Numbered from the whole stretch's first letter, positions 1-64,000 are shown. The stretch is DNA of 64,000 bases, filler included, from Hyphochytrium catenoides (GCA_900088475.1; 10 parts of 10 records of this genome joined end to end with filler, not necessarily neighbours in it); one strand, 5' to 3'. The notes: a model not told the origin generated them from the sequence alone. Numbers and translations are program-made.

Positions 1-317
1 CACGAGAAATGCGGAAACAATGGAAAGGATAGGCAGAGGAGACAAGTATGCGGGGAAACAGAGAGAGAGAAGGAGAAGGAGAGAGAGAGAGAGAGAAAAA
101 CTTCCACCAGCTAAAGGGCGCAGTAAAAAAGAAAAAAGAGAGCAACAGTCGAAGCCTTGGCCAAGGGAGAAGAGTACCTAAAAGTAACACTACGCAGTCA
201 CACGAAGAAAGAGAGAGAGAGGAATTAGAGAGGGAGAGAGAAAGAGAGAGAAGAAGACGTGACACAATTTGTCCTACTAAACAGAGAGAGAGAGAGTGAG
301 AGACAGACAGACTCACC

Positions 318-3300
318 TGTCCTGGCCCTTCTTCCTCAGGCCAGCAGTTGATGGTGAAGGGGACAAGGGACTCGTCTGCGGACTTGAGAGACCACTTGAG
401 GACGCCAACCTTGCTCTCTGGGAACCCACGACGGGAATCCTGAGGGAGAGAAGCAGTCAGAAGCCTGTTGTACAGCTCTCTCTCTCTCTTTCTCTTCCTT
501 CCCTAAAGTGTCTCCCACTGCAGCTCCTCTCTATTATTTAGATGTACAGCTCTCTCTCTCTCTCTTCCTTCCCTAAAGTGTCTCCCACTGCAGCTCCTCT
601 CTATTATTTAGAGTAAGCGTTAAGTCAAGAATAATGTCTCTCCTCTTTCCTTTTCTTCTTCTTTTTCTCCCTCCTCTCTCTCTGTGTGTCTCTCTCTGTC
701 TCTTCTTGGTTAAATCACTCCTACGACTTCTCTTGCCTTTTCTTCTCTCTGCTTCTCTCCCCTTTCCTTCTCTCTGCTTTGTCTCTTCTCCTCTCTCTCT
801 CTCTCTCTCTCTCTCTATGTATCTCTCTCTCTCCCCTATTGGTCTTCCTTCTCTCTCATCTCCGCACCTTTAGCATAAGCACTTGCTCCTTCTCGTACAA
901 TGCCTTGTCCATCTTCGGATGAGTCTGATCGCAAGCCACGATGAGGACGATTGCAATGTCCAAAAAGGGAGAGAGATTATTGCCAAGTGGGACAGAGAGA
1001 AAGGAAAAGAAAGAAAAAACCTTGGGAGACACAAAAAAAGAGGAAAGAAGAGAGAGAGAGAGGAGAGAGGGAGAGAGAGAGGGAGAGAAAGGGACCTGGA
1101 TGGAAATTCCTGAGTTATCTCCTGCTCTAAGATGGACTTTGCACTTGGCCGCGGCTTGATCATTAACGAGCAACGACAGCGTTCCTTTGAGCTGGATATT
1201 GCAGGAATGAGAGAGAGCGTATGTGTGTGAGTGTCGGAGAAATAGAGAGAAAGAGAGAGAGAGAGAGAGCAAGAGACTCAAACGCTGTTACAAGGAGGAA
1301 AAGCCAAGGCTCTGCGTTCCTACCTCCATACTCTGCAGCGCTCCTTCTCGGTTGAGAGACACAGATATCTTTTCTTCCACGGCAAGAGACACCGGGTCGT
1401 TTGACAGCACTACGAGGCCATTGAATATGAAGAGGAAATTGGGGAAGCGGGGGAAGAGAGAGAGCGACAGCGAGAGAAGAAGAGATGGGCAGCGGAGAAG
1501 AATGGGACGGCGAGGGGGAGCCGAAACCATAAGAGAGATTGCCAGAACAAGAAAGAGCGAGAAAGAGAGAAGAGACGAGAGAGAGAGAGAAGAGAGAATG
1601 AGAAAGGTACGAATCGAGAGATGCGAAGTCAGCAGAAGAAGGAAAGAGTAAGTACCCAGGCAAGAGAAAGATTGAGCTGGTTGTAACATGCTCCCGAAGC
1701 ACGGGAAGAATTCGACAAAGAGAAGAACGCGGAGAGCGAGAAACAGCGAACGAGAAAGAGAAGAGACATTAATTGGGAAGAAGAGGTAAGGAATGTATAA
1801 CTAGTAAGACATATCCAGTGAGAAACTTAAGAAGAGAGAGAGAGAGCAAAGGAGGAGAGAAGAGGAGACAGAGGACTAAGACTAGGAAAGACTTCTTTCT
1901 GGTACCTGGTGCTGGGGTGGCGACCTGCTGGATCTTGGTAGAAGCTAGCGGAGGAGGCTCCTGGAGGTTGTCTTCGGCAGCCAGAGCAGAGACAAAGTCC
2001 ATGGCTTTCTTACTCTTTCCTAACTGCATGCCACGGGCTGAGGTGGAAGGTTTCGGGGCCGCTGGCGCAGGCTCTGCGATAGTAGGCGGAGCAATCGAAG
2101 CCTAAGAGCAGAAGAGGTCCACATGATAGAGAGAAAGAGAGAGATGGAGAGAGAGAGAGGAGGAGAGACAGGAGAGCCAGAAGGGCGTACAAGTGGGATG
2201 TCAGTGATATAGTAGGAGGAAAACAAAGAGACGTGGATTTTGAAAAGAAAATGGAGGCCCAACATTCCTCTGGAGAGGGGGGAGAGCCAAAGGCAGTTCA
2301 GAGAGAAAGAGAGAGAGAGCGAGAGGAAAAGAGAGAAAGGCGAGAGAAAAAGGAAGGAGAAAAAACCGAACCAGAAGAGAGAGAGAACTAGAGGAAAGAG
2401 AAAGGAACGAAGCCTTACGGGCTTGAAACATAAAAACGAAGCGAGGAATAAGAAGGAACGACAGGGACGCCGCGTACCGATCCAAAGCCTGAGGCGCTCT
2501 GGAAGCTTGAGGCTCCGTAACCGCCAGCGCCGCCAAAGCCTCCTCCTGGCGCTCCCGCAGCGCCCATCCCAGAGCCTGCAGAGGACGCATAGGGATCTGT
2601 TGGTCGCAAACCTGCTGCCCTCGCCAGCTTCTCCTTTAGATTTTGACAGAAGGAGGTGGCAGATGGTTTTTAGCGGGTAGTAAGAGGAGTAAGAGCGAGA
2701 GCCGGGTGACCGCATAGTATTTTTGGGATGAGAAAAAAGAAAGCCAAGAAACAGAAGACAGTCTTCTTGAGAGGGAGAGATGAAAAGGGAGGCGGGTCCA
2801 AGTAGAAGTGTCAAGAGTAACCGGGAGGCAATCGGCACTGTATGAGAGACAGAAGGCCAGAAAGAGTAAAAGAGAGAGAGAGAGAGCGGAATTGCCCGAC
2901 GAACAGAGCGAGAGAGAAAGAGAGAATGAATGTATGTGACCATGAAAATGAGAGAGAAAGAGCGGGCAAAGGAAAGATTGAGTGGAAGAAGACATTGAGA
3001 GTTAGCATGGCCGTTGTAGGCTTACCCTCTCTCTCTGCTCCTCTCTGATGGCTTGTGCCTTCCTCCTCATCTCTTCCTTCGCTGTGTCTTCCTTGCTCTG
3101 TCTGATCATCATCTGAAGCTTCTCCTCGTGGCTCTCCATCTCTAGGTTAGTGCGGATCTGCTGGAGATTGATGTGCTCCGAGTAACCTCCAGCGTTTATG
3201 ACCTGCAAAGGTGGTGCCAGGAAGAAAGAGAAAAGAGAGAGAGAGAGATTCGAAAGAAAAGCGGAGAAAGAGCAAGGCGGAAGGGAAGAAGGCAATCAGT

Positions 3301-4537
3301 ACAGAAGCGAAGAGACATTTGGATAGAGAGAGAGAGGGTGTGTGTGAGAGAGAGAGAAAAAGTATGGAGAGAAAAGAGGTATAGAGGGGCGCGGAGAGTC
3401 CAGTCAACGGGTAAGGGTGTGTGAGGAAGGAGCAAATTCAGAGACAAAAAGTGCTAGGGAGAGAGCAAGAGAGAAAGAAATTAAGGAGAGCGAGCCAGCG
3501 GAAGATAGAGCTTGGGAATGCAAAGGACCCAAACAAACTTCTCTTTTTCTCCTTCCGTCTCTCATCCTGGCCTCACCTCATCGAAGGCGAAGACAAGCTC
3601 AAAGCATTTATCAGTTATCACATCCTCGTTCAGACCGCCTGCCACGTCGGGGACCACTGGAAAGAAGAGAGAGAGAAGGAGAGGAAGGAGGTGGGAGATT
3701 GGTGAGCTGATTGGAGCAATATCTCTTGTCCTTCCTCCCTATCAAATTGTCAGACCATCATTCCCTCTGACTTGCGGCAAGGGTTGAAGTCGTAGGGAGC
3801 AGTATCTCTTGCGGCTCCTGGACCCCTTTTTGCCTACATTCTGTTCTCTGTCTTGTATATCAAAGATTCATCCTCTCGAGATATCGCTCTCTCTCACTCT
3901 CTTTCTCTCCCTTTTCGCTGCTTTCACTTTCAGTTTCCCACTAAATAGCAGTCTAATCTTTTATTTTATCTCTCTCTCCTTCCCGTGGTCGTCCTTCTTT
4001 CCTTCTTACTGCACCTTTAGACAGAAGCCTTAGGGTTTCCAGATCTTCGACGATGTTGCTTGCTTTGTTCGTGATAAGAAGGAGAAAGAACTGCTCCATC
4101 GGCTGATAGACATATCTAGACGGAAGGCAATAGAGCAGACGAAGAGAGAAAAGGAAAGAGAAAGAAGAGAGAGAAAGAGAGCGAGCTTAAAATGTGGACT
4201 GGGTTTTAGATACAGACCGAGCAATAAGTTTGATCAGAAAAAGAGAGATAGCAAGAACGACTTCACGGGAGAGAGACAATGAGAGAGGAAAGGAGACAAT
4301 TAAGAGAGGGAGAGGGACCACGACAAGAAGATTCGCCGAGCCAAGCACGTGGGGCGAGGGAGAGAGGCGAGAGAAATAAGAAGGGAGTCGGAGAGGGAAG
4401 AAAGAGAGAGTAGTTTCCTACCGAACGCTCTCTGTGTCTATGAAAGTGTGCTGAGAGTTAGTGCCGATGAGCTTGGGAAATGCCGCGAGCAAGCCCTAGA
4501 GAGAGAGAAGAAAAGAACCGTCAGCAAGGAGCAATAA

Positions 4538-4593
<56 letters not shown>

Positions 4594-5062
4594 CACGACC
4601 GATCGACCTATAACAGAGAGAACAGCAAGAGGAGAAAGAGAGAGCGCAAGGCAATACAAAAGGACACAAGACAACCTTCAAGACGATAAACGATAAACCT
4701 ACCTCGATTCTGATTCGTGACATGTCCACGAACTGCCGCGCCACCAGCACTGAAGATCAACGCGGATTGTCAAGAGCGCCAGCGGGAGACGATGTATATT
4801 TAGAGACGAGAGAGATATAGAAAGAGAGAGAGAGAGAGACTTAGCGCTCCTGTCTCACGACATACATCCCACGCAAGACCAGAGACGTTCGTTACCTTTG
4901 CCATTCTTCCCTAACACTGAAGCCGACAGCACAACCTAGGGAGGACGAAGCGGGACTAAGCTTAGTTGACTGGGAGTGAGGTTTCCGAGACGAAGATGGG
5001 AAAGACTTGGTGGTCAAGAGAGAAAAAGGAGAGAAAAGAAAAGGTAGTTCCCAGCTGACCAT
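318..5062 (-). CDS. ARCN1: Coatomer subunit delta (delta-COP), multi-exon, 3' part runs off the window
   Basis: GT-AG exons give M|[13 protein letters not shown]|[16 protein letters not shown]|[25 protein letters not shown]|[33 protein letters not shown]|...FELVFAFDE|...[10 protein letters not shown] (longin domain) and ...THPKMDK...|[34 protein letters not shown] (mu-homology domain). The first exon is the ATG alone (5060-5062). Confidence 0.96.
470..612. repeat. About 70-bp intronic tandem duplication
   Basis: tacagctctctc...cttccttccctaaagtgtctcccactgcagctcctctctattatttaga occurs twice in tandem. Confidence 0.9.
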
Positions 5063-5776
5063 GTTTGCTAGCGCGGCACGAAGCCGAAAGATACCGTCCT
5101 AGCTCTGAAAGGGCTATGTTATGTCTGTCTGTCTCTTTCTCTGTTTTTCGCTCCAGCCTGATCAATAAATGATGGCCCGCCAGGAGGCTGGTTCTCTGTC
5201 TGTTAGTCAGAGGAGCAGTCGAAGGTCTCAGTCTCCGTTAAAGAAGGTGGTTTGTCTGCAGATGGAGACGCAATAATCTTCACAGATTTACCAAAAATAA
5301 GGAGCTTCCAGTCTCTCTCTGTTTGTCTCTCTCTTTTTGTCTCTCTGTCTCTGTCTCAGTGTATCTCTTTATCACTGTCTCTCTATCTCTCTGTCTCTCC
5401 ACCTCGCCGTCTCTCTGTCTCCGCTCTGTCTCTCTCCCTCGTCACCCAGAAAGGCTGCCTCTCTGAATCACAAATCCGAAACCCTATTCCGAATATCCTA
5501 AAAGGTAAACTCCGGCGTACCGAGTCTGGTGCTCGAGGGTTTATAAGGTCTACCCCGCCATGATATCGGACTTTGTGCGAGCGATGTTGTTAGAATAGGG
5601 AATAGCACTAAGCTATATATCCGATCCGGTCCAGAATGAGTGGAATTATTAGTGGTAATCAGACAGAGGTTATCAAAGACTAATCTCTTTCAGTAAGAAA
5701 CCTACTGATATTGATATTGAAGTTCAGGTGGAAGGACAGATCTGTCTTTTCCTTTCTCCGTCACTCTCTCTCCCTC

Positions 5777-5838
<62 letters not shown>

Positions 5839-6083
5839 CCCCCCTCCTCTCTCTGTCTTTTCTCTCTGCAGCGCTGTTTTTTCCCCTGACACTCGCGACG
5901 CTTTTCTCTCCCTTTCTCCATCCACTTCTGGGTGCTTCGCTCCTGGGCAAGAGACACGCGCAGGAGCTGATGATGCTCAGAGCTTGTCCAGATAATAGAG
6001 AGAACTCACAGGGGCAGAGGAGAGAGAAACAACAAAGAAGAGAGAGAGTCTCGGAGTCTGAGCACGAGAGAAAGCATAGAAAA

Positions 6084-6128
<45 letters not shown>

Positions 6129-6351
6129 AGAGAGAGAAAGAGAAAGGGGATACAGCAGACAGCGTTATGAAGGTCTAACTACTAGTCCTACGGTTAACAC
6201 CAAGAGGACGAATAGGAACCGGAGAAGCAAAGCGCAACCGCCGTCAGAGCCACCCAAGGAGAGAACTGAAGAAAGAGACTCGACGGGGGAGAGGAAAAGA
6301 GAAAGAAAGAAAGAGGATAAAAGTTCAGCAGAGAGAGAGGGAGAGAGAGAG

Positions 6352-6475
6352 ATGTCCACAGTGAATATCCCTAAGGCGCCTCCTGGCCGCAAGGTGGGGG
6401 ATGAGGTCCAGAACTTCAGCGCCGAGTCTCAGCTCGGATTCATTCAGTTCCACACTCTCATTGACGGANNNNNNN

Positions 6476-6514
<39 letters not shown>

Positions 6515-6788
6515 CTTGTTTTTATACTATAACCTCATCCTATCTCTCTCCATTGTAAGTCTCTCGCCCTTCCTCTCTCCGACTCTCTCTTGTTCCTTGT
6601 TTTTATACTCTAACCTCACCCTATCTCTCTCTATTGTAAGTCTCTCTCCCTTTCTCTCTCTGACTTAGCCGCTCTCTCTCACACCCATTCACAGCCTCTC
6701 TCACTCCCTCGGCGACCCTGTCGGTCTCTCTCTGTCTGTCAATGTGTGGTTCTGACTCTCTTCTCTCTCTCTTACTGGCCCCCTCCCC

Positions 6789-6819
<31 letters not shown>

Positions 6820-7567
6820 NNNNCTCTCTCTCTCTCTCTCTCTCTCTTTCTTTCTTTTCTCTCCCCTCATCCCGGACCCTGTTTGACCGTTCTCTCTTGT
6901 CTTTTCTCCGTGTCTTTCTCTATCTTTTTCTCTGTGCTTCTCTTCTCTCTGGTAGGAACTTGGTGCTCTCTCCAAGCTAAAGCCTGAGTTCGATGCACGG
7001 AACTGCAAGATTGTCGTTCTCTGTATCGACACAAGTAATTCTATGGCGTTCTCTCTCCCTCTGTCTCTCTCTCTCTTGTCCTCTCTCTCTCTCTTGTTCT
7101 CTCTCTTTCTCTTTCCGTTCTCTCGCGCCGCTTTCACCTGCATCTTTCGGTTGCCTCTTTCTCTTTCTCTATTCTTCTGTGTCTAGGCGATCCTTCATAG
7201 TCACTCTCTGTCCACATGCATCTGCCTCTTTCAATTTCTCTCTTTCCTATCCTCTCTCTCTCTCTCTCTCTCTTCCCCTCTTACGTCTTTCTTTCTTGTT
7301 CTCTCCCCCCTCCTCTTTCCCCCTGGTCTCGTCTCATTTACAATGCATCCGTCAGCATTTTTTATCTCTCTCTCTCCCCCTGTCTCTCTCTCTCTCTTCT
7401 TATCAAATCCAGCTCTCATTTTGCCTGTTCTCTCTTTTACTCTCTCTCTCTCTCTCTCTCTCTCAGTGGACGGCATTAAGGAGATGATCCTCGATGTGGA
7501 AGAGACGCAGGAAACAAAGATTAGCTACCCAATAGTGGCGGACGAGAAAGGAGAGATATCACGATCT
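6352..7567 (+). CDS. Peroxiredoxin, 1-Cys/Prx6-like, partial
   Basis: Exons MSTVNIPKAPPGRKVGDEVQNFSAESQLGFIQFHTLIDG / ELGALSKLKPEFDARNCKIVVLCIDT / DGIKEMILDVEETQETKISYPIVADEKGEISRS match the Prx6 pattern (GD.APNF, ELG...L.PEF..RN.K, YPI.AD). The catalytic-Cys segment is not visible (N gaps) and the contig ends at 8051. Confidence 0.8.
6507..6646. repeat. Intronic tandem duplication with 80-bp period
   Basis: tcttgttccttgtttttatact(a/c)taacctca(t/c)cctatctctctc..attgtaagtctctc occurs twice with a few substitutions. Confidence 0.85.
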
Positions 7568-7592
7568 GTAAGAAATGAAATGGAAAGCTCTA

Positions 7593-7639
<47 letters not shown>

Positions 7640-8008
7640 TTTCCTCTCATTTACTTGCTCAAGCTGCCCCTCTCCTTCTCTTTTAGTTGTCGCTGATTTA
7701 TCTCCATTCGAGAGATTTCCCTGTCTTTCCGTCTCTCCATTTCCCTCTCCTCCAAAGGCGCCCAGGATTCCTAGCACTAACGGACTATCTGTCTAATTCT
7801 CCCTCTCCCTTTATCTCTCTTCGTCTCTTTTTCTCTCTCTTTCTTTTGTCTCCCTCTCTCTTTCTGTTTCTTCTCTCTCTCTCTCTCTCTCTCTCTGTTT
7901 CTTCTCTCTCCCCTCTCTCTCTCTCTGTTTCTTCTCTCTCTGTTTCTTCTCTCTCTGTTTCTCCTCTCTCTGTTTCTTCTCTCTCTCTCTGTTTCTTCTC
8001 TCTCTGTT

Positions 8009-8044
<36 letters not shown>

Positions 8045-8051
8045 CTTCCCT

Positions 8052-8151
8052 NNNNNNNNNNNNNNNNNNNNNNNNNNNNNNNNNNNNNNNNNNNNTTAAT
8101 TAATTAANNNNNNNNNNNNNNNNNNNNNNNNNNNNNNNNNNNNNNNNNNNN
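8052..8151. other. Artificial contig linker (also 17552-17651, 33742-33841, 42803-42902, 50894-50993, 53516-53615, 57643-57742, 59846-59945, 62758-62857)
   Basis: Identical 100-nt N-TTAATTAATTAA-N blocks giving stops in all six frames. Confidence 0.99.
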
Positions 8152-8308
8152 CAGCGAGGACATCGACTTCTTCCACCAGCAGATCAGCACAAACCAACCC
8201 GTTGTCAGGCGCCGAGTCCATTGGCCTGCATATCTACTCGCTGCTCTGTTTTCCAGTCACCGCCGCTACTAAGCATATTCATCAAAGTTGAGAGGCTGAA
8301 CCACAAAG

Positions 8309-10285
8309 ATGCCACGCATTGACACCGACATCAAGCTGGATTTTAAGGATGTTCTCATCCGCCCCAAGAGATCAACGCTTAAGAGCCGCTCAGAGGTATA
8401 TCTGGAATCAATGGCTGGATTCCCTTATAATGACACTGATGGACGGCGCTGTTTGTCAGGTTGATCTTGACAGGACCTTTACTTTCAAGCACTCTAAGCA
8501 AACGTGGACCGGAGTGGTGAGGCCAAATTTTATCGCGCTAACCTATCGACCTAGATCTGAAGAGGATACATGCAGCCTATTATCGCTGCTAACATGGACA
8601 CGACTGGCACCTTCGAAATGGCTGCAGCTCTGGCAAAGTACAAGATGGTGACAGCGATCCACAAGCATTATACCTTAGAGGAGGTAGGCTGCCTTTCAAT
8701 GCGGATCTTGCTGGCACGCCCAACTGAAGGCCCATTGGGGTGGTGCAGTGGCAGACCTTTGCTCAAGATCACGCAGATGTACTGCCATACGTGGCGGTAA
8801 GCACCGGTACCGGAGAGGCAGAACTCGAGAAGATCAAGGACGTTATCCAGGCAATTCAAGGAGTCAAAATGATCTGCGTCGACGTAGCTAACGGTAAGCA
8901 CTCTCTGAAACCCCTTGTCTAGTCCCCGTCGCGCTAAAAGGCTCTTCATGGCGCAGGTTATTCTGAGAATTTCGTGGAGGTCGTAAGGAAACTCCGTTCT
9001 AGGCACCCTCACCATACGATTATGGCCGGAAACGTTGTAACCGGGGAGATGGTGGAGGAGCTCATCCTTTCAGGAGCTGACATTGTCAAGGTGAGGTTAT
9101 TTTTGGTCCTTTTCCGTGTCCGTTAGATTTGCGGCAGCCGCTTACGCCTGTGGCTGTGTAGGTCGGCATTGGTCCTGGATCAGTATGTACGACCAGGAAG
9201 CAGACAGGCGTAGGCTATCCGCAGCTGAGCGCAACTATTGAGTGTGCAGATGCTGCTCATGGCCTTGGTGGAATGGTCATCTCTGATGGTGGCTGCACCT
9301 GCCCTGGGGATCTGGCTAAGGCCTTTGGCGCTGGTGCAGACTTCGTGATGCTAGGCGGTATGTTTGCTGGCCATGATGAGAGCGGCGGCGAGCATGTCGT
9401 AGTGAACGGTAAGTTCTAAGCTCACTCCATCTAATTGGTTGTGGAACAGTCAGCTCTTGGGCTTGCAATTTGTGGGACAATCAGCTCTTGAGTTTGCAAT
9501 TTGCGTTGGAGAAAGTCATGCAACGGTGTGATTTAGTATACAGCGTGGCTCTTTTCTCCTCTATGCCAATTGATAAAGCAAAGGTTGCTGATCAATACTA
9601 AATGCAGGCAAGAGAATGAAGAAGTTCTACGGCATGAGCTCTCGCACTGCAATNNNNNNNNNNNNNNNNNNNNNNNNNNNNNNNNNNNNNNNNNNNNNNN
9701 NNNNNNNNNNNNNNNNNNNNNNNGTCAAGGAATTGCTTGGAGGACTCAGATCTGCCTGCACATACATTGGAGCCAAGTATCTGAAAGAGATCAGCAAGGT
9801 CTATCCAATAAACCTTCTCCGTCCTACTTCTCTGTCCTTTCTCTTCTTCGGCTCTTTCCTTCATTACTATCCTGACTGGGCTCTTTTTCCCTATGTCTCT
9901 CTCTAGTTCCCTGCGTCTCTCTCTAATTCCGCCCATCCTCGTTCCTTAGTGGCTGAGTTCTCTCACTCTCACCTGTCTCTCACTGCCGCCATTATGTCCT
10001 TCAGCCTTTCTGTCCTTCGAGACTCAAATGTTGCTGGCCAGAAAATGAAGCCTATTGCTCTCAGCTCCTTGGCCCTCCTTCATCGTACTAATATTTCCCT
10101 CGTTTTCCACGGCGCAGCGCACAACCTTCATCCGCGTGACCCAGCAGCTGAATGAAGTTTTTGGAGCCGCACCTCCTACCGAGACCGCACAGGGACTTGA
10201 CGCTCTCTCTGGCCACGAACGCCAGGGCCTGACCGGCAAGCATGACGGACCTCAGCCGTCCAGCCCGAAGCGTGCGAAGCACTAG
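8309..10285 (+). CDS. GMPR: GMP reductase, multi-exon
   Basis: [29 protein letters not shown]|VDLDRTFTF...|[16 protein letters not shown]...HKHY|...ICVDVANG|YSE...[22 protein letters not shown]|[24 protein letters not shown]...|KKFYGMSS...[13 protein letters not shown]|[16 protein letters not shown]. Confidence 0.97.
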
Positions 10286-11425
10286 AATGCCGCCAGGGGC
10301 TAGAGACTTGGCAGCAGAGGCTATCAAAATTGTTATCTGTATCTTCTATAATGGACTGCCGCACCGGGATATAGTGTGCTGGTCGTTGGACCCTTCCACT
10401 GTCAGCTGTCATAAATCGCTCTTTGATAATCCTCTGCCGTAGTGCCCGCTGCCTCTCCAACTATACGAACTTAGTCCAGGGCGTCTATGCCATGCTAGGG
10501 ACTATGGAGCGGGTTTGCCTCTTCATCCCACCTGCTGCTAGCTCTCTCTCCTCCTCTCTTCTCTCTTTCTATGGGCGTCTTTACCTGACCTGTCCACATC
10601 TGCTCTGGAGCGTGGCTTTTCGTCCGTGTGGACCAAAGGTAATATCATTGGACGTGTGCCGCTAACGGCATTTAGAAAAAGGGTTAGCGGATCTCTTCGC
10701 TCGCTTGCTCTCCTGTCCCGTCCCTGTTTCTCTTTCTCTCTCTCCTCTTTCCCTCTCTCTCTTTCTCTCTCCCCCTCTCTCTCTCTCTCTCTCTCTGTCG
10801 CTCCCCCCTCCCAAGGTTGTCGTCCTGCCTTGCCTACTGAACTCCCTTCTGTCATCTTACTAGCTCATGAACTGCTGTCAAACTTCACGTCATCGAGACA
10901 CCAAAGCAGCTTCTCCTCTTGGCTTCTCAGATAAGCAGGGACGGCCCACCGAGAGTGCAACGTTGCAACAGAAACAAATCAATAGGGCTGTCTCAAGAAG
11001 TCTCGCAGTCCATAGAGTTGCGCTTTTTATAGAATGATTCGGACGCTGACAGGAGGCAGGCGCTCTTCTTGGCATCGCTGGCACATTGGCAGGCGGATAG
11101 AGGAGGTTTCTAGGAAGGCACCGGTAAGTTGACAGACGCCAACAAACCAGCGACATCTAGCATCACCTATAGTTCGCTATTCTATGGCCTTTCCCACGCT
11201 ATGCGGTCTCACATAGTGGACGGTTTGCAGGATCTCATGTGGATAGGGGTCTTGCCCTCGGCTGCCTCATTTATCTCTCTCGCAATCGCGCTCCGTTCTC
11301 TTACTCTTTATCTGCCTCTGCGAGTCTGTCTCTTTCTTGTGCTTGCGCTTTCCTCGGACACCTCATTCCTTGCTCCATCTTTGAGTCTCTTCTGTTTACT
11401 GTCTCAGCATTCCTACCGCTGACAT

Positions 11426-12685
11426 ATGCTAAATTTTTTTAACCAGGTGATTCCTAGTCTCTCCTGCGCGAACCTAACCAAGCTCGCAAGGGGACGGAAG
11501 AGAAGCCTTCCTGCTTCCAGACACTTCTCCACTCTCCTTGACCACCCAGAGCCTGTAGAGCCTCTGGATGTGAGAGTGTCAGAGGAGGAAAATGCAGGGC
11601 ACAGACGAGAGATTGTCCTTCAAGATGTATTTCATTCTCTCTCAGAGGATGAGCTAGCACTAAGGGCCATTCAGAAGCACTGGCAAGAAGACAGGGAGAC
11701 GAGAGAAGCGCTCTCCACTCTGGTCGTCCAGATAGCAGAACGGTGTCAGAGCTGTAGAAGACACCTTAAAGCTGACGTCGGAGGAGAAGGCAGCGCGGTG
11801 GGCCCATCCCTTTCTCTTAGAAGAGTTTCTTATGGCGTGGTCTGGTGTACGGGGGTAGGCAAATCTGCCCTAGTAGCGCAGAGGCTGTCGAAGACGCTGT
11901 GCTCTGTAGGCATTCGATCGTCCTTCGTGCATGGCACTGAGTGGTCTCACGGGGATATCGGCGCAGCGTCAGATGGAGACATTGTAAGCTACATTATCTT
12001 CCCTTACTCTTACTTCCTCTCTTGGGAATAGGAACCTTTCCTTGCTCGGTAATTCCCCTGCCTTCGGTGTCCATTCTCTTTTGCCTTAGTCTTCTTCGCC
12101 TTACAAGGCATCTCTCCTCATGCCCTCGAGCTATAATTACTTCTTGACTCTTGACTAGATTTTCTTCATCGTTGACAAGTAAACAAGAGCTGCTCTGACT
12201 CCGGGTTTTCCAACTTCTAGGCAGTCATTTTTTCAAATAGTGGCAAGACACCTGAGCTCCTAGGCCTTCCTTTCCTCCTGGAACGAAGAGGAGCCTCCAC
12301 CTTCCTCATCTCCAGAACGAGAGACAGTCCTTTAGCCAAAGGCACACCAGCCACTAAGGTAAAGAAGAGGGTCTACTCAAACGAGCTTTTCAAGAAACTG
12401 CTCTCTTAGCCATTGCCCTCCCTGTTGAGATTGTCTTTTCTTTTGGCCACCTGTCTCTCCTCCTACTGCCTGTAACTAATGACTGCTCTTTCCCTCTCGT
12501 TGTCTTGCCAGACCATCCTTGCCCCCATCCACAGCGAACTGCTCCAGCGTGTGCCGTCGCGTAGCATTGTAGTTCATGAAGCAATTGCGAACTGCGTGGT
12601 ACAGGCTGTCGTCAGGCAAACGGGCGGCACCCTTCAAGAGTTCATTGACAACCATCCGGGAGGGGCAGCCGGCATGGAGGACTGA
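11426..12685 (+). CDS. SIS-domain sugar-phosphate isomerase, KdsD/KpsF/GutQ (arabinose-5-phosphate isomerase) family, no CBS domains; start uncertain
   Basis: TGVGKSALVAQRLSKTLCSVGIRSSFVHGTEWSHGDIG|AVIFSNSGKTPEL...RDSPLAK|...VPSRSIVVHEAIAN...EFIDNHPGGAAG* with two GT-AG introns. Confidence 0.88.
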
Positions 12686-13238
12686 ATAGGCATAGGAGAA
12701 GGAAGTCAATAGGCAACACTGCAAACACAGAACAGGACCTCGTGGCGGCGAGGGATGCGATTTCCAACAGCGAGTTGGGCAATAAATATTACGTGGGAAA
12801 TTCTGGGCCGTGGCCTCCCCCATTTTATATCCCAAGCTCTGGGGGTAGAAGCCTTAGAATGAGTTAGCGACGGAGCCGACCGACTAGAGAGAAAATGCTA
12901 GGATGTTATGGGGTGCTTAGGATTTTCTAGGGCGCTTGAGGTCTCTATGGGGTTGAAAGACCGGGCCTAGAGCGGCATGTGATTGAGACGTAGACGTCTT
13001 TGGTGAGGTGCGATACTGTCTGTGGTGACCGCGATAGCCAGGCTGTTGAATATACCCGAAGGAATGGGAAAGAATAGAGATCATAAGTGTCAGTCCGCGA
13101 TCCAACGAAGTACAAATTAGAAAGAATCGAGAAAGTGAAAACGGTATTGACGAGCTAAAGGACAGCAAGCCAGTGTGTTACCGAAGGGGAAGATCATTGG
13201 CAATAGGTGATAGGAAGGTGCCCACAGAGAACAGCGGC

Positions 13239-15942
<2,704 letters not shown>

Positions 15943-16003
15943 CCTTCATCGCCCATGTGCGTTCCAGTTGACAAAGGGAACGGTGCAAGAGAAGAGAGAG
16001 AGA

Positions 16004-16054
<51 letters not shown>

Positions 16055-16399
16055 GACAGAAAGAGGGAGAGGCAAACGAGCAAGGATCAATGACAAAAGA
16101 AAGAAGAGGCTAATGAACGGGTGCAACTCGCAGTGGGCGGCGCTGACAGCAGAGAGTAGGCGAGAGATAGAGAACAGAAGTGAGAGAGAAAGTTGAATGC
16201 CAGACTGGGAAAAGTCTCCAATAAATCTTCAGCTATAAATCTTCAGCTGAGGCCTTCCTGATGATGGCTTCGGGTGAGGGAGAGAGATGAGGACCGCAAA
16301 GGACAGACAGAAAGACAGCAACAGGAGGGAGGGAGAGAGAGAGAGCGAGAGAGAGAGCGAGAGAGAGAGAGCGAGAGAGAGAGAGAGAGAGAGCGAGAG

Positions 16400-16464
<65 letters not shown>

Positions 16465-17045
16465 GGAGAGACAGCGGAAGAGAGACACAATAGTGGTGAC
16501 GGTGGGGGGAATACGATCAGAGATCAGAGGACATATATCCCCCTCTAAGGGGGGAAAGTGAATTAAATTGTGATGGTGCCCGGAGTATCCTTGGGGTACT
16601 GTTGGAGACAGAGATTCTTTCCTTCTACTTCCCCTTCATCACCGCCTCTTCTCTCTCTCCTCTGTCTCCCTCTCTCTCTCTCTCTCATTCTCATCCTCCT
16701 TCATCCTCCTCTTAATCCTCCTCGCTTCTTATGGACTCTACTCTCCCTCTTCTCTCTTTTCCTCTCTCTACCATCCTCAGTCACTTCTGACCCTTGACAC
16801 CGCTTCTGGCCTGCACGATCGCTCTGTCTGCTCCAGGGCGACCCAGCGGCTGACAAGCACTAACTTCAGTACAGGCAATGATGGCGCGAGTGGCGCTACA
16901 TCCTCACTCCCGCCATCCTGTGACGGTGGGCAAAGAGAAAGGAGAGAGTGTCTAGGCTGCTGCCATCTACCTTCTCTTTTTCTCCTCCTTTCCCCTTCTC
17001 TGTTTTGCTCTCCCTCCCGCCCTTGCTCTCCCCTCATCGTCCAGA

Positions 17046-17487
17046 ATGAGGTCCAGCCGCGGCCCCGTAGGCAGAGAGGCTGTCCTCCAGCGCGCTAGGG
17101 AGGAACGGCAGCAGAGAGAGCTCCAGAGGGTTCAGAAGACGGCAGCGGTTCGCATCCAAGCTTTCTACCGCGGCCGCAGTGACTGGAATCGTGCACGGGC
17201 GTCACTGCTGCTCACGCTACAACAGAGGCTGCACGACATAACGAGACTCAAGGCTCTGCTCCCTCCTGGGGCACTTGTTCTTCCCCTTCCTTCTCTCCTT
17301 CCTCTACTGCGAATCGCTGTGCGATGCAGCTCTAGACCAGAGGGACAAGGTCCGAGGGGGAGAACTGGGCGAGTGTTGTTGAGAGGCGAGGCAGGAGAGG
17401 CCAAGCATAGCTCCGATGAGCCTTTCTCTGCATACATCGCCCTATCATCTCTATGCCCGCTGACACTTGACAGCTTGAAGAGCGAAG
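17046..17487 (+). CDS. First exon of a UBE3B/UBE3C-like HECT E3 ligase (IQ motif); truncated by contig end
   Basis: REAVLQRAREERQQRELQR...AAVRIQAFYRGR resembles the UBE3B/C N-terminus; the HECT domain is not in the window. Confidence 0.65.
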
Positions 17488-17651
17488 GTAAGCGAAGCAA
17501 GCTGAGTAGCTAGATACCGTAGGGAAAGACCGGGAAACACCTGAGAAAGCGNNNNNNNNNNNNNNNNNNNNNNNNNNNNNNNNNNNNNNNNNNNNTTAAT
17601 TAATTAANNNNNNNNNNNNNNNNNNNNNNNNNNNNNNNNNNNNNNNNNNNN

Positions 17652-18173
17652 TGCGGAGCGCCGTATGCAGCAGGAGTTGGAGATGTCTCTTCAGGGTACA
17701 TCTGCAAAACAAGTCCCTCCAGGAGCACCTGGCGGTAGGTGTCCCTTTTGCTGGTGTTTAAAGGAGTCTCTCGTACCCTCCATTCAGCGATGATTATCAC
17801 ATTCCTGTTTCCCAATCTCTCAGGGTCAGGCCATCGTCCCAAGAGTGAGTCGCGGCGATCCAAGAGTGATAGGAGGCAGCTCACCCATATAGACAAGGCT
17901 TCTCAGGACAACCTCGTAGGGATTGATCCCGTGACCAACGGTATTTTTTCAAACCTTGCCTTTTCATCTCAACCACCCTCACTTTGCTAAGGCCCTTCTG
18001 TCTTCTCGATTGTCAATTATAATCTAGCTCGGAGTCCAACGCGTGATCAGACCTGGAGCGTCGGCAGTCGACCACATGAAGAAGAGGGGGCAGCAGGGGC
18101 CTACACGGAGAAGAGACCATCATTGGAGGCAGGAGTGAAGCGAGAAGGTGGAAAATGGGAGAGGAAGCAGTAA
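17652..18173 (+). CDS. 3' end of an unknown gene (three exons)
   Basis: Phase-compatible GT-AG exons AERRMQQELEMSLQ...APG|GSGHRPKSESRR...DPVTN|ARSPTRDQ...KWERKQ*. Confidence 0.5.
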
Positions 18174-18671
18174 AATGGGAGCTGCCTTTATGCAGCCCTA
18201 CTGTCAGGAACGCTTTCCCGGTCACAGGTGCCCCACTAACAACTGACAGCTATAGACAAAGGCATGGCACCTCCTGATACCAAGTATGTCCTAGCAATCA
18301 TCGCCCTTCCAGTAAGTGGAAATCGTGGGCACTAGAGCCCTGGCAGTGGTACTAAAGTTAAGCTCACCTGCCCTGTGGACCCGGTCACTAGCTTCTAATT
18401 CGGGACATGCCTACATGCCAGCAATCTGCAGAATGGACTGATCTACGCTAATTTGCAGACTGGAGAGCATTTTGTTTGTTGCGTCAAAGGAGAGCGGTCC
18501 ATGTCATAGCAAGAGGCTAAACCTTATGAGTAGCCATGGTTTTAAAATAGTTAAGGATGCTTCAAAAAGTGAGGCTGAAAATCGTATTAGAGGGCATCCA
18601 GCCTGCTTCTTAGGTCGCCTCTAAGGCTAACATAAATACGCTTAAAATCCCACCACAGACGGCCCCTTCCT

Positions 18672-21600
18672 TCATACCAGCAGGTCCGCAGGAACTTCGG
18701 GTGCGTCCAGCTCCATACAATCGAAAAAGCTTGGAATGGCAATGCGGACGCCTCCTGCTCTCCCTCTTTCAGATCCATGAAGTGTCCCTTTTGCACCCTG
18801 GCCACATACTCCTCCCACAATATCCCACTCCCCGATTCCTAAGGCCAGCGGAGGCTTGCGAGAGAGTCCACCCGGTCGTCTGCCCTTACCACTTTCAAGA
18901 AGAAGGGCATCTGAAGGCATTGGGTTAAAAAGGTACACGGAGCTTGCACTGGGAAAGAATAAACAATGTGACTATGATCCCTTCGAACTAAAACGGGTTA
19001 CCCCTCTTTCTACCTTACCTTCGACCACAGCGGACTGTAGGATAAATGAAGAGCCGCCTCCCCCACCTCCCGCAATTCCTAAAGGCAGTCTCTGAGTCAA
19101 AAACGATCAAAATTGCGGAGCGTGCAGTTACAAAGAGTTATCAGGCAGAAAGAGAGAGGACAGACGGAGGCAAGGGATCCCCACAAAAGACAGAGAGATA
19201 GGGAAGTAATGAGCCCATGACAATAGCTGCACCATTAGCCTTACCGGGAAATGTGCCACCGCCTCCACCTCCATAATATCCCCCACCTCCACCTCCGCCG
19301 AACTCCGAGCCATTTCCACCTAGAAGCATGTGGGAAAAGGTATGCTTAGATAAGGAAGATGACTATATACGGGCCAGTGAGTGAGAGAAAGAGAGACAGC
19401 GAGAGAAAGGAGAGAGAAGAAAGAGAGAAAGGAAAAGAAGAAAGATGGAAAGAATGAGGAAGGCAAAGAATGAAGTGAAGGCAAGACAAAGGTGGGCTGC
19501 TCCTACCCCACGAGGGACGAGAGCTATCTTAGGTGAGGGCAATCACGAGAGAGAGGGTCTTGCTGGGAGAACGTCGAGGGACCAATAGACGTAAAACCAG
19601 CGACATAAAGGCCAAGAAGTAGAGTGTGGTATGTGACAACGGTTCATCCTTATTGCTCACCTTGCAGCGCCGTCCCTGCGGTCCCGGGAAATCCTGCCAC
19701 ATGTTCCCCGCCGCAGATTCCTGCCTCGCCTCCTACCTCTTGGCTTCCAGTCTTTCCGTTAATGGGATCAGGTCTAGCGGGGACTTCAGCGCCTCCGAGA
19801 CCATTGCGAGAGCCTCCCCCACCTCCTCCAGCCGCGATAAGAACAGTCTTTGTAGGCAAATTGAACACAGCGCACAGAGAGGGATGAGAGGAGAGTGAGC
19901 TTTCCTAACCTGTCCACGCGTCTCATCCCTTCCACGTCTATCTTTCTTCTGCACGTATGGCTGTTTTCTTCTATTTTTTGCCCTTTTCCTGCTGTGAACA
20001 TATCCAGACACACTGCTGGAAGCTTGCCCCTCCGCTAGAGAATCTGATGGCAAGTATCTTCAGTCTAATAATGATTCATGCGTCTCTATCCGGCTCCGTT
20101 CTTGTTCTACAAGCGAGAGTTCCCTCCTCTTTCTTACCTCAGGCCCAAATGCGGTGTTTCTGGTTATAGAGGTGTAGCCTCCTCCTCCGCCGCAACCCCA
20201 TTCTTTGTTTCCTGCGTATCCTGATCCTCCTCCTGGCTCACCCCCAGGAGACATTCCACACTAGCCAGGTAAAAGATGTTAGGTGAGGATCCCTTAGCCA
20301 TTTGTGATGTGCACACCCTACATATCAGACGGCTCCATTTCATAGCAACAGTACCTGATCTACCATAAGCGCCTCCGCTAAATCTGGAGCCTGGACCATT
20401 GTCCCTGGAATGCCTTCGCTCCCTCCCTCACCAACGGTTAATATGAGTTCCTAAGGACACTCGAGGTCTTAGTCCTACCGTGTCCTCATCATCTAGCAAT
20501 TCGTTTTTCCTCCTTCAGAGATCTAGCTGCCCTCACTTACCTCCCCAGGTGTGACTGCTAGCACGGTCTCCACGAACGCTCCCCCACCCCCATGCCCACA
20601 CTTCTGCCCCCGTAGAAACCCTGAACCGCCTCCAGCTCCCCATGCCTGAACTTTGACCTGGAGCAAAGGGTATTCGAAAGTAATGAACGCAAACTTAAGT
20701 GAAGATCTAGTGAGGGATGAAGGACCGAGGGAACAAGTGAAGAATTATGCTATTGAGGCTTGAAGAGACCACCATTACTAAACAGGATGCGTTCAGTACC
20801 ATGCGGACGCCTTTGGCAACCCTGTACGAATGCTTCCCGGACACAGCATAGATGAGAACTCCGGAATCTGAGCCAATCACACAAGGAGAAGTGATGAAGA
20901 GACAAGGTCTAGGTTAGACTATCGCTTTACTGAATGGAACTTTCACAGCCTAGTATCAATGACCCTCGAACATGGTGGGGAGAGGTTGACTGTAAGAGAA
21001 GTATCAGGGAGGAAGGAGAACAATAAAAGGAAGGACGAAGACTTGTAAGTCAGTTACTGAGGGAAAGGATAATAAAACGAGGCGGACTGGTAGGATACCG
21101 GAGAGACGAAAGATAGAGAAGACGTTATGCCTTACCTTGTACGTGTTTCTGCCTATGTCTTCTTCTCTCCTTGGCCTGAAAGGTGGCAATGCACCCAGGC
21201 CAGGAACACTTCAGCACACGATTGGGACAATTTTCTGCCTCATGTTCCATTCTCTCTTGTTCTAGCTCAAGGATCCTATGAGCACCGCCTTTGAAGGTCT
21301 GCAGGAACATCGAAAACCTCAGAGCAGTTAGCCACTCTCAAGCTAAGATACCAAGCACAACGGCTTAACGGAAAGAAATGGAGAGAAGGCACGGTGCCTT
21401 CAATGGTAGGGAGAAAGCTTGGAAGAATAGGTAGAGTAGAAAACAGTGCACATAATAGTCTAACTGTATAAGGATAGATAGATCCCTTCTAGCTCTCACC
21501 TGCCCACATCCTAGCCTGCAGACTCTGTCTGGAACAGGTCTCTTCGTACAGGTTTGCTTCTTGTGATACTCCAAATCTTCTTCTGCCACATAGTCTCCAC

Positions 21601-24600
21601 AGTCTTGAGTACAGCGCACTAACCTGGTGAGTCGGTTCAAAAGAGTTCCACCGGGTCTTAGCCAGAAATCGATACAAGGAAAGGAGAGGGCCAACAAATG
21701 ACGGAGAAGAGGGTAGACATATGGAGAGCTCTGAAGTCTCTACCCCGGCCGAGAGGGTCTGGATGTACCTTCTTTTGCATTCTTCCTCCTCGTGGTAGAG
21801 GAGGTACACCTGAGGAGGGTTGTCTTCTCGGCTCCTATCATTGGGCCCAAAGTAGGGTGACAGCCACTCTTCCTCTCGGTAGGTGGTACGGCAGCCCAAT
21901 GGACAGGCAACAAGTCTGCATGTGAAGGGTTACAAAATAGGAGCAAGAAAATAGTTGGAGAGGCAATAGATGCGATGGACTAGCAAGTCAACCTCAAAAC
22001 TTGATGAGTTTGCGAACGCTGTGGTGACAGCCAAACCCAACGACCTTGAGGCAACTGAGTCACGCAGATAGGGGGCGGGTACAGTTCACCCAAAGAAATA
22101 AATGAATAAAGAGAAGTAGGCCGCAAACAAAATGTATATCTGAGGACGGGAGCGAGTGAAGGCAGCATAGGAAGAGAGAGAAAAAGAACGAGAGATCGTC
22201 CAACAGAGAGAAAATAGAGAGAAAAATTAGAGAGAAGCAGAGAAAGGACCAACACAGCTACTCGTATCAACCTTAGTGGGCAGCTCTGCTGGAGGTGCTC
22301 ATCCAGGTCATTGCCCTGCTTTATCCACAGACGACATCCCCAATCACAAAGGAAGAAACCCCGGGAGGCCCGGACTTCAGCATTCTCAAGAAGTCTGACC
22401 AGACGCCTTCTTTCGTTGGTGCGGGGGCTATGAATATGAAACCCGATCGTGACGGACAGCAGAAGCGGAAGGGAAGAAGAGGAACACGGGAAGGAGGTAT
22501 CAGGTGTGAAAGGTTGTCTGTTAGACCTTCTGGCTTCATAAATGATTTGCAGGGTCAGAGCAACGAACCTGCTGCCTTTATCTTCTATTGCAGAGATTTC
22601 CCTTTCTATATCCTCAGCCTAAGCGACCAGATCAGCATAAGACAAAGTCAACAGGTTGACGTAGAACAAATGATTAAGTATGAAGTCACCTGAAGTCTTT
22701 GCAAGTTAACGAGTTCAGCGCTGCTTTTATACGATTTAAGCCCTCCTCTTCTCTCTATCTGCACGAGAGAGAGAAGAGCGGTCCCAGTTTTAGCAGCTTC
22801 GGCGGCTGCTTCTTCCTCTATTAACTTTCTCTTCATCCTCATCGCATTCAGCTCAATGCTCTCCTCTCCTTCTTGTGCCTGTGAAGCTCTTGACGTCTAT
22901 CTTAGTTCATCTTCCTTTTGAGAGCGCCACGGAGGAGTACAAGAAGGACTTAAGGTCGCAAAATGGTACGGATGGGCTAAGAGTAGGATGGACGGAAGAG
23001 TACCTTCTCCTAGCTGCCACTGTTGCAGACAAAAGACGAAGCCGTGCTTGCTCCTCGGTCCTCTGTAGCTCCGCCTCCTTGCTTCGTTGCCGCATTCTCT
23101 CTTCCTTTGCTCGCTTAGCCCTGATGGCCTTGGTCCACTCCTCTTCTTCTCGCAGGTGTTGCACATCCGCCACGGTTTTTAGCTTCGATTTCATCTCATT
23201 GACCTTGACCTTCATAAGTGGGGTGTGGATACAGACATTAGTACCGAGTAGCAGAAGGTTGGCTTCCATTATGGGGTAAGACTGATACATTGAAGGCAAT
23301 GACAGAGCAATATGCGGATAAAAACGCTGGGAAGAGAAATTATGGCTAACTTCTAAGGGCTTGTCTTCCTCCAAGGCCTCCTCGGGTGGGTTGAAGCTGT
23401 GTCGGTGCTCTCCGGTCCTAAAGTTATAGTAAAAGAGCAACTCCGTCACCGGGTCTCGATAGAGCAGCCAGCCAGCACGGAACTTCGGCATAGACGTGCG
23501 GGAGGAAGGGGTAAAAGGTGACTGAGATAGGAAGGTTGGAGGGAAAAAAAGGAATACGCCGCCCATAGAAAATGGACGGCGCCGTAACAGCAAAGATAAC
23601 TTTTTGAGGCAGAATGTAGCTTGAGCACAAGGCACATCAGTCGGAAGCTTAGTCTAACAAGAGCTTGGATTTAGGTAGCTGAAACGAGCAAAGCCGAGAG
23701 CCAAACCCCAATCCGGAGAGATGGGCACGCAGAGAAAGATGAAGGTGGGAGAGACTTGACAAAGGTGGGGAGGAAGCGACTCTTACCTTGTCCTCTTGGT
23801 TCGATCTCCGCACGATGACGCTGAGCGCTTGCCTTTCTTCTTCAGCGGGTAGAAGTTCTGCGGGTTTATTCCACTGGCAGATCTCAGTCTGACGATTATA
23901 GTAGAATCTACTCTTGGAGAGGACAAAAACGTATTCCTCCCACTGACCAAGAAGGCAAAAGCGGTGGGAGTGCAAAGAGAGATGCGTTAACCCGTGAGAA
24001 TAGAGTTCCTGGTATTCTAGCTCATTCTCCTTCCTAGCAGGACCTATACACTCCATTACCTCCTTGAGTCTTCTCACAAAGGTTCCTAGACTGCCATAAG
24101 ACCTGAAGCTTGCCCACTGACTCTGGGATAACTTTTGGCTCTCTTCAAAGAGCTCTCGTATCAATTCATCCTGCAAACCATCAAGTTCCGTCTTTTCGAT
24201 TGGCTGCTCTTGAGGACTGTTCAATAGGTTTAATAGCCGGGACACAAAGGCCGCAACAAACGGGAAACCGGGCAAACAGGTCAGAGTTATAAATCGGCAA
24301 ACAGGCTGAAAGGAACAGCAAGAGGAATGGTTTTCGTGGGGTGAGAGGGACAAGGACGAGCGAAGCTACTCGGAGACAGTGAGACTTCAGATTTCAACAC
24401 CAGGCACGGTACGAGGGGTTGTCAATGCCTTCTTTGGAACATTCCATCTTTATCTACATACTTAGCTGCATCCACTTCAGGTCTGTTATTTGTCATTTCT
24501 GCTTTCCCATCCTCTTCTCTATTCCTTGTGCCTTCGGCTTTCTCAATCGCCGTTTTCTCTTCCGGGTGATGCCCCTCATTCTCTCTAACACTCTGCTTCT

Positions 24601-27600
24601 TCAGTACTGGCAGCGAAATTTTTGGTCGCAATTCAGTTGGCTTCTCCCATTGACTGACGCCCGTACGCTTGTTATAATAGAACTTGCGTCCTGTGCTGAG
24701 GTCCAGATACTGCTGCCAGCTCTCTGTACCACAAGACAAGCGGCAGGTTAGGGCAGTCGTGTGCAACCAAAAACAAGGAAAATGCTGGTGGTAGTAAGTA
24801 TCATGCATTAGTAGGCTTCTGATTGGAGATCTCGTGCAAGCAGAGGTCCCTAAAACGGTTGCCCTTAGTGATGCAAGGAATGAGCGGGCTAGAGAGAGTG
24901 AGGCACGATCTGAATCTTAAACCTACGGCTCTTCACCTGTGGAGTTGTTCAGCTTCGCTCTTCGCCGTAGTAGGGCCCATGCTCGCCGACTGAAGCCAAG
25001 AGACATGCGGACATGAAGGGAAGATGATAAAAAATCAAAGCCGGCTACTTATCATCCCCAACTCTCTTATCTACATGTGCATCTATAGACTTACACTTCA
25101 TCTAGAGTTTCCACCGCTTGGGGCCGAGGGTGCCAGACTATTTCATCAGTGAGTTTGTTCATGTAGAACCTGTTCCAGGTATCATCATCCACGTATTCCT
25201 AGGTAAAGGCAACAGAGCGTCACATCCTAGCTGTCTCTGAGGATCCAACGGTCACTGCGTCAAAATACCTCCCACTGCTCTAGCGTCCGATTAAGGTCTG
25301 CTCTTTTGATGATGTCGCGTAAGCCAGACTCAGAATATTCGGCCTTGGTAGTGATAGTTAGTAGTTAGCGGACAGATGTACGAACCTCGAGAGACAAGCG
25401 TAGATAAGCAAAAGCGAGAGGTATTCATTACTAATGGTCCTTAGAAAGAGGCCTGCTAAGAGGGGTAGGAGAACTTCTTTCTTACTCTCTTTGCGCGATC
25501 CATTGCCAAGTTCCATAACTCAATATCACGCTCCCGGCTCCGTCTAAGAGCATTTGCCCTGCACCACGGGAAGGGTGACGCAAGGGTAAGATCAACTGCC
25601 TGGCGGGACAAGAAGGATGCAAGTCGTGTTCCGGGAAGGGGGGGTATTGGGAGGCCGAGGGGTCAGTGCAAATGAACAACATACTCTGCAGCTTCTCTTC
25701 TGTCCGCTCGCCTTTCAGCTATCATCTCTTCGCGAAGCCCACTGCCACTGCGGAATAAGGAGCACAAAGCGCGGTGAGATAGACTCTTGCAAAGGAAAGA
25801 TTCGAAAGATAGGCCCAAAGATAAAGATACAGATGCGAGGCACTTTGGGTGCAATGAGAGATATCCGGTAGACAGGGCAATCGACTTTCCAGCGCTCAAC
25901 CGGATTTCGTAGAGAAAGGAAAAGTGTGAGGATGTGTTGCCTAGCTTACGTAGGAGTTCCTGGCCTATTTTGCGAGACGACGAGGTAGTCAAAGGGTGTC
26001 TTCTTCAGGTTGTCTAAGGGCACCGGATCCACGCCATGATCATCAAGTAGAGCGCGGATTGTGTCCTAAAGAGTAGCAGATGTCCTCAGATATGAGAGCC
26101 TAGTGAGATTTAGAACTGCAAGAATGCTGGACCACGATAGTAGAGGAAAAGCACGCATAAAGATTTATAAGTGTACTCCGTGCGGACAAAAACGATGATG
26201 TCGTCCCAAACCTCATGACTGCAGGTCAGATTCTCTTCACAGGCAACATGCAACGGAGTCTGGCCCCGTTTGTTTCTATAGTTGGGATAGGCCTCGAGGA
26301 ACGCTTTATGTAGGATTGTCTGGCAATTGACAAGGAGTCAGACAGACAGCTCGGATACAGGAAATAAGAGCTCCTTCCTTTGCTACCATCGTCTGTTCTT
26401 CTCTCCCTACCTGGAGAGACTCTACCGACTCTATAGTTTGGATGAAGATATTTTTGTCGGCCTGTGCCACCCAGAAGCCGCTCTTGGAATTTGTATCATA
26501 GCGCGATAACACATATTTAACCAAATCTTTTTGAGGACGAGGGACGAGACAGCGCTTATCTGGCAAGACATTCTGAAAGGCCAAGTGAATGTTAGAGGTT
26601 ATCAACACAGAGACACCAACTTGATACGAAGGATTGAATAGTGAAGAGTGATGCAATATCGGTCAGAGCGCCAACCGGTAGAGTGTAGAGAAGAAAAAAG
26701 AGATAGCAGCAGCTTGACAGATCATTAGAGTAGGGCATTGCTCGGTGGCTCCATTTCACAGAGTTTACTGTCACACCTGATACACAGTCTCGACTGCTTC
26801 CTGCACCCACTCCTTCCTGAAGTGCGGCTTGTCTATATCAGTTAAGTACTTTGCTTGTAACACTAGGAACATGCTGGCCGTGACATCCCGAAACGGCTTC
26901 TCTCCCACCGCCAGCTGGTTGGTCAAGACCTTGCGGATCTGATTCTTATGGGCATTCAAGATCTTCTCCACCAGCTGCCAAAAAGTGGTAAGTAAAGGAG
27001 TTGAGGGAAGTTAACAGCCTCTAGAAAAGGAGAACTGGAAATGTAGAGGGTGTCAAAGGCTTGAGGTTAGACTGTCTATAGTTGCGCCGTCATAGAGGAA
27101 AACTGTGGAAATATTTTCGAAAAAAGATCCGCTAAATATCAGAGAAACATACTCTAGGAAGCAGGAACGGCCCACTAAGTTAAGTCGTAATATAGAGAGG
27201 CCAAGGCAAGACAGCTGAGCAGCAAGACAAACCCTAAGAAATGGCACAACACTAGGGTTAGAACCTCCATACCTGCGCGTGACCTCTTTTGGCTGCGGTA
27301 TGCAGAAGCGTGTTACCAGCGGAGTCCTCTAAGTAGAGGTTGAGACCATGCTTGATAAGTACGATGATGGTCTGGAGGACGTGTGTGAGGCAGTCTATCT
27401 CCCTTCTCGTCAAGGCTGCAGTTCGTAGCACTCACATTAAAATGTCCGTGATACGCAGCAATGTGCCCTGCGGTTCGACCCAGAGTGTTCTGACGATTTA
27501 CAGCGGCTCCCTAAGGGTTGACAATCAGTGACCGCCCACACTGTCGACCTTACGTCTAGTTCCTATTGCTTTCCTCTATTCCTCATTCTAAACGCGCTCC

Positions 27601-29889
27601 TAAGTAGCCGCCGTAACCTCGCTTTTCTCTGGCCGCTCATGAAATAGTAGGGCTCAGTTACCTTACTGATCAGATAATCAGTCACGCGATAGTGTCCCTC
27701 CCTGCAAGACAGCTCTAAAGCATTCAAATCCCGACCGTCTGGCCCTAGCTTCAGCTCATTCGGGTCTTGTCCGCCGCATATATAGAGAGAAATCTAGCAT
27801 TGCAGTGAGAGATTTATGGAATTGTTTATGGGGACGAGATGACGAGCCTTATTGATGATCAACGGAAAGGCCTATCTCGACCAACCTCTTCAAGTGAGCC
27901 ACTTTCGGCGGCTACCCAGAAGTCCCTTGCCTTCCTAATGCTGTCAGACTCTTTGGTTGTTCTCGCTTGCTTGAGGATTTCTTGCTTTAGAAAGGGCAGG
28001 TGATGGAGGTTTACGCCTCCCCATCTTTCCAAACTCTAAACGAAGTACCCATTTAGAAGATGTATTAGAGACAACCGAGGCCAACGAAGAGAAAAAGTAG
28101 GAAGGAGGTTCGCAGCGAGGGAGCAAGGGAGAGAGAACAAAGTGAACCTCGACTACCTCCACAATAGCTTCTCTTTCCATCCCGGCCTTAGCCTGGTATT
28201 GTATCCATTCCATCCACTGTGAGGGCAGACGAGATTGGAAGCCTGCTGGCTTCAGATCAGGGTGCTTTTCCATAATAGCCGAGATAGTTGCCGAATAGAT
28301 GTCAATATGTCAGCAGAACTTCTTCAGATAGGTTTATTTCTTTGAATACCTGCTCTATTAGCCGATCGAGAGACAATTTGCAAGCGATCCTTTGAATCAG
28401 CTGGGTATTCTTTCCTGGCACGAATCCCTATGAAATGAGACGTCGGACGCTACATAAGTGGTGCGTTGGGGACGTTGTCCAACTGCCACGTCAGCCCATC
28501 GCGCACCGTCTCGTTTTGGGTCCACTTAATGATTCCCAATCTTCCCACTCGCGGCGTTTTGCTCAACTATAAGGAAAGTGTGGGGCGCACCTTGAGGACT
28601 AGCTTTCCTAGAACTTCCTCTGGCCTAGCTCCATTCTTCAGATTCTGAAAGACCCAAGACTCCCACTCTGCGGGAATTACTCCTGGGTCCACCTTGATAC
28701 CTGGCAGAAGTGCCTGTCTCCTGTCTGTCAAAAATGTCGTATGCTAGCTAGTAGACTTTTCATGGTTTCATGGCACCTTTAGTCTGTCCAGCGCGGCCAG
28801 CGCGGCCTTGAATTTTGCTTCTCTAGTGGTCTTCCCAATGCCGTCAAAGTAGCGCTCCTGGGTATATGGAAGACCGTCAGTCACGCGTGCAAGGTCGGCT
28901 TCCCCTACAAAGAACCTTTGCAGCGCTTAAAGGGCATGCCATAATTCTTATCGTCCATGCGGTAGCTTTAAAGTCTATCGAGGTCTTTCCGCATGTCCCT
29001 TCCCATTCAAGCTCTTCGTTATATGGACCCAATGCTTCAAACCTACCTGATGAACAGCTTGAACTTTATTGTCTTTCATCTCATGCCAGATGCCGCTGAC
29101 GTATGCTCTAACTACAAAGTGTTTCTGCTGGGAGCTGGTCCCTTTTCTTTCTTCAAAGAGCTGGAACCAGACCTTCAAATCCCGTTTTTCTGTATTGCGA
29201 AAGTCAGCGGTGCATTCATCGCTCATACTTATGACTAGTCACCTGTCTCGGCTTGTAGAATGGCCACCGGACTGTTGTTCAGGCTCTTTACTACCGCCTG
29301 CACGTCTCCAAAGCGAGGATCTCCCTGGCGCGCCTTCACGAGCATCTGCAAGGCAGAGGGACAGCCGTATGTGGAAACGGACAGGAGGAAGCCGCTTGCC
29401 TCTTACAAGTACGTACCACTATGAACTCTTGGAAATCAATGGAGCCATTGCCATTGGTATCAATCTCAGCGACCAATTCTGAGAGTCGTTTTGTAGTCAT
29501 CTCCACCCCAAGAGACTCAAATATCTTCGCAAGCTGAGGGGACGGCAAACAGGCACCTGGTTGTGAGTGGATGCCCAAGTTTGATGGATGCAGACTCGGT
29601 GTAAAGCACCTTACCTCTTCATAATCAATCTCGCCGCTTTGATCAGCGTCATACTCCGAGAAGAGTGCCTTGATCTGTGCCGGCAGCATCATGATCCTTA
29701 GAGCAAGGGACTTTCTAATTTGAGATGACTAAAGCTTACCTCCTCATGTTGTGAGGGTGTTATCTGATTTCGATAGTCCAGGGGAATATGCCAACGATCA
29801 TTGTCAGGGGCGGGATCCTTGGCCTCTGACGGTGGAGAGCCTTTAGGCTCACTTTGTTCAATATCATTGCCCTCTTTCCCAGCTGCCAT
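18672..29889 (-). CDS. Large multidomain protein of about 40 exons: 2 EF-hands, dsRBD-like motif, ankyrin repeats, 4 WW domains, coiled region, TRAF-type Zn fingers, Gly-rich domain
   Basis: EF loops DADQSGEIDYEE and DTNGNGSIDFQE; dsRBD tail FDGIGKTTREAKFKAALAALDRL; ANK motifs GRTAGHIAAYHGH, GNTLLHTAAKRGH, GQTPLHVAC; WW WQQYLDLSTGRKFYYNKRTGVSQWEKP; Zn fingers CDWGC..H..CPLRLVACPLGC and CPNRVLKCSWPGC; VKVQAWGAGGGSG, VLIAAGGGGGGS. Exons splice in phase end to end. Confidence 0.8.
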
Positions 29890-30201
29890 CCTATATGGTA
29901 AGCGGCCAGGCTTCGCAGCCCGTGGATTATTGCAATGTCATTTCCTTCCTCGGCTTTCTTCGAAGCTTAATGTTGTACATGGGATAACTGAAGCACTCTC
30001 CTTTCCTTGATCAAAAGCTTTTGACGACAGATCATCGTCCTTCCTGACAGAGTAGGGAAGGAATCACTGTCTTTCAAGGAGACAACCTCGGTCAGACAAA
30101 ACCCTGAAGGAATAGTGCCCTCTGGCCTGACCGAGATCTCTCTTCAACCTGCTCCGCTCCAGCACGTGCGACACTGCTTATTACCCCGCTACCCTGTGCG
30201 G

Positions 30202-31147
30202 ATGAGGGTGAAGATCGAAAGGTCAACCAGCACACAGGAACGATCCCATCAACTCTCCAGTAACGCAAAAACCAGAGATCTGATAATCCTTGTGATTATC
30301 AACAACGATGTGAAACGACCTGAGCTGGCATCGCTGGTAGAAAAGAACTTCCAGGAGATGCAAAAGGCGTAAGAGTCTGATTCTTGGGCGCTGGGTGCCT
30401 CTGCATCCTCGTCCCAGCCTTCTTCCCGTCTAGGCCCAGCATTTGAGCAGAGATGCGATTCTTGGAGATAGCACACTCCGGAGTCTTTGGGAGAATAGGA
30501 CTTTGGGGAAGCCAGGAGACCTAACCGGAGAATGGCGGTTTGCGAAGAGTGTAGAATAGTCTGACTGTCTCCAAATCTGCTTAGATAGCTGCTGAGACTG
30601 GATCTACTAACTGCTTCCACACAAGGTAGTCTAAGAATAGATGACTAGCTGTTCTGCTGTAATCTCACAATAGCAATCATGGCAGGCGCTTTAAATAGCT
30701 GAGGGTGCAGTCCCTGCGTTGACGAGACTACGTTAAGCTACGAACGCTGGCCTTTCTGGCTCCTTACGGATCGTTTGTTATGGACTAACTTGAACCTCCC
30801 GGGCCAGTGACGAGACGCTCTCAATTTTGTGCGTAACTCAAGAAGCCCTCGATCCCATCTACAAGGCCATTAGTTACCGATACACACCGATGCAGCCCAG
30901 AAGGATGCACCACCGATATCTGGATGAAGGAGCAACTTGTGCCCGTCGCGCATCCCAGGGATGCATTCCAGTATCCTGCAAGCCTGTCATGAGGGTGGGT
31001 ACCAATGACTTTTATTGGGCAAAGCAGCCTGTATTGTCTCAGGTTTCTATCTTCATCTGGTGTTGTAAGCTGAATGAGGCTTTAACCATCTGTAGGCTGC
31101 AAGGGGCTCAAGAATACGCCTCAACACGGTCTTTAATCGGGCTTGAC
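30202..31147 (+). CDS. Possible small three-exon hypothetical gene
   Basis: MRVKIER...NFQEMQKA (phase-2 donor gtaag) fits the phase-2 exon DETLSILCVTQEALDPIYK...PVLSQ, then AARGSRIRLNTVFNRA*; no recognisable domain. Confidence 0.3.
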
Positions 31148-31413
31148 GCGGTCAAGGGTTTGTAGCTTGCAAATATCTCTCTCTGCAATTGTAGCTGACA
31201 AGCTTAGTGCCACTCAAAGACAACTTCCACTCTGGGCTGGCATCTCAAAGAGATGTCACAGGAGCCTACGGCTAATGCTTCTCCTTCTGCTTGTAGGACA
31301 TCCTTCGATTAGCTCATAATGTAAATCTTCTCTAGCAACTATAGCTGCCAACACTTGGCAGCAGCCACAGACGATTTCGATTCTGGGCTGGTGGGCAGTA
31401 CGTAATGGTCTGA

Positions 31414-32545
31414 CTAGGGTTGATCTTTCTTCTTCTTCTTCTTCTTCTTCAACCCTGCAAACTTGCCTAAGCCCTCCTGCACAAAGTATTTAGAAAAGTG
31501 CCTTGTTGACCGACGCACCCAGTACGTCTACTTACCTCGTCTGAAGCCGCCTTATCAGGCTCTACGTCAGCTGATTCAGAAGCTGATGCTCCTGCAGTAT
31601 CCTCCACAGCTGTGGCAGCCGCTTCATCTCCTGTAGGTACCGCGCCTTCCGAATCTTCCACCGAAAGGTTGTCTAGCGCACTTGTTGCCGCTGCAGCCCC
31701 TCCGTTCTCAGCCTCGTCGGTTTCCTGTGCTGACTCAGAAGGGGCAGGAGCAGCTTCTTCAGTCGTTTGTTCCTTGCTAGCCTCATCCTGGCAAACGACG
31801 GTTGGTTTAATAGGAACATCTGGTTTACATGGGTCGTGCTGCACTCACATCTGAGTCATTCTCGCTGAAGGTGGCCCAAATATTCTGTGTCTTGATCTTT
31901 GGAGGCTGGGCAACCTCCATAGGCTTATTACCCATACCTCCTAGAGTCGGAAACTGCCTCTCATTGCTGAGCTGAAGCTGGCGTGCCTGCTCTTGTCTTA
32001 GCCGCTCTCGCTCACGCCATCCTAGTGAGGTCACATCAACTTGAGGCTAGGGACGTGTTAGATAGGTTGATGCTTTGGCAACCCCCACGCGAAATACGTA
32101 CAATCTCAGCAGTCTTTTCTGATTCTTTCTTCTTCTTGCCCTGCTGTCTTGCCCAGTGGAAAGCCTTTTTAGCTTCCTCTCTTTGCTGTACGTCCTCATC
32201 GTCGTTATCACTCTGCCGGTTCCTAGATGAAGTGTTAAATATAGGCGGGTCTGTCCTGACAGCACCGAGAAGTGCTTACTCTAAATCAGCAACCACTTTG
32301 CCCGAAGTGCGAATTACACTCTTCTTCTCCTCCACCGTTTCTATCCATCCGTTGTCATCCTTAAGTGCAGTCTTCTTGCGCTGACCTGGACTACCAGGCG
32401 CTGTCAGCGACCTAAAACCCAAAAGGTTAGACGTTCTATCCCAGGATCGCACAATGGTTGCAACGACCGCTTACGTTGGCTTCTTCTTTTTGTCCTTCTT
32501 CTTCTTGAAAAAGGAAGACAAATCCTTCTGCTCTGGTTCTGCCAT
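31414..32545 (-). CDS. CDV3-like low-complexity protein
   Basis: MAEPEQKDLSSFFKKKKDKKKKPT resembles the CDV3 N-terminal FF+basic motif; NERQFPTLGG motif; acidic tail ending GKFAGLKKKKKKKKDQP*; six GT-AG exons. Confidence 0.65.
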
Positions 32546-33123
32546 GCTCTGGTGTTCTTGTTCCAGCTCCAAATAGCGATTGCAACTTCGACAGTGGGAT
32601 ACTTCCAGAGCCAGACAACAGAACAGAGACGCACTCGCCCCCGAAGCTGTTTCCTGGTCTGGCAACAAGGAATGCCAATAATCTTCTTCGAACTTGATTG
32701 TGATTCTTATAGACAGAGGGAGATCTCTCTGGGACATGTGCTCCCATTTCCCATGCTGCGCAGCGGGCGGGTGGCGGCACTTTGGCCGGGGCGGGTAGGC
32801 CATAATGAGGGGCTGGGACGGGCAATTGAAGCAATGCTCATTATTGTCGTATTGCTCTTCTTGTATTCTTGTAACTCTCTGCTTGGTGCTTTGCCAACAC
32901 ACAAGAAAAACATTTTTGGAATATTCTCCGAAGAAAGTCGTAATCTCTCATCTCTCAGATACAGCTTGGTTAGTAGAGCTCCAGGTTTGATGAGTCAATT
33001 GAAGGAAGAGAAGCATCAGGTTCTATCTTTAGTGGTAGGTTTCGCCTTATGCTCTAGCTCTATCAGCAGCAGCAGACAGGACTATCAGCTAGTAGTAGTA
33101 GATCTCGTAGAGGAGAAGAATGG

Positions 33124-33201
33124 GCTGAGACTCTAGTCATTCTCTTCCCTTTGATGAGTTAGCTGAGACTCTAGTCATCCTCTTCCCTTTGATAAGTTAG
33201 C
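33124..33201. repeat. 38-bp tandem duplication
   Basis: gctgagactctagtcat(t/c)ctcttccctttgat(g/a)agtta x2. Confidence 0.9.
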
Positions 33202-33841
33202 GGTGCTTCGGTGCGAGATCTTCCTACAGAGATTGATGGGCACTTGCTCTAGTGGTAGGGTTGGACCAGTAGGAAGGTCGTGCGGGTTTATCAGCACTAG
33301 TGGTTTAGTATATTATCAAGGATAAGTTTATGATCATATGGAGCTGTACCTCCATATACTTCTTCTTTACCCAGGGAAAAGCAGCGATGAAGAGATCAAC
33401 GGTAGAGTGTGATCCTGGCTATGCCCAACCACACTTGACAAGACTCATTTAACGTACTTAGCTAGGAGTTCAGTTAACTCCCAGTAACTGTTCTCATATT
33501 TGGCGCACACCGCTGGCGGAGATGGCCGGTCTAAAAGTAGTCATCAGTTCTTGGCGAAAGAGAGCGATCTGCACCAAATAAGAGGAAGTTTATACCCTGG
33601 GCCGTGAACGTCCGTTGAGGACATCTAGGATGGATCGAAATATCCAATCATGAGGCACCCGTAGTAACCTCCACTCACTCGATACAGAATCGACGACCCC
33701 ACCAAGAGGTACAGAGCATCTCAAACCACTAAACACTTTGCNNNNNNNNNNNNNNNNNNNNNNNNNNNNNNNNNNNNNNNNNNNNTTAATTAATTAANNN
33801 NNNNNNNNNNNNNNNNNNNNNNNNNNNNNNNNNNNNNNNNN

Positions 33842-34390
33842 GGCGCCAGAGGTAGCACTAGGCGAAGGCAGCCTACCGGTCAGCTCACTGGCTTCATCTA
33901 TTCCATCTGCGGGAGAGAAGGTAGAAGACTTTCGGTCGTCAAGCCTGTCTTCCGCGCCCTTTCTCTACAATGCCCCAGTAAAAGAGGAAGGAGAGGAGCG
34001 CTGGCAACCAAATAAAGCACTGAGGGGACTACCTCATGACGGAGCAAAGACACAAGACGCCAGCTGGACGAACTTTATCTCAGAGCTCGTAGTTCTGGAA
34101 GACAAGCCCAACTCGCAGAAGGCGCGGACCATTCTGACCCAAGCAGCAGAGCGTGTGGCTCCTATCATGGAGGTATGATAACGTGGGAAGGCCCTGAGGG
34201 AAGAAGTCTGGCTGAGAAGAGACTCCCATGGGCTCCTTTCTTTACGGTCCGTCTATTATCCTCTCCTGTCTCGTACTCGGTCCTTTTGCTCTCTCCGACA
34301 CATTTCCTTTTGCTTTTCTTCATCTTCCCATCACTTTGATGAGTGTTGTTTGCATCCCTCCTCTTCAGTGTCTGTTGGCCTCCATCCGTT

Positions 34391-34422
<32 letters not shown>

Positions 34423-35543
34423 GCTCTCTCTCGCTCTCTCTCGCTCTCTCTCGCTCTCTCTCTCCTCGCTCCTGACCGTCTGATAGATGATAGAAGATTA
34501 TTCAACACTTCATTCCCCTATAAGAACATCGATGGCACGTCCCAACGGTGAAGGAGGAGGAGTTCTTATCGCGCCCCAAACTACTGGGCCAGAACGTAAG
34601 GAGAGGACGTCAAATCTTAGTTCGCTGTAAGGCAGAGAGACACCACTTTTCTCTTTGTGTTGGGTCAGCCGGACTTAGAGAGAGCTCCTTCTCCCTTCTA
34701 CTAACCTTGTGTTCTCGCTTCCCAATCGTCTCCTAATGTGTTCTTCTCATTTTCTCAACTCTGTCTCTCTCTTCTTTCTCTCCTATGCCCATCTTCCTGC
34801 TCCTTGTCAATTCTCTCCAACTTTTCTGAGCTGCCTTTCTTTCTTTGTTTGCAACTTCTCTCTCACAATTTCTCTTCTTTCTTCGTCTTTGCTTCATGGC
34901 TGTCCTTCTTCTTTCTTTCCCTCTCTGGTTCATATGTAGTGAGACCACGTCAAGACCCCACGAAGTTCTATTCTTTTGACTGCGTTACTAGGACCCTCTT
35001 GCACGAGCTAGCGCACAATGTAAGGGAAAGAAAGCCTCTGGCACAGTGTTGAGTAGCCTTGAGGGCGGACTTCAGGAAGAGAATGGACAGGAGAGAACGG
35101 CTGGGAAGAGTGACTCGCAGCAACCGTACTCCAAGTAAACGGGGACGACAGGGAAGAGTGAGGCAATGGTGCTTTGAGAATAGTACGCTCTTTGAGAAGT
35201 GGCAGTTGAAGAGAGAGAGAGACAAAGAAAGAAGAAAGGGAGAGTCCGCTCTCTCACTCATGTATCTCATTCCCAAAGTACTGAGCTTGCTTTTTTTCTT
35301 TAGGATGTGCGGGGCCATGGCCATGACTTCTACAAGGTAGAGGAAGACCAAGAAACGGACTCACGCGGCTGCTCCTTTCCTCTCTCTTCTCGCTCTCTCA
35401 ACACGTCTTCTGAACTAATGAGCTCACATCCTGTGGCCCTTGAACAGTTACTGAATGCAATGCTGAGCAAAGTTGGCCTTGACGCCAACGCGGTGGATGG
35501 CGGTGGCGCATGGCACAGCTCAGGCTGCGAGGACCCAAGGTGA
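33842..35543 (+). CDS. WLM (Wss1-like) zinc metalloprotease, 5'-truncated
   Basis: ARTILTQAAERVAPIME / HRWHVPTVKEEEF..KLLGQNVRRGRQILVR|LRPRQDPTKFYSFDCVTRTLLHELAHN|DVRGHGHDFYK|LLNAM contains the HELAH...H zinc motif. One splice junction is 1 nt out of phase. Confidence 0.85.
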
Positions 35544-36582
35544 GCGCTTAAAAGACGGGAAGGGCCCAACCCCGCCACATTCTCCACGGCACAGTGTTCT
35601 CAAGAGCCAAGAGTGGTCCTAATAAGTTTGGTTCCTTTCGTTCTCAGGACCTTCCAAGAGTAAGGCTGACCTTGACCCAGCGTTAGGATCCTCTCATCAC
35701 AAAGCTCAAGGATCAGGAGATGCAACTCGTCCCTCATTTGTCTATGATGTCCCTTATTGTTCTTCACCGGATGTACGAATGGAACAGCGGAAGTCAATGT
35801 CTCACAGTCTCTGTTATTGGAAACCCAATCTCTGTAATACAATTTTGAACGGAGATTCGACAGATCTTCACAATGAGTTTCGCACCGTTCCTCGGGCACT
35901 AGAGCTCAGTAAGACCTTCCAGCGACATGCAAACCTCACCGAAGATGATGCTTGGTAGACAGGATGGCTATGAGGGACAGCTACAGGACACATCTAACAT
36001 GTGCTGCGCCCTGTGCTGAGCATGCCTGACTTGTCTCAATAAGCGTTCAGGCGGAAAGAAAGACAGTCTTGCTCCATCAGCTTTTCTCTCTAGTATTCCT
36101 ACTTCTGCATGGTATCCAAGCTTCTGAGCTCTGGATTTCCAGTTCTCGTCCACTGTCGCGATGCCGACAATTTGCCTGGCGTCTAGCCCAAGCAGTCATG
36201 CTACGTCGTTCTGTTCAGACAGTCATTTAAGAATCAGAGACCCAGCCGTGATGATATCTTCTTGCCATGCTGGCAGGAGCTCTGGCAGGTCCTCGCTGAA
36301 AGACCGAGAGACAAAGTCCGGCTACACATAGAGAAGCAGCGCTGTTGACGGTCTAGGGACGTCAGTCCTGAGGAAGAGTAGAAGACACAGGATGAGCATG
36401 CACGGGCACCTAGGTCCAAAATGATCAAGAATGCATCAGACAGCGGGCAAGACGGAGGCAAGACTTCTAACATTGAGTTAATAGAAAGACAATTTATCGC
36501 ACTATCGAACTCCTGAAGGTACAATAGGACTAACAACTTGGTGACATCTTTGGCTTCGAATCGCAGTCGAGGACATAGGGAA

Positions 36583-37092
36583 TTAGCGCTGAATGGCGCG
36601 TGCTCCCACGGCTCTGAGCATCTCCATTACACGGTAGTCCTCCAGTATCTGACGGTACGTGCTTCTTCTTCTCTCTCTCTCTTCCTCTGTCTCCTCGTTT
36701 TGTCTCCCTCTTTCTGCTTCCCTCTTTTGCGTCTGATAGCTGCCAGCTGTAGCGAGCTTGGCCAAGAGGATGGCAGTGTTCTGCCTGGCCGGTCCGTCAT
36801 CCAAGTCTCGAAGGAGTTGTGCTAGTTGGGCGATGGCGCTCCCCTGAACGCCGTTCACTCTGTGATCGGAGCGAGGAAGACAAGAGAAACTAAGGCGCCA
36901 GAGAATACGTAGCATAGATACCAAGCCAGGAGGAGACATTGTTGAAGCACCAGACGGAAAGGGAGACAATAGCAAAAGAGAGGAGAGTGGAGAGAATGGA
37001 TTTGGGAGGACGGCCAATAGAAGTAGAAGAAAGCAGGATGTTGAGGGATCTGAATGCTTGACAGAAAGGGAGGCACAGAGAGAGAGAGAGAG

Positions 37093-37133
<41 letters not shown>

Positions 37134-38480
37134 CAGGTACCGAATGTCGAATATCTTCTCTAGTAACTCCGGGAAGAGAGAGACAAGAGAGATTAGGATC
37201 TTTGTCACGTTGCCGAAGAGTTGAGTGCTTTCTCGTACGTCCCGGAGATCTTCAGCTCTCGCCGGGCGAAGTTTGAAGACTTTCTCTCCCCCGTGCTCTC
37301 TCTTCTCTCCCTCGTCCAGTCTAGCGGGAGGTAGAGAACGAAAGAGAAAAGCCAACCCAAGTCCTCTTTCCTGGAGAAAGACACTTGCAAGAGACCGTGA
37401 TGTCTCATCTCTGCTAATCAAAGCGGCGAGGATGCGAATCTAAGGTACAGGAGGTCAGCATACGTCCGGCTAGCAGGAAAAGGAGGAAGACGCAAGCAAA
37501 GAGAACGAGGCAACAAGCTCAAAGGCCCAGAAGTTGAGCGAGGAGGGGAAAGCAAAAAAGAGACAGTAGCTCAGGTCCCTGGGACATAAAGTAAGGCTTA
37601 TTCATCATGCTGGCGGAGTCTTGGAAGTAAAGGAGACGCTACGGAGGTGGCAAGAGCGGAGGAACAGAAGGGAAGAGATTAGCAGTCACGCGCTACCAAA
37701 TGCTCTTTGGCGGCCTTTCGGTCCTTGACGCTCCAGTTAGGGAGGCGATTATCCACGTCCAAAGCCTGGAGGATGAGCAGGGGCGAGGAGAGAAGAGCTT
37801 CTCTCGCACCTCTTTCGTTACACAGCCGAGAGGTCAACGCTAGGAGCCTAATCATTGAAAGAGCTGATAGCCCATACAGGTCTGTCGGGGGAAGAGAGAG
37901 AGAGTGTTTGTGTGAGAAAGAGAGAGCGAGAGCGTGACGGGCGGAAGAAGAGTGGAAGGAGAAAGGAGATGATCATGCGCTAAAGGTTTAACCTGGGAGA
38001 ACGGTAAGGAACCGAAGAAGAGAGATTCTACCAAGATGCACCTGTACCTGAATCTCCCAACGCCCTGAGGAGGTACTCGGCGAGGCCTGAGGCGGCGATC
38101 GCCTTGCGCACCGCTCCAGTGGCCTAGTGGTGAGGAGGCAGGGGAGAGGGACAGAGACACAGACAGGAAAACACAGAAAGAGAGAGAGAGCAAAGGAGAG
38201 AGAGAGAGAGAGAGAGAGAGTTAAAAGAGAAAGACAGAAGAGAAAGGCAGAAGAGAGAGAATGTAAGCGTTTAGACAGGCCAAGCACCATATTCAGTGAG
38301 CGTGAATGTGAGCGTGAAGGTCCACTAAGCGACCAGAACTGTCCTTGGTCGGCTCTTTCAGGGCAATATCAACCGCCCCTTGCACTTAGCTACTTTTCAT
38401 TCTAATCCTCTATCGTATGCCCACTAGCCGCCGCTACCTCTCCGCAGGTCTCTTCTCCGTTCTCTCTACTACTACTACTA

Positions 38481-38514
<34 letters not shown>

Positions 38515-40046
38515 ACTCTTCGAGTCTCTCACGCTCTTTCTCTCTTCATTCTTCCACGATAGGCTGAACACTGTTGCCGCTTACCTCTAAGGATGCATTC
38601 ATCAGAGAAGCAAGGGCTAAGCTCCTGGCCTGCGCAGTCTCCTTACGGCCGCGGATGACCGTTGAAAGAGCATCGACCACCTACGAGCGAGAGGGAAGTA
38701 AGGAGAGAATGGGTGAATAGACAAATCGAAAAGACAAAATGTGTTCCAAGGGATGCAGGAGTTAGGAAGATAGAAGCAGAACGGACACAACGAGGGAGAA
38801 GGAGACAACGAGGATAATGGCTAGCAAAAAGAAGGAGAGAGGATGGCGTCGGGAAGAGAACTTGCATCGCCGCCACATAGACTCACCTCGCGCTCTCTAA
38901 AAGCTATTCTTTTGTTCTCCTTTGTGCTGAGGTTGGTGAGTATGGCCGCGACGTCCTCTCTCGCCCTTGAAGAGAGTGACATGCCGCTCTGTGGGTTCAA
39001 TCGCTGAAGGAAGCTAGTAAGCATTCTGCCAGTAAGTTGGCCGGATCCAAAAAAGAAAAAAGGGAGGAGGGGGAGAGAGAGCGAGAGCGAGAGAGAAAGA
39101 GAGAGAGCGAGAGAGAAAAAGAGAGAGAGCGCACGCGCGAGAGAGAGAGAGACCATCTAGCACCCCAAGATGTAAATTAGGCAACGCAAACTGAAAACAT
39201 GGGATACTCCTGCGCTTTGTCCGGCGCCTTCTCGCTTACCTTGCCAAGGAGGTGTACTAAGCATGTGGAAGAGAGGGAAAGCGCGGACGAGAGGCTGTGA
39301 CAGGAGAGGAGTCGCAGGAGAGCCAGAGCCGACTCCACCCTTCCGGAGGATTGCTTTTCTTCCAGAATCAAGAGGACACTTCGGACTGCAAAATCATCCT
39401 AAGACATATACTTAGCGAGACAAACTCTGGGCACAAACGCCCAAGAGAGAGAACAGAAAGGGAAGAAAGAGAGAAAAACATGAAGAAAGAAAGAGCGAGG
39501 GAGCGGGAGAGAGAGAGAGAGGCGTACCTTCAGAATTGCCTTCTGCCAGTCTTCATGCTGTGCACATAGAAGTAACAGTTCCAAAGCTTTGGTTCGTTCT
39601 TCACTACTTCTGACTCCTGGAGCCAGCAACCAGACTATGGGAGAAAGACCAAGACACTGAAGGAGAACCTAGAAGAAAATGAGCAAGCCATAGGAGAGAG
39701 AGAGAGAGTGGGAGAGGGAGAGAGCTATGAGGTAAAGCCCAGAGCCACGTACAACTCTTCACCGCGACTACCAGGGGACAGAGAACTAAAAGAAGAACGG
39801 CGCAAAAAGGAAGAGAGAGAGTTAGAAGATGCTCTCTCTCTCTCTCTCTTCCCTCTTACCTCTGCGTTTCTTTTGTCCTCGGCTACTGCTGCGCTTAGTA
39901 CAGAGGCAAGCGCAGAATTCTCAGCCGCAGAACGCAGAGTTTGTCTGTCCTCTGTGGGTCTGGACGCCCTTGACAGTGACTGAGCCTTGGAAACATCATA
40001 GCTAAAGACATAGATTGTCATTTTTAGCCATAAAATGAACAGACAG

Positions 40047-40083
<37 letters not shown>

Positions 40084-41693
40084 GTTTTGGCGGATACGAT
40101 CAATAGCTCTCGAACAGAGAGATAAGTGGGAGGATTAGGGGACTGGTAGACTGTGCTTGAAGGAAGCGAAGCCAAGAGATAGCTCAGCAGCAGACCACAA
40201 AGGCCAAGTCATGCTCTGTGGAAGGACGAGAAGGAACCGATAAGCAAGAGAGAGACTAGCATCATACTCTCTTACCCTTGTGGGCCTGCCTCCATAGCTG
40301 TGTCATCATTCTCTTCTCTCTCTGGCGTGTTTCCACTGCTGGCTCCCAGCAAACGAGCGCATGTCTCTAAGGCGCCGCTGGTGCGGAAGAATACTCTGCA
40401 GCAGCGCAGAAGTTAGGACAAAACAGGGAACATGGCGAAGGGATTCACGAAAGAGAAGACCTCAGGGAACAGGTTCATCTGAGGAGACAAGAGAAGAAGG
40501 GAAATACCGCCACAAGAGAAAGAGGGAGAGAAAGAAAGGGAGCGATGGACAAGCGCAGAAGGAAGAGTATGACAGAGAGAGAAAGTTCAGGCCCACTTTT
40601 ACCTGGCCTTACTGTCACTCAGAGCTCCTGCTAACAGTGTGAGAAGGACAACAAGACGCTGCAATAGTAGAAGTTAGGAGAGAGAAGATCTACCCTCAAC
40701 CCACCGCCTTTTCTCTCTCATCTACTCGCCTGCCCCTCCCTTCTCTCTCTCTCTCTCTCTCTCTCTCCCTCTTTCTCTTATCCAGGACTGCCGCCATCAG
40801 CATTACCTCCACCTCTTTGCCCTTAGAAACTCCGTTCTCTTCACTTTGGCCGAGGTCTCCATGTGTTTGGTCCTTAGCTTTGGTGAGGACGAAGAGTTCT
40901 TGGATGAGCTTGTCAAGGAGAAGAATGTCTTTGGCTGTTCCATCTCTCTTCTCCTTCGCCTTCTCTACCAACTCTGTGACCTACCAGCAGGAGACGAAGA
41001 AGAAAGGTTGAGGTGGGTTGTTAGAGACGTAGGACGAGAGAGAGAGAGGCTAACAGACAAAGACAGGCAGAGAGAGAGAAAGAGAGCTGATAAAGAAAGA
41101 CAGAGAAAGAGACACGGAGAATTGGGACCAGAAAATGACAAAAGGAGAGAGAGGAAGGGACAAAAGAATAGGCCCGGGTTACGGGGAGAGTGCTTGACGA
41201 CGACGGGAGGAGGGAGGAAACTTAGGAAACTGGTTCTCTCTTAAATCTCTCTCTCCTTCCCTCTTTCTCGGCTCTCTCTCTCTCTCTCTCTCTCCCCCAG
41301 CCTCTACCTCCAGAATTCCTCTTAAGGTTCTCACCTGTTCCTCTGCTAGTCGAGCCTCACATTGGCTCTTGACCTCTCTATACTCCTTGGCTAAATCTTC
41401 ATTGTTTGGCTCTAGCTTCACAGCGCGCTGCAGGTCAGCTAGAGCTTCCTCCTGCCGTCCCGCTCGGCGGTGGGCTTGAGCTCTACCGAGGACGAGAAAG
41501 GAAAGTGAGAGGTAAGAGAAAAATGCAGTAAGAGAGAGAAATGCAGGAACTGAGAGGCCAACATCCTTCCCACAACCATCAATAAAGACCGGCTAGCTCT
41601 GGGAGAAAGTCACCAAGGAGTGAGAAGTCGTTAGCAAGAGAGCGAGAGAAAGAGAGAGAGAGAAGAGGGAGAGAGAGACACAGACAGACCGAC

Positions 41694-41747
<54 letters not shown>

Positions 41748-42599
41748 AACACAGACAGACCGACAGAGAATGAGAGAGAGAAAGAGAGAGAGAAACACAG
41801 ACAGACAGACAGACAGAGAAAGAGAGAGAGAGAAAGAGAGAGAGAAACACAGACAGACAGAGAAAGAGAGAGAGAAAAGAGAGATTAAGAGAGTGAGTGT
41901 GAAAGACAAGAAAAACCCCTTGAGCAAGAGCGAGGGAGTGCGCGCGCGAGAGAGAGACACAGAAAAGAGATCGGAAGGGACAGGAGTAGGGAGAAGCTAG
42001 TCTGTCGGACGTTGGCGCCGGGTGCAAAAGCCTCCAAGCTGAAATGTACGGAGACAGACAGGAGAGAGACTTCTCGGCAAAACAGACCTTCGAGAGAGAG
42101 CCTTGTAGCTCGTAGGATCCACTCTGAGAGCTCTGCTGCTGAACTCTATCACCTCATCTAAGTCATTTGTTCTCAGATATACCTGAGTGACAGGAGAGAG
42201 AGAAAAGGTGAGAAGGAGAGAGTTCATCTCGTCAATGGTCGCTTTGTCTGTGTGTCCCTTAACATTTTGCCTTTCTTCGGGGAGAAGACCGCTAATGTTT
42301 GTTCTCTTCTCCAAGAAAGTCTTTCTCTCCTCGGTTGTGGCACTGTGTCTCTCCTCTCTCTTCGAACGTCCTACAACTCTTGGCGTCTCTCCCACTCTTT
42401 TCTCGTTTCTCTCTTCTTCTTCTCTTCTCCTTTTCTATGGCTCACTCTTCCTTTCTTTCTCACCTGTGCAATGTTGACCAACGTACTGACGCAGAAGCTG
42501 TCACTTTCTAAAGACTTTTGATACCAAGACAGTGCCTGATTGAAGTCTCTTCGCTTGAAATACTCATTACCCTTCAACCGACTCTCTGCGTAGAAAGGT
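36583..42599 (-). CDS. TPR + ARM-repeat protein, TTC12-like; 5' end beyond contig
   Basis: Three TPRs (KGNEYFKRRDFNQALSWYQKSL..NIAQ|VYL..ALRVDPTSYKALSR|RAQAH..ALADLQRAVKLEPNN), ARM-like exons (AREDVAAILTNLS), C-terminus ARQNTAILLAKLA..YRQILEDYRVMEML. Confidence 0.75.
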
Positions 42600-43782
42600 C
42601 AAGCGAGGGAGAGAGGGAAAGAAAGAGAGAAAGGGAGAAAAGTAGACGAAGAGAGACGAAGAGAGAATGAGAAAAGAGAGAGAACGAGATCAGAGAAAGG
42701 AGAGTGAATGAAAGACAGAGCAGAGATTGGGGAGGTGGCATAGAGATGGACCAAGCAGACAGAGATAATGTTCCAGAGCATCCTGGAGTTACCATTCTCC
42801 TTNNNNNNNNNNNNNNNNNNNNNNNNNNNNNNNNNNNNNNNNNNNNTTAATTAATTAANNNNNNNNNNNNNNNNNNNNNNNNNNNNNNNNNNNNNNNNNN
42901 NNTAATGATGATCTGATCTTGTCCCCGGCCCTATAATAGTGACCTTCCTCACTGTTGCTGGGTTAGGAAAGGAAGAGGAAGAGCTGAACAGAGATCATCA
43001 CGTGGCGAAGGAGGCTATCCAACTGCTGATAGATTAGTCAATGAGGTTTCTGCACACGAAGTGAGCCCGAGAAGCTAATGATTAATCAAGTTCTATAAAG
43101 CCTAATTATAAAAGTATGCAAAGGTATGAACTTGAAGTGCACGAGAGATGCGGAGCGAAGATCCTTTACGAAGTACGAGTAAGAGATTGAAAAGAGAGTC
43201 ATAGAAGCACAACGACGATCAAAGTTCTAGAGGGATAGGAACAGAAGAAACAAGGACGAGTAAGGCCTTAGATGAGATTCCTTGCTAGTCTATGAAGAAC
43301 CTGATCAAATAAGGAGTTTTCCACCAACTGTCAGGGGAGTAGAGCAGCGCGGGACAATAATAATAGGAAAGGATGCTAATAATAAACCCTGAAGAAGGGA
43401 AATAACCTTCCTCCTGGTGTTAGAGTAGTTCTAACGACATAAACGGCAGTCCTTGGTTTCAACAGGGAAGAGCGGTCGTCGCTCTTCGACCCCTGGGTCC
43501 GTGCCTCCAGGGCCTGAGGCTATGATGCTATGATACTTCGTTTGATACTCGTCTCTTCAAGGCGGAGCTCTTTCCTCCCCTCATAACTGTGACCGCTCTC
43601 ACCCTAAAACCGCAGGTTGGCCTAGAGACAGAGGCTGGCTCATCATTCTCTAAGGCTCATGTCCGAGACCAGGCGACTGAACACTGTACTCCGAGGACTA
43701 GGACAGCCAACACGGCAACTAGTAATTATTGTTTAGTCATTGCTCGAAAATCTTTATCTTTATAAGAACATTTTTAAAGCCG

Positions 43783-44302
43783 TTTTTTTCCTATTTATTG
43801 CTACTACTATCGCTACTAACAGACTAATTCTAGAAGAAGAAGAAAGAGAAAAAGAAGAAGAGGAAGAAGAAGAGAAGAAAAGCTAAGAAGCCTTAGGCTC
43901 TTCCATCATCTCAGCTCGAACCTGCTCCCTGCTCATCATCAGTAAAAGAAGAATCATAGTTGATTTCCTCAGTAATGATGAGCGGAGAAGAAGGAGGAGG
44001 AGGAGGTGAACCATCAGCAACCATGTCATCATCAGCAACCATGTCATCACCAGCAACCATCATGTCAACACCGTCGAGCTCAGCCGTCGCGAGACAAGCA
44101 AGAGAAGGGTCCAGCTGTTCAGGAGGAACGCGCTTCAATATTTGAAGTGCATTTTCTTCGTGAATGGCCAAAGACACTCGCGTGTGAAGGCGTAGGCCCA
44201 AGCTAAGCGAGACCAAGGACCAAGATGCCGAGAACCATCAAGAGCGGAGCGGTCACATTGAAGCTTCACCAGGTGACCCACACAATCAACGACGCCTTGC
44301 AT
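43783..44302 (-). mobile_element. 3' fragment of a CRE-like (RLE) non-LTR retrotransposon
   Basis: LRLHTRVSLAIHEENALQIL resembles the CRE C-terminal R.S.A.Q.GNA motif; followed by a TTC-rich tract and AATAAA plus A7 on the minus strand; homologous to 50166-50600. Confidence 0.55.
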
Positions 44303-47300
44303 TACATTTTTGAAGATAGTTCCCCTTGGGCTACGGTGGCCGGGGGATAGCTTGGTGGGGCCTAAGAAGACGAAGCCGCAACAGTCACTCACTCCCAGGT
44401 AGAACAGAAGTAGCTTGTCGCCTCCTCTAGTCCATTGTCCCGTACTGATCCCATAGACACGGGCACCTCAGCCCACCGCTCGGTGTGGACATAACGGTAG
44501 TAGTTCTATCACAAACTAGAATTCAACAGCTCGGGCGCCTCGACCTTCTAGGGAAAGCCGGGCAGTGGTTTCTTCTCAACGGGATATAAAGTAGACGGCG
44601 CCTAACCAGCAGACAGAGATCTCAGAGCCCTGATGATTTCCCCTCTCGCAAAAAAAAATGCTGGCAGCTTGGTCTTTTCTACTTGTCTGCAGAGGGGACT
44701 GGTAAAGGCCCGCCGCCCCACTAATGGCGGGCACTTCCAAGAAACGCTGTATGATGAGTCAGAGTCAGAGTTGTAGTCTTGCCATGGTAGGTCGCTGGAA
44801 GAGGCCGATCCTACCTCAACGTCCTTTCGGAGCCTTCGAAGTCCTGCCTTTGAGTCGACTGCCAGGACCTTTAGGGCAAGATCCAAATTCTTTCGACGGG
44901 CTGCAATGGCCTAAAACAGCGAGTCAGTAGAAAGAGAAATAAAGGTAGAACAAGACAGAACGATAACTAAGCAGGTGACAGATCTGGGGACTAGGGCGCA
45001 GACGAGAGTCAAAGGGTGAGGCTCAAGGTAGGGACTGTTGAGAAAAAAGAGGCGCCTCTCTCAGAGGGGAGAGAGAAGAGAGAACTGACATTGACATAGA
45101 GTCGTAGATAAGAAGGCAGGATGAGCTGTAGTCTGAACAGCAGGAGAGAGATCTTGAGGAAGGACGGTCTTTGGACTGTCATAGAGCTAGGGGCTACAAT
45201 TTCAAAAGATAGAGAATACCTACAGACCAAGAAGAGTTAGCGAGAGGAGCTTCTTGCATGCGAAAGGATAGGACGCCCATGGTGCATTACTTACCTCCAA
45301 GGAGATACCCTTCCCTGCAATGGTCCTCGGTCTAGCTAGCTGGAGGAGTGGTTGTCCTGGCAGCCCAGAGGCGGTCTCTTTCTGGTCGCTTACGTCCATC
45401 CCTGTTGGCAACTTCATTGTAGACCACTAATCTCTGGTGATGCGGGGCAAGAGTCGGGTCTTTATGGCTTTAGAAGGTTTCGCCATTGGCCCGCAGGGTG
45501 GGCCGGGGGCTGTTCAGGAGGATCACGCCAGAGATGTCGTACATACATTTCTCTATAGTAATCCTCCTTCTGCTTCGTACTACTTAGAAGTCAAGAGCCC
45601 GCCGTTGTTGTCAAGCGCAAGAAGCAGTCGCAAGGAGTCATGTATCGTCTATAGGTGATCCTTTGCATTGGTGCAGACTCTTCGTGTTTCGTACGATATT
45701 CAGTGGAAAAAGGCTGACTGACGATGAGAACGACGATTGGAAGTAAGAGGGAGGTGGTGCTCTTCGACCCTAGGGAACTCTCCTGCCTCCTCCCCGCTTA
45801 TGGGACTCTGCTGCCTTCTCCCCCGCCACTGCTAGAAGTAAATGCCTCTCTCCTGCAGCTCCTCCTCCCTCCTTGCTTCGCTCCTCCTCCCCATACCGTG
45901 CAGCCTGCTGCGATAGTTGGCCGGCCAGCGCGCGAAGAAAAGGCGTTACGGGGACGAGAGGTACTGGACTTGACTACTCTACTATGTAGACCTGGACCTG
46001 TACTTGTGTCACCAACAAGTACTACCGAAGATCTGTCGAGTATTTGTAATACTTGTCAAGAGGCTCCTTAGAGCTACTACAGGTACTGTCCACGAAGACA
46101 CACAAACAAGGGAAAGTGCAGATCGGATACTTGCACAGTTACCAAGTAATTCTACAGGTCACAAGTAAAAGTTGTACCCTGAAGCGGTAGGTCCAAGTAC
46201 AACGTAGCAACCTCTAACGAGTATTTGTACAGGTACAAGTACAGGGTGTAGTCCTCGAGCCATGCCGTGCTGATATATCTCGAGAACAGCAGCGAGCAGT
46301 AGGTTTTAGCGTTTTAGCCACCGCCAACTTACCGTAAATACAAGTAGTTCTACAGTAGACGAAAAGTACAGTTGCAATGCAGAGATGGTCTTCCATCGAA
46401 TGCCCCTGCCTGCGCACGATGCGATCTTGGGTCAGCTTCCTGGAGCTGTTGCCGGAGGTCTTATCTAGTAGTAGTGGTGGTGTGGAGGTGGGAGAGACGA
46501 CTGTAGTCTATGCATAAACTCTAGTATGTAGTTACTCCACTTATTAGTTTCTCCAACTAGTAACTAAAATAAAACTACAATCATGGTGACTGGATAAAGC
46601 GAGAACCAGTACTGTTTTCGTAGAAGTTGTAAGTAAGTGACTTTAGTGGATTATGTGTGAAGAGTTGCATGCTCGCTATTCTTGGCACGAAAGCAATCAC
46701 AATCTGATCTGATCTTCAGAGACGCAGTCGGCATCAAAGAAGCAGCAGAAGAAGTCATCAGGGGAGGGTACTAAGGGTTAGTGCGAAGTGAAGAGGAATG
46801 TGAATCATCATCTTTGTCGTTATAAAAGGAGAAGCAACTATTTGTTTCGCTAGCTGGTTGACTTGACTATCCTATTCCTCTCCTTCTCTTCTTCTGCTGC
46901 ATAATAATAGTCGCCTCGCCGGTCACAATAGAGGATAATAGATCTTCTCTTTCAAATCTAATAAGCTCTACCAGGGCAGCCGCCTACAAACCTACAAACT
47001 GTACGAACCAAGAATTGCAAATCCATAATCTCTACTTTGAGCCCTCTTGTTGATAGTTCTAAACAGGCGGCATGAAAAGAACGCAATTAAATGAGTCCGA
47101 TAATGGATAGTGGTGCTTCTACAATTCTTGTAAACCTCAACCACCTGCTCTTAATTTCTTATTATATTATCTACACTCATTACACAGAAGAACTATGGAG
47201 GAGAAGAAGGAGGAAAAGGAAGAAGAAGAAGAAGAAGAGACAACAAGAGCTACAAAATTTTGTTGCTCTTCTTTTCATCCACTCTCTTCTTTCTGCCCCT

Positions 47301-48155
47301 TCGTTCTTTGTCGAAAGGAAGAATCATAGTTAGAGCCCCGACAAAAACAGAGCAGAAGGAGGAGGAGGAGAAGATCGCGTGTCGCTGTGACCATACTTCA
47401 ACAGACCCTCGACCAGGCAAGCAAGATAAGGTCCAAATGCTGAAAAGGAATGAAACGCACTTTCTTCTCGCGTGGATGGCAAATGAGACTCTTGTTTGAT
47501 GATGAGCTAAAGCCATCGCCAATCGAAGAGACGATTGGCCATGATGCTGGTGGCGAAAGCATCATCATCCGGCGAAGAGAAATCACACACAGTGAAGCTT
47601 CACAAGCTACTGCACACACTTCGGAAGATAAGAAATAAGGTAAAGAGAGAGCAGAAAGTGCGTATTATGCAGAGACAGAAGAATCAAAAGCGATGGGTGT
47701 GATGTACCAAAGTTTCCTTACACCTTCCACACCTGTCATTAAACATGAAACCACTGCTGGAAGAGCGTTTCAGGTCCAAGAAGGTAGGCGAGCAGAGCTC
47801 GCATTTGCCAAGGGTAAGCTCCAAACTAAAAGGCGGGTTGCGGACAAGGAATTTTATTTTGGGAAGGGCCTTTCGCGACATTGTCTATTATTGCGCCCAT
47901 AGGAGGGGCCTCATCGAGGTACCACACGTGGAGGTCCAAGGTAGATGCAGAGTCACCGATGATGTCGGCGACAATAGATTAAAGGATTAACCCGAATCGC
48001 CGCCGAGGACCAAAAGAAGGGTCACTTTTATTTATCAGTATAGAAAAAGAGGCATAGATACCGACGATAGGATGATGAAGAGTGACATTCTCTTTCGCTC
48101 AGTTTTGAAGGAAAAAAAGCGTATCTTATGATTAGAATAACTTAGCTGCTAGAGT

Positions 48156-49556
48156 TTATGAACCGCATATTTGGATGCCATCCTCGTGTTCTTCTCGTGT
48201 TTTCGCCAAGATCCTACTATAATAACGTAAGAGTAAGTCATCGACTCCTGTGTGGAGCCCATATTGCTGGACTCCAAGGATTCCTGCCGATCTCCTTCCT
48301 CTTTCTTTCTCTCTCAATACAGAGAGAACCTTCGCGACAAAGTCATCCACATTATTATCAAGGTTCAAAGAACCAGTTGATGCTTCCTTCGTCTGTGTTT
48401 TCTTCGTCGCTGCTGCAGAGTACTTGTATCCCTTGTTCTTCTGCACCTAGACAACTGTAGGCAGCAGGAAAAGCTCCAGCCAAAGGACTAAACACTGGCC
48501 TCCCACAACAGAGAGATTTCGCGACGGTGACACCAAAAGTCTCAGGTTCTGATGCGGTGAAATGAATATCGGAAAGGGCGGCGTAAACAGCGCGCGAGAG
48601 TCTCTCTCCCTCATATCATGCCGACGAAGAAAGTTCTCCTGTCAGTCTCTGTTTTTATCCGAATGAATTAAGTACTCCTCCCAGCTCGACTCAAACTTCC
48701 GTGAGTCTAGGAGTTCCATAGAGACTCTCTTTTTCGGTCCGAAGAGCTCATAGGATAGACTGACAAGTCTTTCCCTGTCTCGACCATCACCCGCGATGAG
48801 AAACTTCGCGTGGGGATGAAGTCTGCGATGCGCCTTTGCTTTATTGAGAAGCTCCACGGTCTTCTCCTTTCCTAGCCTACCAACGTAGCAGAGAAGAGGA
48901 CCCTCTTCTTCTTCCTCCATAATCTTTCCTATAGGCACCTTGAGGCCTTTTCTTCATCGTCTTCACCACCTCTCTTTGATAGTAGGCGCTTGCGGGAGAA
49001 AATACTTCCGTGTCAACTCCGCTTCTCATTAGGTGAACTTTTCTTTACCGTGAGCAAGCACTGCCTGATCTGCAATCTTGGATGGGGTTCCTATCTCTTC
49101 TGCAAAGACCGACGATCCGTAAATAAGTAAACAACATTAGCATGAGTCCACGTGGCTAGGTTGTGAAACCATTCTTCTGGAAGATCATACACCTTCCCAT
49201 ACTTCTCCAGGGCAACGTGATGCGAAGAGTAGATTTTGATGCCTCTTAACCAAAAGAGAGGCAAGAGCAGCAAAACAAAAGGGAGGCAGAGCGGAAGAAC
49301 AATATATAACAAGTCGTAAAGAAGAAGACGCTGGAAAGGGTTGTTCAGCAGCTCGTAAAATAGCCGAGGGAGAATCATCCAGAAAGTTCGTTGTTCATTA
49401 TAGAAAGGCTGGGCAATAGATGGTCCTACATAGTGGCAATCTATCCCCTTCACAGAGTAGAAGAGCACGAAAATCTCGGATAAGGCCGTCAAATCTCACG
49501 GCTATGCCAGAGACGTAAGGGGGAAGAAGGTACTCTGTTACCACCAGGATGTGCAT
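48156..49556 (-). pseudogene. Intronless, frameshifted GT4-family glycosyltransferase (SQD2/glycolipid-synthase-like)
   Basis: MHILVVTEYLLPPYVSGIAVRF, MRSGVDTEVFSP, LCYVGRLGKEKTV, FLIAGDGRDRERL and ASEPETFGVTVAKSLCCGRPVL lie in broken reading frames with stops. Confidence 0.85.
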
Positions 49557-49789
49557 CTTTCCTCTCTTCCCCTCTTCTGCAATTCAGGATGCTCAGCGAC
49601 CGGCTGGTAGATGCTCACTCTTCTTCTTCTTCCTTCTCTTCTGCCCAACACTTTCTCCTTGTCTTCTTCTTCATCAGCCCTGCTTAGGCAAGGTTATATA
49701 CTTCTTGCAACATTAGTAAGTGGGGAAAGAAGAGGATCGATGAAAGTTCCTCTGCTATTGCAACTCACAAAAGCGGTTTTCCGTGGGTC

Positions 49790-50603
49790 TCTTTGCATAC
49801 GCCACGACGTTATGAGGTTGCGGCAAACTCCGTTGTTGTACTACTGTGAGCAGCATTTGACGTAGACCTGTTTACGTCTGACAGACCAAGTGAGCGTAAA
49901 GTGAGTGAGAGCCATCATGGCGACAGACAAAGTCAAACCCGGCTGTACCGTTTTGATTGACTATTAGAACTACAGGGAGTCTGAAGCTGGAGCCGAGAGA
50001 AGAGTAGAGGGCGGCAATCTGAGGATCACTTTCAGCGGTAAACGATAAATAAGAGTTTGGTCGGGCTAACTGCTGTGTAGTAAAAGCTCGAGGTTTGAGG
50101 TTCCTTGTGAGGCTGTAGGGCTGCTGCAGTTTATTCCGCTAGTTTGGGAGTCGTTTGGGGGAGCCATGCAAGGCGTCGTTGATTGTGTGAGACAAGTGGT
50201 GAAGCTTCAATGGGACCGCTCTGCTCTTGTTGATGCTTCTCGGCATCTTGGTCACATTGTTGGTCTCGCTTATTAGCTATTATGGGCTTACGCCTTCATA
50301 CGCGAATATCTTTAGCCACCATTCACGAAGAAAATGCGCTTCAAATCTTGAAGCGTCTTTCTATTGAACAGCTGGACCCTAGTCTCGCGACGGCTGATGT
50401 GAGTTCGACGGTGATGTCATGGTTGCTGGTGGCTCACCTCCTCCTCGTCCTTCTTTTCCGCTTATTATCATTACTGAGGAAATCAACTATGATTCTTCCT
50501 TTACTGATGATGAGCAGGGAGCAGATCGAGCTGATGAAGATGAGCCCAAGGCTTCTTTCTTAGCTTTCCTTCTCTTCTTCTTCCTCTTCTTCTTCTTCAC
50601 TCT
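49790..50603 (+). mobile_element. Degenerate 3' part of a CRE-like non-LTR retrotransposon
   Basis: IRHDVMR (RHD motif), PCEAVGLLQFIPLVWESFGG (F.P...E..G motif), RLHTRISLA.IHEENALQIL, then a TTC-rich tract. Confidence 0.6.
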
Positions 50604-51089
50604 NNNNNNNNNNNNNNNNNNNNNNNNNNNNNNTTCCTTTTTCTCTCTTTCTGGCCTACTTGTTGTTGAGAACCCTGTTCATCTGGGATCTCTATAGCAA
50701 GGAATACTCTTCTTCTTATATTCCTTGGTCCGACTTTCTTCCTTCATTACATTCTCTAGAACATTTGTTGCTGCTTCATCATGAACATTTTCTCTTTTCG
50801 ACTTTAAGTCTTCCCTTACTTCCAGACCACCAACGCTATTGCTGACTCCTTGGTACGGTTGATGACGTGTTGATCAATCATGATGGTCCAACTNNNNNNN
50901 NNNNNNNNNNNNNNNNNNNNNNNNNNNNNNNNNNNNNTTAATTAATTAANNNNNNNNNNNNNNNNNNNNNNNNNNNNNNNNNNNNNNNNNNNNGAGGACA
51001 GGAAGAGAGACAGAAAATGTCTTTGAGTATCTTCACTTACTAGACCATCTCTCGCTAGGCGTACACTCACTCGCTTCAATCCTTCTTCT

Positions 51090-51130
<41 letters not shown>

Positions 51131-51149
51131 TGACCCCATCTATTCTTAC

Positions 51150-51659
51150 AGGCTTAAGCTGCCTGGCGTTCTTGTCCAGGTTGGCTAGCCAAGCGTCTAG
51201 TGTGCGGGCGTAGTGTCTGCCATTGACGCGCCAGTGGTCCTCAATCCGCAGATCATTCTGGGAAAGCCAGAGACGGCGCCACAAAAGAGAGAGAGAAAGA
51301 CGATTATGCTTCGAAGTTGGAATAGAATATGGGAGTACCAGCCAAACAGAAGATGGGGAAGCCCAGAGAGAGAGAGGGAAAGAGAGAAAACGCAATCGAG
51401 CTGAATCAAAGAGCGCTAGCGTTGGCCATAGAAGGTTGACAGCTTACCTGGAAGTAGAGCAGCAGGTGATCGGAGGGCATCGTTCCTCCGGTGAAGAAAG
51501 TCTTGGCCATCCAGCCCTCGTCAAAGTGATAAGCGAAGTCCTTGTGACTGAAAATATGAACTGCGGAAGGAGGGAGAAAGAGAGAGGGGATATAAGCTCC
51601 GAATCAGTCGGTCTCTTAACTCTTTGCGGGGTCTCGTACTCTCTACTTACTGTTCTCTT

Positions 51660-51690
<31 letters not shown>

Positions 51691-52513
51691 AAGTCTCCAG
51701 GTCCTTCTGTTGGCTGCGCATCCTTACCGAAGAGTTTGCCTCCAGGCTTGAGCCATGTGGAGACCTTCTTCATGAGCTTTTCATAGTTCTTCATATGCTC
51801 AAACTATTTCCCGAACAGGGAAAGAGAGAGAGAGTAAATGGGAGGGAGGAGATGCGCAGGGGGAGAGGACAAACAGACAAAGAGAGAGAGAGAGAGAGAA
51901 CACTACCGTCAGAGAAAGAGAGAAATCTCTTGCAGCAAAAGAAGAGCAAGAACACGGTCATCCAGGTGAGTAAGCATCGAGACAGTGCATGTAGTGAATG
52001 ATTGAGACATGAACGTGATCAGAAGAGATAAGGAGATTATACTGATAAGTCAGGAGAGACATGACAGATGAAAAGACTGGGTCCATTCGAGGGAACTGCA
52101 TCAGGCTTTTAGCGAAAGAAGTATAGAAAGAGAGAGGGAAGGAGAGAGAGAGAGAGAGAAAGAGCGGGGGGGAGAAGAGGGAGGAGAGAAAGAGAGTGAG
52201 AGAAAGAGAGGAGATGCGACTTACCATTTCTATGCTGATGACTCTATCAAAGGTGCCTGGTGCCGGCGCTTCAAAGTCATTGATGTCACTGGTGATGACG
52301 GTGATGTTCTTCAGCCCTCGCTCCTTTGCTTTTCCCTCTATGAACGCCTTCTGAGAGGCAGAGTTGGAGACAGAAGTGATAGAACACTTGGGAAATTTCT
52401 CCGCGAGAAAGAGAGAGACCGAGCCCCAGCCGCAGCCCAAGTCCATTACCTATAAAGACAAACGTGATGAGGACGGAGAGAACAATGGGAGAGGGGAAAG
52501 GCTCTAGATGTCG

Positions 52514-52557
<44 letters not shown>

Positions 52558-52903
52558 AAGAAAGAAAGAGAGAAGAAAAAAGGTGCAGACCGAGGCACAG
52601 AAATAGGAAAAGATGCTCTGCCGGACCGATGCCCCAGAAAGGAGTCAGTCTAAATAGCGCTTGAAAACAGTGCGAAGCGAGTGAAGAAGAAAAGAGACTC
52701 CGTAGAGTAGATGCAGGCGATAACTCTCTCTCACTTTCATCCCATCCGTGATTCCTCCTTTCTGCACATATTGCTCCAGCATGGCTACCTCCTAAGGGAT
52801 AAAGGGCGATGAGAATGTGAGTGCAGCTTTGAGGGGACAGAGAAGGAAAGAGAAGGGAGACGGAGGGCTCACGAGCTACTGAGAACCCCTAAAAGGAACG
52901 ACA

Positions 52904-52957
<54 letters not shown>

Positions 52958-53279
52958 GAGAAGGAAAGAGCAAAAGAAGCCAACAATAGGAAACCACACC
53001 CTTCATTCTCTCAAACAGGAAGAAAAAGAAAGAGATGGAGAGAGAGAGACCGAGAGACACTGAGAAGGTGAGAGAGCGGAAGAGAGAGAAGGCGGAAGAG
53101 AGAGACAGAGAAAACAGAAGAAGAAGAGAGACAAGTATGGATAATGAGGAGAGCTAGAGAAGACTCAAGAGTCTTACAGCTTCTTCCAAGGTAGCCCTCT
53201 TACTGCTCAGCTGGGGGTAGAAGCAGGATGAGTATTTTAGCCTCGGGCCCAGCACCACTGTGTAGAACTCAGCAGGAAC
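51150..53279 (-). CDS. SAM-dependent methyltransferase, cyclopropane-fatty-acid synthase / coclaurine N-methyltransferase-like; both ends missing
   Basis: VPAEFYTVVLGPRLKYSSCFY|..|VMDLGCGWGSVSLF..SVSNSASQK..FDRVISIEM|FEHMKNY..WLKPGGKLF|VHIFSH..WMAKTFFTGGTMPS|..HWRVNGRHYARTLDAWL. Confidence 0.93.
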
Positions 53280-53286
53280 CTGAAGC

Positions 53287-53323
<37 letters not shown>

Positions 53324-53615
53324 GAGGGAAGACAGGGAGAGAGAGAGTGTGTGAGACCGTGGAGAGGCTCTAGGGAAGAGGTAGCGTGCATAGCTCGAGG
53401 CAAAAGGAGAGGTAATGAATATACATAGAACAGAGAGGAAGGGTAGAGTGCCAAGGCTCTCAGCATAAACGAGCAGAGGGAGAGAGTAGAGAGAGTAGAG
53501 AGAGAGAGAGAGAGANNNNNNNNNNNNNNNNNNNNNNNNNNNNNNNNNNNNNNNNNNNNTTAATTAATTAANNNNNNNNNNNNNNNNNNNNNNNNNNNNN
53601 NNNNNNNNNNNNNNN

Positions 53616-53694
53616 GATTGGAAACAAATCATGAATTAACGTCAACCTCAGAATTGTGCTGGCCCGGGGGTACGATTTACTACCTGTGAACTAA

Positions 53695-53732
<38 letters not shown>

Positions 53733-53815
53733 GCGGACGAACAAATCGGAAAAAAAATTCTGCACCGCCTGACGCAAAAACCTAAACAAAAAAGCTTCGC
53801 CCTTCGGGCTCGCCA
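53616..53815 (+). mobile_element. Possible Helentron/HINE-like 3' end
   Basis: (CAGA)n microsatellite at about 53697-53733 and a terminal GC hairpin in cgcccttcgggctcg; it abuts and truncates the LTR stub at 53816. Confidence 0.3.
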
Positions 53816-54130
53816 ATGAAGTAAGACTCAGATAGTCCATACTTCAACACCTCCCCGCAGTTCCAATGTCTGTAGGTAAGAAAGATTGAGGGGTTCGATG
53901 CTGAGAGAGAGGATAGTCATATGGTGGGTATGTTGGGTACTATTCCTGGCTGGGGGAGTAAGGCTTGGAACAGTGGAATCAATAGTGCCTTGGTAAGCAT
54001 ATCAGCGGTGATATCCTTGGATGGACAGTAGGTGATCCTTAGGACATTGCGGTTGACTTTGTCGCGGATAACACAATGTTTGACATCGACGTACTTGGAC
54101 TTTAGTCTTGGCATTCTTTGGCATATAGTG
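53816..54130 (-). mobile_element. Ty1/copia RNase H C-terminus + PPT + 34-bp LTR stub (left arm of palindrome)
   Basis: KSKYVDVKHCVIRDKV..ITYCPSKDITADMLTKAL; gcggggagg followed by TGTTGAAG; reverse complement of about 57065-57377. Confidence 0.9.
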
Positions 54131-56822
54131 TGGGCCCATAACCTGTTGGATTTGTATGGGATGATTGGACAATGTCATTAGATGAGAGTGCTCTACCTAT
54201 AAGCCCAACGGGGGTCCCATAAACTAGAGCTATGCTGACTATGCCAACTATTCCTAATCTAGTCTAGGATATGGAGTTATAGAGATATCCCTGTCTAGAA
54301 TAGTCAGTCCTGGAGGTATCCTGGGGTACTGACCATAAGCCATAGATATAAACAGGGACATTTCGTTTGCTTCATATCTCGGCTTCTTCTACTGGGAGTT
54401 TGGAGCTGAAACTTTGGTAGTTAAGCTTGCCAGCTAGTAGGCCACATAGCTGTGCCCTCAGACTCCAACACCTCCCCGCAGCTCGAACTCCCTATTGTGA
54501 AGGGTCGAAGCTGAACCTTCAACACCTCCCCGCATGCTGTAGACCCGCTAGAAAGAGATTACTTGGTTCTTGGGTTTCCATTGCAAACATTTCTCGATGT
54601 ACGATGAACAGCGTGGTTGGCGAGATGTGGTTTCCTTAGCGTCTCTGATAAACGCGTCGAGATCTCCAGAAACTTGCACAATGTCTGATTGCTTCAGTGC
54701 TAGATAGAAAGAATGGAGAGTATTGTTAGCAGCGTCAAGCTTTTCTTGATTTAGAGCCTGCGTATTGCTTAATTGTCCTTCATTTGGATCGTTAAAACCT
54801 TGATGTTGGTTGACTCCTGTCCGTGCTTCTTCTTCGGAAAGAGATAGTTTGGTTGGTTGTTGAGATGTTTCCTTAGTGGTGAGCTGGTTTTGTTCTTCAG
54901 TTCTTCTCAGTAGTTCCTTGACTGCTTCACGATAAGAAGTCTTCTTCTTTGATGAAGATAGATCAATAATTTTCTTCAAAGCTTTTGACAGATTCTGCTT
55001 AGAGCGTGATTTCCAGAAAGACGGTCTGTGATGAGCGTTCTGCTCGAGTTCCCAGCATTTCTCCGAAGGATGGCTGCGACTTCCGCAAAATGCGCACACC
55101 GGCCATTGGTCGCGAACTTTAATGTTTGATGATGATGGTGATGACCCTGGATGAGCCTCGTTCTTGGTCTCGTGATGACGGTGATGATGATGAGGTTCCC
55201 TTATCGTTTGTTGATGTAGAGTGTATGCTGCAAAGCCTTCTTCTTCATCATAACTCTTGTTGGTAGTGCGCATAGCACGTCTTCGGTGTTGTTCTCCGAT
55301 AAGAATATCATCTATGGCACTTGCACATAACTCCCCTGTTCCACGCACTTGGTTGGCTTGAGCAATACCTTCATATGAGGGTGGAAGGGCCATAAGTACT
55401 GCGGCTTTGTAGAGATTGTCGTAGAAATCTTTCTTCTCCATCATTTCTCGAAGTAAATCAAGCTTTCTTCTCTGCTCGCAAAGGAAGAGGCTTATGTCTT
55501 GTTCTTCATCTGCCTTTGCCGATAAGAAGGAGGTAAGAGTAGTCACAATGTTGTTTGCGCTTCTGCTCTCAAAATATTCTTCCAATCTGAGCCAAGCTTC
55601 TCTCGCAGTTCCTCTACGAGGGAGAAGTGGAGTAATGTTGTCAGCCACTGCCAAAACAATCTTGTTGAACGCCCTTTTGTCATTCTTCAGCCAAGAAGAC
55701 TGCATCGTAGCCCTAGACGTAGACATGGACTTGTTCTTTGAGGAGATATCAGGGGATGTTGGCTCCCGTCAACATGATGAAGAAGGGTTCAGTTCATCGA
55801 GATAAGCCTCCATTTTCAATCGCCAAACAGGGTAGTCCTCCATCCCTTGTAGCTTTGATATCGTAACCAGCAAAGAGCTCATTATGTTGATGATTCTGGG
55901 GGCTTGAAATAGGTCTTGATGATGAGAATGGAAAGAGAAATGGACAATAGTAGACTTTGTGTCCGTAGGATTTGATGTTCTTCTTGCCTTGATAAATGGG
56001 ACGATATCTCCAAAACGAGGCGGTTTCAGAAGAAAATAATAGCACCAATGAACTAAGCGATGCCGATTTACCCCCTGTCACTCTTTGAAAGCTCCGAAAA
56101 GAGTTGATTTTGGGCCGAGATCGTGCTTGAAACTTTCCCTTTTAAAAGTGCTCGTATGGTTGAAATTTTCGGTGGAGGGGTTGAAATTTATACCGAAATT
56201 TTGGATGAACCTTTCCAATGTTTCGAACGCTTCCTCGAAGTTTCGTTGAAATATTTGCGAAAGTTTCGATGAACCAGGATTGACGGTAGCGGCTATATAA
56301 CCGTACAGTTAGCCGGTACTGGCCTAGTTGTTATGTCCGCCGGCGAGACCGGGTAGCCGTTATTGCCCAGTGGAGCTCGTTGGCTGCTCCAGGGGACCGA
56401 CATGACCTTGATCTCGATCGGGATCGCAATGGTCCAGTGGTTGGCTCAGAGGCCTCAGAACAAGTTTCCGAGTCCTGGGGGACGCGTGGGCCCATAACCT
56501 GTTGGATTTGTATGGGATGATTGGACAATGTCATTAGATGAGAGTGCTCTACTTATAAGCCCAACTGGGGTCCCATAAACTAGAGCTATTCTGACTATGC
56601 CAACTATTCCTAATATAGTCTAAGATATGGAGTTATAGAGATATCCCTGTCTAGAATAGTCAGTCCTGGAGGTATCCTGGGTACTGACCATAAGCCATAG
56701 ATATAAACAGGGACATTTCGTTTGCTTCATATCTCGGCTTCTACCGGGAGTTTGGAGCTGAAACTTTGGTAATCAAGCTTGCCAGCTTGTAGGCCACATA
56801 GCTGTGCCCTCGGACTCCGACA
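54131..56822 (-). mobile_element. Gag-only (TR-GAG-like) non-autonomous Ty1/copia LTR element
   Basis: LTRs 56500-56822 and 54144-54470 (TG..CA, about 96% identical by eye), PBS GGTTATGGGCCCAC 56486-56499, PPT 54471-54479, TSD ATAGT(G) at 54125-54130 and 56823-56828; no pol motifs seen between the LTRs. Confidence 0.92.
54548..55882 (-). CDS. gag: Copia-type Gag with CCHC zinc knuckle; one in-frame TGA at codon 38
   Basis: ISKLQGMEDYPVWRLKMEAYL, TAREAWLRLEEYFE, VLMALPPSYE, CAFCGSRSHPSEKC; TGA at 55769-55771. Confidence 0.88.
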
Positions 56823-56889
56823 ATAGTGACGGTGCTTTTGTTGATTGGGATGCTTCTACAGCTCCTGCTGCGGGTAATTCGGCACCGGT

Positions 56890-57642
56890 GCTTTCGCTCG
56901 AAAATGCAAAAGCAAGAGATTGTATCATCTTCGACAACAGAAGCTGAGTGCATTTCTCTGTGGACAGGATCCAAACACGCAGAACATATAACCTCTTTAT
57001 TAAGTGAAATCAGTTTCCCGCAAGCAGGAGCTGTAGAAGCATTCTAAGACAACAAAAGCACCGTCACTATATATGCAAGTGCCAAGACCAAAGTGCAAAT
57101 ACGTCGATGTCAAACATTGTGTTATCCGCGACAAAGTCAACCGCAATGTCCTAAGGATCACCTACTGTCCATCCAAGACATCACCGCTGATATCCTTACC
57201 AAGGCACTACCGATTCCACTGTTCCAAGCCTTACTCCCCCAGCTAGGAATAGTACCCCACATACCCACCATATGACCATCCTCTCTCTCAGCATCGAACC
57301 CCTCAATCTTTCTTACCTACAGACATCTGGAACTGCGGGGAGGTGTTGAAGTATGGACTATCTGAGTCTTACTTCATAGAACTAAGATGTACCAGACCAG
57401 CTGTCCAGGTTACAGTCCCACACTCCAAGTAAAAGCAAGAGATATGAAGGAAGAAGTGGACTCTAATGTTATCTATGGGTTACTACTAGGAGAGTACAGG
57501 TCCTCTCTATTAGGAATACTTTTTGATGAACTTTACAGAGCTGGGTGGCAATGCCTGAAGCTTCTGTATGAGCACAATCTAGATGAAACGATAAAAAAGG
57601 GACTTGGTATTGATCTGTGATGGAGATTTCTATGAATGATCA
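56890..57642 (+). mobile_element. Degenerate copia RNase H + PPT + second-family LTR (right arm)
   Basis: KQEIVSSSTTEAECISL, KYVDVKHCVIRDKV, ADILTKALP; PPT 57335-57343; LTR begins TGTTGAAG at 57344 and runs to the contig end. Confidence 0.88.
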
Positions 57643-57750
57643 NNNNNNNNNNNNNNNNNNNNNNNNNNNNNNNNNNNNNNNNNNNNTTAATTAATTAANN
57701 NNNNNNNNNNNNNNNNNNNNNNNNNNNNNNNNNNNNNNNNNNGGACGGGA

Positions 57751-57794
<44 letters not shown>

Positions 57795-57996
57795 TATTAG
57801 AGCACTGTCTCTACTGCCTCTTACACAGCCCTCATCTATATAACGAGAGGTCCTTGATTCAGGTTCTCTCTCTCTGCTATTATCTCTTCGTTTCTCTCCC
57901 TCGCTCCACCATTTATAGAGTACTTTTTCCTCTCTCTCTTTCTGACTTCTTTGCTTGGCTTCTCTCTCTTTCCCCACGCCACGCCAGCTTCCTCAC

Positions 57997-58182
57997 CATA
58001 TTTCTTAGGGATGATCATGGCGAAGAAGCCCTTCTGCTTCAGGAAATCCCAAACTTGCTTGGGAAAGTCTCTGTCGTCCATAATCTGATGATCATCCAGC
58101 ATCTCACACAGCTCTTTCACCTAATAAGAGAGAGAGCGAGACCGGGTTCAATAAGGCAGCAAGAACCGAGAGTGAGGGCAAC

Positions 58183-58213
<31 letters not shown>

Positions 58214-58518
58214 GTCTATCTAGGTTTCGCGGGAAGACAGAATGGGGACTCAGATGAACAAATGTCCCAAGAAAGAAACGGTAAACGATCTGAGAAGAAG
58301 GACAAAGGGTAGAGAGAGAGAGAGAGAGAGAAACAGGCAGAGAGAGAGAGAGAGATGTCCGTACCTCATTGTCCATAAATTTCTGCTCTTCAGGGGTAAG
58401 CTTTGCATCGTAAGTGTTCAGCAGCGCCTTCAATGACGGAGTCCCGGCAAAGATCTCGCGATCGAACCCCACGGTTCCGCTCTCCTATAAGACGGGTTAG
58501 GTCATATCCACCATGGAA

Positions 58519-58560
<42 letters not shown>

Positions 58561-58709
58561 AGAGAGCTAAGTACTCACCAGAGCAGCCTTTTCTGTGTCG
58601 GACATCCTGGGCATCATCTTCTTGGCAAGATTGTAGCCATAACCCCAGATGTAGCGCTGCTGGCCAGCCTAAAAGAGAGAATCACACAGCCGCGAACGAG
58701 TTAGCATTG

Positions 58710-58754
<45 letters not shown>

Positions 58755-58854
58755 GAAAGGGAGTATCTGTGCTTACCACGGCTGGCCGGAGTGCGACCTG
58801 TGCTGAGTTCCATGAGGCAGCCCTCAGAGCGTGCTTAGTGTTTCTGAGCAACAT
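57997..58854 (-). CDS. FadE-type acyl-CoA dehydrogenase, 5' part, with likely mitochondrial presequence
   Basis: MLLRNTKHALRAASW..|..AKKMMPRMSDTEKAAL|ESGTVGFDREIFAGTP..LTPEEQKFMDNE|VKELCEMLDDHQI..VWDFLKQKGFFAMIIPKKYG. Confidence 0.9.
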
Positions 58855-60159
58855 GTTTCCTTGTTTAGATCTGTTTCTCTCTCTCTCTCTCTCTCTCTTT
58901 TCTCGTCGTTTAAAGATTGAGACTCCAAGTCAGTGCGGTCCCAAGAAGGTGGAGAGAGCTTCTTGACTGTTGACTGGCCGGGAAGATTGAGGTCTGAGCT
59001 CTGAAGATTTAATTCGGGAAGATAGAGGTAACGCTCTAAGCAATTGACGTGGCTGGAGACTGAGGAGGAAGAGGGAGGGAAGGGCACAGAGAGAGAGAGA
59101 GAGCGAGAGAGAGAGAGAGGGAGAGACAGAGAGAGACAGAGAGAGAGAGAGACAGAGAGAGAGACAGAGAGACAGAGAGCGAGAGAGAGAGAGAGCAGAG
59201 AAAAAGGGGAGGGAAGATGAGTGGGAGAGGCAGAGAGAGAGAGAGGGAGAAAGAGAGAGGGGAGGAGAGAGAAAAAGAGAGAGACAGAGAGAGAGAGACA
59301 GAAAGAGAGAGAGAGAGAGATTGAAGTGCCACAGAAAAGGGGTGTTTTTGTGTGAAGTTGAGCAAGAACCGATGACGTCCACTGATTATCACTACTACTT
59401 CTCATACTCAGCTCTAAATGTCTTTCTCTATCTATTTTATAACCTTGGTTTATCAAACTCACTCTCTCTACCCATGATGATTGCGGCAATTATTATTGGC
59501 CTTGCACGTCAGGGCCAGCACGTCAACAACTGGGGATGTCCGGACAGTAGCTGTGTGTGAGTAAACAGTGTGTGTTTATTAAGCTTCTAACATGATAAAT
59601 GCTAACATTCGGGAACGGATACAGAGGAATGGGTTTGGTATGTGGTGTGTCTGGCAAAAGTAACGCCGACGGGTGGGATTCGCAAATGTAAGGTTGTTGA
59701 ATTTCGGAGTTTACAAGTATACTTCTTCTAATATACGTATATTTATACTTAGGATCTCCGAAATTTGTGGGATGGATAGGACAGCAGGAGTCTGGCTCTC
59801 CCAAAGGAGAAACACACGCTTACATCAGTCCTCTCTCTCTCTCTCNNNNNNNNNNNNNNNNNNNNNNNNNNNNNNNNNNNNNNNNNNNNTTAATTAATTA
59901 ANNNNNNNNNNNNNNNNNNNNNNNNNNNNNNNNNNNNNNNNNNNNTCTCTAGTCATTCAGTGAATGAGTGTCTACATATGGACAGACACATGTCTGGTAG
60001 CGCAGAGAAGAAAGGGTATTGAGATGAAGAGATAGACGCAAAAAGTTAGTAGCACGCAACGGTACCACCGTCTCCGCAAAATGTGCATGGTCCGCGCCTC
60101 TCTCTCTCTCTCTGTCTCCCTCTCTTCAGCTGTTCCTTATTTAGGTTCCCGTCTTCTTA

Positions 60160-60425
60160 CCTCATCGGTACATCTGCCGCTGCTCGTCTTCCCCCTTTCT
60201 GGGGACAACTTCCTTCCACAAAGTCTAGTAAGAAGAGGGAACAAATAAGAAAGTAAGAAAGCAGGATGCAGATAGAGAGATAAACAGAGAAAGGAAAGTA
60301 ATGGAAGGGAGGGAGTAGAGGATCCAAGGCCTAGAGGAGGACAGATTTGTACAATTATCTAAGCACGTCGAGAGACGTCCTCCTCCTCAGAAACCGCCTG
60401 ACTCCTTGTTCGACTGTGACAGGCG

Positions 60426-60476
<51 letters not shown>

Positions 60477-60611
60477 TTTTGTTTCTTCTCTCCCTCTCCC
60501 TCTCTAACCTCGCTGTAGTATGAGAAGGAGGAAGGTTGAGGACAAGCACACATACCAGTGCAGATCTGGGAATTGTCTACGGTCGGTGATATCTCGTCAT
60601 TTGCCAGGACT
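60160..60611 (-). CDS. Two exons of an unknown gene, possibly the start of a CCCH-type zinc finger
   Basis: Phase-1 join SWQNDEISPTVDNSQICT|DFVEGSCPQKRGKTSSGRCTDE, flanked by CT-rich intron-like sequence. Confidence 0.35.
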
Positions 60612-63600
60612 GGACACGTAGACGCATTCGAAGGGAAGAAGAGAGCGTGCTTCTTAAGCGTCTCTCTTCCTCTGTCGCTTCCTCAGCGACCAAGTCAGTG
60701 TCGCTCTATTCTTGCGCTAAGGATTCGTTCGGTTGAAGATAAAGAAAGAGAGAGGGTGAGAAAAGGGCGACGAGGAGGCCACAAATCCAAAGACTCAGAG
60801 TGCGTGGATCCAAAGGAGAGACTCTGTTCCTAGAAGATAGAAACAGCGAAAAGAAAGAGCGAGGCTCCTGGTGTTGGATGAAGAGAAGAGAAAAGAGAAG
60901 TCCCAGTGCTTGAAGAGCTTGCACGAGGGATGGATGGGAGAACGGATTGACGATGGATGGAGAGACGCAAGTGGTTGATGAGAAGTCCAGAGCCCAGGGA
61001 GAGCAACAGGATTCCTTAGATCCTCTCGTTTTCTCTCTCTTCGCTCCTTTCTCCTCTCCCACTTCTCTCCCTGCTGCCTGCCCTGCAGGGCTGTATGCGC
61101 CCTTCGGGTGGTCCTCTGACTGCGCACGCTTATGCGTTGCAACGCCAAGACAGAAAACGATTTTCTCTTTCGTCCTCGCCTCGTTGTGGAGGAGCAAGAA
61201 AAGCAGCTCTTTGGCGTCCTCTTTCTTCTCTTCGTCTGTTCTTTTGTCTTCTTTGTCTGGTTACCCTTTTCCAGGCTTCTTTCTGTGCCAATAGCAGGAG
61301 AGAGATGATCCTTTGTTCAACCTGCGTCCGTCGTTCCCTTTCTTACGCTGTTTCTGCCTCACTCCTTATTTGTTTCCAGTTCGCTCTGCGCACAAACGAT
61401 GCTCATTTTTTCAAGGTACTTGTGCGTCCAGGGCATTGCGGGGAGAAGGCAGAGAAGAAGCGCCTGTCAGTGGCTGCACTCTTTATCTGCTTGGGGAACA
61501 GCTCATCTTTCTTCTCTCTCTCTCTTTCTCTCCCTCTCACACAGTTCAATGCACAAAGACAGCGGTCCACTGACAACACCTAGTAATGCATGAGAGCAAG
61601 GTAGGGCGGCAGGTGGACAGAGGAGAAGATGACAAGAGAGAAACTCAACGACGAGAGAGAGAGGGAACAAGAGAGAGAGAAAACACTAGCTCAAGATAGA
61701 GTGCACTAGAGCAAGAGATGCGGGAATACTAGGAAAAGCAGCAAGAGTTTTTGAGGCGGAGAAGAGAGAGCGAAGGAGCGAAGGGAAGGAAAAGGAGAGT
61801 TAACAGGAGGAAGACCTAGCGAGCAAGTGGCAAGAAGTGGCTGATGGAAGAGACTATCCATACGCTAGACAGCGGCAGCCTGGAGGAGAAGCCGTTCCAA
61901 GTCAGTGCATAAATCAGATGCAACCTGCCTCCTTTTGCAGCTCCGCGCCCCACAATAGCCTCCAAGGAAGGAAATCCATTTTCCTCTTTTCGTTGTTCTC
62001 TCTTTTCTCCTTTGTACACCCCTCCTCTCTCTCTCTCTCTCTTGACCCTGATGAAGACACTGCGGGACGGGTCACAAAGGCTGCGAGTGCCAGCAGGACA
62101 AAGAGAGAGAGCGAGAGAAAGAAGACACAAGTTGATGGGAGGTGCTACGCTAGAGGGACCAAAAAAACGAGAGAGGTGAGACAGAGAGAGAAGAGAGCCT
62201 CTACATAGTTCTAATTAGAGAAGAAGAAGTGCGATGTCAAGGACTGGGGAAGGGGAAAGAGTCAACCGTGAGAGACTCTCCCATCTGTTTTCCTCCTGTC
62301 TCTCTCCTTCTCCCAACATATCGGACAAAGAGAGGAGCCATGTCCACCCCGGTCACCAGGAGAGAGAGTAGAACTACTCATACGATGCGACAGACGAGAA
62401 AGATAAAAAGAGAAGGGAAAGGGAGAGATGATGATGACGAAGTGGTCACGCTTTAAGCCCTGTACATGAAGAGAAAGCATAGAGAAAGAGTGCCGCAAGG
62501 GAATAGCCGAGAACGGGTACGTGGCAGGAAGTACAGAGAGCGAGAGACAGAGAGAGAGTAGAAAAAAGAGAGAGAGCGAGAGAGAAAAAAAGAAGAGCGA
62601 GCGAGGGGGAGGAAGGGTTGAGAGTTATTGACAGACAGGCATTCTGACCAAAGAACCACAAACCAGATTTTATTACCATGCAAATGATGGCTCTCCGCTC
62701 CTTTGCACTTCTCTCCTACCAACTCAGCTGCTCGCTTCGTTGAGACTTCTCTCTCTCNNNNNNNNNNNNNNNNNNNNNNNNNNNNNNNNNNNNNNNNNNN
62801 NTTAATTAATTAANNNNNNNNNNNNNNNNNNNNNNNNNNNNNNNNNNNNNNNNNNNNTGACTCCACCTGATGCGCAGCAAAGGTTGGCGTTCTGTTGGAG
62901 GGCCATTCCCGCCGCCGCTCTATCTACAACCTCGCAATACAATGAAGAGCACATGCGCGCAGCAGTAATGCTTCATCCCAACTAAAGAGCTTTTACTGCT
63001 ACCCTTGGAGCCAGACTTCAATGAGTAGCATAGCTGCCGTAGAAGGACTAGAACTATCACTGTTTTCAACCAAGAGGAGGAAGGGGATGAAAAATCTTCA
63101 GAAGAGAGGAGTCCAAAGTCCACAGCTTCAAAATTCGCTGTCGATGCCGATTCCTGTCTACGTTAGCGGCTAGGCCGTCCTAATGAAAGGAAGGCCCCTG
63201 TGCCCCTGTTATTATTATGGAAGACCATTTAGTCTATCGTATGCCCGTTACCCACTCTCACACAATTGATTACTAAAATATAGTGTTTCCTAGTAATCGA
63301 AGGCGCGGAGTGAGGGGCTTTTTGGATGGCTGGGTGGACGGAGCGGCGATGATCTTCAAGACAAAATCTGCAGATTTATCAGAGTTCAAGCACATGCAAG
63401 ATAGGTTCTCCGTTCTCCGTGCCATGTATAGGGATAGACCTCTGATCTAGGGGTTTATAGCAGCAGTACGCTACTCTTCGTTGTGCTCCACCTAGGCCTT
63501 GCTTTGCCAGATAGTTCACTTATTCCCCTAAGCCTTCTTTGCAGCATAGGCGTGGCGCGACGACGGATACTCTTTCCTTGTTCTTCTGTCCTTTGACTAG

Positions 63601-63700
63601 ATCCTATGTACTTAGTTCGGGTCTTCACTCTGAGGTCAAGGTCACATTGAGGCTCCTTTGGGCAAAGTGGTTCTCATCCGGGAGGAAAGGTGCTTGTAAC

Positions 63701-63965
63701 ATGACACCCACTGGACCTGCGGTTCATCCAGATTCTGCCTCATCAAGCGCTGCTGTTTCGGGGAAGGAAAATGGCACTACCCTGAGGCAAGCTAAACCGC
63801 TACCAATACTTCCTGTCCCTCTGGAAGAGCTTAGTGATGTCAGTGACACTGACCTGCTGGCCCCATCTAGCTCGAACGCTGGGAAGAGCAATCCCGCCAC
63901 GAGCAACGGGAAGGATGGCTCAACGCAAAATCCGAAGCGGGTCAAGGCAGAAGGAACACAAGCAG
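63701..63965 (+). CDS. Probable first exon of an unknown gene
   Basis: MTPTGPAVHPDSASS...NPKRVKAEGTQA followed by a GT donor and a pyrimidine tract; low complexity with NLS-like PKRVK. Confidence 0.4.
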
Positions 63966-64000
63966 GTTCGCCTATTTATCATCTCTCTCTCGTATAATGC

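What the first reader, a model, noticed from the sequence alone, without database searches (positions are those of the whole stretch)
18672..29889. One ~40-exon gene joins EF-hand, dsRBD, ankyrin, WW, TRAF-Zn finger and Gly-rich modules
Seen: the ORF track shows only fragments, but hand splicing links GT-AG exons in phase from the ATG at 29889 to the TGA at 18672, giving roughly 1,500 aa (estimate). The order is 2 EF-hands, dsRBD-like motif, two W..W helical repeats, about 4-5 ankyrin repeats, 4 WW domains, a charged coiled region, about 4-5 TRAF-type Zn fingers, and a Gly-rich domain of the ALK/LTK-extracellular type. Known: each module is a binding or sensing unit, and I see no catalytic domain. 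Inference: a Ca2+-regulated RNA/protein scaffold with an architecture I do not recognise. The weakest junction is near 22890-23000, which needs an AAG acceptor.
Basis: partly seen in the sequence, partly recalled or inferred. Interest (0 to 1): 0.8.

Follow-up and report, generated by a model that had tools for sequence, protein, structure and literature searches.

The report
One 39-exon stramenopile scaffold gene

Summary
On the minus strand, 39 exons run from the ATG at 29889 to the TGA at 18672-18674. They are joined by 38 in-phase GT-AG introns of 53-375 nt and give a 5,154-nt CDS (1,717 aa) with no internal stop.

- EF-hand pair
- dsRBD-like domain
- two W..W three-helix repeats
- about 6 ankyrin repeats
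- 4 WW domains
- charged linker
- 4-5 TRAF-type zinc fingers
- ALK/LTK-type glycine-rich domain (GRD)

The one-gene reading is strongly supported. MAST-4-like metagenome contigs carry the whole architecture as single uninterrupted ORFs of 2,552-3,170 aa. Phytophthora nicotianae PPTG_14573 (1,730 aa) matches 26 of the 39 exons in order, from residue 29 to 1728. A profile of nine full-length relatives hits 30 exons and no intron.

The architecture is therefore not new to databases. It is a stramenopile-wide family labelled 'hypothetical' or mis-named automatically, and I found no paper on it. No catalytic domain, signal peptide or membrane span was seen.

The most likely role is a cytosolic, Ca2+-sensitive multi-adaptor scaffold. 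That is an inference. RNA binding is doubtful, because the nearest structural matches include protein-binding dsRBDs.

The parts
18672..29889 (-). Whole CDS: 39 exons, 38 GT-AG introns, 5,154 nt, 1,717 aa, ATG 29889, TGA 18672-18674
   Evidence: Hand tracing. Phase and stop check. Collinear profile hits on 30 exons and none in introns.
29740..29889 (-). Exon 1: start codon and acidic N-terminus without a signal peptide
   Evidence: First ATG after an in-frame stop. Residues 33-50 match P. nicotianae PPTG_14573 residues 29-46 at 50% identity. No hydrophobic N-terminus in relatives.
29243..29674 (-). EF-hand pair (exons 2, 3 and start of 4). Both loops have canonical Ca2+ ligands (DxDxSG..E and DxNxNG..E).
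   Evidence: Pfam EF-hand_1 50 bits and EF-hand_7 50.9 bits on fragment 29339-29692. The exiting helix continues across intron 3.
28777..29345 (-). dsRBD-like domain (exons 4-6: 29345-29243, 29189-29047, 28857-28777)
   Evidence: Exon 6 alone gives weak dsrm, DSRM_2 and Dicer_dsRBD hits (E 0.04-0.1, below cut-off). The ortholog region folds as alpha-beta-beta-beta-alpha, and all top PDB matches are dsRBDs (Foldseek; VIA Z 11.4, rmsd 1.9 over 73 of 75 residues). Profile hits on E4-E6.
27886..28713 (-). Two W..W three-helix repeats (exons 7-8 and 9-10), core motif IPxxWxxW...N...G......L..LV.KGF.P..N
   Evidence: This is among the best-conserved parts of the family (exon 7 i-E 3e-11; invariant columns). 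AlphaFold model of the ortholog has pLDDT 79 and shows 2 x 3 helices. No convincing PDB relative (Z <= 5.1).
25950..27960 (-). Ankyrin repeat block (end of exon 10 to exon 17), about 6 repeats with a roughly 110-aa insert encoded by exons 14-15
   Evidence: Pfam Ank_5, Ank_4 and Ank_2 on 27261-27431 (just below cut-offs). Strong Ank hits at the same position in orthologs. Repeats run across exon junctions.
25486..25747 (-). Charged helical linker (exons 18, 19)
   Evidence: In-phase GTAAGC/GTATGT donors and good acceptors. No homology support.
23351..25343 (-). Four WW domains: WW1 is split between exons 20 and 21; WW2 is in exon 22; WW3 is in exon 23; WW4 in exon 24 is degenerate (second Trp replaced)
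   Evidence: Pfam WW 43.3 bits (24425-24808) and 16 bits (23652-24353). 165 WW-protein hits with exon 23. Profile hits on E21-E24.
22569..23209 (-). Highly charged, probably helical or coiled linker (exons 25-27)
   Evidence: Composition read. Two alternative in-frame solutions at the E25/E26 junction. No homology support, but orthologs have a continuous ORF across the same interval.
21136..22427 (-). TRAF-type zinc-finger array (exons 28-31), 4-5 Cys/His units. Introns 28 and 29 sit at equivalent positions (phase 2, before 'LV.C').
   Evidence: Pfam zf-TRAF 20.1 and 17.2 bits on fragments (below the 27-bit cut-off). Profile hits on E28, E30 and E31, i-E 4e-7 to 2e-12. 45-52% identity to oomycete orthologs.
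18672..20867 (-). ALK/LTK-type glycine-rich domain (exons 32-39), running to within a few residues of the C-terminus
   Evidence: No Pfam hit on single exons. The same region of orthologs hits PF12810 at 28-52 bits against a 24.5-bit cut-off. Profile hits on E32-E39, i-E down to 7e-16, and contiguous with the TRAF exons in profile coordinates.

Best explanation
The span is a single protein-coding gene of an intron-rich stramenopile. It has 39 exons and encodes 1,717 aa. It is the ortholog of an unnamed, uncharacterised family found in MAST-4 flagellates, oomycetes (for example Phytophthora nicotianae PPTG_14573) and ochrophyte algae.

The product has no enzyme domain, signal peptide or membrane span. 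It is a chain of binding and sensing modules: an EF-hand pair with canonical Ca2+ loops, a dsRBD-fold domain, two W..W three-helix repeats, about 6 ankyrin repeats, 4 WW domains, a charged helical linker, 4-5 TRAF-type zinc fingers and a C-terminal ALK/LTK-type glycine-rich domain.

The most likely mode of action is a cytosolic multi-adaptor scaffold. In this reading the WW array and ankyrin block would gather proline-motif and other partners, the invariably paired TRAF-finger/GRD end would act as a further docking or self-association platform, and the N-terminal EF-hands would make the assembly respond to Ca2+.

Shown: the gene structure, the domain content and the orthology. Inferred: cytosolic location (about 0.75), scaffold role (about 0.5), Ca2+ control (about 0.6), RNA binding by the dsRBD (about 0.3).
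For: - Gene model: 38 in-phase GT-AG junctions and no internal stop.
- Domains cross exon junctions: the EF-hand helix across E3/E4, ankyrin repeats across E10-E17, WW1 across E20/E21, TRAF fingers across E28-E31, and TRAF into GRD through E31/E32/E33.
- P0151 (2,569 aa, L003) and P0160 (2,708 aa, L004) are confirmed as single uninterrupted ORFs on their contigs and carry EF-hand, Ank, WW, zf-TRAF and PF12810 in the same order. P0169, P0170 and P0171 (2,552-3,170 aa) list the same Pfam families.
- A profile of nine full-length relatives hits 30 of 39 exons collinearly and nothing in introns.
- P. nicotianae XP_008909735.1 (1,730 aa) is matched by 26 exons spanning residues 29-1728. Aphanomyces euteiches KAH9155544.1 (1,610 aa) is matched by 22 exons.
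- The named relatives that align over the TRAF+GRD region are all stramenopiles.
- Pfam on window fragments: EF-hand 50 bits, WW 43 bits.
- dsRBD fold in the ortholog: Z 11.4.
- No Kyte-Doolittle peak in any window exon, and none outside the ankyrin helices in relatives; no hydrophobic N-terminus.
Against: - There are no transcript data for this organism, so the model is not confirmed by RNA.
- The linker exons 18-20 and 25-27 have no homology support.
- Some database entries hold only TRAF+GRD (Ectocarpus CBJ48844.1, 757 aa; P. palmivora, 519 aa). In contig L005 the locus is called as three consecutive ORFs. Stand-alone or split forms therefore cannot be excluded everywhere.
- Function is inferred from domain content only. 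No member of the family has been studied in the papers searched.
- The GRD profile finds no solved ALK or LTK chain by sequence.
- The GRD is extracellular in ALK and LTK, so an intracellular role has no precedent to lean on.
Confidence: 0.85

Rival explanations
1. There are two or three adjacent genes on the same strand, fused by hand splicing. An N-terminal EF-hand/dsRBD/ankyrin/WW gene would end near exons 25-27, and a separate TRAF-finger/GRD gene would follow.
For: - Reading through the exon 25 donor meets a stop at 22907-22909, and ATG codons follow in exon 26.
- Reading through the exon 31 donor meets a stop at 21125-21127.
- In L005 the gene caller gives three ORFs of 1,500, 447 and 839 aa.
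- Database entries of 500-900 aa hold only TRAF+GRD.
- P0123 and P0166-P0168 (about 1,500 aa) end after the WW array.
Against: - Two independent contigs carry everything as confirmed uninterrupted ORFs, and three more full-length relatives list the same Pfam families.
- Oomycete models of 1,610-1,730 aa span all the modules.
- The L005 ORFs are only about 100-140 nt apart on one strand, as expected for a prokaryote-style caller stopping at short introns.
- Contig L001, which carries P0123, is 99.3% identical to L004 for 4.6 kb and then diverges inside the WW repeats. This looks like an assembly break.
- Exon 32 has no upstream ATG in its open frame. The phase-1 junction E31/E32 and the phase-0 junction E32/E33 fit the family profile without a gap.
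Confidence: 0.07
2. It is one gene, but it works chiefly as an RNA-binding or RNP-organising protein. The dsRBD would bind double-stranded RNA and the other modules would recruit factors to it.
For: - The dsRBD fold is well supported.
- The start of helix alpha-2 keeps a basic T-T-R-E/D-A-K motif in the window and the family.
- RNA-bound dsRBDs such as RNase III, Staufen dsRBD3-4 and Loqs are among the matches.
Against: - The top-ranked match is TARBP2 dsRBD3 in its Dicer complex (Z 11.4). Staufen dsRBD5 bound to Miranda (Z 10.6) and DRB7.2:DRB4 also rank high. These are protein-protein cases, but rows within one Z unit count as tied.
- No GPxH-type beta1-beta2 loop is seen in the family alignment.
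- Pfam dsrm is below its cut-off on the exon and was not reported for full-length orthologs at E <= 0.01.
- There is only one dsRBD in about 1,700 residues.
Confidence: 0.3
3. It is one gene, but a decaying or unexpressed copy (a pseudogene) of the family.
For: None directly. WW4 is degenerate, and the WW array is shorter than in the MAST-4 relatives (4 repeats against 8 or more).
Against: - The frame stays open through 39 exons and 5,154 nt, with usable splice sites at every junction.
- The length is nearly the same as the P. nicotianae ortholog (1,717 against 1,730 aa).
- Residues that are invariant in the family are kept in the W..W repeats and the GRD.
Confidence: 0.03

Closest known systems
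Phytophthora nicotianae INRA-310 PPTG_14573 (XP_008909735.1, UniRef100_W2PV21, 1,730 aa). Likewise Aphanomyces euteiches KAH9155544.1 and the MAST-4 proteins (EukProt 'Stramenopile-MAST_4_protein_1990').
   Same: The same collinear architecture from the EF-hand pair to the C-terminal GRD. Nearly the same length. 26 of 39 window exons match in order, at 30-74% identity per exon.
   Different: Oomycete and MAST-4 genes are intron-poor or intronless, while the window gene has 38 introns. MAST-4 versions have many more WW repeats (2,552-3,170 aa). None is characterised. The sources' names ('hypothetical protein', 'receptor protein-tyrosine kinase', 'Troponin C') are automatic.
ALK/LTK receptor tyrosine kinases (extracellular glycine-rich domain, Pfam PF12810)
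   Same: The orthologs' C-terminal domain scores above the Pfam cut-off for PF12810, matching model positions 11-203 of 243.
   Different: There is no kinase domain, membrane span or signal peptide, so the GRD is predicted to be intracellular. No similarity to solved ALK or LTK chains was detectable by profile-sequence search. Whether a TNF-like subdomain is present was not tested.
TRAF adaptor proteins (RING, TRAF zinc fingers, coiled coil, MATH)
   Same: An array of TRAF-type Cys/His fingers lies next to a coiled, charged segment, and the protein has adaptor character. The Ectocarpus relative is named 'similar to TNF receptor associated factor 4'.
   Different: No RING or MATH/TRAF-C domain was found in any relative scanned. 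The fingers are followed by a GRD instead.
Multi-WW adaptor proteins of protists (the 165 hits)
   Same: Tandem WW domains separated by charged linkers.
   Different: Those hits share only the WW part. Of the 150 listed, only P0123 and P0046, which are family members, also matched the EF-hand, dsRBD or W..W exons.

Membership tests
Stramenopile EF-hand/dsRBD/W..W/ANK/WW/TRAF-zf/GRD family (unnamed; e.g. PPTG_14573, P0151, P0160) | Collinear match over the whole length, from the N-terminal EF-hands to the C-terminal end of the GRD | tested here: met
   Profile of nine full-length members: 30 exons hit in order, model positions 66 to 2538 of 2541. PPTG_14573 residues 29-1728 of 1730 are covered by exons 1-39.
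Stramenopile EF-hand/dsRBD/W..W/ANK/WW/TRAF-zf/GRD family (unnamed; e.g. PPTG_14573, P0151, P0160) | The two W..W repeats with their invariant residues (IP..W..W, N, G, KGF.P..N) | tested here: met
   Exons 7-10 carry them. Exon 7 gives i-E 3e-11 against the family profile. The invariant columns are listed.
Stramenopile EF-hand/dsRBD/W..W/ANK/WW/TRAF-zf/GRD family (unnamed; e.g. PPTG_14573, P0151, P0160) | All modules in one polypeptide | tested here: inconclusive
   Shown for relatives by uninterrupted ORFs. For the window it is inferred from in-phase splicing and contiguous profile coordinates. There are no transcript data.
Pfam PF12810 ALK_LTK_GRD | Score above the Pfam gathering cut-off (24.5 bits) | tested here: inconclusive
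   The window domain is split over 8 exons, and single exons give no hit even at E <= 10. Orthologs score 28-52 bits, and window exons 32-39 match their profile. The joined protein was not searched, by rule.
Pfam PF12810 ALK_LTK_GRD | Polyglycine-II helix lattice as in the solved ALK and LTK structures | not tested
The profile-sequence search of the PDB found nothing.
ALK/LTK receptor tyrosine kinases | Tyrosine kinase domain and a transmembrane segment | tested here: not met
   No kinase family appears in any Pfam scan. No TM-like hydrophobic segment lies outside the ankyrin helices.
dsRBD (Pfam PF00035 dsrm) | alpha-beta-beta-beta-alpha fold | tested here: met
   Met for the ortholog P0160 residues 95-400: VIA Z 11.4, rmsd 1.9 A, 73 of 75 residues against TARBP2 dsRBD3, with 49 chains at Z >= 8 and every listed row at that level a dsRBD. 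Window exons 4-6 align to the same profile positions.
dsRBD (Pfam PF00035 dsrm) | Pfam score above cut-off (23 bits), and the canonical RNA-contact motifs (GPxH loop, KKxAK) | tested here: not met
   Exon 6 scores 15 bits. No GPxH is seen in the family alignment, and the start of helix alpha-2 reads T-T-R-E/D-A-K. RNA binding itself cannot be tested here.
EF-hand pair (PF13499 / PF00036) | Score above cut-off, and canonical 12-residue Ca2+ loops | tested here: met
   EF-hand_1 scores 50 bits (cut-off 25.4) and EF-hand_7 scores 50.9 bits (cut-off 30). Both loops have D at position 1, D or N at 3, S or N at 5, G at 6, D at 9 and E at 12.
WW domain (PF00397) | Score above cut-off (26.9 bits) | tested here: met
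   43.3 bits for WW2. WW3 scores 16 bits on its fragment. WW1 is split by an intron. WW4 is degenerate.
TRAF family adaptors | C-terminal MATH/TRAF-C domain, and usually an N-terminal RING | tested here: not met
   Only zf-TRAF was found (17-31 bits). No MATH or RING appears in the window fragments or the relatives.

The most novel reading that the evidence does not exclude
The invariably paired TRAF-finger/GRD end could be a stramenopile-specific intracellular docking or self-assembly device. In this reading a polyglycine-II lattice would work inside the cell rather than as an extracellular receptor domain. The EF-hands would switch it with Ca2+, making the protein a lineage-wide signalling hub, for example in Ca2+-driven behaviour of flagellate cells or zoospores. 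It would also be an informative relative of the ALK/LTK ligand-binding domain.
Probability: 0.15. Interest if true: 0.6.

Novelty: new member of a known kind. Interest (0 to 1): 0.38.

Why it matters
The result shows that a difficult 39-exon hand-spliced model is essentially right, and it corrects the model at three places. It also defines a conserved, unstudied protein family spread across stramenopiles, including oomycete plant pathogens, brown algae, chrysophytes and uncultured MAST-4 flagellates.

The family places an ALK/LTK-type glycine-rich domain in what looks like a cytosolic protein, always directly after TRAF-type zinc fingers. That is a useful lead on what this domain does outside animal receptor kinases.

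It also exposes misleading automatic names on the orthologs: 'receptor protein-tyrosine kinase', 'Troponin C' and 'similar to TRAF4'. As a single-locus finding it is a solid annotation, not a surprise.

Tried and rejected
- Ab initio dynamic-programming gene models with a bootstrapped codon table and simple splice scores skipped or invented exons. Donors have little consensus beyond AG|GT: GTRAG occurs 23 times on the gene strand against 30 on the other. I traced the exons by hand instead.
I redid it with coordinates only.
- The word search with exon 23 (143 aa) found nothing. The length window excludes full-length relatives.
- The single large representative search, also with exon 23, returned only WW matches. 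It paid off only after all 40 exon peptides were compared locally with its 150 hits, which picked out P0123 and P0046. An N-terminal or GRD exon would have been a better query.
- Pfam on single GRD exons, W..W exons and TRAF exons at E <= 10 found nothing, apart from weak dsrm hits on exon 6.
- The GRD family profile against PDB sequences gave no hit at E <= 1.
- Fold searches for the W..W repeats found nothing convincing (PDB Z <= 5.1, Foldseek E > 1). The Atlas top row, a bacterial 2OG-Fe(II) oxygenase cluster at TM 0.38, is only a lead.
- Rfam and tRNA scans of the piece found nothing.
- Three paper searches found no study of the family.
- Pfam on ORF fragments of the upstream region 30.2-33.7 kb was not informative.
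- The organism was not identified. No database protein is near-identical; the best per-exon identities are 45-75%, to oomycetes.
- The spliced 1,717-aa protein was never searched, folded or saved as a joined sequence, by rule. All searches used single exons by reference or database orthologs. Exons were concatenated once in memory, only to count bases.

Full report
**What is there.** The piece 17652-33741 is eukaryotic DNA of about 50% G+C. It shows only short ORF fragments. Pfam scans of minus-strand fragments gave:
- an EF-hand pair (50 bits, 29339-29692)
- ankyrin (27261-27431)
- WW (43 bits in 24425-24808; weak in 23652-24353)
- TRAF-type zinc fingers (21368-21697 and 21128-21310, below cut-off)
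- nothing for the Gly-rich fragments

**Gene model.** Automatic models built with a bootstrapped codon table were unreliable. Donors share little beyond AG|GT: GTRAG occurs 23 times on the gene strand against 30 on the other. I therefore traced the gene by hand through three-frame displays. I then checked every junction by script for GT, AG, phase and split-codon stops.

The final model has these features:
- 39 exons of 50-430 nt
- 38 GT-AG introns of 53-375 nt (median 142)
- 27 introns in phase 0
- a CDS of 5,154 nt, or 1,717 aa
- ATG at 29889, the first after an in-frame stop
- TGA at 18672-18674
- no internal stop

Of the 38 donors, 27 follow an exonic AG, and 33 acceptors have C or T at -3. 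Introns are 58% pyrimidine on the coding strand, against 42% for exons. Several domains run across junctions: the EF-hand exit helix (E3/E4), ankyrin repeats (E10-E17), WW1 (E20/E21) and the TRAF fingers (E28-E31, with introns 28 and 29 at equivalent positions).

**Relatives.** A word search with the longest exon (exon 23, 143 aa) found nothing. The one large representative search with the same exon gave 165 hits, all on its WW part. I compared all the exon peptides locally with those 150 listed proteins. Two of them also matched the EF-hand, dsRBD-like and W..W exons in order: P0123 also matched WW exons, and P0046 an ankyrin exon.

Their 90% clusters hold longer members, P0151/P0156 (2,569 aa) and P0160 (2,708 aa). 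These carry the EF-hand pair, Ank, many WW domains and PF12810 ALK_LTK_GRD (46-52 bits, cut-off 24.5), plus zf-TRAF in P0160. They match window exons from E2 to the last exon in order. On their contigs they are single uninterrupted ORFs: L003 10001-17710 and L004 451-8577.

Further members are:
- P0169, P0170 and P0171/P0172 (2,552-3,195 aa), in a cluster holding EukProt entries named Stramenopile-MAST_4
- P. nicotianae PPTG_14573, XP_008909735.1 (1,730 aa)
- Aphanomyces euteiches KAH9155544.1 (1,610 aa)
- P. ramorum, Pythium insidiosum and Thraustotheca clavata
- Ectocarpus, Chrysoparadoxa, Ochromonas and Chromulina

A profile of nine full-length members was searched against every stop-to-stop segment of the minus strand. 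It hit 30 of the 39 exons in collinear order, covering model positions 66-2538 of 2541, and hit nothing in introns. i-E-values went down to 7e-16. The coordinates run on from one exon to the next. In particular, E31 ends at position 2225, E32 covers 2226-2248 and E33 starts at 2247, so the TRAF fingers and the GRD are joined exactly as in the uninterrupted ORFs. PPTG_14573 is matched by 26 exons spanning residues 29 to 1728. No database protein is near-identical, so the source organism is an unsampled, intron-rich stramenopile.

**Corrections from homology.**
1. The family alignment showed that my first E5/E6 junction left about 22 extra residues. The canonical pair CAG|GTAGGT (exon 5 ends at 29047) and CCCAG| (exon 6 starts at 28857) fits exactly.
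2. The 51-nt 'intron' at 18839-18889 in my first model aligns residue for residue with the relatives (PGG..RKPP.A.G.GEWD), so it is coding.
3. The AAG-acceptor solution is also in frame.

**Modules.**
- *EF-hands.* Both loops have canonical Ca2+ ligands.
- *dsRBD.* Exon 6 alone gives weak dsrm-type hits. An AlphaFold model of P0160 residues 95-400, built on a 10-sequence alignment, has mean pLDDT 69, with most of the ordered blocks at 73-85. It shows the alpha-beta-beta-beta-alpha fold. All top PDB matches are dsRBDs. The best is TARBP2 dsRBD3 (Z 11.4, rmsd 1.9 A, 73 of 75 residues). Staufen dsRBD5 bound to Miranda and the DRB7.2:DRB4 complex also rank high; these are protein-binding cases. 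The family shows no GPxH loop, so RNA binding is uncertain.
- *W..W repeats.* These are two three-helix units (pLDDT 79) with no convincing solved relative. A weak Atlas match to a bacterial 2OG-Fe(II) oxygenase cluster is only a lead.
- *GRD.* Membership of PF12810 is shown for the orthologs and carried over to the window through the profile. A profile search of PDB sequences found no ALK or LTK chain.
- *Location.* No hydrophobic N-terminus and no TM-like segment outside the ankyrin helices was found. The protein, including its GRD, is therefore predicted to be cytosolic.

**One gene or several.**

Evidence for a split:
- Read-through stops follow exons 25 and 31.
- L005 is called as three ORFs.
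- Some short database entries hold only TRAF+GRD.

Evidence against a split:
- Uninterrupted ORFs are confirmed on two independent contigs, and three more full-length relatives carry the same Pfam families.
- The oomycete models of 1,610-1,730 aa span all the modules.
- The L005 ORFs are only 100-140 nt apart on one strand.
- L001 is 99.3% identical to L004 for 4.6 kb and then breaks inside the WW repeats.

I put two or more genes at about 0.07.

**Function.** No paper on the family was found, and the database names are 'hypothetical' or automatic. From the domain content I take it for a cytosolic, Ca2+-sensitive multi-adaptor. The WW array and the ankyrin block would gather partners, and the conserved TRAF-finger/GRD end would be a further docking or self-association platform. 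This is an inference.

**Limits.** The spliced protein was not searched or folded as a whole, by rule. Everything was done exon by exon, by reference, or with database orthologs. There are no transcript data. Linker exons 18-20 and 25-27 rest on splice signals only.

**Verdict.** The gene is a new member of an existing but uncharacterised family, of moderate interest.

Noticed in passing
L001 18-4645 against L004 185-4838: The two MAST-4-like metagenome contigs are 99.3% identical for 4.6 kb and then diverge inside the WW-repeat region. In L001 the ORF stops at 1,485 aa and overlaps a convergent NDK7-like gene. In L004 it runs on to 2,708 aa. This is probably an assembly break at the repeats, though it could be a structural variant.
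   Followed up: partly
L005 6596-15201: A related contig has the locus called as three same-strand ORFs of 1,500, 447 and 839 aa, separated by about 140 and 100 nt. These are most likely two short introns that a prokaryote-style gene caller could not bridge. MBOAT lies downstream here and in L004, so synteny is conserved.
   Followed up: partly
P0176 (EukProt Stramenopile-MAST_4_protein_1990, 3,037 aa), last ~500 residues: Its C-terminal part does not align with the family's TRAF/GRD region (alignment A3). It looks like a fused or chimeric gene model.
   Followed up: no
Names of orthologs: UniRef names several orthologs 'receptor protein-tyrosine kinase' although the two scanned here show no kinase domain. 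Others are called 'Troponin C, skeletal muscle', 'Calmodulin protein' or 'similar to TNF receptor associated factor 4'. These look like automatic names taken from a single domain.
   Followed up: partly
window 30200-33741, mostly minus strand: More ORF fragments (acidic, Ser/Ala-rich and Arg/Glu-rich) suggest another intron-rich gene upstream on the same strand. Pfam gave nothing useful.
   Followed up: partly
window introns 28 (21916-22271) and 29 (21624-21768): Two successive TRAF fingers are interrupted at the same position and phase (phase 2, completing an Arg codon before 'LV.C'). This is consistent with exon duplication of a finger unit.
   Followed up: no
model m94b56fb05448 (W..W repeats of P0160 210-345): The nearest ESM Atlas shape match is a bacterial 2OG-Fe(II) oxygenase cluster (PF13640), with TM 0.38 over 74 aligned residues. 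The match is weak. From memory, similar W..W helical modules precede some bacterial oxygenase and cupin domains; this was not tested.
   Followed up: no
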